Source of the DNA: Felis catus
Taxonomy: Eukaryota
Length of the DNA: 64,000 nucleotides
NCBI RefSeq assembly: GCF_018350175.1
Contig: NC_058368.1
Coordinates: forward strand, 91,018,001-91,082,000
Reading direction: 5' to 3'
The translations under genes and the position numbers were made by a program. A model generated the notes under the pieces. It had not been told where the DNA came from and ran no database searches. It worked only from the letters and a program-made list of their open reading frames with translations. Positions 1-64,000 of this stretch are shown here, in pieces. The stretch's first letter is position 1. Each line of letters starts with the position of its first letter.

Positions 1-439
1 TTACTGAATCCCAAATGCTAACATGATGCTTGGCATGCAATGGGGCCAATAGCTTTCTCCTGGGTCTACTGGGTACCTGCTAAGGTCCGTGGGGAAGGAC
101 AGTCCAAGGCCAGGCAACTCAGGACCCCGGGGTGGGTGGTGGGCCCTGTGAAAGGCCAGGGTGGCTCAGCTTGAGAAGTCCCATTGCAAATCTATAAGGG
201 GCTCATTGCTGGACTGGGGTGGGGGGGAGGAGGTTATACACTTGGCAGGATGGACATCTACACACCAAAGCTGATGGGTGAAGAAGAAGGCAGCTATTTT
301 TTAGTTCTTATATTTGATGCCACCCTCACTCCAGGATTGAAGGGAAAATGTGACCCGGCCCCTGAGAGGTGGCTCAGGCTCAGCCTTCAGAAGGCTTTAG
401 GGGGAATAGTCAGGTCAGAGGGTAAGCTCTGACTCTGGG

Positions 440-739
440 CTTGCCTTAGCTCAGGCTACTCTAACAACATACCACAGGCTGGGTCACTTCAACAGCACAC
501 ATTAATTTCTCATAGTTCTGGAGGCTAGAAATCCAAGATCAAGGTGTCAGCCAATTTGGCTCTTAGTGAGGGTTCTCTTCCTGGCTTGCACATGGCCTCC
601 TTCTTGCCATGTCCTCACATGGCGGGGGACCCCACTTTCATGACATCAGCCAATCCTAATAGCCTCTCAAATGCCCCACCTCCAAATAGCATTATGTTGG
701 GGGTTAGGAACTTGAGGGGATGCAATTCAGCCCATACCA
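440..739 (-). mobile_element. MaLR (MLT1-type) LTR remnant
   Basis: Typical MLT1 motifs ...ctcatagttctggaggctagaaatccaagatcaaggtgtcagc... ending aattcagcccata. Confidence 0.75.
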
Positions 740-1742
740 GGGCTATTCATCTCCTGTCCCTCCTCCCTCAGGGTAGGGGTGGTGCATGGCTTAGCCCCCC
801 TGCATCTGCACACATCTGTCCCAGCATGCTCTGCCCTGGGCACTGACCCTCCAGGCTTTGGCCCTGCGGTTGGGGTCATTCAGGGTTTATTCTCTCTGCC
901 GTGGCCACACAACGTCTGCCCCCCTGCAGGACAGCCCTCCTGCAGGACAGCACCCCTGGACTCTCTCTGAAGCCAACCCACAGGCCAGCCCGCAGCTATC
1001 CTGCCCACTATCCCTGGGTCCCCTATGTGTAGTTGGGAGCTGTACTCCATTTGGGCTCTCTGAAGCCACCCCTTCTCCATATGAACCTGTCCCTTCCCAG
1101 GTCCCGGACAGCAGAATCAAGCCCTCTCTGCTTTTGACTTCTTCCCAAATATCAGGGCTATTTTTATGCTCCCTGCCCTGTTCCCCACCCCCAACCCGTG
1201 ACTCGAGACATGGGCTGGAGGTCAGGGGTGGAAGGAGTAAAGTGAAGCCTAGTCATTCCTCTCGGTCTTTCTTCCCCCTTTCCTCCCTCCTGCCCCCTCC
1301 AGCTGCAGCGGGACCTCTCCATGTAACTGCCTTCTTGGCTTCCACACCATGACTTTCAGTCAAAGTCTGTGAGCCAAATTGGCCAGGCTTTGCCTGTGAG
1401 AGATAAAGCAATACTTTGGAGACAAAAACCCCTTTCTCTCTTATAAACTGGCTTTTAGAGCTATCGTCTCACTGTGGACTAAAAAATCTAGTTTGACCCA
1501 CATTTAGGGATGTGCACCCTGCCCCTGTGACCTCATGGCAAGGCTTCCGGCAATCCAATTTAGCGGTGGTGACAAATATGGCATCTTGCTGTTAAGCTTT
1601 GTGAGACAGGGACTGTCATCCGTTTGTGGAGGGCACCGCACAGCGTGGGTGGGTTGACAGCCTCCCCTGGGCTCCACCTTGTCATCTGCAGGTGGTCCTC
1701 AGGCCTGTGGCTCCTGCTGACACCTCCCTGGTTGTCTTTCAG

Positions 1743-1826
1743 GTCAACGAAATCTATCATGACGAGTCCTTGGGGGCCCACATCAATGTCGTGTTGGTGC
1801 GGATAATCCTGCTTAGCTACGGGAAG
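1743..1826 (+). CDS. ADAMTS2: ADAMTS2 exon 5 (metalloprotease domain), 84 nt
   Basis: tctttcag|GTC...AAG|gtgagt; [28 protein letters not shown]; phase 0-0. Confidence 0.96.
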
Positions 1827-2044
1827 GTGAGTGAGCTGGTGGCTTCCAGACACAGTGGAGCCTGCCCAACTCTCGTGATCTCTGTGGGGTGAATGGGGAC
1901 CCTCCAGTGAGGCACAGGTCTCCTCTGAAAGCCAAAACCTTGGTGCCTGTCCCCAGCTCGGCCCGTGGTACCTGGAAGAGACAAGAAACTCGTGAGCCTC
2001 CCCCATATTCCTGATCCCCTTTCACCTCACCCCTGGTTTTATAA

Positions 2045-2470
2045 TGTAGGTTTTGTTATTATTCATGTGTGGAGAGGCTAACTGATGATCAGGAGGTGAC
2101 TGCCATGGAAAAGTCGGTTTATCATTCACACAGGGCCACTGGGGCAGCACCAGGATGGGTCAGAAGGCAGAAGGAGTGGGGGACTGTTGTCTCCACAGGA
2201 AGGGCTGGGTGTGGCAGAGTAAGCAAGCACAGGACTGGCCAGCGTGAATAATTCCTGTGGGCTCTGGGTCGTAGGTGGCTAGTACCTGCCCTGAGTGACT
2301 CAGGCAGGGTGGTGAGAGCCCAATGAAGGAGGTGGCTAGGGGTGCGGACTCTGAACTGGTTGGTTTGCATTTGAAAAGCATGCTCCAGAGCGAGTTGTTT
2401 ATTATCTCTAGGAATTGGCTAACCCCAGGAGGGTCAGCATGGCCCCAGACATCAAAGCATCAGAAACACA
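2045..2470 (-). mobile_element. ERVL-class solo LTR, MER74-like (copy 1)
   Basis: Shares ggttggtttgcat...aggaattggctaacc...ggccccagacatcaaagcatcagaa with the copy at ~35.9 kb and partly with the copy at ~53 kb; family name from memory. Confidence 0.6.
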
Positions 2471-2719
2471 GGTTACTTCTCCCCTCCCTCCCACCTCTTC
2501 CACCCATGTTCTCCTCTTCTTATGCTGTGTGGCTTCTGCCCTCACTGGGCTCTCTTGCCCTCCCTATCTTCTCTTGCTGTCAAGCTTGGTGCTGTCTTTC
2601 CTAGCAGCGTGCAGGGGTCTGTGCAGCTGGGGTAGGAAGCCCCCAGAGACAGTGACCCAAGACCTGAGACAGAAAGATAAGGGGGTGCAGAGAAAGGAAA
2701 GATGGTGAGGGAGGAAGAA

Positions 2720-2850
2720 GCCCTGTGCTGGGCAAGTCAGAAGTACTTTACCCGTATTAACTCACTGAAGCCAAGGGCAGATGGGAAGGCGGATGTATGA
2801 CAATCCCCGTTTCACAGATAAGAACCTTGAGGCTTAAAGTGGGTTGGTGG
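2720..2850. mobile_element. MIR remnant
   Basis: MIR core-like ccccgtttcacagataagaaccttgaggct. Confidence 0.55.
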
Positions 2851-5129
2851 TGTTCTGGGTGAGTGGCCAGTGTCATTTGGTTCCTGTGGAGTTGGGCTTC
2901 TCACCCTGCAGCCAAATTTTAGAATCCATCGTCTGACTTCGCTCAGTATGTACAAAAATCAATCATCAGGCATGGTAATTAGATACAGGGTTAATTCATC
3001 TGCTCAAAGACAAAGAATCTTGGTCTCCAACAGTAAAATCGAACTGCACACAACCTACAAGGCCCGTGGTATAAAAAACGACAATGGAAGGCTCGTGTGG
3101 CCGGATGAATTCCAGGAATAGTAGATCTTGAGCCCACTCTCTTTACCCTAGGAAGCACATCCCTCTAAAGTAGAAGCGGCCACAGTAAGGACACCAGTTA
3201 TGCTCTTTCATGCACCCCTGGGAGAACATAAGATGTATCAAAGAAGACTGTCAGAACAAGGCAGAAATTGGAAAAAAACTAACCGCGGGAGTCTTTCATT
3301 CTCTTTTTAAGATCTTTAACAGATTACATTTTAAAAGGCATAGAAGTTTCAAATAAAATAATAATAATGTATAAAGTTAAATTAGTAGTTCTATCATTTT
3401 CTTCTTTGCCCTGTGTGACTCCTTTTTGAGGAATCCTAGAACACTTGAAAATTACAAAAGTACTTTAGGTTGTAAAGAAAATTCCAGTGAATTTTATACA
3501 GCAAAAACTGTCCGGGCTATCTTTTCTGACTCAGTGCCCTAAAACGTGGTGGAAGGAAGGGATATATGAACTGAAATAAAAAGTCCAATTTCTTTGAAAA
3601 GTTAAAAAAAACCAACCTGCTTGGAAGACTATTAGAGCTGGGAAAATTAATGAAAGTGATAGTACTACAGATCAAAACCTATATAGAGTGTGGCCAAAGC
3701 TGTATTCAGAGGCAAATTCGCAGGTGCTTTCCAAGATTACACAAGAGAGAATGAATACACATGGACCCTGCAGTAATGTGAGAACAAAAGTCCATAAGAA
3801 CTGCAAACCAAAAACCTAAGGAGGACAAAAATAAGGAGGTAGTTTCGGAAAAGCAGAAATTAAAAAATTAGGAAATAGAAATAATTGAACCAATCAAGAA
3901 GAGAACCTTAGTGAATGCAAACCTCTGACATAAAGAGAGAGAGAGAGCGAGGAAACACAGACTGAAAGATGAGAAAGGGTGTACACAACGTAACCTACAC
4001 CAGGATGCTTATCTGGACAGAAGAGAAGGCATTTGGGGCAGTTGCCACACTAGGCCGCTGCTGGAAGACCCCCAATTCGGGTCCTCTCTCAACCCCCCTC
4101 CCTCCGGATGGCCAGCAGATGAGGTGGACCAGCTATCGGAGGGCTTAGGGAGGCTCTCTAGCTCTGTGTCCAGGTTTGGGGTGCTGCACTCCCTGGGAAG
4201 GGAAGCTGAGGGTGGACCCTAGCCCAGAGATCCAGTCCCAGCCTCCATTCATAGGCAGGGGTCTTTGGAATGGCCCAGTGGAGTAGCTGTCCACATGTTC
4301 TGCACGCCCCCTCATTTCTCTCCTTCCCCAGACCAGCTCCTTCCAGCCCCTCCATTACTACCTGGGGCCCTCCAGCCAGCATCCTTCGGTGTCTGAGAAT
4401 TTTCAGAAATTTGGCATGAGGTGTGGACACAGTGAGATCCCCCACCCCTTTTCTCTACTGCTGGAGGGGGGAAATGGGAAACTTCAGATTGATCAAGGGC
4501 ATGGAAGTAGATAGAGTTGGAGAGCCACAGAATGGTCTGGGCACCAGGTGGCAGTCTGCGTCCCCTCCACCCCTGGTTGCCCCCATATTGGTTAAAAAGA
4601 CAAATTTGGAAATTGTGCGTTGTTAATTGCTTCCTAGTGGTAGCAAAGCTTTGGCTCTCAATTCGGCCTGAAATGTGTCGATTGCTCAAGGAAGCAAAGC
4701 TTCGTTTATTTTAAGTACACCCCAGCAGGCTCTGTGCTAAATTGTCCCTACCCAAAGCCATTTTTTCTTGTTGTTGTTTTCCCCTTCATGGCTGCCAGCA
4801 GGTAGATAGACTGTGTGACCAACAGTCCGACATTTGCAGAAGTGTCAGAACCTGAAGGTGAACAGTTGAGTATCTCTGAGTCAGGGACGAGGACACCCTG
4901 GGAAGCCAGGGATTTCCTGGGAAATGAGAATATTTCAAAGCCGAAAATGTTAGAAAACACCATAAGTCCCATAACCATGGAGGGAACTCAAGTTCTCTAG
5001 CACTTTCAGAGTTCTCTGAAAATTATCTGTAAATAGAGAGTCAGATCATCTATTTTTGCCAGTGCATTCTTATTCATTTCTAAGGAATTATTAGCAAGGA
5101 TAATACAACGCCATGGAAATTGTTTCAGA

Positions 5130-5144
5130 GCACACACACACACA

Positions 5145-5186
<42 letters not shown>
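5130..5186. repeat. (CA)n-(TA)n compound microsatellite
   Basis: Read directly from sequence. Confidence 0.95.
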
Positions 5187-5188
<2 letters not shown>

Positions 5189-6982
5189 TGACATCCACCC
5201 AATTTATTTTTATAGCCAGTGTGATTCCTATACTCAAAGCTGCCAGAGGTAACATGTCCAAGACAATGTGCAGACCTGTCTTCCTTCTAAAAATAGACAT
5301 AAAAAATCCTGAGGCTTAATTCAATAATGCAGAAAAAGAAACTCCCAGCACGATAAAATAGAGTTTATCCTGGGAATAAGGCAATCATCGAATATCAGGA
5401 AGTCTGTTCATATAATTCATCACATTTGCTTGCCAAATGACAGAAGCTTGTAATTGAACCCATAGTTTTTGAAGGGTTTCTGTGTGCCAGGCTCTGTGCT
5501 GGGCCACTGATGTGGTCCCTGACCTCAAGAGCTTCTGAAGCAGAGGTACAGACAAAGAAACAATGATTACAGGGGGTCAGGGACTCATGGGGGGAAGATG
5601 AGGCAGGCAGCCCTCACAATGTCAGGCCAACTGACTGGAAGGGAGTAAAAGGGAGAAGAACCAGAAGAGGGGTGTTTCCAGGATCTGATTTGCATTTCCA
5701 AGAGGATCCCTGGACTCCTGGGGGCATCATGGTGGGTGGGAGCCTGGCTGAGGAGGGTGCGGGCGCCATTGAAGGGAGGATGGCGGTGGGCTGTACCGAG
5801 ACCATGGCCACAGGCTGGGGTAAAGAAGGCAGATGGAAGAGAACTGTAGGAGGCCAAATCCAGAGGACATGGGTTCTAAGTGGATGAAGGTGGGGAGACC
5901 CTGAGCCCATGCCTCAGGCAGCCAGGTGCATGCTGATTGATGTCAACCACTCAGATGGACAACATGGGAAGAGAATCAGGGTGTCAGAGGGAGAAAGGCA
6001 ATGAGTTCAACAGGGATGTGTTGAGTTTGAGGTGCCGAGTGCCACCCCAGTAGAGATGGCAGGAGAGGCTGGCATGGGGGCCTGGGGCTTGGAGAGAAGA
6101 GATGAGTATTGCTTGCAAAGGCATGAGTGGGGGGTGCATGGTGAAGTATGCCAAATGGGGGGCCCCTTAGAAAGAGCTTCCAGGAGCCCCTGATGCTCTG
6201 AAGCCACCAGCAGGGCAAGGGCATGGTCTGCAGCATAGTTGCTGAGAGAGTACCTCCCAGTATTCAAAAATCTGTGAAAACTAGTAACAGATGGTAACAT
6301 GACAACCAAAATTTTATTTAAAGGTGGAGAAAAGAAGCACATGTCCCTAAGAGCGTCTGCATAGCTAATTCATAGGATGCTCCTAGACATTTACACGGGA
6401 AAATAGAGGGGTTCCATAGTCCAGTGAGTCTGGGAAAGGCTTGTCAAAGACTCTGTCAGAGACTTTACGACAGAAATGTGCACGGTGAATCTCAAGAAGT
6501 GGATCACTACACATAGCTTCTCAAACCTGTTTCTCAGTGGAACCCTTTTCCTCACGTAGTCAACCTTCTACAGAACTCACTTTGGGAAATGCTGCCCTCA
6601 TTGAGGCAGTTACAGTAAGCGTGGTGACCAGAAGGTGGCTTTGTTACGGAGGTTCTGGAAATTCTAGATAATGTCTTAGGACATGGAACCAATATTGGAA
6701 AAGAACAGATGAAATTTTAATTGGTTGCTGATGATTATGTGCCTGGAAAACCCAGAGGATCCATTGTAAAGCTTTTAGAGTTAATTAAAGAAGTTTAGTG
6801 ACATGGCCAACTGTAAGATAATTCTATAAAGATCGCTAATTTTTGCACAAACCCACAATACCCTAGTAGTAGGTGTAATAGGGAAAGAAAAGTTCCATTT
6901 ACAAAAGTAAGCAAAAATATAAAATATCTGGCCCAGTCCTAACAAGATAGATACAGGACCTACAGTAAGTAAATCGCACATG

Positions 6983-7188
6983 GTTTTGTTTTTAAAGTTC
7001 ATTTGATAGAAAGAGAAAGAGAGTGAGCACAAACAGGGGAGGGGCAGAGAGAGGGGGAGACAGAGAGAATCCCAAGCAGGCTCTGCACTGTCAGTGCAGA
7101 GCCCTGTGCTGGGTTCAGATCCACCAACTGTGAGATCATGACCTGAGCCAAAGTCGGAGGCTTAACCGACTGAGCCACCCAGGTGCCC
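6983..7188 (-). mobile_element. CanSINE (SINEC)
   Basis: Reverse-strand SINE ending ...gagccacccaggtgccc. Confidence 0.9.
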
Positions 7189-7372
7189 TGAAATTTGCAC
7201 ACTGTTAACGATAAGAAGAAAATAAAAATAAAGGCGGAGACATATGTTGTTCCTACAGGAAGACTGGGTATCGTAGAGATACTGATTTTTCCTAAATTAA
7301 TAGTTGGAAACTTGGTGAAATGATTCTAAGATTCATCTGGAAGCCTTATAAGCCAGTCAAGACTGGCTGGGA

Positions 7373-7598
7373 GAGGCACCTGGGTGGTTCAGTCAGTTGA
7401 GCATCCTACTTGATGTCAGTTCAGGTCATGATCTCATGGTTCGTGGGATTGAGCCCCACAATAGGCTCTGCACTGAGAGTGTGGAACCTGCTTGGGATTC
7501 TCTCTCTCCCTCCCTCTCTCTGCCCCTCCCCTGCTCGTGCGGGTACTCTCCCTCTGTCCCTCTCTCTCAAAATAAATAAACATTAAAAAAAAAAAAAA
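7373..7598 (+). mobile_element. CanSINE
   Basis: tRNA-derived head, (CT)n, aataaa and A tail; TSD aagactg(gc/aa)tggg. Confidence 0.9.
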
Positions 7599-8232
7599 GA
7601 CTGAATGGGAAAGCCTCAAAAGCTAAGCAAATAAAGAGAGATTTACTTCAAACATCTTATAAAGTGAAAATAATTAAAATCATACTGTATTTGCGTAAGC
7701 ATTAACAGATCAATTGAATAAACTATGGAGCTCTGAAAACACTTCATATATTTAACTTAACATGTGATAAATATAAATGAAATGGCTATTAAGTGTTATA
7801 AATAAATATGTGAAAAATATAAATTTCATGTATAGTAAATTAAAAATAACATATGATAAATAACAAGCCAATAAAACATTCAACTATTTAAACCACAAAA
7901 ATCAAGAAGAAAATATTGGTTGTCAAGGGGGCTCCTTAAGCGTAAGTACAATAGAAGGAATTGTAAAGGGGAAGGTAGATATATTTGAACACTTAAAATA
8001 TAAAACTTCTGTCCAGAAACAATTACAAGACAAAGCACAAGCATGAAAAACACTGGCAATATGGCAGTGATACCCTAATATATGAAGAGCTCTTACAAAC
8101 CATAGGAGAAACAGAATTGGCAGTGGGTATAAACAGTTTACAGAAGAAAAATACAAATGGGCAAAAAAAAAAAAAAGAAGGAAAAATTTTAACTGTACTA
8201 TTAATCAAATAAAGAATACAATTTGCCATTTT

Positions 8233-8446
8233 TATTTTTTTTCAGTTTATTTATTTTGAGAGAGGGAAATAGAGAGAACACGAGCAGGGGAGGGGCAGAG
8301 AGAGAGGGAGAAAGAGAGGATCCCAAGCAGGCTCCACGCTGCCAGCCCAGAGCCTGATTCGGGGCTCAACCCCATGAACTGTGAGATCATGACCTGAGCT
8401 GAAACCAAGAGTCAGACGCCAACTGACTAACCCACTCAGTCACCCT
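8233..8446 (-). mobile_element. CanSINE
   Basis: TSD caattt(gc/aa)cattttt. Confidence 0.9.
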
Positions 8447-8832
8447 GCAATTTAACATTTTTAAAGGATCGCCTGTGCTCAGATTAGAAAGAGGGATTTA
8501 ACTGCTGGCTTGGATGGGTAGAGCATTACCCTTTTCTGGTATGAGTATAAATGGGTACACATTTCTAGAAGGAAATGTGACAGTACTCACCACTGCCCTT
8601 AAGAAGGTTCTTCCTGTTTGCTGCCCACCCGCCTTGTTCATTTCTGTGACTCTATCCCAAAGCAGTTATCAGAATTGCGGACAAAGTTTTAGGAAAAAGA
8701 CAAAGGCCATGGCCTTATTTCTAAGTGTAAACAACTGGGAAAAATCTCAACTGTCTACTAACAGGGGTCCAATTAAATAAACTGTAATACGTCTGTGTGG
8801 TAGAATATTAGGCTGCTAATAAATCCCACTTT

Positions 8833-9047
8833 ATTTTTTTTTATTTTTTTAATGTTTATTTATTTTAGAGAGAGAGACAGAGTGTGCCCAGGGGAGGGGA
8901 AGACAGAGAGGGAGACACAGAATCCGAAGCAGGCTCCAGGCTCTGAGTTGTCAGCACAGCCCAAAGCAGGACTCGAACTCACCAACCGTGAGATCATGAC
9001 CTGAGCTGAAGTCAGACACTTAACCGACTGAGCCCCCCAGGTGCCCC
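8833..9047 (-). mobile_element. CanSINE (SINEC_Fc)
   Basis: Perfect TSD ataaatcccacttt at 8819-8832 and 9048-9061. Confidence 0.93.
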
Positions 9048-9152
9048 ATAAATCCCACTTTCAAAGCACTGGGGAATTGTTACAGCATACAGTTAACTTT
9101 ATTTGCTTTTGGAAAACAGAATATAACTTATCGTATGGGGTTTTTTTAAGTT

Positions 9153-9367
9153 AAAAATTTTTTTTTATGTTTATTTATTTTTGAGAGACAGAGACAGACA
9201 GAGTGCGAGTGTGGGAGGGGCAGAGAGAGAGTCACAGAATCTGAAGCAGGCTCCAGGCTCTGAGCTGTCAGCACAGAGCCCAATGTGGGGCTCGAACTCA
9301 TGAACCGTGAGATCATGACCTGAGCTGAAGTCAGACGCCCAACCTACTGAGCCACCCAGGCACCCCC
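9153..9367 (-). mobile_element. CanSINE nested in the tail of the next SINE
   Basis: Flanked by taagtt on both sides. Confidence 0.9.
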
Positions 9368-9369
9368 TA

Positions 9370-9574
9370 AGTTTTTTTTTAAAGTTTTCTATTTATTTTG
9401 AGAGAGAGAGAGCAGGGGAGAGGGGCAGGGAGAGAGAGAGAGAGAGAATCCCAAACAGGCTCCGAGATGTCAGTGCAGAGCCCTATGTGGGGCTCGATCT
9501 CATGAACTGTAAGATCATGACCTGAGCCGAAATCAAGAGTCAGATGCTTAACCAACTGAGCACCTGTGTGCCCC
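9370..9574 (-). mobile_element. CanSINE (host of the nested copy)
   Basis: Outer TSD aacttat(c/a)gtatg at 9125-9137 and 9575-9587. Confidence 0.9.
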
Positions 9575-12500
9575 AACTTATAGTATGATCTTAATTTTGT
9601 GTACAAATATATGTACAGAAGGGACTGGAAAGAATACATCAAAGGTGACTAATATTTCTCTCTGGGCAGTAGGCCATGGATTTTTATTTTCCTCTTTGTA
9701 TTTTACTGAACTTTCATAATTTATCATGATAAGCATGTTTCTTTTCTACACAAAATAGTGCATTTTTAATTATGAAAAAATAGTTTACATTTTTTAAAAA
9801 GCACTTAAAAATGGCAGAATCCAAATAATCCCGTTTAACTGAATCCACCTGAGTAGAGTCTCCAGTGGCATGCAACAGGGCTCTGTCATGTCCAACATTT
9901 TATTCCTGCTTTGAAGGAGGACATTGAAGGGATTTTCTGCTTTCACTTGGCACCTCAACTCTGTGGAGGCTCGGAGACAGTTGGGGAGGGGAGGGGTTCT
10001 TCTGCCCTCAGGGTCACTGTCTTACCTTTCCTGTGGTTGGGCCCAGGGGCTCTTCCAGTCTCCTGGTTAGGGACCTCTGAGCAAACCATCTGGGCTAGAA
10101 TGCAGGCTGCCACCTTACCTGCAGGTGAGGCCAAATCCCCCAGGAGTACAGGCACCTCCCTCAAGGCCAGGGCCATGTGGTTACACCCCTCACCCCAAGT
10201 CTCCCAGAGGCAGAGTGGAGAGCATTGTCTGGATCTTCCCAGGGACGTATGGGGAAGTGGGTGGGCCACGGGGCTGCCTGGAGGTCATGACCAGCAAGGT
10301 GCGTGGCTGGAGCTCACCTGGGCACTAGGGCAGCTTCAGTGAGACCAGTACTCGGACAGTGGCAACCAGGAGGGGCACAGGGGGACCCCAGCTCCCGTGA
10401 CTTCCTGCTGAGAAGGAGTTTAGGAATTGGAAGGGAGAATCTGGAGCAGGAAGCACGCTTTCAGAGCTAAACCCAGAGAGCACCTACTGGGACCCAGCCA
10501 AGGGCTCAGCAGCCCAGCCTCACACCTCTGCCAGTGACATCAGAGGAGTCAGGATAGAGGTCATCGCAGGCTGTGGGGGATTGCCCATCCCCGGTACCCC
10601 CAGCATGGCCGAGAGGGACAGCATACTCCCTGCTCCTCTGCTGCCCCTGGGGATCCAGCTGGGCTGACATGTCTCCTGTAGCAAAGCTTACCCATGCCCT
10701 GCCCACCTTCTGCCCTGCCCTGCCTGTCCCCTGGGAGCCCAGGTGGGGCCCATGAGGCTGTGGTGGAGGTCTCTGGAAAGGGCTATTGCCTGTCATGGCC
10801 AGTGTGTCCTGGGGGATTCCAGAAAGTTACAGGGCCTGACTGATGCTCGGTCCTCCTGGGGCAGGTTGCTGGAGTGTGAGGGCTTCCAGGGTGTGGCTTT
10901 CGATCTCCTGAGGGAGGACACATGGCAGAAGTGCAGGCAGGGGTTCAGGAGAGTCAGGAGGGCACCACTGGTGCTGTCCAGATACCCTGACATGAAGGGA
11001 CTGAGTGCAGACCCCACCTGTTGGTCCAGCATTGCTGGAACAGGGTGTGCCACCCTGGGCACAGAGGTTTGGTGCAGCGTACTTAGCTGTGGGCTCTGGT
11101 TGATTTAAGAGAGCACAATCGTCAGCCTCAGGACTAAGGAGCAACGTCCCGCTGACCTGGAGCGACCCGACAACACAGGAAAGTGACCATCTGTGAAGAG
11201 CAGGTTTAGGGCTGAGGTCGCTGAGCCGGACACACAGAACACTCAGCCCCGAGGGCCCATCGCTGACCAGTAGTCCTGGAAAATATGTTTAAAAGGAATT
11301 CTTAGAAAAGGAAAATGTGACAAAACCAAGATATACAAAAATACCAGCCCAGACTTTTTTTTACTAAATTCCGTTCCCATAAAACCACATCATCAAATTG
11401 CTGGACAGGTTTCCCTTTTTGGCACTCGTCTCACTGTGGACGGTTAACAGTGTGTGTCCGCTAGTCACAGATCCCACTTTGCACAACCACCAGGAGCAGG
11501 GCCCTGTTTGCAGGTCTCTGCTGGCAGGGGACAGCAGGGGGCAGCCGGGGGTGGCCCGGGGGTGTCGTCTTAGGAACAGGAAGAGCAGGTCACACGAATG
11601 GAGCTGGAGCGTGAACTCCCCGTGAAGTGACAAGTAAACAAGGTTGTTTCAGAGTGGGGAGCATCTTGAAGGAAATAGAACTGGGGGTGGCCCCAGATGG
11701 AGTGGCCAGGCAACTGACTGCGCAGCTGGGGTCTGAGGAACAAGAGGCCCAACATTCGTGTCAGAGGGAATGGTTGTCCAGGGAGAGACTGGACAGGCTT
11801 CTAGATTGAGGGTCTGGAGATGGGGCTTGGCTCACAGTGAAGATGAACTCTGATGAGCTGCTCTTTAAGGAACTCATGTGTCCCTATCAAGGAGGGGATC
11901 CCCCATGCCCAGAAGGATTTAAGCATCATGAAACCAAGATGACTGTAGCCGGGACTCCTGAGGAGAAGGGACTGAGCTGTGTCCCCCAAGATCTGGGGGT
12001 TCTCTTGGCAGGGGCAGCTATGAGGCCAAGAGCCAGACTTGGGGCAGAAAGTGGCCCAGGCATTCAGATCCTGTTATTCATTCCAAATCGTGATGGAAAT
12101 AGACCAGCTCCCCAGAGCCTGTCTCGGGGTCCCCACCAGGCTCCAGAGGGGATAAAATCAGTAGCACTTACATGCGTGCCATGTTGTTTGTCTTCCAGCT
12201 TATGAGAAGCTTCTAAGTTATCTCAAGTTTTTCCTAAAACAACGTTTTTTTTCCTCCATTTCTTAAAAAAAAAAAAAGGAAGGAAGACAGAAGAAAAGAG
12301 ATTATCTTATTTTATACAATATGCCATCAGCCAGGGAGCAGAACATCGGCAACACTTGAGGGTTGCATAGCAACTGGCTTTCAATTGATTTTTTTGAGAA
12401 GGCACCAGAGCTACTGAACTGTTCTCATTTTAAATATTTCCTCGGATGATGGAAATCAAAAGCAAATGGAAATCAGAGACTTGGGGACAATCAGAGAGGA

Positions 12501-13252
12501 ACATAAGGTATCTTGTCGTGAAAGACCAAGTCAAGACCAAGTGGGGAGCACGCATAGGAATCTTTCAGCGTTGGAGAGGAAGGGTCTAAGGAATTCTGAC
12601 TGTGATGTCCATGGGCATCACTCACCCGTGCTAGACCTCAGCTGCCTTATGGGTGTGAGGGGTGGCAATGACAGAAGTCCCTGTGCTCCTGGCTCTGTAC
12701 TGTGGTTGTACCCCTTCTGCAGATGGGGAGCTCAGCGCAGTGAGGTAACTTGTTCAAGAACACAAGCAGATGAGACATGAACAGGTCTCCTACCCCAGGA
12801 CTCTCATGCTGCCCAGGTGAGCTCCACCTGTCACCTGCCCATGCCCTGGTAAGCTGCTGGGCGAGTTTGGGGTCTGTGGGGCTCTCTGACATGTGGCGGC
12901 ACTGGTATAGCCACCCCATGGCGCTGTTATTCCTAGAAGACCAGTCTCCAGGCTACTGGTCCAGTTTCCCTCCTGTGTTCTTGACTGAAGGAGGGAAGAG
13001 CATAAATAATTCAGCTCATTCAAGGGCAAACAATGGAAATGTCAGAAAGCAATGATTGGAACAGAATTTTTGAACGGGTCTTAATTGGCGTATTAAGGGT
13101 GGGACCGCAGAGGTTGTCTCTGGCCTTCAAAATCCCCCCTTGCCCTGTGCATGCCTGGGCTCAGAGCTGCAGCGCCAGCCTGAGAGGGTTGGGAGGAGGT
13201 GGGCGGGGCCCTGCCTGCCGGCCCAGCGCGCGAGAGACCGTTCTTGTGACAG

Positions 13253-13271
13253 CAGCGCCACCTGGTGGCCA
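13253..13271 (-). promoter_or_regulatory. Candidate CTCF site in a CpG-rich intronic patch
   Basis: cagcgccacctggtggcca; reverse complement TGGCCACCAGGTGGCGCTG matches the CTCF core consensus. Confidence 0.65.
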
Positions 13272-15985
13272 CGTCTGGGCTACGCCCTTCCTTTCCCGTC
13301 TCTCGTCACAGCCCGGGAATAGAACACTTCCGATTGCAGCGGGGCTTCCAGGCCCGCAGATACCTCTTGTGTAGCAGGACTTGGGAGCTGTTTACTTCTG
13401 TTGTCCCTGATGTGGTTCCACCTCCAAAAAATATATCTTAGGGCAATTGTACAGCTTCAATTAGACTATTCCTGTAAACCTGGAGCTACCACCCAGGCTG
13501 GGGGTGCAGAAATGCCCCTTCCACGGTGCAAACATCGTGACCACCACTCAGCTGCAATTCACTCTGTACAGCTGATGCCCGCGGCTCCCTCCGGGGGAGG
13601 ACCGTCACATCTGTGAGGTGCTGCGATCAGCCCTTTGCAGGGCTCACGCATGGTCCCCATCGCAGCACAGGTGGGAACGGGAGAGTTGTACAAACAGGTT
13701 TTCCTAGAGAAACCCGCGCAGAGACGAGTAGACAGCCGAGAGACAGGTGCCTCGAGGGCTGGCTGGAACGCAGGTGTGAGAATCTTTCTTAATGGAAACA
13801 GGCAACCCCCCCCCCCCCGCCCCCATCCTCTCTCTGGCACTTTGGAAGGAGATACAAATGGGAGAAATAGCTGTTTCCTCTCTTCGCTGGGAGGAGGGTC
13901 ACAGCTCATAGGCTGTGGTCTACAGCAAAGACAGGGCGGTTCCGTGATGCCTCCCAGAGTGAGGCCCATCAGAGGTCTGCGTGGATGTGGCTGGATGGCA
14001 GAGACAGGGGTTGCGTTGCGCAGGAGGAACCGTCAGAGCCCACGTGACCCACCTGGGCTGGCCCAGACACCTCTCCTGGGCCCTCTATTTGGATAACTCT
14101 GTCAGGAGTCCCTCAGCATGTGGGAGGAGCAGGTGGAGGAAAGGCTGAACCTAGGGGGTGCAGGGAGCAGGTGCTCATGGGAACTTGCTTCCAGGGTTTC
14201 TCCAGGAAAACCTGCTTCAGCTGATGTCCAGTCCTTTTGAGCTCCTCTGGCCTCACTCAGATTCCGGGCCAGCCTTTGTCAGGGGCGGGCAGAGCATTTG
14301 GACTGATCCCCTAGGGGCTGCACCCAGATAAGGGGGAGAGCTCCCCAAAGCCAAACTGCCGAACTCATACCAAGCAAGCAGGCTGGACAGGAGAAAACAG
14401 TCCCTTAACTGTGTCCCCAGGTACCGTGGACCCCGAGCTCGCAGACCTCTCCTCAAGCCTCCCCCGTGGGCCTCCTTGCCACTTCTACTGAAGCCAGAAG
14501 CCTCCTCCTCCCCCACCTGCCAGCCCCCACACCTCTCTTGCTCATCTCCTGCCACCCCGTGATTCTAACTCTGCTGATATGGCACCAGCTCCTGTTCCAC
14601 ATTGTCCCTCTCCCATGTCCCCTCCCTCCTCAGTGACCCAGAGGCCCTCTGCCTGCCATGGTGCACGGGTCGGTATCAGGTCACAGGCTGGCCCCTAGGT
14701 ACCCACACCCTCCTGAATGCTCCGGACCCAGTATGGATGAGAATCCCAGTCCTAGATTCTTTTGTCCCCATCTTAAATGGGCCAGAACCTTGAGAAAGTT
14801 GGGACGTGGGCAGAGAAATAAGATGTATAAGCAGGTCTGCATCTTGGGTGCCCAAATGCTGATGTCGCCCTTCTCCATCTCTGAGTCCCATCTGGGCTTC
14901 AGGCTCCCAGGGCCCAGTACACAGCCCCTGTTTTCTGAGATCCGCCTCCCCCAGGACCACTTTGTCCTGGTGCAGCCCTTCCCAGCCCTTCTCTCTGCCC
15001 CTCTCCTCGGGGAGTCTCCTCAGAACCCAAAAGCCGAGAGGTGGGGGGATCCCAGACAACCCCTGCTCTAGACCCTGCAGCACAAACCCCCACGGGCCTG
15101 GAGAACGCAGGTGGCAGGCTGCCTTCTTGAAATGGGCAAAGACAAGGCAAGAACAAAACGCAAATCAATATTTCAATAAATTATCCTGCCGCAGCAGCGA
15201 AATCACTCTGGCTGCCAGAGGGGCTGGGAGCCTGGGCTGAACTGTAGGAATTTCTGGGAGGAAGGAGGTGCTTGCCAGTGTCGGGTCCAGCCGAGAAGGA
15301 TGTGTTGGAAGGAGGCTGTCTGCATGAGGTCCTCTACTCCAGGGCTCTCAACCTGGTGACCTGGGGGATGTGTTTTGTTTGGGCCACATAATTTGTTATG
15401 TTAATTTGAGTCAACATTTACTATGAGCTAGGCTTACTTTATAAAATTCAGATTTAAAGATTGGCCCTGAGAAATCCAATGTGGCGGCTCCGGGCACGCA
15501 TTTCTGCTTGCCAATGGTAGCCGTGCGCTGAATGCCATCACCCTGTCCACCATACACAGCAAGGAGAGATCTCTACAGGGTCTCATGTGGGCAATTGAAC
15601 ACTCCAACCAGGAAGAGACACAGGTCACTTTTGCTCACAGCTCACTGGCCAGAGTGGGCTCCCCCTCCCACCCCCTGCTGCACCTTCCTCTGGGCTGGCC
15701 ATCTCTGTGCCTGTGTCCAGCAGGTCCTGGTCACCAGACCTGTCATTCCAGTCTGTGACTCTACTTCATCAGGACTCATTTTGTCTTGTTATAACGAGCA
15801 CACTCAGCTCCCAGGTGCTCTGTGCTCGGGGCTTGGGAATTGGTGTGCCATCTTGTAAGTCATTGACGTGGATAATGCATGAGAACCCTGCAGTGACCAG
15901 GAAGAAACAGACCACCTTCAGACATGTCTACTAAGGAATGCATAACTCTGCTTTACGGACAGATGGATCCTTGAAGAGAAGAAGC

Positions 15986-16114
15986 GGGGAGCTTGGGTGG
16001 CTCAGTCGGTTGAGCGTCTGACTCTTGATTTTTGGCTCAGGTTATGATCCCAAGGTTGTGGGATTGAGCCCCACACCGGGCTCCAATCTCAGCATGGAGC
16101 CTGCTTAAGACTAT

Positions 16115-16146
<32 letters not shown>

Positions 16147-16400
16147 GCCCCTCCAGACCACTTGTGTGCTCGCCCTCTCTCTCTCAAATAAAAAGGGGGG
16201 GGGGTGTCTGAGTGGCTCAGTCGATTAAGAGTCCAACTTTGTCTCAAGTCATGATCTCACAGTTTGCGGGCTTGAAACCTGCATCAGGCTGTCTGCTGTC
16301 AGCACAGAGGCTGCTTCAGATCCTCTGTCTCCCTCACTCTCTGCCTCTCCACCACTTACTCCCAATCTCTCTCTCAAAAATTAAAATAAACATTAAAAAG
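15986..16400 (+). mobile_element. Two head-to-tail CanSINEs (~15986-16194 and ~16199-16400)
   Basis: Two SINE heads, each with a pyrimidine tract and A-rich tail. Confidence 0.88.
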
Positions 16401-16609
16401 AGAGACAGAAGAAGAAGTACATGCTCAGGACTCTGCTTGGACAGAACTGTTCAGTGGTGGGAGTTCAAGGTGAGAGGAGCTTACACACTCACTTCCTGCT
16501 GTGAGGGTAGCAGAGAGAAAAGGGAAGCATGTTGCATGTAGGAGCCTTGCTTTGGGGACAGTATGTGTATATTTTGTTTGGGGAGGCAGTTTTGGGCAGA
16601 GGGTTGAAT

Positions 16610-16720
16610 ATAGGCCTTGGTCTTAGGCTTCCAAGCTGTGTGACTTAAGGCAAGTTACTTGACCTCTCTGAGCCTCAGCTTCCTGCCTCTCAGGGTGGTT
16701 GTGAGGACTGAACTAGAGAG
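16610..16720. mobile_element. MIR remnant
   Basis: gctgtgtgacttaaggcaagttacttgacctctctgagcctcag. Confidence 0.7.
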
Positions 16721-17167
16721 TGAATGCCAATGTCACGGTGCAGAGAGAGCTGCGAGGTTGCCAGTCCCTCAGCCAGCCTTGGCTCTCTGGTGTGCGCCAT
16801 GATACCAAATGGGGCATGGTTCTCCCGGTGGCTTCCTGTCTGTGGTTCCTGACGGAATGGTTGCTATGCCCCTGCTCTTTGTGTGGCTCCTTTGGTAGAT
16901 CTGCTGCAGTTTTTCTTCTCCACTGTATTTGTGTTGTTTTCTGTAATACCTTCAAACGGGGAAAGCATAGGGTTCCCTTCCCCTGCTCTGGGCTTACACA
17001 CCATATCAGGAGTTCTGTCTCCCCTGCCCTGGACCCTGCCAGCACTGTGAGCTCTTCAGCATGAGGTCCACATTGCCTTTGCCTCCTGCCCAGGGCTGCC
17101 ACAGAATAAGTGCCTGAGAAGCCCACAGGGACCTCTAGAAATGGCATAGACGGAATGGAATGTGTGA

Positions 17168-17731
<564 letters not shown>

Positions 17732-17876
17732 TAGTGACCTTCAGGCTCATCGAAAACCATCCTGGCCTCTGCCATTTCCCCCCAGGAAACTGCATCCCCG
17801 CAATGGGACAGCAAAAGTCAGAGGTGGTGAAATGGGCAGAGCCTGTGGTGGCAGTCCAAAGACCAGACAGGGTCTT

Positions 17877-18102
17877 GGGCGCCTGGGTGGCGCAGTCGGT
17901 TAAGCGTCCGACTTCAGCCAGGTCACGATCTCGCGGTCCGTGAGTTCGAGCCCCGCGTCAGGCTCTGGGCTGATGGCTCAGAGCCTGGAGCCTGTTTCCG
18001 ATTCTGTGTCTCCCTCTCTCTCTGCCCCTCCCCCGTTCATGCTCTGTCTCTCTCTGTCCCAAAAATAAATAAACGTTGAAAAAAATTAAAAAAAAAACAA
18101 AA
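17877..18102 (+). mobile_element. Young SINEC_Fc
   Basis: CpG-retaining, near-identical to copies at 28875 and 40256; TSD accagacagg(g/a)tc. Confidence 0.95.
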
Positions 18103-18219
18103 ACCAGACAGGATCCAAGGTGGGGTTCCAGAATTGTTTGCTTCCCCCCTTTAAAACAAAACAATTTTGAATAAGTTTTCCGCCTTTAGAAGTTAAGAGA
18201 TTTTACTTAAAAACTCAAA

Positions 18220-18607
18220 CTATATAAAAGTGACAGATCTAAAAGGAGAAATTGACAAGGCCTACAATTATAGTTGAAGATTTTAACATCTTCTTCTCAG
18301 TAAATGATAGAACAATAGGTAAGAACAGGGATAAGGATACAGAAGACTTGAATGAAGAAACTTGACCTGAGTAATTTCTAGAATACTACACCAAACAACA
18401 GGAATACACACTCTTGATGAGTGCAACATAAAACCATACCAAAGCAGGGACACATGGGTGGCTCACTTGGTTAAGTGTCCAACTTCAGCCCAGGTCATGA
18501 TCTCATGGTTTGTGAGTTCCAGCCCCGCGTCAGGCTCTGTGCTGACAGTTCAGAGCCTAGAGCTTGCTTCAGATTCTGTGTCTCCCTCTCTCTCTGCCCC
18601 TCTCCTG

Positions 18608-18639
<32 letters not shown>

Positions 18640-20820
18640 AATAAATAACCATTAAAAAAAAAGACATACCAAAGCAGACTATGCAGGGCCATAGGGAAAT
18701 CTCAACAAAATACAGAAGATCGAAATCATACAGAATACGTCCCCTGACCACACTGGAAAAGAGAGCTCGAAAAATTATGAGCGTTTTAAAACTAAACACT
18801 ATATGCTCATCAATAATCTGTGGTTCAAAAAAGAAGCAACAGCAGAAATTAGACTATATTTTTTAACAAAATGATATTGATAATACAATGTATGAAAAGT
18901 TGTGGATGTAGCTAACATGACTAAGTTGATATTTATAACCTTATTTACACATTCGTTAGAAAAAAGGGATGAAGGATCCAATCATGGAAATATCTATCTC
19001 AAGAAATTTGGAAAAAGAACAGCTAATTAAACTCAACAAAAATAGAAAGGAAGGAAATTATAAATGTAAGAGCAGGATTGTTGAAATGGAAAACACTAGT
19101 AGAGAAAAATCAACAAAACCAAAATTTGGTTGTTTGAAAAACATGGATTAGAATTGGGATGCCCCTGGCAATGCTAGTTTAAAAAAGAAAAGAAGAAAAT
19201 ACACATTTACTAAGATCAGGAATGTAAAAGGGACATCATTACAAATCTTACTTTAAAAAGATAATGAGATAATGAGGAGGTATTTTGAACATCATTGTGT
19301 TGATAAATTGGTTAATTTAGATGAAACTTACAAATTCTTTGACAAAACATAAAATCTGAGGGAAAAAAGGAAAATTTGAATAGTCTCATATCATCTAAAG
19401 ATATCTGAATTTATGATTAAAAGCCTTCCCTCAAAGTAAACTCCAGGACTCAATAGCTTCACCAGAGAATTCTTCCTAATTGTTAAGGAAGAATAATGTC
19501 AATCCTAACAGACCCTCACAGAATGAAATGAGTCTTGTCATCTAATTTTATGAGACCTGCTAATATTAGTACCAAAATCTAAGATGGACGTCAAAATTAT
19601 AGGCCAGTTTCTCCCATGAATATAGATACAAAATCCCAAACGAAATATTAGCAAACCAAATCCAGTACTACTTAAAAAAAGCACTATATGACAATGAATT
19701 TGGGCTGCTTCTGGGAATACATGGTTTAACGTATGAAAATCAATCATGGTAATTTGCCCCATTAATAGAATAAAGGAGAAAAACTTACAGAATCATCTCA
19801 ACTGGTCCAGAAAAAGTATTTGACAAAAATCAATATCCATTTGTGATCAATTGTCTTACTGAAATAGGAATGGAAGAAGATGTTCTTAATGTGACAAAGG
19901 ATACTTAGCAGAAAAAAAGCTATAACAAACATCATATGGTGAAATGTTGAAAAGATTTCCTCTAGACCTGAGAATCAGTCCAGAATATTTGCTATCACCA
20001 CTTCTATTCAACATTGTAGTAGAAGTCCCAGCCAGTGAAGTAAGGCAACAGAAAAATAAAAATATAAGGTCAGAAAGGAAGAAATCAAACTCTCATTTGA
20101 AGATGATATGCTAGTGTACATAGAAAACCCAAAAGAATCTACAAATAAATAATTAGCATTATTAAGTAATTTTCTGGATATAATATCAATATATATATAA
20201 ATCAACTGAATTGATATAACAGCAAAAAATGAAAATTCGAAAACTGTTACCACTTATAAAATAAATAACAAATAAAAAACAGCAAACACTTGGGAATAAG
20301 TTTAATAAAATACATCCAAGATCTGGACCAGAACACTGTAAAACACATGCACAGAAGCTATAAAGACTAAATCAATGAAGGGATGTGCCATGCTAATAGA
20401 TAGGCAGACTCTCTATCATAAAGAGATCAGTTTTCTCCATACTGACCTGCAAGAGAACATAAGTGCCCTCCAGAGCAAGTTTAGACCCAGCCGAATATTT
20501 TGAGGATATTGACAGGTTGATTCTAATGTTCACATAGAAATGCAATGGGCCAGGAGCAGTCAAGAACAACTGAAGAAGATGGGCAAAGTATTCAGTGCTC
20601 ACAAAAGTATAGTCGTTAAAGAGTATTTTGATGTGAGGGTTGACAAATGTATCTGTGGCAGAATAGAGTCCAGGATTGAACTTACAGATGGATGGATGCT
20701 GGATTCATTGTGAAGGTGGTCCCATGAAGCGGAGGGGAAAGATGATATTTTTAACAAATGGTGTCAGGTCAGTCAAATATCCAAATTGGGGGGGGGGGAA
20801 TACAGCTTAATACCTTCCTT
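18220..20820 (+). mobile_element. Old L1 ORF2 remnant (sense), continuing at ~23970-25330
   Basis: Degenerate EN/RT-region L1 sequence (e.g. atcatctcaactggtccagaaaaagtatttgacaaaa, ctatcaccacttctattcaacattgta). Confidence 0.8.
18447..18662 (+). mobile_element. CanSINE inside L1
   Basis: TSD cataccaaagca. Confidence 0.92.
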
Positions 20821-20825
20821 TAAAC

Positions 20826-20880
20826 ATTTTTTTTAAGTTTATTAATTTTTGAGAGAGAGAGAGAGCGTGATCAGGGGAGG

Positions 20881-20922
<42 letters not shown>

Positions 20923-21046
20923 CCAGCAGGCTCCAGGCTCTGAGCTGTCAGCACAGAGTCCGACGCAGGGCTCGAACTCACGAACTGTGGGTTCATGACC
21001 TGAGCCGAAGTTGGATGCTTAACCGACTGAGCCACCCAGGCACCCC
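20826..21046 (-). mobile_element. CanSINE
   Basis: Reverse-strand SINE with long (GA)n. Confidence 0.92.
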
Positions 21047-21447
21047 AGTGCCCTCCTTTTTAAATGTAATTTGTTTCATTGAGATATAATTGACATATAT
21101 CATTATATTAGTTTCCAGTATACAACATAATGATGGGATACATGTATAAATTGTGAAATGATCACCACCATAGTCTAGTTATCATCATCACACATTGTTA
21201 CAATATTTTTTCTTGTGATAAGAGATTTTAAGATATGTTCTTATAGCAACTTTCAAATATACAATACAGTATTATGAACTATAGTTCATGCTTCACATTA
21301 GATCCCCAGAACTTATTTATCTTCTAACCAGAGGTTTGTACCTTTTGACCCCCTTTACTCATTTTTTTAAAAATGAGCTCTAAGTATACTGTGGTGAGGA
21401 GGGGGAAATGACAGCAGATAACATTCTAGCAAAAAATTTGCATCGGT

Positions 21448-21660
21448 ATTTTTTAAAGTTTATTTATTTTTGAGAGAGAGCGTGTGCATGTGAGCAGGAG
21501 TGAGGGGCAGAGGGAGAGAGAGAAAGGGAGAGAATCCCAAGAAGCCTCCATGCTGTCAGAGCAAAGCCCAATGCAGGGCTTAATCCCACAACCGTGAGAT
21601 CATGACCTGAGCCGAGATCACGAGTTGGATGCTTAACCAACTGAGCCACCCAGGTGCCTC
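21448..21660 (-). mobile_element. CanSINE inside the antisense L1 (extra 3' cargo, see findings)
   Basis: SINE body; TSD ctt(t/c)actcatt at 21353-21363 and 21661-21671. Confidence 0.88.
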
Positions 21661-23014
21661 CTTCACTCATTCAAACCACCGCCCCCCCCCCGCCCCTGCC
21701 TCTGGCCACTACCAATCTGTTCTCTGTATCTATGAGGTTTTGCTTTTTTTTTTCCTTAAGATTCCACATAAAAGTGAAAGAACAGCGAATTTGTGTTTCT
21801 CTGACTAACCTATCTCAATGCCCTCCAGGTCCATCCATGTTGTGAATGGCAGAATTTCCCTTTTTATGGCTGAATAATGTTCCATTGTATGTATATACCA
21901 CATCTTCTTTATCCGTTCATCCATTGATGGACTGTTAATGGGTCAGTGAACATGGGGGTGTAGATATCTTCTTGAGTTAGTGTTTGTATTTCCTTCAGAT
22001 ATATAACCAGAAGTAGAATTGCTGGAACATAAGGTAGTTTTATGTTTAAATTCTGTGAGGAATCTACAAAGTATTTTACATAATGGCTGCACCAATTTAT
22101 ATTCCCACCAACAATGTGTGAAAGCTCCCTTTTCTCCACATCTTCACCAATCTTGTTATCTCTTAGTCTTTTTGATTCAAGCCATTCTAACAGATGAACA
22201 GGTGTGGAGTGATACCTTATTGTGTTTTTGACTTGCATTTCCCTAATGATGAGTGATGTTGAGCATCTTTTCATGTACCTGTTGGCCATCTGGATGTCTT
22301 CTTGGGAAACATGTTTATTCAGGTCCTCTGCCCATTTTTTAATTGGATTGTTTGTTTGTTTTTGCTATTGAGTTGTTTGTTTTCCTTATATATTTTGAAT
22401 ATTAACCCCTTATCAGACAGATGATTTGCAAATATTTTCTCCTATTTTGTAGGTTGCCTTTTTCATTTTGTTGATGGCTTCCTTTGCTGTGCAGAAGCTT
22501 TTTTACCTTGATATAGTCTCACATGTTTATTTTTGCTTTTGGCATCAAATCCAGGAAGAAATCATCACTAAGACAGGTGTCAGGAAGCTTACTGCCTATG
22601 TTTTCTTCTAGGAATTTTATGGTTTCAGGCCTTATGTTCAAATCTGTCACACTTTCAGTTGATTTTATATATGCTATAAGATAGTAGTCTAGTTTCATCC
22701 TTTTTCATGTGGTTGTCCAGTTTTCCCAACACCATTTATTGAAGAGACTGTCTTTCCTTACTGCATAGTCTTGGCTTTTCTGCTGTAAATTAAATGACCA
22801 TATATTTGTGTGTTTATTTCTGGGCTTTTATTCTATTCCATTCATCTATATGTTTGTTTTTATGCCAATACCATACTGTTTTTATTACTATAATTTGTAA
22901 TATAGTTTGGAATCAGGGAATGTGATACCTCTAGCTTTGTTCTTTCCCAAGATTGCTTTGGCTCTTTGGGGTCTTTTGTGGTTCCCATACAAATTTTAGA
23001 ATTGCTTTTTTGTA

Positions 23015-23212
23015 GGAGCACCTGGGTAGCTTAGTCAGTTAATCATCCAACTCTTGATTTTGGCTCAGGTCATGATCCTAGACTTGTGGGATCAAGCCCC
23101 ATGTTGGGCTCCACACTCAGTGTGGAGCCTGCTTGGGATTCTCTCTCTCTTTCTCCCTCTGCCCCTCTCCCCTACTCATGCTTTCTCTCCTTCTAAAACA
23201 AGTCTTTAAAAA
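23015..23212 (+). mobile_element. CanSINE inside the antisense L1
   Basis: SINE head; flanked by tagaattg on both sides. Confidence 0.88.
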
Positions 23213-23969
23213 GTAGAATTGTTTTTTTCTATTTCTGTGAAAAATGCCATTGGAATTTTGGTAGGGATTGTTTTGAAACTGTAGATAGCTTTTGGGAGCA
23301 TGGACATTTTAACAGTATTAACCCTCCTGATCCATGAACACAGAATATCTTTCCATTTATTTATATCATCTTCAATTTCTTTCATCTATGTCTTACAGTT
23401 TTCAGTGTACAGGTATTTTACTTCCTTGGTTAAATTTATCTCTAAGTATTTCATTCTTTTTAATTTAATTGTGAATGGGATAGTTTTCTTAATTTCTCTT
23501 TCTGATAGTTCGTCACTAGTGTATAGAAATGCAATCGATTTTTGGATATTGATTTTGTGTCCTGCAACTCTGCTCAATTTGTTCATTAGCTTTAACATTT
23601 TTTTGGTGGAGTCTTAAGAGTTTTCTGTGTATAATATCACACCATCTGCAAATAGAGACCGTTTCACTTCTTTCTTCCTATCTGGATGCCTTTTGTTTAT
23701 TTTTCTTGCCTAACTTTTCTGCTAGTACTTGTAATTCTGTGTTCACTAAAAGTGGTGAGAGTGGCCATCCTTGTCTTGTTCCTGATCTTAGAGGAAAAGA
23801 TCTCAGTTTTTCACTGGTGAGGATGATGTTAGCTGTGGGCTTGTCATATATGTGTTTTATTAATTTTGAGGTATGTTCCTTCTATGACCTCTGTATTGAG
23901 AGTTTTTATCACAAGTGGATCAGTGGAATTCTGTCAAATGCTTTTTATGCATCTACTGAAGTTCATCTA

Positions 23970-25330
23970 CTTTATAGACAAATATCATATTTGTGGATGT
24001 CTTAAATCTTAAGTAGGTTTTAGATCTAGATATGAAAGGTGAAATAATAAAACCTGTAGAAGATAATAGAGGAAACTATCTCCATATTTCTCAGAGTAAG
24101 AGAAGATTTCTTTAAAAAAGATGAAAAGCACTAACTGCAATGGAAAAGATAAATAACACTAAACATTACCATTAAAAACTTTGGTTCATTAAAGGCCCTG
24201 TCAATCCATTGGGGAAAATATTCATAATACATATATCTAACAAAGAACTTATATCTGAAATATATGAGCTCTGACAAATTGATAGTAATAATTAAACAGC
24301 CCAGGGTGCCTGGATGGCTCAGTCAGTTAAGCGTCTGACTTTGGCTCAGGTCATGATCTTGTGGTCCATGAGTTCAAGCCCCGCATCAGGCTCTGTGCTG
24401 ACAGCTCAGAGCCTGGAGCCTGCTTTGGATTCTGTGTCTCCCTCTCTCTCTGCCCTTCCCCAACTCACACTCTGTCTCAAAAATAAACATTAAAAAAATA
24501 AAAAATAATAATTAAACAGCCCAATAGAACAATGTGCAAGAGATTTTATCAGGCTTGTAAAAAACCTAAATTGATCAGTAAATATAGAAAAAGGTGCTCA
24601 ACTTAACTGACATTAGGGAAATGAGTTAAAACCACAGTGAGATATCAGGACACACCTAATCGAGTGGTTAAAATTTTAAAAATACTGAAAATGCCAAATC
24701 TCGGTGACAATGGGGATGTCATTCTCACTCTCTACTGATAGGAATATAAAATTCATACCAGTACTTTGGGAAACTGTCTGGCAGTGTCTGTGAAAGCCAG
24801 ACATGTGCCTACAGGATCGCTAGTCTCTTAGACACGCCTCTACCACATGCAGACACATGTGCAAGATTGTGCAGGAGTGTTCCTAACAGCCTTACTTCTA
24901 GTAACTCCTAAACAGAGAGAAACTTAAGTCCCTAAGCTGGAGAGTGGATAAAGGAAATGTGATCTATTCATACAGCCGGAGAACTGCAGCTATTTCTACA
25001 CACCGTGGATGAATCTCACGCATTGAACAGTGAAAGATGCCAGGCAGAGAAGAATATATACTGATGGTTCCTGCTTATTTCAAGTTTGGAAGTGGGCAAA
25101 GCTAATCTGTGGCATTAAAAGTCAGGAGAGGGAGGAGGAGAGAGGGTGTCGTGGTTGGAGGCAGCAAGAAGGGGTTTCTGCTGTGCTGATACAGTTGTAT
25201 TTCTGAACTGGGGAGGTGGCTACATGGGTGAGATCCCTTTGTGATGGTTCACTTGTTGTATCCTATGACTTGTGCATTTTTATGGATGCGTATCACATTT
25301 CAAAAGAAAAAGCTTTAAAAAAAACTGCAT
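23970..25330 (+). mobile_element. Continuation and 3' end of the old sense L1
   Basis: L1 3'-region motifs (aaaaccacagtgagatatca, gtggatgaatctca, aagctaatctgtgg) ending in an A-rich tail. Confidence 0.75.
24304..24505 (+). mobile_element. CanSINE
   Basis: 18-nt TSD taataattaaacagccca at 24286-24303 and 24506-24523. Confidence 0.93.
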
Positions 25331-25952
25331 AAAATACATATTCAGAGGAGTGGGCCCGGTTTACCCCATCCCCATTTTCTACAGATAGTCATTTTCCATT
25401 TGTTTTTGGTTGATCATTCTAGTTACCTAGTTTATTTCTATAATATACATGCTCATTATGTCCACCACTCCCTTCCATGAATTATTATGCTGAACTTCCC
25501 TGCATCTTCCTCCACTCTTATAACCTTTAGCTTCTCTCTCTGACCACTTGCCCATATTTGCACAACTAGGGAGACTTCCTGAGTAACCCTGATCAGAGCC
25601 CAAATCAGTGTCTGTCAACAAAACATCTCTGTGGCACCGCCCTTGCCCCCTTTGCCACACAGATGGGCACCACAGTGGGACTCAGCTGGGAACACAGAAT
25701 GTGTCTTCAGATCCTACTGAGCACAGAGTACGTCTCCTACTTGGTGTTGGTGCCTCTTCATTTTGAGGGGCTGCTAGCACCCTGCAAGCTAAGCCAGATG
25801 ACTTGGAGATGGTCTGCCAGCCCTTTTGTCCAGGGGAGAGCTCTAATGGGGAATGGAATTGTTCCACAGGGAGAGAAACCAACACAACTTCTATAGTAAG
25901 TGACCTCATCCTTTGTTTCAAAATGTGAAAGCATAGCTAAAGATGGCCAGAC

Positions 25953-26180
25953 TTTCTTTTTTTCTCTTTTTTTTCATGTTTATTTATGTTTTGAGAGCAA
26001 GAGAGATGAGCAGAGGACGGGCAGAGAGAGAGAGAGGGAAACAGAGAATCCGAAGCAGGCTCCAGCCTCTGAGCTGTCAGCACAGAGCCCAATGAAGGGC
26101 TTGAACTCAAAAACCACGAGACCATGACCTGAGACAAAATCAAGAGTCAGATACTTTATAAAATGAGCCATGCTGGTCCC
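25953..26180 (-). mobile_element. CanSINE
   Basis: Reverse-strand SINE body. Confidence 0.88.
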
Positions 26181-26219
26181 TCTCTCTCTCTCTCTCTTTT
26201 TTTTTTAACTTACACCATG

Positions 26220-26860
26220 AAAAATTTGCACCAAGTTGCAAAACAAAATTGGAGAACTGACTCTAGAGGAAACAGATATCATTTAGAGACTGGAGAAGAA
26301 CTTTAAAAAAGAAGTTGCTCGCAGAATGTTTGAGAGAATATATCCGTAAACCAAGTGCAGGTTACTAGGAAGAATAGAGAACAACAAAGAGTTTTTATGA
26401 AACAAAAGATATGATGGGTGAAAGAGACAAGTCAAAAGCTGAAACAAGAAGTCAAAGGCATCCAGAAAGATTAAAATAGGAGAGTAAAGACAGGCTCAAT
26501 CCAGGAGGTAAAATATCTATCTAATAAGGTTTTCAGAAAGAAAGAACAACAGCAAAATAAAATAAGAAGGAAGGGCATAAAGAAAAACATAAAAGTCACG
26601 TTTGCAAATCTTCAGATCGTAAAGAGCCATGTAACATGCCAGATAGTGTGAATGTGAAATACTTGCATGGAGGTACATATGCACATGCAAGCTTTGCATA
26701 CAACAAAGAGAGGATCTCAAAGTTTGGCTCTGGGACACTGATGCCAGAACAATCAACTCAAAACCTGCAGAGCAAAAAAATACTTTAAGATACAGACTTT
26801 CTTGTTTATTACAAGGGAAAAAAAGACAGTGGTTCGATTCTGATGCTTTTCCAGACAAGT
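26220..26860 (+). mobile_element. Old L1 ORF1-region remnant
   Basis: A-rich degenerate L1 ORF1-like sequence (atctaataaggttttcagaaag, gatgccagaacaatc). Confidence 0.5.
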
Positions 26861-27721
26861 CTAATGCCAGCAAGCCCTGGGCCACCATGCCTCCTTCCCT
26901 TCTCTTCTACTCTTCCCTTTGAACAGTTGCTTTGGGATCTCCCTGTGGGGTCTGCAAGGAGTGAGGCTGGGTCAGGGTTCTGAGGGCCAGAGCTCCTTGC
27001 TTGGTGGGCCTCCAGGTGGTGTCTTAGCAGAGGCCCCCTTTGGCACACACAGTTCTGTACGCACTTCTTTATCTTGTCCAGGGAGGGGCAAGTGGCTGGC
27101 CCCATTCTCTGGTTTTTCTCAGTTGTAGGTACATCTCAGCATTATGACCCCCCCCCCCACTCCTCTTCCATGGGAATGCTGTCCTCCAGCCTTCCCTGGA
27201 GACATCTGAAGAACAACTTCACCCTGTGATCAGACTCTGCTCACCCAGGGGGAATCAGCTGTTCAACAGGCTGGCCACCCACAGTCCTTCTCACCTCCCT
27301 CCCTGCTTGGGATGTTCTAGCTCATTCCTTAATTCTCCTGTTGCTCCCTGTGTGTCTCCCTTTCCCCCGACTGCTTCTTTGGGCCACACAATGTCACTGG
27401 GTTGGCAAAACACACTGTGTCTTTTCACTGTTACCTGTGAATTCAGTGGTTCTTTCAAAGCCCCTTGAGTGGGGATGGGGTTGGGCTGGCTGAGGGGGGT
27501 GGGGATGGGGGTGGGGTCCTTGGGCATCTTATGTCAGAGGGATGTGGCCTGCTGCAGCTCCCCCCCCCTCCTTGCTCCTGCTCCCCACCCTCCCCTTTGG
27601 GGGCACCTGGTCTGGTTCTGGCCCTTTCCCCACAGACCCCTGGAAGAGAGGAGGCCTTTGACAGGAATGTGGCTCAGAATCTCCTCGGCCAGAGTGCAGG
27701 TTCACCAGCTGAGAGCTCTGA

Positions 27722-28378
<657 letters not shown>

Positions 28379-28874
28379 TAAGTGGCTTCGCTGTCCTAGC
28401 TGCGTGGGGAAGATTGGGGCTCCCCTGTTCTCCTCTGTGCCCTGAGCACTTGAGATGTAATGTCTCCTCTGTATGAAAAGCACTTGGGATGTAATATCCT
28501 GACCCCAGCAGTGCACAGGGCAGTTCCCTCAGTAGAATGAACAAATCCAGGGCCACCTTGCTGGGGGCCTTCAAGGCATTATGCCGTTCAAGCCCCTGGG
28601 CAGGGGCTCCTTACCCCATTTTACACATGAATAACAGGGGCTCTGAGGAAGCCTCGCCCAGAATTAGAGAGCTTGGAGGCAGGGAAGCCACAACCCAACC
28701 AGGTGTGCAAGCCCCAGGCGTCCCCTGAATTTGGGGGCCGGGCAAGCTTGATTGTAAACCTCGCAGGGCCTCTGGGTCTGTGCAGGGATGTGCACCCCAT
28801 CGGTTGAGTGGGTGGAGACTCCGGGCTGCAGACGCCTCGGCCTCCACTGCGTTCTCAAGAAACAGCGCCCCCCT

Positions 28875-29089
28875 GGGGCGCCTGGGTGGCGCAGTCGGTT
28901 AAGCGTCTGACTTCAGCCAGGTCACGATCTCGCGGTCCGTGAGTTCGAGCCCCGCGTCAGGCTCTGGGCTGATGGCTCAGAGCCTGGAGCCTGTTTCCGA
29001 TTCTGTGTCTCCCTCTCTCTCTGCCCCTCCCCTGTTCATGCTCTGTCTCTCTCTGTCCCAAAAATAAATAAAAAACGTTGAAAAAAAAA
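28875..29089 (+). mobile_element. Young SINEC_Fc in intron 7
   Basis: TSD aagaaacagcgccccc; CpG-rich. Confidence 0.95.
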
Positions 29090-29093
29090 GAAA

Positions 29094-29109
29094 CAGCGCC
29101 CCCTGGAGG
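29094..29109 (-). promoter_or_regulatory. Candidate CTCF site
   Basis: cagcgccccctggagg; reverse complement CCTCCAGGGGGCGCTG. Confidence 0.5.
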
Positions 29110-29315
29110 GCAGGATCCTGAGGGGCAGGCCTCTGCACACTGGCCCCCAAGTGTCCTTGGTTTTAAGAACCGAGCTGACAAAAAACCCAGCTCAGGGCAG
29201 ACCAGAGAAAACCACGGGCGGGGGGGGGGGGGGGCAGGACGCGGGGAGCCGCTGGGGGAGGTTGGGGCGGCCCCCCAGCTGCCAGGTCAGTGTGGCCAAG
29301 GTGACGGTCCAGTGA

Positions 29316-29483
<168 letters not shown>

Positions 29484-29653
29484 TGAGTACCTCCCCGTGC
29501 GTGTCCCGTGGTGACCCCGCAGCCCTGGGTTCAGCTCTAGGAAGGCACATGCACAACCCCCCCGCCCCAGCCCCCAACCCAATGTGCCTGGGCACAGCCC
29601 CAGGCCTCAGCCCTCCAGTTTGGGGCACAGGGGAGGGAGAGGGAGAGCAGTGC

Positions 29654-29655
<2 letters not shown>

Positions 29656-29692
<37 letters not shown>
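29656..29692. repeat. (GT)n microsatellite in intron 8
   Basis: Read directly from sequence. Confidence 0.95.
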
Positions 29693-29697
<5 letters not shown>

Positions 29698-29842
29698 ATG
29701 GTGGGGAGAGATCCCATTGTCAGTGTGACCCGCCTGGCCTGAAAAGTGGGCGCAGCAGCTGCACCTTTAATGGGATGCCTGGGTAGCTTACAGCTACCGA
29801 GATGCGGAGGCAGCACAGCTGAGAGCTGGAGTGTGCAGATAG

Positions 29843-30136
<294 letters not shown>

Positions 30137-30599
30137 TAGCTTCTTAGGAGGCAGCTGGTGTTGGGGTGGCTCCAGAGGGCAGGCCGGAGCAGGCCTCCAG
30201 GACAGCAGCCTCTCCCTCTGCATCCACTGCCCCTCACCCACTTGGCACCCAGTGCCCACCTGGCAAGTCTGGACATGGTCCTGGTGACCAGGGCTGTGAC
30301 CAGGGCATCAGAAGGGATGGTGGGGAAGTACTGGTGAGTCCTCTGCATTGCCTTCAGAGTTCAGGAGGGCTTCCCCGAGGAAGAAGTGAGGTATAAAGGC
30401 TAAATGGGAAGAGAGAACATTCTGGAAGGCAGGAATCACATGTGCAAAGGCTTAGAGGTGAGGGAACATAGCGTACAGAGAACCCACCGGTTGTTACTAG
30501 GATCTAGTGCCAGGACAGAGCCAGCAGTAGGAACCCCAGCCATCAGGATTGACTGTACCTGCTGATCAGGGCCCACCCTGTCGCAAGCAGTATGGCAAG

Positions 30600-30760
30600 A
30601 GCATTAGTGTCTGTTAGCATCTGACCTAATGCTCCTCTCAACTGCATGAAGGAAGTGTGCAAAATATTCCCACTTTACAGATGAGGAAACTGAGGACTTA
30701 GATAACATGCCTAAGGCCACAGAGCAAGCAAATGGTGAACTTGGGTACTGATGTAGGTGG
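30600..30760. mobile_element. MIR remnant
   Basis: cccactttacagatgaggaaactgaggacttaga...cctaaggccacagagc. Confidence 0.75.
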
Positions 30761-31421
30761 TCTAAGCTCTTGCATGACTGCCTAAAGAACTTGGGGGGAT
30801 TGATTCTCATGACAACAGGAAGCTCTAGAAATGTTTAAAGAGGGGGATAGCATGGCCATATCTGAGTGTCAGCTGGATCCCTCAGAGACATCCTAGAGGA
30901 AGAGGTATGGGGATAGCCAAACAGAAAGGCCAGAGAAGAGGCGACTGTGAGGTTCACGGAACAAATACCAAGGGCTGAAGCAAGAGAAGGGCAGAAGGGA
31001 GAGCTCCAGGAGGGCTTTAGGGGGTGGAGTCCTCAGCTGGGGGATAGTAGGTGCCCCTAGGGCCCTGCAGTGACAGCCCCTCCTAGCCACCAGCCACTCG
31101 TACCTGGGCCAGAGGGATGCCCACCAGACTTCCTGCCAGGTATACTGACTCCCAGCTGTCTGTCCAGACTCCATGGCAGGTGCAGGGGCCAAGGACTGAA
31201 GGCTGGGGAGGCCCCTCAGCCACCACAGGGACAGGAAGCAGCTACTGCATGCTGGAGGTTGTCACAACCTCAGAATCATACAGAGCTCAGGGCATCACAC
31301 GTGGGCCACCATGGGCCACCAAATCGTGCCTGACTCCACCCTGTCCAAGAGGACCCTGGGGGACCCTAAGGGACCTGCAGTGGGAGGCAGCCTGGTGAGC
31401 TGCCCCTGCTCTCTCTTCTAG

Positions 31422-31562
<141 letters not shown>

Positions 31563-31952
31563 TGACATGCCCAGATCTCCAGGAACAGGCCCTGCACCAC
31601 AGGTGGAGCCGGGTGAGGGGTCTTCTCCAGGCATCCCTGCCTCTTTCCTAATAAATCCTCACATGTGACACCAGAGTTTCTGTCCCCTCCACTTCGAACC
31701 CACTATTTCTTCTGTCGGAGCAAACCTGGTGTCTCAGAGTTTCTCACTGTGCTCCAAGCACCCCCCAACTCAGGAATCCCTACTCTGAGGAGCAGTTTCA
31801 GGGTTCTGGCAGTCTTCTGTCCCCCCGTGGACACTGTGGGTGACTGGGTCACTTCACTTTAAGGCCAAAATTGGGGGTTGGTGACACCTGGGTCCCTAGC
31901 CCCAGCATCATCAGGCTTAGCTTAGCCTCTCCTTCCCTGGGGCCTCTGTGTT

Positions 31953-31965
31953 TGCCCCCTGGTGG
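31953..31965 (-). promoter_or_regulatory. Candidate CTCF core
   Basis: tgccccctggtgg. Confidence 0.45.
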
Positions 31966-32433
31966 GCACACTTGTTCCCTTGAGGCGGCTCCAGGCTCCA
32001 TGGCTGGCTGCCCCGGCACCTGCCAGCAGCCTCAGACCCACTTCCCACCCTCCAGCAACTTGACAAAAGATGGGCTTTTCTTACCTTGTCCTTTCTGCCG
32101 AAACTCTGGGCTTGGTTCTCACAGGCTCAGATGAAATCACATGCTCACTCTTCAGCAAATCACTTGCTGAGGGCTGGCTCATGCAGGGGAGCCAAAGCGT
32201 GGGTGACAGACCACTGATGACAGACCATGTGGGCTCAGCCCACAGAAGCCCTGCAGACCTGGTGGTTGGGGATGGGGAGTGGGGAGTGCCCACAGCACCT
32301 GTGCCCCAACATCAGGCCTAAAAAGGCCCCCAAGTCGTCCAGGCCTGAGGTCCCTCCATGCAGGCCTTAAATTCTGGCTACTTTTAGTTCCTGGTAGAAC
32401 TTCTTCAAGACACAGATTTCTAAGCCCACTCTT

Positions 32434-32490
32434 TTTTTTTTTTTTTTTATGAAATTTATTGACAAATTGGTTTCCATACAACACCCAGTG
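32434..32490 (-). mobile_element. Extremely 5'-truncated young feline L1 (3' tip plus polyA)
   Basis: Perfect 14-nt TSD ctaagcccactctt at 32420-32433 and 32491-32504. Confidence 0.85.
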
Positions 32491-32569
32491 CTAAGCCCAC
32501 TCTTAAAGATTTTGGTTTAGGGTAAGGATCAGGAATTACTTTTGTTTTTGTTTTGTTTTGTTTTGTCTT

Positions 32570-33085
32570 ATTTTTAAATTATTTTTCAATTTTTAATTGT
32601 AATAAATTTAGTAATTTAATTTTTTAATATTTGCCCTTTTAACCATCTTCTACAATCCCATGGCCTTTTAGTACATTCACAGTGTTGTGCACCTGTCACC
32701 ATTATGTAGTTCTAGAACTTCATCACCCCAAAGGGAGACCCCATTAAGCAGTGACTCCCCTATTAAGCTGTCTCCAGCCCCTGGCAACCACTAATCTGCC
32801 TCTGTCTCTAAGGATTTTCCCATTCTCAAATTCCACATGAATAGAATCACACAGTATGTGGCCTTTTGTGTCTGGCTTCTCTTGTTGAATGTTATTAAGG
32901 TTCATTTGTATTGTAGCATGTGTCAGTGTTTTATTCCTTTTTATGACTGAATAATATTCTACCTCATGCTTAGACCACAATTCGTTTATCTGTTCATACA
33001 TTGATGGACATTTTGATTGTTCCCACCTTTTGGTATTTGTGAATAGCGCTGCTATAAACACCTGTGTACAAATTTTTGCTTGAAG
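32570..33085 (-). mobile_element. Old L1 3' end (L1MB-like)
   Basis: cccctggcaaccactaatctg...; minus ORF MFIAALFT... Confidence 0.8.
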
Positions 33086-33099
33086 CTCTGGGAATTGTT

Positions 33100-34060
33100 G
33101 TGGTTTTTTGTTTTTTGTGTTTTGTTTTGTTTAATCAAAATTTATTTATTTATTTTCAGGAAGAGAATTTAGTGATTCATCACTTACATATAACACCTAG
33201 TGCTCATCCCAACCAGTATCTTCCTTAGAGGCCATTACCCCTTTAGCCCTTCCCCCCACCCAACACCCTGCCAACAACCCTCAATTTGTTTTCTCTATTT
33301 AGAAGTCTCTTATGATTTGTCACCCTCTCTGTTTTTATCTTATTTTTGCTTTCTTTCCCTTATGTTCATCTGTTTTGTATCTTAAATTCCACAGATGAGT
33401 AAAATCATATGATATTTGTCTTTCTCTAACTGACTTATTCTGCTTAGCTAATACACTCCACTTCCATCCATGTTGTTGCAAATGGCAAGACTTCATTCTT
33501 TTTCATTACCGAGGAATATTCCATTAAATATATATACCACGTCTTCTTTATCCATTCATCAGTCATTGGGCATTTGGGCTCTTTCCATACTTTGGCTATT
33601 GTTGATAGTGCTGCTATAAACATTGGGGTGCATGTGCCCCTTTGAATCAGCATTTTTCTATCCTTTGGATAAATACCTAGTAGTGCAATTACTGGGTTGT
33701 AGGGTAGGTCTAGTTTTAATTTTTTGAGGAACGTCCACACTGTTTTCCCAACCCCATTTGCTCAAAAGACTCTCTTTTTGCCATTGGATATTCTTTCCTG
33801 CTTTGTCAAAGGTTAGTTGGCCATACGTTTGTGGGTCCATTTCTGGGTTCTCTATTCTGTTCCATTGAGCTAAGTGTTTTTGTGCCAGTACCATACTGTC
33901 TTAATGATTACAGCTTTGTAATACAGCTTGAAGTCTGGAATTGTGATACTCCAACTTTGGTGTTCTTTTTCAGGATTGCTTTGGCTATTCGGGGTCTTTT
34001 ATGGTGCCATACAAATTTTAGAATTATTTGTTCTAGCTCTGTGAAGAATGCTGGTGTTAT
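33100..34060 (-). mobile_element. Carnivore L1, 5'-truncated, with an internal deletion
   Basis: ORF2p fragments ([38 protein letters not shown]). Confidence 0.88.
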
Positions 34061-35854
34061 GTTAGGGTGGGAACTGGTGATTTTTAAGAGTGCGCCCAGG
34101 TGATTTGGCAATGCCCCCAGACTTCACGAGCTGTTAGAAGTTCGAGGTGGGTTGTTGTTAGTAATACGCCAGGGATCTCGTAAAGCCAGAACTGACCACA
34201 TAGCCCTCCTCCCGCACAGGAGCTCAGTGGAGGGAACACGGGCCCGGGAGCATTTGCCACATCCCTTATGACCAGCTTTGTAAACACTGAGGTGGGGGCT
34301 GAGACTAGCTAGCATGGCTTCCTGCCCCATCCGTGTCCTTACTTTCGACCCGTCCACCCTGCACAGAGAGAAGGTGGATGCGGTGGGAGGCAGCCCTGCA
34401 CAGGCTTTTACCCCACAGGACCCCCAGCCGCTGGGAGGAACATGGGCCAGAGAATGCCTGCACTTCCAGCCAGTCGGCCCCCCTCTTCTTGTGAGGAGGG
34501 TGAGGGGAGGTGGTGTCTGGTAAGGAAGGTGCCCAGATGTGGCCAAAGCGCTCCTCCTCACAGAAACCACTGACCTGGCCACTGCCCTTCTTTCATTTTA
34601 GGTGGTGGGACCCTGGTTCATTTAGCCCAGTAAATAATATTACATTCTGTTTGTTAAATAACAGAGCAATGCTGAAGGCATCCGGGGCAGAGCTGGGGCT
34701 GGGGTCAGCCCACCCTGGTTCACAAGAGCACAGGGAAAACTGACCCACATCAGGGATTCTTGGTGTGTGTGGAGAGGGTGGGTGCAGGGACACAGGAAGA
34801 GGCAGGCGCACCTCCTGGGACCTATCACACTCCTCTGCCTGTGTGTGTTTGTATGTTGCAGTCTTACTCGTTATTGCATGTAATTTTTTATTTGGGAGGC
34901 AACCCTCCCTTACCTTCCCCTTTCCTGCAAAACAGGGGAGTGAGGAGGGTGCAGGCAGAAGTCTGGCCTCATTGGAGAAATAGCAGGACATCTCAGGGAT
35001 GGGGAGGCATGGCTGTGAAGTGTTCAGCTGTCCCTTTCCCTCTGGCCCCAGCACCACCACCACCACCCCCCTCTCCTGCAGGGAGTGACAGAGCTTAGGC
35101 TCAGGACACAGTGTGGCCTCCTAGGATCCTCATTGTCCACATTCTCCAGCAGCTCATCCCAAGCACGTTGTCCCCTCTTGGCCTCCACACCCAGATTATG
35201 CCCCTGCTTACTCATTGTTGTGTATCCACCATTTCCCAGAGACAGAACAATCCGTACCTACATTCCACACACAGGGATGACCTAGAGAGAGCAAACAAAC
35301 GAACCACCCGCCCTCCACCCTCTAGGTTCACAGTGAGCCTGCCCTGGGTCAGAATCTGTGAGGGTCGGGTAGGCAGGGGATGTCAACAGCACCCTTGGGG
35401 TTCGGGGCCCCGTGCCTCAGAGAAATGAAGCAGAGAGGATCAAGGTGGGGAGGAGCAAGGGCCAGTGGTGTATGGCTCTCCCATGGAATCAAGAGGTGGG
35501 TTTGGCTGAGAGGGGAGAGGGGAGCGTGTTGCCCTCTGACAGAGAAGTGGGCAGTGGGCCTGAGCATCAGTCTGCTTGGTCAGATTCATTCATTCATTCG
35601 TTCCTTCACATTCACTGCATGTGTCTTGCCCCTCCACCTCCTTCAGACCTTACTGTCTGTGGCGGTCAGCCATGAACATGAAGAGGCAGTGAGGACGGGG
35701 CTGGGGAGTGGCCAGTTGGGGAACCCAGAGAGGCTTCCCAGTCAATGACCCCCACTGACGCCCGAAAAGTGAGAGGAGCAGTCCAGGTGGGAGACGGTGC
35801 CGGGAGGGAGCCTGGTGAGGAAGGCCAGGGAGGGCAGATGAAACAGGGAGGACT

Positions 35855-36370
35855 TGTGTTTCATAGTACAGTGTATTTACATAAAATTTGACATGGAGGA
35901 AGTCCAAGAGATCAGAGAAACAGTTTGTTTGTCATGGATCCCGAAGGAAGGGTTCCAGGGGGCCATGCTCCAAAGTACCAGGGTGGGTCAGGTTAGGAGG
36001 CAAAGCATGGGAGCAGCTGTGGTTTCTGTAGAAAAAAACAGGTGAGGCAGGGTAAGCAGGCTTGGGATTGGTCAATGTGAATAATTTCAGTGGGCAGGAG
36101 GGACTGATACCTCTGGTATCATCCAGTACCTTTCCCCCGGGGGTGATTCGAACAGAAGGTGACCTTGAATGTGAGAGTCTGATAGAGGAAGTGTTTGGGT
36201 CATCAGCTCTGGATTATTGGTTGGTTTGCATTTAAAAATCCCACTACTGGGTGAGTTGTTTACTATCCTTAGAAACTGGCTAATCCTGGAAGGGGCAGTC
36301 CCTTTAGGGTCAGCAGGGGTCCAGATGTCAAAGCATCAGAATCCAGGAAACAAAAAACTTGGTGATTACC
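35855..36370 (-). mobile_element. ERVL-class solo LTR, MER74-like (copy 2)
   Basis: gggtcagcaggggtccagatgtcaaagcatcagaa; homologous to 2045-2470. Confidence 0.6.
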
Positions 36371-37513
36371 CATGGCTCCCCAGGAGGCCTGTCCCTGTCG
36401 TGCCCTGTTCAGGGTGCTGGCAACGTTGCTCAAATCTGCTGCCAGACAGGCACGCCCTGGAGCAGAGACAGGCCAAGCACAGAGGGTCCTTTCAGGTGCC
36501 CTCTGCCCCACAGGCCAGGCTGGTGGGCTCACCTTGCCCTCCCTGATTGAGCCAGGGTTGGAGCAGAGGGGGGTCAAAGATGGCTCCCACCTCAGCATGT
36601 TGGCAGGAAAGAGTCCTCCAAGTGCTCTCACATTGACACACAGCATCTTGGGGAAGCAACACCCACTCTCCATTTTCATGAATTTAGTTTCAGAGACACG
36701 GGCCTGGTGTAAGGGCCCCATGATGCCCCTGTGTCATGCCTCATGTTTCCCTTGCACAGCTGAGAAGGGGCAGGCAGGCATAGTGACAGGGGCAGCCCAG
36801 GATCTGGACCCAAAAGTTCAAGCCCTGGGTCTCCTTCCTCACCATGTGACCTCGGGCATCCTTTCTCTTCTCGGGCAAGTCACCTAAGTGTCCAGCTCAC
36901 TTATCCTCACAGGCTCCTGGCATGTGGTACCCACCTGGCACATGCTGGCAGGTAGAGGAAGGCTGAGGACCGCAGTGGTTCAGAAATGCTAACCGTGCAC
37001 TTCCCTGAAACAGGCAGTCTACCTTTCAGGCTTTCAGAGCAACCCAGCAGAATTCCTGGCCCCTGCCTGGATGCATCAGTGTTCTCCACGGTATTATCCT
37101 GTGAAGCAGCTCCCTTGGATTTGTCACAGGCCCAGGATTCACTCAGGACAGGTGGCTTTGTGCTTTTAAATGTTTCAGCCTCTCTATTGTATGAAATATT
37201 TGTAGGCATTTAAACACATGTTTATAAAGCATTTTAATAACCTTAAACATGTTTTTTAAAATAATAGCACTGAGGCATCGGAGTATGAAATTGTTCACAT
37301 GAGGTGATGTCAAATGCTCGTAGTCATTTAGGAGGAAATAAAACAAAATATCGGAAGGATGTCTTCTGAGTCGTGGAATTAAGGGTAGTTTTCCTTTCTT
37401 TCTGCCTTGCTTCGTGTTCTCTACAATGCATGTGTATTGCCTCTGTGCATTTGGACCCAAGTTTGTGGGAGAGGTGGCCCATCACAATGTGGAATGTTCT
37501 GAGTTGTCCTGAG

Positions 37514-37593
37514 CCCAGCTTCCTATTTCCAGACTAGGCACCGATTTGTCCCACCCAGCTTCCTATTTCCAGACTTGGCACCAATTTGTCCCA
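37514..37593. repeat. 40-nt tandem duplication (2 mismatches)
   Basis: cccagcttcctatttccagact(a/t)ggcacc(g/a)atttgtccca twice. Confidence 0.95.
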
Positions 37594-37719
37594 TAGGGAC
37601 AAGGGGACCACTGTCTAGCCTCCTCCATCCTCCTGGTCCTTGGTGCCCTCGACCAGCAGTGACTTGGAAGTTGGACCCCAGTCACAGCCTTCAGAGATGC
37701 CAGGAGCCCTCACTCCCTC

Positions 37720-38062
37720 TGTGTCTGAGTCAGCTCAGGGTGCTGTAACAAAAATATCATAGACTGGGGGGATTCAACAGCCAACATTTGTCTCTCCCAG
37801 TTCTGGAGGCTGGAAGTCTGAGATCAGGATGCCAGACTGGTCAGGTTCTGGCGACAGCTACAGAATGCCATCTGCCCTTGCTGTGTCCTCACGTTTCAGA
37901 GACAGAAATAGTCTTTCTAGTGTCTTTTTATAAAGGTGCCAATCTCATAAGGGGCTTCACCCTCATGACCACCGGGTCATGTGATGGGTCTAATACCATC
38001 ACACTGGTGCTTAGGCTTGAACATAAGAATTTGGAGAGGATGCAAACGTTCATTCCACAGCA
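37720..38062 (-). mobile_element. MaLR (MLT1-type) LTR remnant
   Basis: gctgtaacaaaaatatcatagactgggg...cagttctggaggctggaagtctgagatcagg. Confidence 0.75.
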
Positions 38063-38440
38063 TCTTCTTACCTGGGCCCTCTTCCCTGCCTGCCAGCCCC
38101 ACCTTGCACCACCAGCTGGGGGGCCACCAGCCAGTGTTTCTGTGGGTTCTTTCTTTCTCTTCAATGATTGAGTGAGGGGCACTTTGGGGTAAGATATGAG
38201 GTAACTGTGGTCTGGAAGGTCATGACCAGCATCATTGGTGGCCTGCAGACACATCTGCCTGACCCCAGGCTTGCCAGCTGTGCACCAGCCTTATGATGGT
38301 GGAGCCTTTGACTGCTTGCCCAGACCCTGGGAAGGAGAATCTGGAGAGTGGAAGACTCTGTCTCACCTCACAAGGGCTCACACTGGTATGAAGGCAGGTC
38401 TGGGAGTCCCTTGGTAGGTTAGGAAGGGTGAGAAGCCTAT

Positions 38441-39378
38441 GGAAGGAAGGAAGGAAGGAAGGAAGGAAGGAAGGAAGGAAGGAGAGGGAGAGAGGGAGGG
38501 AGAAAGGAAGGAAGGGAAAGAAGAAGGAAGGAAGGAAGGAAGGAAGGAAGGAAGGAAGGAAGGAGAGGGAAAGAGAGGAAGGGAGGAAGGAAGGAAAGGA
38601 AAGGAAAGAAGAAGGAAGGAAGGGAGGGAGGGAGGAAGGAAGGAAGAGAAAAAGGAAGGGAAGGAGGAAGGAAGGAAGGGAAAAAGGAAGGAAGGAGGGA
38701 GGGAGGAAGGAAGGAAGGAAGGAAAGAAGGAAGGAAGGGAGGAAGGAAGGGAGAGAAGAAGGAAGGAAGGAAGGAAGGAAGGAAGGAAAGGAAGGAGAGG
38801 GAGAGAGGGAGGGAGAAAGGAAGGAAGGGAAAGAAGAAGGAAGGAAGGAAGGAAGGAAGGAAGGAAGGAGAGGGAGAGAGGAAGGGAGGAAGGAAGGAAA
38901 GGAAAGAAGAAGGAAGGGAGGGAGGGAGGAAGGAAGGAAGGAAGGAAGAGAAAAAGGAAGGAAGGAAGGAAGGAAGGGAGGGAGGGAGGGAGGGAGGAAG
39001 GAAGGAAGGAAGGGAGGGAGGGAGGGAGGAAGGAAGGGAAAAAGGAAGGAAGGAAGGGAAATGGAAGGAAAGAAGGGAGAGAAGAAGGGAGGAAGGAAGG
39101 AAGGAAGGAAGAGAAGAAGGGAGGGAGGGAGGGAGGGAGGGAGGGAGGGAGGGAGGAAGGAAGGAAGGGAAGAAGGAAGGAAGGAAGGGAGAGAAGGAAG
39201 GGAGGGAGGGAGGGAGGAAGAAAGGAAGGAAGGGAAAGAGGAAGGAAGGGAGGGAGGAAGGAAGGAAGGGAAAAAGGAAGGAGGGAAGGAAGGGAGAGAA
39301 GAAGGTAGGGAGGAAGGTAGGGAGGGAGGAAAGAAGGAAGGAAGGAAGGAAGGAAGGAAGGAAGGAAGGAAGGAAGAG
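38441..39378. repeat. 938-nt polypurine (GGAA/GGGA)n complex satellite
   Basis: Almost purely A/G; I found only three T (39062, 39306, 39318). Confidence 0.97.
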
Positions 39379-40255
39379 CTGAGGCAGGCTCCCAAGCAGA
39401 GATGTGCACAGGGGTAGGGGAGGCAGGCATGGGTTTGTCTGAGAGAGGAGAACCAGGAGGGAAGCGTGGCAGTGACGTGGGTACAGAGTTGGCAGCATGG
39501 CTCCCTAGGAATGGACTCTGAGACAGAGATCCAATTGTGGGCATCTTCCTGGGGAACGCCTGTAGGATCACGTCTGTGGGAAGAGTGAGGCATCAAATAG
39601 CAATATGGCCACGTTATGGGTCTCAGCAGACCCCACCCAAAGCTCTGGGCTGAACTTTCAGACCTGTGCCCAACTTTGACCAGTGGTTGGCTGTGGCTAT
39701 TCCCAGGAAAGAGGCATGACTCTGGGCTAGGCAGCGCTCTTTGGCTGAGGGCATTTCCTGGAAAAGGACTCAACTGTGAGCATGGACAACCAACACACTT
39801 CATGGCTGGGGGAGCGAGAGCCTCAGTCCTGAAGGGGGATGTCTTTTTGGCATCTGCTGCCCTGGGTGTGGGGGAAGGAAGTGGAGTGTTAGGCTTCCTG
39901 AGCAGCAGCATTTGCAAAGGCTGGGAGGGAAGCAAGTGTGGTCTGTCCAGAGACCAGTCAGTGTCTGGGTGCCTGGCATGGTGGTGGGCAATGAGGCAGG
40001 AGGGGCGAGTAGGAGCCGGTCAGGCAGGGCCAGGCTAGGCTAAAGAGCTAGTCTGAATCCTGCAGCAGCAGGAGCCTGCGGAAGGTTTTGAGAGAAGAGC
40101 AGAGGTGAATCCACCATGAATCTTAGGATGCGTGTGCTCCAGCACCTCATACTTCCATTGGGTCCCTTACGATGTCATGTGTTCACATGGTCATGTGTTT
40201 TCATAAAGTTTGCAGAAGTAATTTAACTGTAATCAATTAAGATCACTTCTCTTTT

Positions 40256-40499
40256 GGGGCGCCTGGGTGGCGCAGTCGGTTAAGCGTCCGACTTCAGCCA
40301 GGTCACGATCTCGCGGTCCGTGAGTTCGAGCCCCGCATCGGGCTCTGGGCTGATGGCTCAGAGCCTGGAGCCTGTTTCCGATTCTGTGTCTCCCTCTCTC
40401 TCTGCCCGTCGCCCGTTCATGCTCTGTCTCTCTCTGTCCCAAAAGTAAATAAACGTTGAAAAAAAAATTAAAAAAAAATTTTTTTAAATAAAAAAAAAA
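40256..40499 (+). mobile_element. Young SINEC_Fc
   Basis: 17-nt TSD aagatcacttctctttt at 40239-40255 and 40500-40516. Confidence 0.95.
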
Positions 40500-41297
40500 A
40501 AGATCACTTCTCTTTTCACATCCCCTTCCCCTCCGATATACTTCTTGCACCAGCAGTAGAGTGGCAATGTGTGCTCTGTGGCTTCAACTAAGGAGAAATT
40601 GCATTTGAAGTCTGTTTACTGGCTTGTGTATGTGGTCTCAGTATCTTTCGTGTCCAGTTAAGTTACTGACTGTAGCTGTCCAGGGGCAGGAATAACGTCT
40701 AGAGACACTCCGGCCACCACCACGTCAATTCACTGTGGAATCTGCGTGGTACGCAGCTCATGGCCCTCAGATCATTGCAGAAAAAGTGGCTCAGCTATAC
40801 CTGAGGGCACAGCGGCTTCCGTATTGGCAATAGTTTATGTTTGCCTCTGAGGTTTATCTTGCAGACGGGCTCCTTTAAACACAGATCCAACTTGGGTGTT
40901 TCTTTAAAAAGGCTAAGTGTAACCAGATGGTCTGCTTGTTAAAAAGCTGTCCACGCCTCACAGCATATGGATTTCAAAATATAAGAGGTGCTAAAATAAA
41001 TTTTCAGAGACCAGGAGAGAAAGCTGAGTGCAAATGGGATGCAGAAAGTTTATTCAAAACGTTGATGAAGCTTCAATACACCAGTTGAACTGCAACTTTG
41101 AAAGTTGTTTTGGAACTCTTCGGTAAAAAAATAAGGGAGAAATTACAGACTTCTGATTTGGACAGATGCATAAAGGTACCATCTTTTTCAAATTTATGTA
41201 TTAAATAAAATTCAGGTAAAAATTAATAGAAGGCAAGAGGAGGAAAAGGAGTAAAGAAATGAGGAGAAGTAATGCCGACTTCAAAAATTTAACTGTA

Positions 41298-41510
41298 GGG
41301 GAACCTGGGTGGCTCAGTCGGTTGAGCGTCCGACTTCAGCTCAGGTCATGATCTCATGGCTCATGGGTTCGAGCCCCACATTGGGCTCTGTGCTGACAGT
41401 GTAGAGCCTGGAGCCTGCTTTCGATTCTGTGTCTCCCTCTCTCTCTGTCCCGTTCACACTGTCGCTTTCTCTCAAAAATAAATAAATGTTAAAAAAAAAT
41501 TTTTTAACAC
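41298..41510 (+). mobile_element. CanSINE
   Basis: TSD aaaaatttaa(c/t)tgta. Confidence 0.92.
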
Positions 41511-41962
41511 AAAAATTTAATTGTAACAAGAAAAGGTTTCAGATCAAACCCAAAGCAGCCATTCATTAGGAGGAAGAGATAAATATCAAAGGGAAGGAAC
41601 AGACAGGCTCTTGAAATGTTTGACATTAACTGGATTCAGTTAATGAAGAGGGGTGAATTTGATGAGCACATTGGAAAAGCATTTAAACTTCTTTCTGACT
41701 TGACATGAAATGTTGACAACATCAAAGACAACATGAAGCTCAGAATATTACCCCTGCAATAAGTAAGAATGTCAACAGGAACTGTTACTGAGTGTTCCCA
41801 ATTCAGAGAGCGTTTAAAATCAGGCTGAGAGAGAAAACTTGAAATGCCCTGAAATCCACATCAGAAAACAAACTGGATAGCAGTGTCTCCAGATTTGATC
41901 ATCTCAGTGTTCCCATTACACCACCAATAGCTTATCTAAATTATCAATAATTTGAAAATGAA

Positions 41963-42160
41963 GGGGAGCTGGGGAGCTCGGTCAGGTAAGTGTCAGCACT
42001 CTTGATTTCTGCTCAGGTCACGGTCTCACGGTTCATGACATCGAGCCCCACCTGGGGCTCAGCACTGACAGCACAGAGCCAGTTTGAGATTCTCTCTGTC
42101 CCTTTCTCTCTGCCCCTTCCCACCTCAAAATAAATAAATAAACTTTAAAAAAAATAAAGA
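41963..42160 (+). mobile_element. Older CanSINE
   Basis: Diverged SINE head and A tail. Confidence 0.85.
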
Positions 42161-42990
42161 AAATATTTCCCTCAACCTGCTCAAACCAGGATTAGCAAGC
42201 TGTCACACACAGACCCATGCTTCCTGCCACCTGGTTTCCTCCCCTCCCCCACCAACAGCTTCATTAAGATGTGATTCACATTCAAAATCGCCAGTTCATG
42301 GTTTTCAATATATTCACAGAGTTGTGCAACTATCACCACAATCAAATTTTAGAATATTGTTGTCACTCCCCAAAGAAGCCGCGTCCTGGTTAGCAGTCTC
42401 TCTGGTTCAATCCTCTCCACTCAGCCTCCACCACAGTCCTGAGCAATCACTAATCTCCTTTCTGTCTCTGTAGATTTGCCTCTTCGGGACATTTCTTATA
42501 AATGGACTCATATAATATGTGTCCTTTGTTCCTGGCTTTCTTTAATAGTATAGCATTCCTAAGACTCATCCGCGTTGTAGCGTCTATCTATGTTGTAGTG
42601 TGTGTCCATACTTTATTCCTTTTAGTGGCTAATAATCCATTGTGGAGATAACACTGTGTTTTATTTATCCATTTGTCATTCGATGGGCATCTGAATTGTT
42701 TCTGCTTTTCAGCTCTTATGAGAAACGCTGCTATGAACGTTCCTGTATGAGTTATGGGTAGATGCGTCGCTTTTCTTGGATACGTACCTGGGAGTGGAAT
42801 TGTTGAATCTTAACCGCAGCTCTCTGTCTCACGTTTTGCAAAACTGCCAGACCAGTTCCCAAAGCAGCTGCACTTTTTTTACATTTGAGCTAGCATTGTT
42901 GTGAGGGTTCTGATTTCTCCACATCCTCCCTGGAACTTGTTGTACTCTGTGTTTTTCTTGGATGTGGATGTGAAGTGTTACTTTGTTGTG

Positions 42991-43218
42991 GTTTTTTTTG
43001 TTTTGTTTTGTTTTTTAGAGAGAAAGAGAGCATGTGCATGCTTGCATGAGTGGGGAAGGGGCAGAGGGAGAGAGAGAGCGAGAGAGAGGGAATCCCAAGC
43101 AGGCTCCACACTCAGCACAGAGCCTGATGCAGGGCTCCAACCCACAAATCATGAGATCATGACCTAAGCCGAAATCAAGAGTCAGACGCTTAATGGACTG
43201 AGCCACCCAGGCACCCCC
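42991..43218 (-). mobile_element. CanSINE
   Basis: Reverse-strand SINE within L1. Confidence 0.9.
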
Positions 43219-43998
43219 TTACTGTGGTTTTGATTTCCCTAGTGATGTTGAGCATCTTTTCATCATGTGCTTAGTGGCTGTTCATATATATATATACACA
43301 CACAAACATACACACACATATATGTGTGTGTTTCTTTTGGGGGGATAGATGTTTGTTCATTTCCTCTGCATATTTTCTAATTGAGTTATTCATCTTTCTA
43401 TTATTGAGTTATAGGAGTTCTTTATATATTCTGGATACAAGTCCCGTATTGGGGTTATCAGATGGATCATTTGCAAGCATTTTCTCCCATTTTGTGGGTT
43501 GTCTTTTCAATTTCATGACAGTATCATTTGAGGCACAAAAGGTTTCAATATTGGTGAGATCCAATGTATCGGTTTTTTTTTTTCTTTTGTTGCCTGTGCT
43601 TCTAGCGTTGTATCTAAGAAATCATTGCCGTTAGGTCAAGAAGATGTATTTCTGTGTTGTATTCGGAGTATAGTCCTCACATTTAGGTTTATGATCCATT
43701 TTCAGCTGATTTTTTTGTGTGAGGTGTGAGATAGGGATCCAATTTCATCCTTCTTTGCGTGTGGATTTCCAGTCATCTCAGCACCATTATCAAAGAGACT
43801 TTTCTCTTTCCATTGAATCATCTTGTCATCCTTGTTGAAAACCAACTGACCACATGTAAGGGCTCATTTCTGGAGTGTGCATTCTGTTGCATCAATAGAT
43901 TTGTCTTTCCTTATGGGAGGGGCACATGGTCTTGATTACTGTAGTTTTGTACTAAGCTTTGAAGTAGGGAAGCATGAGTCATCCTACTTTGTTCTTTT

Positions 43999-44205
43999 TC
44001 TTTTTTTTTTTTTCCTAAAGATTTATTTATTTTTGAGAGAGAAGAGTACAAGTGGGGAAGGGATAGAGGGTGGCAGGTACAGAAGATCTGAAGCAGGCTC
44101 CACACTGATAGCAGTGAACCCAATGCAGGGCTCAAACTCATGAGCCGTGAGATCATGACCTGAGCCAAGTCTGATGCTCAACTGACTGAGCCACCCAGTT
44201 GCCCC
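43999..44205 (-). mobile_element. CanSINE
   Basis: TSD cctactttgttctttttc. Confidence 0.92.
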
Positions 44206-44825
44206 TACTTTGTTCTTTTTCAAGATTGTTCTGGCTGTTCCCAGTCCTTTGAGCTGTCAGAATGGCTAGAACCAAAAAAATAAAGAAATAACAAGTGTTG
44301 ATGAGGATGTCCATGTCAATTTTAGGAGCAGTTTCTCAATTTCTGCAAAACTCCAGTAGGGATTTTGATAAGATTACATTGAATCTAGAGTGTCGACATA
44401 CTAACAGCCTGACCCATAAAATGGGATGTCTTTCTTTTTATTTGGATCTTTATTTCAACAGTGTTTTGTAGTTTTCAGTGTACATATTTTGCACTTCCTT
44501 GACTCCATTTATTACTAAGGTTTTTTTTTTCTTTTTGGTGCTATTGTAGACAGATTTTCAGTTTCACATTCAGTTTATTCATAGAATAAAATTCACGGAA
44601 ATAACAATTGATTTTTCTATATGGATCTTGTGCCCTGCCATCTCGCTGAATTTCTTTATTGGATCTAATAGTTTTTTAGCAGATTCTTTAGGAGTTTATA
44701 TAAGATCATGTCATCTGCAAGTAGAGATAGTTTTACTTCTTCTGTTCCAGTCTGGATGTCTTTTGTTTCTTTTTCTTGGCCACTTGTCCTGGCAAGAACT
44801 TCCAGTACAATGTTATTAGAAGTCT

Positions 44826-45193
44826 TTTTTTTATTTTATTTTTTATAATTCACATCCAAATTAGCTAGCATATAGTGCAACAATGATTTCAGGAGTAGAT
44901 TCCTTAGTGCCCCTTACCCATTTAGCCCATCTCCCCTCCCACAACCCCTCCAGTAACCCTCTTTTGTTCTCCATATCTAAGAGTCTCTTATGTTTTGTTC
45001 CCCTCCCTGTTTTCACATTATTTTTGCTTCCCTTCCCTTATGTTCATCTGTTTGGTCTCTTAAAGTCCTCATGTGAGTGAAATATTTGTATTTCCCTGAC
45101 TGACTAATTTCACTTAGCACGATACCCTCCAGTTCCATCCACATAGTTGTGAAAGGCAAGATTTCATTCTTTTTGATTTCCAAGTAATACTCC

Positions 45194-45263
<70 letters not shown>

Positions 45264-45505
45264 CCACATCTTCTTTATCCATTCATCCATTGATGGACAT
45301 TTGGGCTCTTTCCATGCTTTGGCTATTGTTGATAGTGCTGCTATAAACATTGAGGTGCATGTGTCCCTTCGAAACATCATACCTATATCCCTTGGATAAA
45401 TACCTAGTTGTGCAATTGCTGGGTCGTAGGGTAGTTCTATTTTCAGTTTTATGAGGAACCTCCATACTGGTTTCCAGAGTGGCTGCACCAGCTTGCATTC
45501 CCATA
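44826..45505 (-). mobile_element. Younger carnivore L1 3' end inserted in the old L1, containing a (GT)n(AT)n microsatellite
   Basis: ORF2p C-terminus (KLKIELPYDPAIAQLGIYP); flanking tagaagtctt at ~44817 and ~45550. Confidence 0.88.
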
Positions 45506-45671
45506 CCTACATCTCTCCTACCAACCAACGTGCCAGTGGTAAATTCCCATAGAAGTCTTGTTCCTGATCACGGGGCAAGCATTCATCCCTTCGTGATTAA
45601 GCATGATGTTAGCTGTGTGTATTTCCTCAATGTCCTTTATCAGATTGAGGAAATTCTCTTCTGCTCCTTGT

Positions 45672-45674
<3 letters not shown>

Positions 45675-45718
<44 letters not shown>

Positions 45719-45722
45719 GTGT
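45675..45722. repeat. (GT)n microsatellite
   Basis: Read directly from sequence. Confidence 0.95.
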
Positions 45723-46434
45723 TTTCAGGAAAGGATGTTGAATATTGCCAGATTTCTTTTTTTGAGTCTTGCAGCAATCATACAGTTCGTTCTTTATTCT
45801 GTTAATATGGTTTATTACATTGATTTATTTTCAGATGTTAAACCTGCATTCCTGGGTAAACGTCACTTGGTCATGGTATATAATCTTTTAATATGATGTT
45901 AGATTTGGTTTGCTAGGGTTTTGTTGAGGATTTTTCCATCTGTTTTCATAAGAGATAAAGGTCTTTGTCTGATTTTGGTATCAGACTAATGCTAGCCTCA
46001 GAGAATGAATAGGGAAATTTCTTCCTCTTCTATATTTTGGAAGAGTTTTTAAAGGATTGGTATTAATTTTTCTTTAAATGTTTGGTAGAATTCACCAGAG
46101 AAACCATCTGGGATTGGGCTATAATTTGTGGGAAGTTTTAAATCACCAATTTAGCCTCTTTGCTTGTTATTCATCTGTTCTGATTTGCTATATCTTATTA
46201 AGTTGGTTTTGGTAGTCTGTGTTTCTTCTAGAAACTTCTAGAATTTAAATTATTCTTTGGTGCCATTTGCTTTCAGCCTGAATAACTTCCTTTAGTATTT
46301 TCTTACGAGGCATGCTGCTAGCAACGAAATCTCCCTGTTGCTGTTTGTGTGGGAGTATTTTTTTCACCTTTATTGTTGAGAGCTAATTTTACTGGTCATC
46401 CTTAATTAACACCACTGCCTCTGGCCTTCATTAT

Positions 46435-46657
46435 TTTGTTTTTAATATTTTTAAATTTTTTAATGTTTATTTATTTATGAGAGAGACAGAGTGTGAGTGG
46501 GGGAGGGGCAGAGAGAGAGGGAAACACAGAAATCGAGGCAGGCTCCAGGCTCCAAGCGGTCAGCACAGAGCCCTACATGGGGCTTGAACTCACAAACTGC
46601 GAGATCATGACCTGAGCTGAAGTGGGACGCTCAACCAACTGAGCCACCCAGGTGCCT
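46435..46657 (-). mobile_element. CanSINE
   Basis: Reverse-strand SINE body. Confidence 0.9.
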
Positions 46658-46835
46658 CGAGTACACATTCTTGAATAAACATTTCTCTATTTGTTGTATC
46701 GACTTTAGAACAATCTCCAGATATTTTGAGTGGTTGTTGAAAAACAAAAAAGGATTTTCACCAGTTACGTGGTTATCCTACTGAGGAGAGAGTTCACCCG
46801 GCTCCTCACAGGTCCACTGTAGATGTTTCTGTTTG

Positions 46836-46995
46836 CTGCCTGTTTTTGTAAACAGAGTTTTATCGGAACACAGTCCATTCACTTATCTGTTGTCGGTAGC
46901 CGTGTTCATGCCCCAGTGGCAGAGCTGAGTAGTTGCAACTGAGATCATGCAGCCAAAGTAGCTACTGGCCCTCACAGAAAAAGTGTGCTGAGGCA
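46836..46995 (+). mobile_element. MER58-like hAT-Charlie MITE (3' part; 5' part at ~42187-42238)
   Basis: gcctgtttttgtaaacagagttttatcggaacacag...ggcagagctgagtagttgcaac...ctggccctcacagaaaaagt. Confidence 0.7.
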
Positions 46996-47047
46996 TGGCT
47001 GCGTTATCTTTCTATTCTCAATACGGAAAACAGTTCCGCTACAAAAT

Positions 47048-47124
47048 GACATCTTGAAACTGGACGACAGCCGGGGTGCCCGGGGTCTGTTCGGCTCCTG
47101 TTCGCGAACCTGCAGTCCAGGTGT
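47048..47124 (+). pseudogene. Diverged 77-nt copy of part of ADAMTS2 exon 11 (48170-48246)
   Basis: Ungapped 59/77 identity by hand; translates [26 protein letters not shown] vs [26 protein letters not shown]. Confidence 0.85.
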
Positions 47125-47171
47125 CCTGTGAAGAGGGAATGGAGGAGTGTGCCGTCAGAATTTCAGGAAAA

Positions 47172-47382
47172 GGAGGCGCCCGGGTGTTGGTTAAGTGTCC
47201 GCCTCTTGGTTTTAGCTCAGTTCGTGATCTCATGGTTTCCTGAGTTCGAGCCCCGCATGGGGCTCTGTCATGGGGCTCTGTGCTGGCAACGCGGAGCCTG
47301 CTTAGGATTCTCTCCCTCCCTTGCTCTTTGCCCCTCCCCCACTCACACTGTTTCCGTCTCTCTAAAAAAAAAAAATACTAAA
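47172..47382 (+). mobile_element. CanSINE
   Basis: TSD agaatt(t/g)caggaaaa. Confidence 0.9.
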
Positions 47383-48118
47383 AAGAATTGCAGGAAAAGT
47401 TATGAAAAGTTGTGACAGTCAGTGAATCTGAAAAAAAATCATTGTTCTCTGCTTCCGGTTGTTTGTGGTACTGGACCCTTTTAAATTTTTAACTTTTTGT
47501 GATGGCTTTTCTTATCCTAAGTCAGTATTCCATTTCCTATCTGATCTAGTATTTTAAATTTTGTAATCTTTTTCCCTGAAATGGCCCTGAATTACATAAG
47601 CGTCTTCCCCATGGCAGGCTGGGGAGCGGTGTGACCAGATTCATGCTGTGGATTTGTGTTCCCTGAGCTCAAGTGTTCTACTCACTGTATTCCTGAATTT
47701 TTAGCATGTCAGCTTGTCAACTGACCTTCATTTCCATTATATGTCTTTGAAGTTGCCTTTTGTACGTAAACAAGTAGATCCTGTATGTCTCTGGAGTCAC
47801 TGGCTTGACCTGCCGGTTGCATCTTTATGAAAGGGCCTGGTGTGGGCTTCACCTGGGGACATGGTGTGGGGCAGGCTCTGGCGGAGGGGACAGCAGGCTG
47901 GACAAGATGTTGAGGATGGCTGGGAGACCAAGACGGTGGTCAGGGGGGAGGAGGGTGTCTTTCACCTCGCTGCACCTCCTGATGGGGCTCTGACTTTCTA
48001 GGGCGAGTAGGGTCTGCTCTCTCTCAGAACCTCTAGAGCCAAACCAATCTCAAAGGAACTGCAGGTAGAAAGGTATGGGGTGTCTGAGTGGCCCTGGAGT
48101 GGTGGGTCATAGGAGTGA

Positions 48119-48280
<162 letters not shown>

Positions 48281-51200
48281 TGAGTTGGCTGCGCTGTTTC
48301 GCGCCTTCCCGTGTGGTAGCTGAGGTCCCCAAGACCCCTCCCTGGCTGACCCTGTCCTGCAGGGTTCCTATGGGTGCATACCACTTGTGCAGAGGGTGTC
48401 CTCCTCACCATTCATGGGACAAAGCAGAGACTCCTAGAGGGGAAGGTCATGCAGCCTGCAGTGGCCAAGCCAGGCCTAGAGGCTTGGAAACCTGGTCTCC
48501 AATTCTCTGGCCTGGGGCCCTTCCCCCAACCTGGCCCACACCCTCTTCTAGACACCAGCTTCCTCTGCCCTTCTTGGTCAAGGGCATGGAGTAAGGTATC
48601 ATAGAGACAGGGAAATGGGCATAAGGAGGAGGGCCCTCATGGGCTCCAGGATTCTGGGAGCCTGAGCAGGGGAGCCGCTGTCTGCAGTCAGGCAAGAGGC
48701 AAGGTCAGGGACATGCCATTGCAGGCATGTATGGTGCAGATCGCCTAGGGAGGCTGCCCCTGGGGTCTGCCAGCTCCCACTCCCAAATGGGCTCCTCCTC
48801 CTGCCTCCCATGCAGACCCAAGGCCCTGTGCTGTGTTGTCCTCCCCCAGGGTCCTTGAATCTCCCCCATTATACCCCCACTCTGTGAAGATCTCTCAGGT
48901 CTGTGCCCTTCCTTATTCACGCCCTCCTCCACCTTGCCTCACCCATGGTGATGTGCCCATGGGCCCCTGCAGCTCTGTGAGGCTCAGGGTGCATCAGTGA
49001 GCCCCGGGCCTCAGACAGCCTACCTTGTAAGTTTATTGTGGGTGCACGTGCAGTAATGTGGGCTGAATCCCGCCCCCCTCCACGTAGACAACAGTTCACT
49101 CAGGTTTCCGTCTTCCCAGGGAGGCCCTGCTGCTGCCAGAGGACATGTGGCTTTTGTCTCTTTCTTTGGCCTTTTCAGTATTTTAAAGATCTCAATTCTC
49201 CTGAAAATACAACAAATCTGGAATTTCACTTAAAAAAAAGAGAGAGAATCTTATTTCCAGCTTTCAGACTTTCAAAGCTTCCAGCTTTCATTGCAACACC
49301 AGGCCCAACTACAGGCTAGCGGTGAATGGCTTCCGGAGCATCCAGACCCAGCCATCTTCACTCACGTCCTCCACCCACCTGGACCCCCTCGATGTTTGGG
49401 GGTGGGCCCCAAACCCTAAGCCTGAGTCCTAGGCTCATCACCCTTCTCTGGGTTCCACCATGGTCTCAGCAGGAATTGCATATGACTTTATGTACATCTG
49501 TGTTTTTCTCAGGGGCAGGTGTCTGGCTTCACATCATCTTCTCAAAGGAGCCTGTGACCCCCAAATCTAAGCCCTGCAGGTCTCTGAGGCCCATCTAGAC
49601 CCTGGTCTCTGCAGCATTTCTGGTTGCTCTGGTTGGCCAGGCCCTGAATTGGCCCCTGGGGTGCCAGAGGGGGCCAGCAATCTAGACTCTGGGGAGAGGG
49701 TTCAAGTCCACATTGGTCAGGAAGGGACCCACGACCTAGAGTCCAGCATTGGAAAAGCCCAAACCTCAGGGTCACCTGTGCTTAGGGCCAGGCACTCCAG
49801 CTGGTGCTTGGAGAACTCTAAACCTCATGCTTCTGACTAGCTCCTACCCAAGGGCTTCAGGCCCCATCCTGGTCAGGTGCAAAGTACCCTATCCCCAGCT
49901 CCTTTCAAGCACCCCTGGAGCTACTATACCTGCCTCGGGATGAGATTCAAGATTAACAAGACAGGAAGTTAGAACCTCAGAGGTCCTGGGGTGCTGGGTG
50001 AGGACAGCAAAGTTCCCGTCCCCTGGCACGGCCCTGGGGGGAGCTCACACAGGGTCAAGGCTGGGGAGGGGGGGCTCCACGTTCTGTCCTTCTCCATCTG
50101 GGCACTTGAGGGAATTTTTACCCCTCTGGCTGCCCCAGCCTCCTTGGTGGCAGCAAGGGACAGGGCAGCAGTGACAGGAGCTGTCTGCTCACACAAGCTA
50201 TCATGCCCAGAGATTAGCCAACCCCTTCCTGGTGCCGACACTCCCTCCACATCAGTGACTGTCAGACAGCGTGGATGCCTTGGCAGGAACTATGAAAACT
50301 GTTTACATCACTATCAGTGGGAGACCCGGGTAGCTACAGGGGGCCAGAGCACCTCAGAGCCCCTGGGCTCCACACAGCCTGTTTGTCATCACCTCAGATG
50401 GGCCCCACAGGCCTCCCTTTCATGCATTCTCCAGAGGGTGACTGTCTGTCCTTGTGGCTCCCTGCGCTGCTCCACAGCCTTTCCTAAATACTGGGGCCAG
50501 CGTGAAGACACCTGCACAGTTCACAGCCAGCCCTGCTCGCTGGACCCAGTCCCTCTCTGTCACCGGCTCTCCCCACTTTGTGACTGCAAAACCACAGGCA
50601 GTCTAGCATCTGACTCTTTGTTTGGTCTTCCTCCCCGACCACCCCTGAATTCTCCAGCTCACTTTCTGGTTCAGAGTTAGTGTCGGTTTCCGTTGGAGTC
50701 AGTAGGCCTCCTTCTTGCTGTTTCCCAGACAGTCGCTGGGAACTGGCTTCCCACACCTGCACCCCCTCCCGGTGATGCCCTCATTGGTGTCCTTCTCTGC
50801 GGCCCCATCAGTGGCCCTGGTGTGAATCTCAGAGCTGCTCCTCCTTTTCACCCTCCCCATCCGACACTGAGGTTTCTTCTCTCCCCACACATTTCTTGTA
50901 TCATTCTTTCCATGGACTTTCCTCCAGAAGGTGGCACGCGAGGAGGGCCCTAGGGGAGTCCCTTTTGTTGTCCACTCTGCTGTGCTGCACGTGGCTGCAC
51001 TTACCACCCCGCCACATGCACAGAGCATGACCTTTGCCCGAGTCTCAGGTAGGACCTCGGGTCCTGCCACACCTGGCAGATGGCAGCCCTGAGGCCCCCA
51101 GCTCCTCTGGGGGTGCGGTCCACCCCACTCCATCGCCCCGCCTACCAGAGGCACCTGCTGGCCCACAGCCAGAGCCTTTTCTGATCTTTGCCGTGCGTGG

Positions 51201-51499
51201 GGCCAGGCTCTGTGGATGAGCACTGCTTAGAGTCTCTGAGGTGGAGGAAAGCCAGTGAACCCAGTGTCCACTGCATGCCTGACCCTTGTTGAGAACTCGT
51301 GCGTGATTGTGCGGTTTCAGATTCTTTGGTTTCGTGCGCGATTCTGCCCGGCTGTGAAGGAGACTCCCCCAGCTCTTCCATCTTGAGATTAATGTCCCAG
51401 TAATGGCAGAACCTTAATAGCCAATCAACATCCCACTGTTGGTGCATAGTCATGGTGACAGGAGCTGGGGGGTGGGAGGGCGCCCTGAGGCCCAGCTAA

Positions 51500-52249
<750 letters not shown>

Positions 52250-52461
52250 TAGCCCAGGGTCAAAGGCCCCAAGACAGACACACCAGGGGGGTTGAAGCCA
52301 CCTGCCTCCTTTCGCTTTCTGCCCCAGTCCCAGGGGCAGAATCCTAAGAAGACCCTCGAGAGAGCTTCTCCCTTGCATGGTGCTTCTCTTGAGCAAACCT
52401 GGGAGGAAAGCAAGGGGTGCAGCCAGCCTGCCTCGCCAACACTCCACTGCTTCCCTTCCAG

Positions 52462-52595
52462 CCAAGGAGAGATGTCACCTTTACTGCCAGTCCAAGGAGA
52501 CCGGGGAGGTGGTGTCCATGAAGCGTATGGTGCACGATGGGACACGCTGCTCCTACAAGGACGCCTTCAGCCTCTGTGTGCGTGGGGAGTGCAAG
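52462..52595 (+). CDS. ADAMTS2: ADAMTS2 exon 13, 134 nt (Cys-rich domain)
   Basis: ccttccag|CC...AAG|gtgagg; (A)[44 protein letters not shown]; phase 1-0. Confidence 0.96.
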
Positions 52596-53034
52596 GTGAG
52601 GGCCGTGAGGCCAGCGGGGGGCGGGCATAGCTCAGGGTGTCAGCTTTGTGGGGTTATTGGGTGGTCTGAGGCTAAGCGTGCATAGTGTCAGAATCAGCGC
52701 CTGGAACAAGGCACATCCTGGAGGTAAGACTGAGTAGGCACAACTGATTGTAGGGTCACAGAAGCTGACTTCCTTCTTGTCTTGCTGAGAGATGAGATCT
52801 GCAAAGAAGTCTCCAGCAGAAAGCTTGGTGGAATACTACAGGCACCCCAGCCAAAGGGGGTGAGGCCAGAAGAGCAAGGAGGTGGGGTACGGGGCCACTG
52901 GACCTGTGCCCAGGGCTTCTCTCCACCCACATGGCGCCTTAGCCCACTGGAAAGGAGGCTACTGTCTGATGCAATGGCTGGGCGGCCAGGCTTCACAGTC
53001 TGCTCAGGTGGTGAAGCTAAATCCTGAGAAACAA

Positions 53035-53520
53035 AGAACAGTGTCTCCTTAATTTCCGCAGGGTTTTCATTAATGGAGGTGACTGAGTGACCCACAGAGA
53101 GGTCAATGCCTTTGAGGAAGAGTGTGTTACTTATGTTTCCTGAGGGAAACTACGCAGGGCCACACGGGGAAGCACCAGATTTGATCGGGAGGTAGAAGGG
53201 AGTGGGGGGCAGCTTAAGCCAGAGCTTTTACTGGCGCTTCCTTGGGAAAGGCAAGACGGAGCAGGAGAGACAGTTGAGGATTAGTTAGTATGAATAATCC
53301 AGGTAGGTTCCGGGCTGTAGGGGTGGTCCCTAGTTTCCTGGTACCTGGCCTTAGGATGATTTCAGGCAGGGGAAGGATCAGCTTGGTGCGTGAGAGGCAG
53401 ATAAAGGGAGTGATTGCTGGATTGTCGGTTTACCTATGAAAGGCGTGCCCCCACACCAGCCCTTTGCTGTTTCCAAGAATCAGCGTGAGGGAGGGGCAGC
53501 CTCTTCCTAGCTAGTATGTT
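53035..53520 (-). mobile_element. ERVL-class solo LTR, MER74-like (copy 3)
   Basis: atggaggtgactg...cagggccacacggggaagcacca...ggtacctggcc...; homologous to copies 1 and 2. Confidence 0.6.
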
Positions 53521-54542
53521 CTTAAAGATGCCAGAGCACAGTTAGAAGAATTTCAGAAACATGACCAACATGAGCCATAAGCATCATGCACAATCGAAGA
53601 ACAGACTTAAGTATTTCATCGATTAATGGAGATTTTGAAGGAATAACAGTAGGATGATAAATTTTTGCATCACTTGAAATATATATATGTCCACATATGT
53701 GTATGATCATATTGCAAATGTTAGAAAACAAAGGAGACAGAAGGACTGGAACCACACAAAAGTCGTGGGCAGCAGTAAGATGAAATACCGAGTCCTCACG
53801 ATACATGGGGATGTGCAACCCTTCTTCTGAAAGAATCTCATACTGGGTCAAAAATAATATCCAAGTGGATGCTGTTGATTAGGGAATATCCAAACGCAAT
53901 GACTCAGGAAGGTGGAAAGTGAAATGACAGCAGAAGACATGTCAGGAGAATAAAGATGTACACACGTGCGCACACACACACACACGCACATGGAGCAGGG
54001 AATGAAAAAAGTATCCAGGATTAAGCGAGGCCCATGGGTCATTTTGTTTTGATAAAGGGCATAGGCCGCTACCCTGAGAAAGTAATAGCATGCTACCGAA
54101 TATGTCACCCAAAAATGGCACTGAGAGAGGTAGAGATTGAATTAGCTAACATCTTTCCTGATCTGATGACTCACACATAGGATTTCATCACAGATGGGGA
54201 GGGAGGAAACAGCACCTCGTTAGCTCTGCGCCCCTCCCTGTGTGACAGATACCCCAGCACCTCTACCAGTGTCTCCCACCCGGTCTTGAACCGAAGCACA
54301 GTCCAGCCAAGAGACCTCTCTGCGCGTGGACTTAGCCGGCAGCAGCCTCACAAAGCCACTCAGAGACATGAGCCATCCCCAGCCTGAGCGGTTAACCCTG
54401 GTAGGATCTCAAGCAAGATTTCAGGCCCACATGAGGACCGTGGTCTTCATTTGCCATTTCTACTCTGTTAACCGTTTCTACTCTGTCCCTGTGTCATTCT
54501 CCCCCCTAGCTCACACCGCTGAATGTTAAAACAGTGTCTCCT

Positions 54543-54772
54543 GGGGGCACCTGGGTGGCTCAGTCGGTTAAGCGCCGACTTCAGCTCAGGTCACGATCTC
54601 GCAGTCTGTGAGTTCGAGCCCCGCATCGGGCTCTGGGCTGATGGCTCAGAGCCTGGAGCCTGCTTCCGGTTCTGTGTCTCCCTCTCTCTCTGCCCCTCCC
54701 CCGTTCATGCTGTGTCTCTCTCTCTGTCTCAAAAATAAATAAGCGTTAAAAAAAAAATAAAAAAAAATAATA
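54543..54772 (+). mobile_element. Young SINEC_Fc
   Basis: TSD aaacagtgtctcctg. Confidence 0.93.
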
Positions 54773-55210
54773 ATAAACAGTGTCTCCTGAAGGTCTGTGG
54801 ACACTTGTCAGACATGGAGGCTCCCCGAGCCGGGGACGGCGCTCGCCTGGGCCTGGTGGTCGTGCCACCTGATGAGCCGACTGGCAGGTGCCCACAAAAC
54901 TGCTCCTCTAGATGGCAGGCAAGGGCCTTGTCCTGTCTGCTGTGATTATTAGACAGACCTTGGTTTCAGAACTAGCAAAAGATGGGGAAATAAATGTGTC
55001 TGAGAATTAAGGAGATAATGACAAGCCATTTTAATATCTCTCAAGTTCTGACAGATCAAGCAGTAAATTTATTCTGTTTTCCGTTTGCTCACCTTCTGGG
55101 ACTCTCAGAACAAAGTCTCAGTTGGAGCAAGTCCTTTAAAACGTAGCATGCTGCTTCCATTTTTCCTCTGTCCAGCTAGCCTCCTTCCCTTCCAACCAGC
55201 TGAATTTCTA

Positions 55211-55407
55211 AAATTTTTTAAGTTTATTTATCAATTTTGAGAGAGAGAGAGAGCTGGGGAGGGGCAGAGAGAGAGGGAGAGAATCCCAAGCAGGCTGTCA
55301 GTGCAGAGCCCGACCGACATAGGGCTCGAACCCATGAACCGTGAGATCGTGACCCGAACCGAAACCAAGAGTGAGACACTTAACTGACTGAGCCACCCAG
55401 GTGCCCC
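55211..55407 (-). mobile_element. CanSINE
   Basis: TSD aaccagctgaatttct. Confidence 0.92.
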
Positions 55408-55420
55408 TAACCAGCTGAAT

Positions 55421-55447
55421 TTCTTTTCTTTTCTTTCTTTCTCTTTC

Positions 55448-55484
<37 letters not shown>

Positions 55485-55515
55485 TTCCTTTCTTTCTTCT
55501 TTCTTTCTTTCTTTC
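55421..55515. repeat. (CTTT)n microsatellite flanked by direct repeats
   Basis: Read directly from sequence. Confidence 0.95.
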
Positions 55516-57101
55516 ACCAGCTGAATTTCTAATTCATGTATTGGGTTGTGCACAGGCTGCACGCCTTTTTAGAAAGAGTACGTGAGCCAATAAAGAGCTT
55601 CTAAATCAGAGCTGGTTCTCATATGGGCTTCCGAGTCCGGGAGTCTGGGAGATCGCCTTCCCAATGCTGCTTGGCTCCCTGGCACTGGTGCACATCTGCG
55701 TTGGCACCCACTTGCCTCTACGTCTCTGAGGCTTTTTGCATCTGGTTTATTCTGTAGGAAACTGAGCAGTGACCCCCTCAGGTGAGAGGCTGTGGCAACC
55801 CTTCTTCCAGGGAGTGTATCATCCTGGCCTGAAAGAGGGTTCTCCTCTCCCCTGCTCCTTCCCTGAGGAAGGCAGCCTGTGACTGTTTGCAAGGACCAAC
55901 TCCTTCCACCCAGTGACAGCCCCCGCAGGCTGTGTCACAGACGTGTCACAAATGTGGAAACAAACTCTGAATTGGGTCAGTGTGCCCCCTGAGACCATAC
56001 ACCTAGAAATGGCAGGTACATCTCTCAGCTCAGCCTTCTGCACCTGTAAAGACTCATGTTTCCATCTGGTCTCCACCCCTCCCCCAGTAGATCACATTGT
56101 CTTCCTTTGCTAATTTTTACCCCCTCAGGAATCATTAAAATAAAAACCAGCATGTTCATTGTATTGATTGTTTTTCACCTTGCTCACTTCCAAAAACTAT
56201 TCCAGAGGCATCGTTGGATATAAAACCAAAGATCATTAACATCTAGCCACACCTTCAAAAATGATCATGAACCACTGCTCTGTAACCCTCTGTGGTCTAG
56301 AGCCCCTGTCCTTAAAGGGCCTTGTAAGACAAAAGTCAGAAATTGAAGAGCAGAGGGAGAAGTGGGTTTCTCCAGAGGTAGGTGGTAGGATGACCTTGAG
56401 GGGGAAATTGGCTCTGAGCTTCCTGGCAGCCTAGGCAAAGAGGGAAACGTGTGACACTGTGGCTCAGACAGGCAGAGGGAGCAGACCAGTTCAGTGGAGA
56501 GCTTGTCTTCCTTGGCTGAACTAGGAGAAAGTGGCCTCAGGAAGCATGTCAGGGCCACTGTCCTGTGGGAGCTCCTTCCCTGGAGTTTCCCTGGCCCCAG
56601 GAATGGTGTGCTGCCAGACCTCCATGGAGTAAGAGAACCTGAGTTTGTTACTATTTTGCCAGGTGGCCCTGGGTGAGGGAACATCCCTGCTCAGTGTGGA
56701 ATAATTTTTGACACTGGAGTGGGCAATGTTGAGATAATTTGTTGGAAGAATGGAGGCAAAATTTTTCACCAATTCTTGTCACCCCCTGTCCAGATACCCT
56801 GGAGATAGACTAAAGGGGACATTGTGTTCTCAGGGCAGTTTGAAGGCCAGGACACACCAGCCTGAGCTTTGGGTGGGAGCATGGCCACCCTGTGAGAAGG
56901 GCAGAGGCCAGGTCTGACTGACAACCATTGGGACAGAAATGTTCACATGGAGGCTAGCTTGCCAGGCCAGACCAGCCTCGGGAGGTGGCCCTGTTTAGGC
57001 TGTGAAGAGCCTTCTGAGGTCACACTGTGCAGATGAGCAAATGAGGTGCAGTGAGGGGCTGGGCACACAGGGTCTCCTTCCTCTGCATCGGGAACTGCTA
57101 A

Positions 57102-57326
<225 letters not shown>

Positions 57327-58055
57327 TGAGCCCGTGCCCCCGGCCCCCGGTGCCTTAGTGTCTGCAGCACCTGGCAGGGCACTGGGGTGGCTGTGAGTTG
57401 GAGGGAGAATGCTAACGCAAGTACAGCTTGAGCCAGGCCCCAGGGTGGATGGGGCATGGAGGCCGGGTCTCAGGTGTCAGGGCAGAGAACACCGACGTGC
57501 AGGTGCACAGGGCAGATCTTACAAGTGTTTATTTGAGAGCAAGGGGTCTAAGTCCATTGCTCCCTGCCTGTCTGCTCCAGCCACCAGCTAGCTTTCACAG
57601 GACTTTCCTGGAGTAAGTAGCACAGACGGCGAAGCCACAGGATGGGGCCGGGGAACAGGGGTCCCAGCCGACCTGAGCTCTGGGAAAACAGACTTCTGGG
57701 TGGGCCTGAAGCAGGCGAAATGTACTCTGTCTGAAACGTAGAGAAGCCCCTCTGGTTTGCCTCTTCAAAGAAGGCCGTGGCCTTCACTCAGAGCCGGTGC
57801 TGGGGTGTGGGGATGACCTTCTCCATGGCCCCACAAGAGCCCAGGAGTCTTCGGTCTGCAGGTTAAGTGGCTGAGGTCTGGGAGGCCAAGCGGTTTGCTG
57901 AGGGCCTCCCTTCCAGACAGGGCATCTTAGCTCCAAGCCCAGGCCTGCCTCCAGGAATCACAAGGATTCCTGCCAAGTTTTCAGCAGAGGAGGCCAAGGG
58001 AGTGCCTGGGATTTGAAGGGGTGTGGAAGGGCCTGGGCCAGCTGGGACACAGTAA

Positions 58056-58331
<276 letters not shown>

Positions 58332-58679
58332 TAGTGGGCCCAGGGGTCAGAGGTCAGGCTCCCTGTCCCTGGCTCAGCCCACCTGGGAGATCTTTCCCGG
58401 GTTCACCTCCTGCTGGAGATCAGAGGGCTCCTCTGGCAGCCGCTGCGGGGGGACAATGTGTCTAAAACATGCCATACCCCAGCCCACAGAATGGTGACTG
58501 CTTACCCCCTCCTCCATCTCAAGGCCCAAGGGGAAGGCCCCCCCTTCCCTGACCTACCGGAAGGCAGGCAGATTTTGCAGGCAGAGTCCTGGCAGCAGCC
58601 CCCACACCAACGAGAAGGCACCAGGGCCGGCCTGAGGATGGGCTCACAAACTTCATTTGCATATTTTCGATTAGCTTAA

Positions 58680-58902
58680 TTTTAATTTTTTTAGTGGTTA
58701 TTTATTTTTGAGAGAGACAGAGACAGAGACAGACTGTGAGCAGGGGAGGGGCAGAGAGAGAGGGAGACACAGAACCCAAAGCAGGCTCCAGGCTCTGAGC
58801 TGTCAGCACAGAGCCTGACGGGGGGCTCAAACCCATGAACCACAAGATCATGACCTGAGCCAAAGTTGGACACTTAACTGACAGAGCCACCCAGGTGATC
58901 CC
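58680..58902 (-). mobile_element. CanSINE
   Basis: Reverse-strand SINE body. Confidence 0.9.
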
Positions 58903-59442
58903 TCAACTGGTTTAATTTTAAATTCAAGAGATTCTACCTGGAATAGTGATTTCTGGCATCTCTTGAAAGTGTGGATGTTCTAACAACTCTTTCTCTTCTC
59001 ATGTGGCAGCCCCTGTCTGCCTGTGCCCTCTGTGCCCTCTGAGAAGGCCTCACAGGGCTTCGCCCATCCTCACCCCACCTGCTGAAGACACCTGGACCCT
59101 ACCTCCTGGGTAGTTGTGGGCTGGAGTCCAAAGTGATGCCAGGGGGCCACTGGGGAGATCCTGGACAAGTTCCTTCTCCCAGTTTGGGCCCCACCTTCCT
59201 CCTAATGCTCTGGAGCCCGGACTGGGTCAAGGGCTCCCAAACTGCCACTGTCTGGCACCCCCAGTGACACACGGCAAACACACCACTCTCTTATTAAAAG
59301 CACATTTTTCTTCCTTCCCTATTTTAAGAGGAAGCTTTGTATTGCTACCCAAAATGCAAACGCAGTACCACTTGCCTTAAATGGAAGATGAATCTAAAAG
59401 TTGATTCCCAAAAGAAAAGACACTTCTATCTAAAGGGTTTCC

Positions 59443-59662
59443 AGGGTGCCTGGGTGGCTCAGTCAGTTAAGCGTCTGACTTCAGCTCAGGTCGTGATCTC
59501 ACAGTTTGTGAGTTCAAGCCCCACACTGGGCTTTGTGCTGACAGCTCAGAGCCTGAAGCATGCTTCAGATCCTTTGTCTCCCTTTCTCTGCCCCTCCCCT
59601 GCTCACACTATATCTGTCTGTCTATCTCAAAAATATATAAACATTTTAATTAATTAATTAAT
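59443..59662 (+). mobile_element. CanSINE
   Basis: TSD aagggtttcc. Confidence 0.9.
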
Positions 59663-60488
59663 TAAGGGTTTCCTGCTGAAGGCTCCAGGTCTGAGACCTG
59701 GTCTCTCTGCACAGGAGGAGCCAGGGTTGGTGACCCGCTGAGGACCTACTGGCACCTGCTGAGGCTTTCTTTTATGGTGCGGACAGAGAGTGACAGGAGA
59801 CTCGTGCAGAGAACGATTTCCTCATTCTGTGATCCTGAGATATTCATGCCTTGCTGAGGCCCTCCTAAAATCAACCAGCAGCGCCCCCCTAGTAGCTGCC
59901 TTCCACACAGTGGGAAGCATGGGGCTTCCTGACCTGCTGTTTCTTGTCTCCTGAACACCTATTTATCCAGGGGGATTGCCAGTGGCCCATGCAACCCCCT
60001 GGCCAAGCCAGGCCTCTGAGGATGTGTGGGGAGCTGATGGGGCCCTGTGTCGGGGTGAGAAGACCCTGCTTTTCAGCTGGACATATGCTCACCCTGTGGC
60101 AGGAAGCCCTCACCCCGCCCTGGTGTGCAGCAGATGCCCTGCGCCCAGAAGGCTGGGGCGGGGTGCAGGGGGTAGTGGCTGTCCGAGTAGGGAGGTGGCC
60201 CTGACAGCTGCTGTGTGAAGCCCCTGCACCCCCGCGGCCTGTGGGGGCAGATCCAGGAAAAGACCCTGAACGAGGCAAAAGGGTGAAGGTGGAGGGAAAT
60301 CTAGTTCTGGCTGAGCAGCAGAGGGCAAGGTGGGCTCCCAAGGTGGTTTGGGCCATCACTGGCACGGACCCACCCTTGGAGGAGGGGAGCTGGGAGAGAC
60401 GGGGCTCTGCTCCCCACCGCTCCCCTGACCAGTCCAAACTTGTGGACCCTGCCAGCCTCTCCCCCATGCCCCTGGCTCCTGCCCCTGA

Positions 60489-60893
<405 letters not shown>

Positions 60894-61164
60894 TGAGGCT
60901 CTGCGGTCGACTGGGTGACCTCAAACTCTGCCCTCTGAGGGTTTCAGTTTTCCCCTCCAAACGATATTCACGGCCACCTCTCAACAAGCCTATTTATGTC
61001 CGCCATCCCATCCAAATCTTGACCCAGGAATGACCCGCAGGATTCAGGCCATTAGACCACCAGACCCAGGTCACACTGGACTCTGTCTCTAAGCAGGACT
61101 AGGGACCCCAAGTCTTCTGAGTCCAAGGCCGTTCCTGGTGATAGAGTCCCCCGCTTGATGTTCT

Positions 61165-61460
61165 TGTTTTTTTTTAATTTTATTTTTTATGTTCCTGTTT
61201 ATTTTTGAGAGACAGCAAGAGGGGGAGGGGCGGAGAGCGAGGGAGACAGAGGACCCGAAGCAGTCTCCATGCTGATGCAGGGCTCCAACTCATGAACCAT
61301 GAGATCATGACCTGAGCTGTAGTCAGACACTTAACTGACTGAACCGGCCCCAGGTGCCCCTTAAGATTTTATTTTTAAGTAATCTCTCTACGTGGGGCTC
61401 GAACTTACAACCCTGAGATCAAGAGTCACATGCTCTACCAGCTGAGCCAGCCAGGTGCCC
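61165..61460 (-). mobile_element. Two adjacent CanSINEs (one short form)
   Basis: Two SINE heads ending caggtgccc at ~61360 and ~61460. Confidence 0.85.
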
Positions 61461-61814
61461 GGGGCTCTTGATTTTCGGATCGCTCTTTGAAAGTTCATTT
61501 TAGTTGCACAAGTGATACATTTTATTTGTGAGAAACATAAAACACTAGAGATAAGGCTCAGGGCCCTTTAGCCCCTCTGCTAAGGCCAGTGCCCCATGGC
61601 ACCTGAGCCCACCACCCGATACCAGAGCATGCACCCGTGGGGCCAGCATGTTTTATGTATGCGTGTCCCTCTGCTGACCTCACCTGCAGGGTCTTGCCAG
61701 CCCCAGAAGTGCCCATGGTGACCTGACTGTGCCCATGCATATGCAGTCGGGCCTCGGTATGTGCTGTGTCTGTCCTGGCACATTCACCTGCTTGCCAAAG
61801 TGTATCTGTCATCC

Positions 61815-62530
61815 CTGTGTCAATAGTGGTGGAGTTTTCACGGACATTCACAGTCATGTGCAGAGCAGTGAAGGATTTGAGTCATCCAGCATGCACGTTC
61901 TCAGCCAAGCTGGCACAAGGCTCTGCTCCCTGTAACCAAGGGGCCTGTCCCCACTATGTGTGCTGCCACGTTTTTCACGTTTTTTTATTTGGGGGGATGG
62001 TTCCACTGTTTAAAAATGCCCAAGCGTGGGGCACCCAGGTGGCTCAGTTAGTTGAGCATCCAAGATGGGCTCAGGTTCAAGCCCCGCGTCAGGCTCTCTG
62101 CTGTCAGCAAAGAGCCTGCTTCAGATCTTTTGTTCCCCTCCTTCTCTGTCCCTCTCCAGCTCCCCTCTTACTCTCAAAACTAAATAAAGCATTAAAAAAA
62201 ATTTTTTTAATGGCCGCAAGCTAGTGCCGAGTGCTGTCGGCTGTTCCTGAGCACAAGAAGCTAGGTGGTGTGCCCTGCAGAGGAAACACATGTGCCAAAC
62301 GAGCTTCATTCAGGCCTCAGTTCTAGTGCACCGGCCGTGAGGTCAGCGTTAATGTCAACAGTATCGAGGAAGGTGGCTTTAAACAGAAACACAGATAAAA
62401 TAAGATTACGTATTGACAGTCAGTGAAAGCATCCTGATCCCTCGCAGGACCCTAGCCCTGTGCTCCCGTGAGAATTCAGCATTCTGGGGTGCTTTCTAGA
62501 ACATAACTAACCTCACATAATGAGGGCCAG
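61815..62530. mobile_element. TcMar-Tigger MITE (MER82-like) split by a SINE at ~62028-62200
   Basis: catgtgcagagcagtgaaggatttgagtc...aaacagaaacacagataaaataag...tagaacataacta; family name from memory. Confidence 0.6.
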
Positions 62531-62622
62531 CAGCTCGTGTGCCTTGGCGTGAGTTTCTAAGCTGGCTGCCGAGGAAGGGTGAACAGTGGGGCAAACACCT
62601 TCGTGGCCATTTCTGGGCACAG

Positions 62623-62782
62623 GTCATCCCGCAGGGAGACGCCCGGATCTCACTGACGTACAAGTACATGATCCACGAGGACTCGCTCAACGTAGACGGC
62701 AACAATGTCCTGGAAGACGACTCTGTGGGCTACGAGTGGGCCCTGAAGAAGTGGACTCCTTGCTCCAAGCCCTGTGGTGGAG
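62623..62782 (+). CDS. ADAMTS2: ADAMTS2 exon 17, 160 nt (end of spacer, start of second TSP1 repeat)
   Basis: ggcacag|GTC...GGAG|gtgagg; [53 protein letters not shown](G); phase 0-1. Confidence 0.96.
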
Positions 62783-63599
62783 GTGAGGGGCCCCAGAGGT
62801 ATTCAAGGCTGAGTGGGAGGGGTCTTCTGGGCAAAGGGCTTCCTGAGCCCACAGTACCCCGCTGCCTGCCTGACCTGAGTGAGGGATGTGCTAGGTATGA
62901 GCAGACTGGCCCCAGGGGCCAGAGAGTGAGGCAGCGGCCTGCCTGGGAGGGGGCAGAGGGTAGGCAGGAAGGGGGTACTCAGGGCAGCAGGCAGCCAGAA
63001 GGGCATGTGGGGGCTTGGATGTCACCCATGTGGACCTGCATCAGGGGCTGGTCCTGGCGGGAGGAAGGTTGGTGTGCAGGCACTTGGGTGGATTACCACA
63101 GCCTCACGAGGCAGGTGACAAGGCAGGTGAGGAGGGACTTGGGCCGTGCTGGGGGTGGGTGAAGGGGCCCCCTCTGTGGGCCTTTGTTCATTCAGAAAGG
63201 TGTCCCTGCCCTCCTGGGGCAGGACTTCGTGCAGAGCGGCCCCACCTGCCCTGGACTTTGAAGAGTCCACAGTTGGGTGGGACAGACAGACAGGCAGGAA
63301 GTTCTGGTCCACCCCATGTGGTCGCCGCTCCCTGGGAGTTGGACGAGATGAGAAGCAGAAGCAGGTGGCCAGGACAGACCTCCCTCAGGATGCCACCTGG
63401 GGTCCCACATCTCGAGGACAGAGAGGAGTTTACCAAAGTGGGGAGACCCATCCTGGGGCCCAGGCAGGTGGACGGCTCCTTCTGGAGTGCTCCCACCTGG
63501 GTGGATGGCACCCCAACATTCTGTTGAGCCTCCCTGCCCCCCTGGAGTTTTTCAGCAACATGTCCTCCTGACTCTGTCTCCTATGTGTCTCTTGGACCC

Positions 63600-63990
63600 A
63601 TCTTCCCAGTCCTGGCTCATTCTTGCTCCCTAGCTGGCCCTTGCGTGTCCACTGTCACCCCCAGAGTGCCCTATTAAAGGTCCCTTGCTGGTATCCCTTC
63701 CTGGCGTCATTAAGTTTTAGCAGCTCCCTCTGCTCTTGGGAGAAAAACAAGATTCTCCTTATGGCCTCTGTGGTCCAGGCAGCTTGCTGACCTCTCCCAC
63801 TGCACTGGTGCCCCCACCCCTTGCTCACCAGGCCCTGGCCACACTGGCCTTAGCTGCTTTTCCTGGACATGCTGTGCTCCTGCCTCAGGGCCTTTGCACA
63901 GGCCGCCTACTCCCCAGAAGCCATTTTACTGCCCTCTCACAAAATCAGCATCCTTCCATTCTCTGCTTTCTGGAACACCTCCAGACACCC
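63600..63990. mobile_element. Probable L2 remnant
   Basis: ctcctgcctcagggcctttgcaca-type L2 3' motif. Confidence 0.5.
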
Positions 63991-64000
63991 AGATTAGAGC

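Follow-up and report, generated by a model that had tools for sequence, protein, structure and literature searches.

A degenerate 78-base copy of the middle of an ADAMTS2 exon is present in the cat genome in the intron directly upstream of that same exon. The copy is real, and it was probably produced by a neutral, locally templated gap-filling insertion of the exon fragment. The window analyzed here is a 64,000-nucleotide stretch of Felis catus contig NC_058368.1 (assembly GCF_018350175.1, positions 91,018,001 to 91,082,000 of the forward strand), and all coordinates below refer to it.

The copy and its source exon

ADAMTS2 is a collagen-processing gene and the dermatosparaxis gene. Its exons in the window were mapped by TBLASTN with full-length ADAMTS2, which located 13 of them, all on the + strand and with consistent phases. 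Away from alignment ends, the encoded proteins show zero differences from Leopardus geoffroyi and Prionailurus ADAMTS2, and several differences from the ADAMTS2 of otters, seal, bear and raccoon dog, which marks the window as felid. In protein clustering at 90%, ADAMTS2 (P0013) is grouped with the hnRNP H proteins P0125, P0132 and P0133, probably a clustering artefact that arose via a fused gene model. The exon of interest, an intact coding exon of 146 nt at 48134-48279 (+ strand) that contains the start of a TSP_1 domain, is supported by protein, Pfam and splice-site evidence, and its translation matches vertebrate ADAMTS2 among the best 120 of 316 matches in a protein search. We take it to be exon 11 by human numbering. 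The preceding exon was placed at 31422-31535 (+ strand) by TBLASTN and splice phases, and the copy sits in the 16.6-kb intron between the two (31536-48133), directly upstream of its source exon. By alignment, it occupies 47047-47124 (+ strand), corresponds to the source segment 48169-48246 (+ strand) and consists of the linker and first half of the central TSP1 repeat.

Copy and source are close together in cis, separated by 1045 bases at an offset of 1122. Between them lies a younger SINE (47173-47383, + strand), presumably of the carnivore tRNA-SINE type, bounded by a 16-bp target duplication (47157-47172 and 47384-47399); before its insertion, the gap was 817 bases and the offset 895. Within the SINE, 13 bp are perfectly duplicated in tandem at 47256-47281.

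The match was originally proposed in a sequence-only reading of this DNA, as an ungapped same-strand alignment of 47048-47124 with 48170-48246 at an offset of 1122 with 59 of 77 bases identical. All of these values were reproduced, and the alignment gains one base on the left (47047/48169), giving 60/78 identical bases (77%), still without gaps. A BLASTN self-comparison of the window, a check suggested by that reading, recovered the copy and the exon with an E value of 2e-9. When 300 dinucleotide shuffles of the 77-mer were each scored for their best ungapped match anywhere in the window, the best reached 42/77 (mean 37.8, sd 1.2) as opposed to 59/77 for the real sequence, which rules out a chance match; the second-best real site for the 77-mer in the window has 39/77. 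Among the 13 window exons, only the source exon has a clear copy elsewhere in the window, the next-best exon match having an E value of 0.002. Two ADAMTS2 exon regions, 29959-29994 and 62605-62638, also match each other in inverted orientation over 36 nt (81%, E 0.002), probably by chance. The translation of the copy was as originally read, with CGG at both WxxW Trp codons and seven codons differing purely synonymously; another nine codons differ in residue. No match to the copy sequence was found in PDB or Pfam, a protein search with its reading frame gave no candidate, and a metagenome scan returned 11 loci, none of which is a mammalian ADAMTS2 intron. The stretch 46996-47176 is present in 20 of the 24 runs listed (13 studies, two organism labels, metagenomes), one of which may be the window's own sample, and an assembly artefact is therefore unlikely as the origin of the copy.

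The copy retains the ADAMTS2-specific linker that precedes the TSP1 domain, with 18 of its first 25 bases identical to the exon; the Pfam TSP_1 match begins later. For comparison with paralogues, residues were counted by eye against alignment rows from the available supplements of PMC549037. Of its 26 residues, the copy shares 17 with the window ADAMTS2, 13 with human ADAMTS3 and 10 with ADAMTS14 in those rows, which rules out either paralogue as the source at the protein level. With a single match in the window and the best protein fit to ADAMTS2, the parent is unambiguous: as judged from these comparisons, the source of the copy is ADAMTS2, as first proposed. The copy has Ser at one position where the exon has Asn, and it had been suggested that this Ser preserves an ancestral base, human ADAMTS2 being said to have Ser as well. 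The human residue is indeed Ser in the PMC549037 alignment rows, but the suggestion fails. Among 106 homologue segments (from the best 120 homologue matches, 14 off-pattern rows being dropped), the residue is Asn in 73, His in 31 and Ser in 2. The Asn group includes tenrec, anteater, rodents, Old World monkeys, marsupial, platypus and reptiles, and Asn is also found in macaque-family monkeys, rhinoceros and carnivores. By this census, Asn is the ancestral state, which makes the Ser of the copy a parallel change.

Ends, surroundings and origin of the copy

In the origin that we favor, a germ-line break would have struck old transposon-derived DNA that lay no more than about 0.9 kb upstream of the exon. 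As the break was repaired, one broken end would have switched template to the nearby exon, about 78 bases would have been synthesized, and synthesis would then have returned to the other end via a few bases of homology, the route being gap filling or synthesis-dependent end joining. The resulting patch, without splice sites, would have been non-coding from the start and would have drifted neutrally for some 100 My, during which purifying selection continued to act on the exon. An old, locally templated insertion that did not involve retrotransposition had also been proposed in the sequence-only reading, and it stands as the best reading; polymerase theta, which that proposal also named, is not singled out by the sequence.

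Marks of retrotransposition are missing from the copy, as originally noted. There is no poly(A) tail and no target duplication: AATAAA is absent from 47031-47172, no A tail is seen, and no repeat of more than 3 bases is shared by the two flanks. The source segment begins 35 nt past the acceptor and stops 33 nt short of the donor, so the copy contains neither splice site and crosses no junction. Processed pseudogenes and class 1 (L1-mediated) TSIPs are likewise exon-only and in sense orientation, but they are marked by exon-exon junctions, a poly(A) tail and a target duplication, none of which is seen in the copy. Class 2 templated sequence insertions (TSI/TSIP), as described in the accessible text of Onozawa and Aplan (2016; PMC5110952), share with the copy the lack of a target duplication, poly(A) signal or tail. 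However, the donor of the copy is 1.1 kb away in the same gene, whereas TSIP donors are distant, and the copy is ancient, whereas TSIPs are polymorphisms in living humans.

Because the copy lies wholly within one exon, its sequence is equally compatible with a DNA and an RNA template. A nascent or mature ADAMTS2 transcript, or a cDNA, could have templated the patch at a break in the same gene, which would suit its exon-only content and sense orientation. In the available part of PMC5110952, transcribed sequence is overrepresented among experimental templated insertions, which become fewer with reverse-transcriptase inhibitors and, like the copy, lack both poly(A) and a target duplication. Their donors, however, lay in distant regions and not in nearby DNA, and nearness to the parent is described as a hallmark of DNA gap filling in the portion of Tan et al. 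(2021; PMC8277862) that was available. Furthermore, the copy crosses no exon-exon junction, and its exon content is accounted for by a detection bias, since an intron-templated copy of such age would have decayed on both sides. We regard an RNA template as an unlikely alternative to the DNA template that we favor. A-to-I editing of an RNA template, considered for the 3 A>G and 4 T>C changes, was rejected, as it needs both strands to have been edited and 7 changes run in the opposite direction.

The sequences on either side of the copy bear on whether it is the remnant of a larger tandem duplication of the exon region, cut back at either end through later deletions or insertions. Copy and source are on the same strand and were 0.9 kb apart before the SINE arrived, and both flanks can be made to align if gaps are forced. 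Such alignments are no better than those of shuffled sequence: the score of the left flank against the upstream sequence of the exon was reached by 236/1000 shuffles, and the two scores of the right flank against the downstream sequence were reached by 738/1000 and 246/1000. In addition, identity falls from 77% to background simultaneously at both ends of the copy. The left flank (46996-47046, + strand; window translation and flank alignment), unrelated to the sequence upstream of the exon, reads WLRYLSILNTENSSATK, and the right flank (47125-47172, + strand; window translation), as a whole unrelated to the sequence downstream of it, reads SCEEGMEECAVRISGK from 47124. A further argument against a tandem duplication is that the flanks read as consecutive parts of what we take to be one transposase tail. 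Taken together, these observations make a trimmed tandem duplication quite improbable. A whole-exon duplicate or mutually exclusive exon is ruled out by the unalignable flanks and the missing splice sites.

Homology at the junctions is limited. On the left side, at most 3 bases are shared. On the right, the sequence TGTGAAG had been reported both at the end of the source and 3' of the copy, and both occurrences were found, at 48244-48250 across the right end of the source segment and at 47127-47133 (+ strand). Only 134 of 20000 random 15-mers do as well, so this match near the junction is probably not due to chance. Its proposed role as a microhomology is less straightforward. The occurrence at 47127-47133 is 5 bases off the diagonal of the copy, and clean re-annealing there would have left no extra bases. 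TGTGAAG might have assisted pairing; alternatively, the copy might run on as far as TGTGAAG beyond a later 5-base insertion, a continuation that a tandem duplication could also accommodate.

The copy appears to interrupt an old DNA transposon. We consider it quite likely, from features of the family, that WLRYLSILNTENSSATK and SCEEGMEECAVRISGK are consecutive pieces of the C-terminal tail, and KRLSVTRWSA the middle, of a hAT-Tip100 (Zaphod-type) transposase. The latter motif lies at ~40900 in a reading frame of a SINE-broken segment (40100-41950, + strand) that is presumed to be the upstream part of the same fossil. About 5 kb separates this segment from the left flank, presumably made up of L1, SINEs and a short MER-type element. 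The nested pile at 40100-47660 is presumed to be a full-length old DNA transposon split by several SINEs, and we take it to include an old L1 of ~4.5 kb that was in turn broken up by SINEs and a piece of a younger L1. A representative protein search with the upstream fossil gave one relative, the 58-aa P0146 with 66% identity. Searches of the flanks and the upstream fossil against Pfam, PDB, proteins and the Atlas gave no hAT match, and when viral contigs were scanned for a motif of the host element, all 10 loci returned were unrelated. In hand-picked windows, an inverted match of 16/18 was found between ~40108-40123 and 47638-47655 (equaled in 7/1000 shuffles), but in a wider search for terminal inverted repeats it was neither the best match nor above chance. 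Zaphod is listed, without sequence, among human autonomous hAT families in the accessible part of PMC5753468.

Several other repeats were observed in the window. A GGAA array of 936 bp in the same intron (38441-39376) has 231 copies with 82% matches, and a 40-bp tandem duplication at 37514-37593 is 95% identical. Low-copy interspersed matches of 70-79% at 2128-2465, 36041-36341 and 53152-53208, as well as the pair 448-550 and 37732-37835 (also 70-79%), probably belong to old repeat families. The sole Rfam match in the window is a weak tRNA at 59448-59532, at the head of a SINE.

The closest parallel to the favored gap-filling origin is found among the Pack-TIRs of Tan et al. (PMC8277862). The available portions of that study describe 370 Pack-TIRs in 100 animal genomes, nearly all single-copy, with 208/370 in hATs, 160/281 less than 15 kb from the parent (most of those <5 kb), microhomology in 67.6% (median 2 bp) and exon capture in 13.4%. 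Single-copy Pack-TIRs are attributed there to transposition-independent gap filling. Like them, the copy is a short exonic fragment, in cis and <5 kb from its parent, single-copy, and apparently joined with a few bases of junction homology at most. It would also lie inside an old TIR-transposon relic, probably a hAT, the commonest type of host. At 78 bp and 77% identity, it differs from the published Pack-TIRs in falling below both thresholds of the pipeline (>100 bp and >=90% identity to the parent), which are detection cut-offs and do not define the mechanism. Two cat Pack-TIR cases are given in the accessible material, both elsewhere in the genome, and neither ADAMTS2 nor Zaphod occurs in the 12 supplementary files available. 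In the literature searched, which included few subscription papers, no earlier description of the ADAMTS2 copy was found.

Capture of the fragment in a transposition-linked event, either by repair of an excision gap or while the element was mobile, might be suggested by the age of ~100 My estimated below, which may overlap the period in which old hAT families were active. It is nevertheless highly unlikely, as the copy is single in the window and adjoins its parent, whereas multicopy transposed Pack-TIRs are always distal and single-copy ones transposition-independent, as far as the available text of PMC8277862 describes them.

Decay, age and weak splice signals

Over the 25 codons compared between copy and exon, pN is 0.17 and pS is 0.45 (Fisher p 0.03), and pS is compatible with twice pN (p 0.46). 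A twofold ratio is what is expected when only the exon is constrained, because replacements then accumulate on the copy alone and silent changes on both. The pattern thus fits a neutral copy that would have been dead on arrival. Both Trp residues and the Gly at codon 7 are invariant in 106/106 homologue segments and altered in the copy. Selection for an open frame need not be invoked, as 58% of simulated neutral copies are stop-free. In these respects the copy is like the protein fossils in the accessible text of Frith (2022; PMC9004415), decayed once-coding fragments from partial gene duplication. The exapted fossils in that text are marked by conservation, of which the window gives no sign for the copy.

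At non-degenerate, non-CpG sites, 7/44 positions differ, or 0.18 after correction (95% interval 0.07-0.38). With a felid rate of 1.8e-9 per site and year, taken from the available part of PMC4643047, this divergence would put the age of the copy at about 100 My (39-213). On this estimate, the insertion event probably predates cats and may be common to other placental orders. Of the nine residue-changing substitutions, five replace A/T with G/C, and 6 CpG are retained in the copy (p 0.03-0.10, depending on assumed biases), which is a little odd for neutral methylated DNA. The simplest reading would be a regional bias, because the fossil DNA adjoining the copy is also fairly CpG-rich.

The copy had also been suggested to act as a splicing decoy, an idea that is not supported by the strength of the sites around it. 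The matrices used for scoring were derived from the 13 acceptors and 12 donors present in the window, a small training set. The nearest upstream CAG (47031-47033, + strand) is a weak acceptor by matrix score and out of frame with the copy; as claimed, its use gives FRYKMTS-stop. The acceptor at 47034 scores -3.6, at the 63rd percentile among 1331 intron AGs, as compared with 2.2 to 13.4 for the 13 real acceptors when each is left out of its own matrix. All 16 GT sites in 47060-47200 score <=2.8, whereas 11 of the 12 real donors score 7.6 to 12.2 and one scores 1.6. The copy is thus not flanked by a recognizable acceptor and donor, as a pseudoexon would be, by these matrix scores. An AG at its 3' end (47116) scores 7.1, but its use would leave out nearly the entire copy. 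The weakest of the 13 real acceptors (2.2), at 58172-58191, ends in AACAAAG and precedes the 81-nt exon at 58192. The short human ADAMTS2 isoform presumably ends in an Alu-derived exon within the intron at 31536-48133 (intron 10), with no apparent connection to the copy.

It would be a bolder proposal that the copy is early-placental, widely shared and kept because enhancer sequence derived from the exon attracts splicing factors and tunes ADAMTS2 intron 10, or that it is a fossil of nascent-RNA-templated cis repair, and we regard this as very improbable. That the copy now acts in splicing at all, as a decoy or poison exon or as an enhancer cluster that tunes the long intron, is something we hardly expect. 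Its derivation from an exon, its position 1 kb from the real acceptor, the early stop that would follow from the CAG at 47031-47033 and the CpG and G/C kept in it could be cited in favor, as could the 5 of 8 exonic human Pack-TIRs that are transcribed, some in retained introns, in the part of PMC8277862 available. Against such a role, the acceptor and GT sites score below nearly all real sites and the substitution pattern appears neutral. Copy and exon share one orientation and therefore cannot pair with each other. Moreover, all 20 of the listed runs in which 46996-47176 is present contain at least 0.81 of its 16 words, flanks included, as DNA or unspliced RNA would, though runs with only part of it, as from a rare small exon, could lie further down the ranking. 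Most likely, the copy has no present function.

If a neutral, locally templated gap-filling insertion is the correct reading, the copy is one more local templated duplication and carries little weight alone; it would matter more only if it affected ADAMTS2 splicing. With a conserved exon as template, such events would nevertheless be readable back to ~100 My, well past the limit of 90% identity given in the available text of PMC8277862. A scan for exon fragments beside their parents could extend the record of Pack-TIRs and gap filling, and could also yield rare phylogenetic markers.
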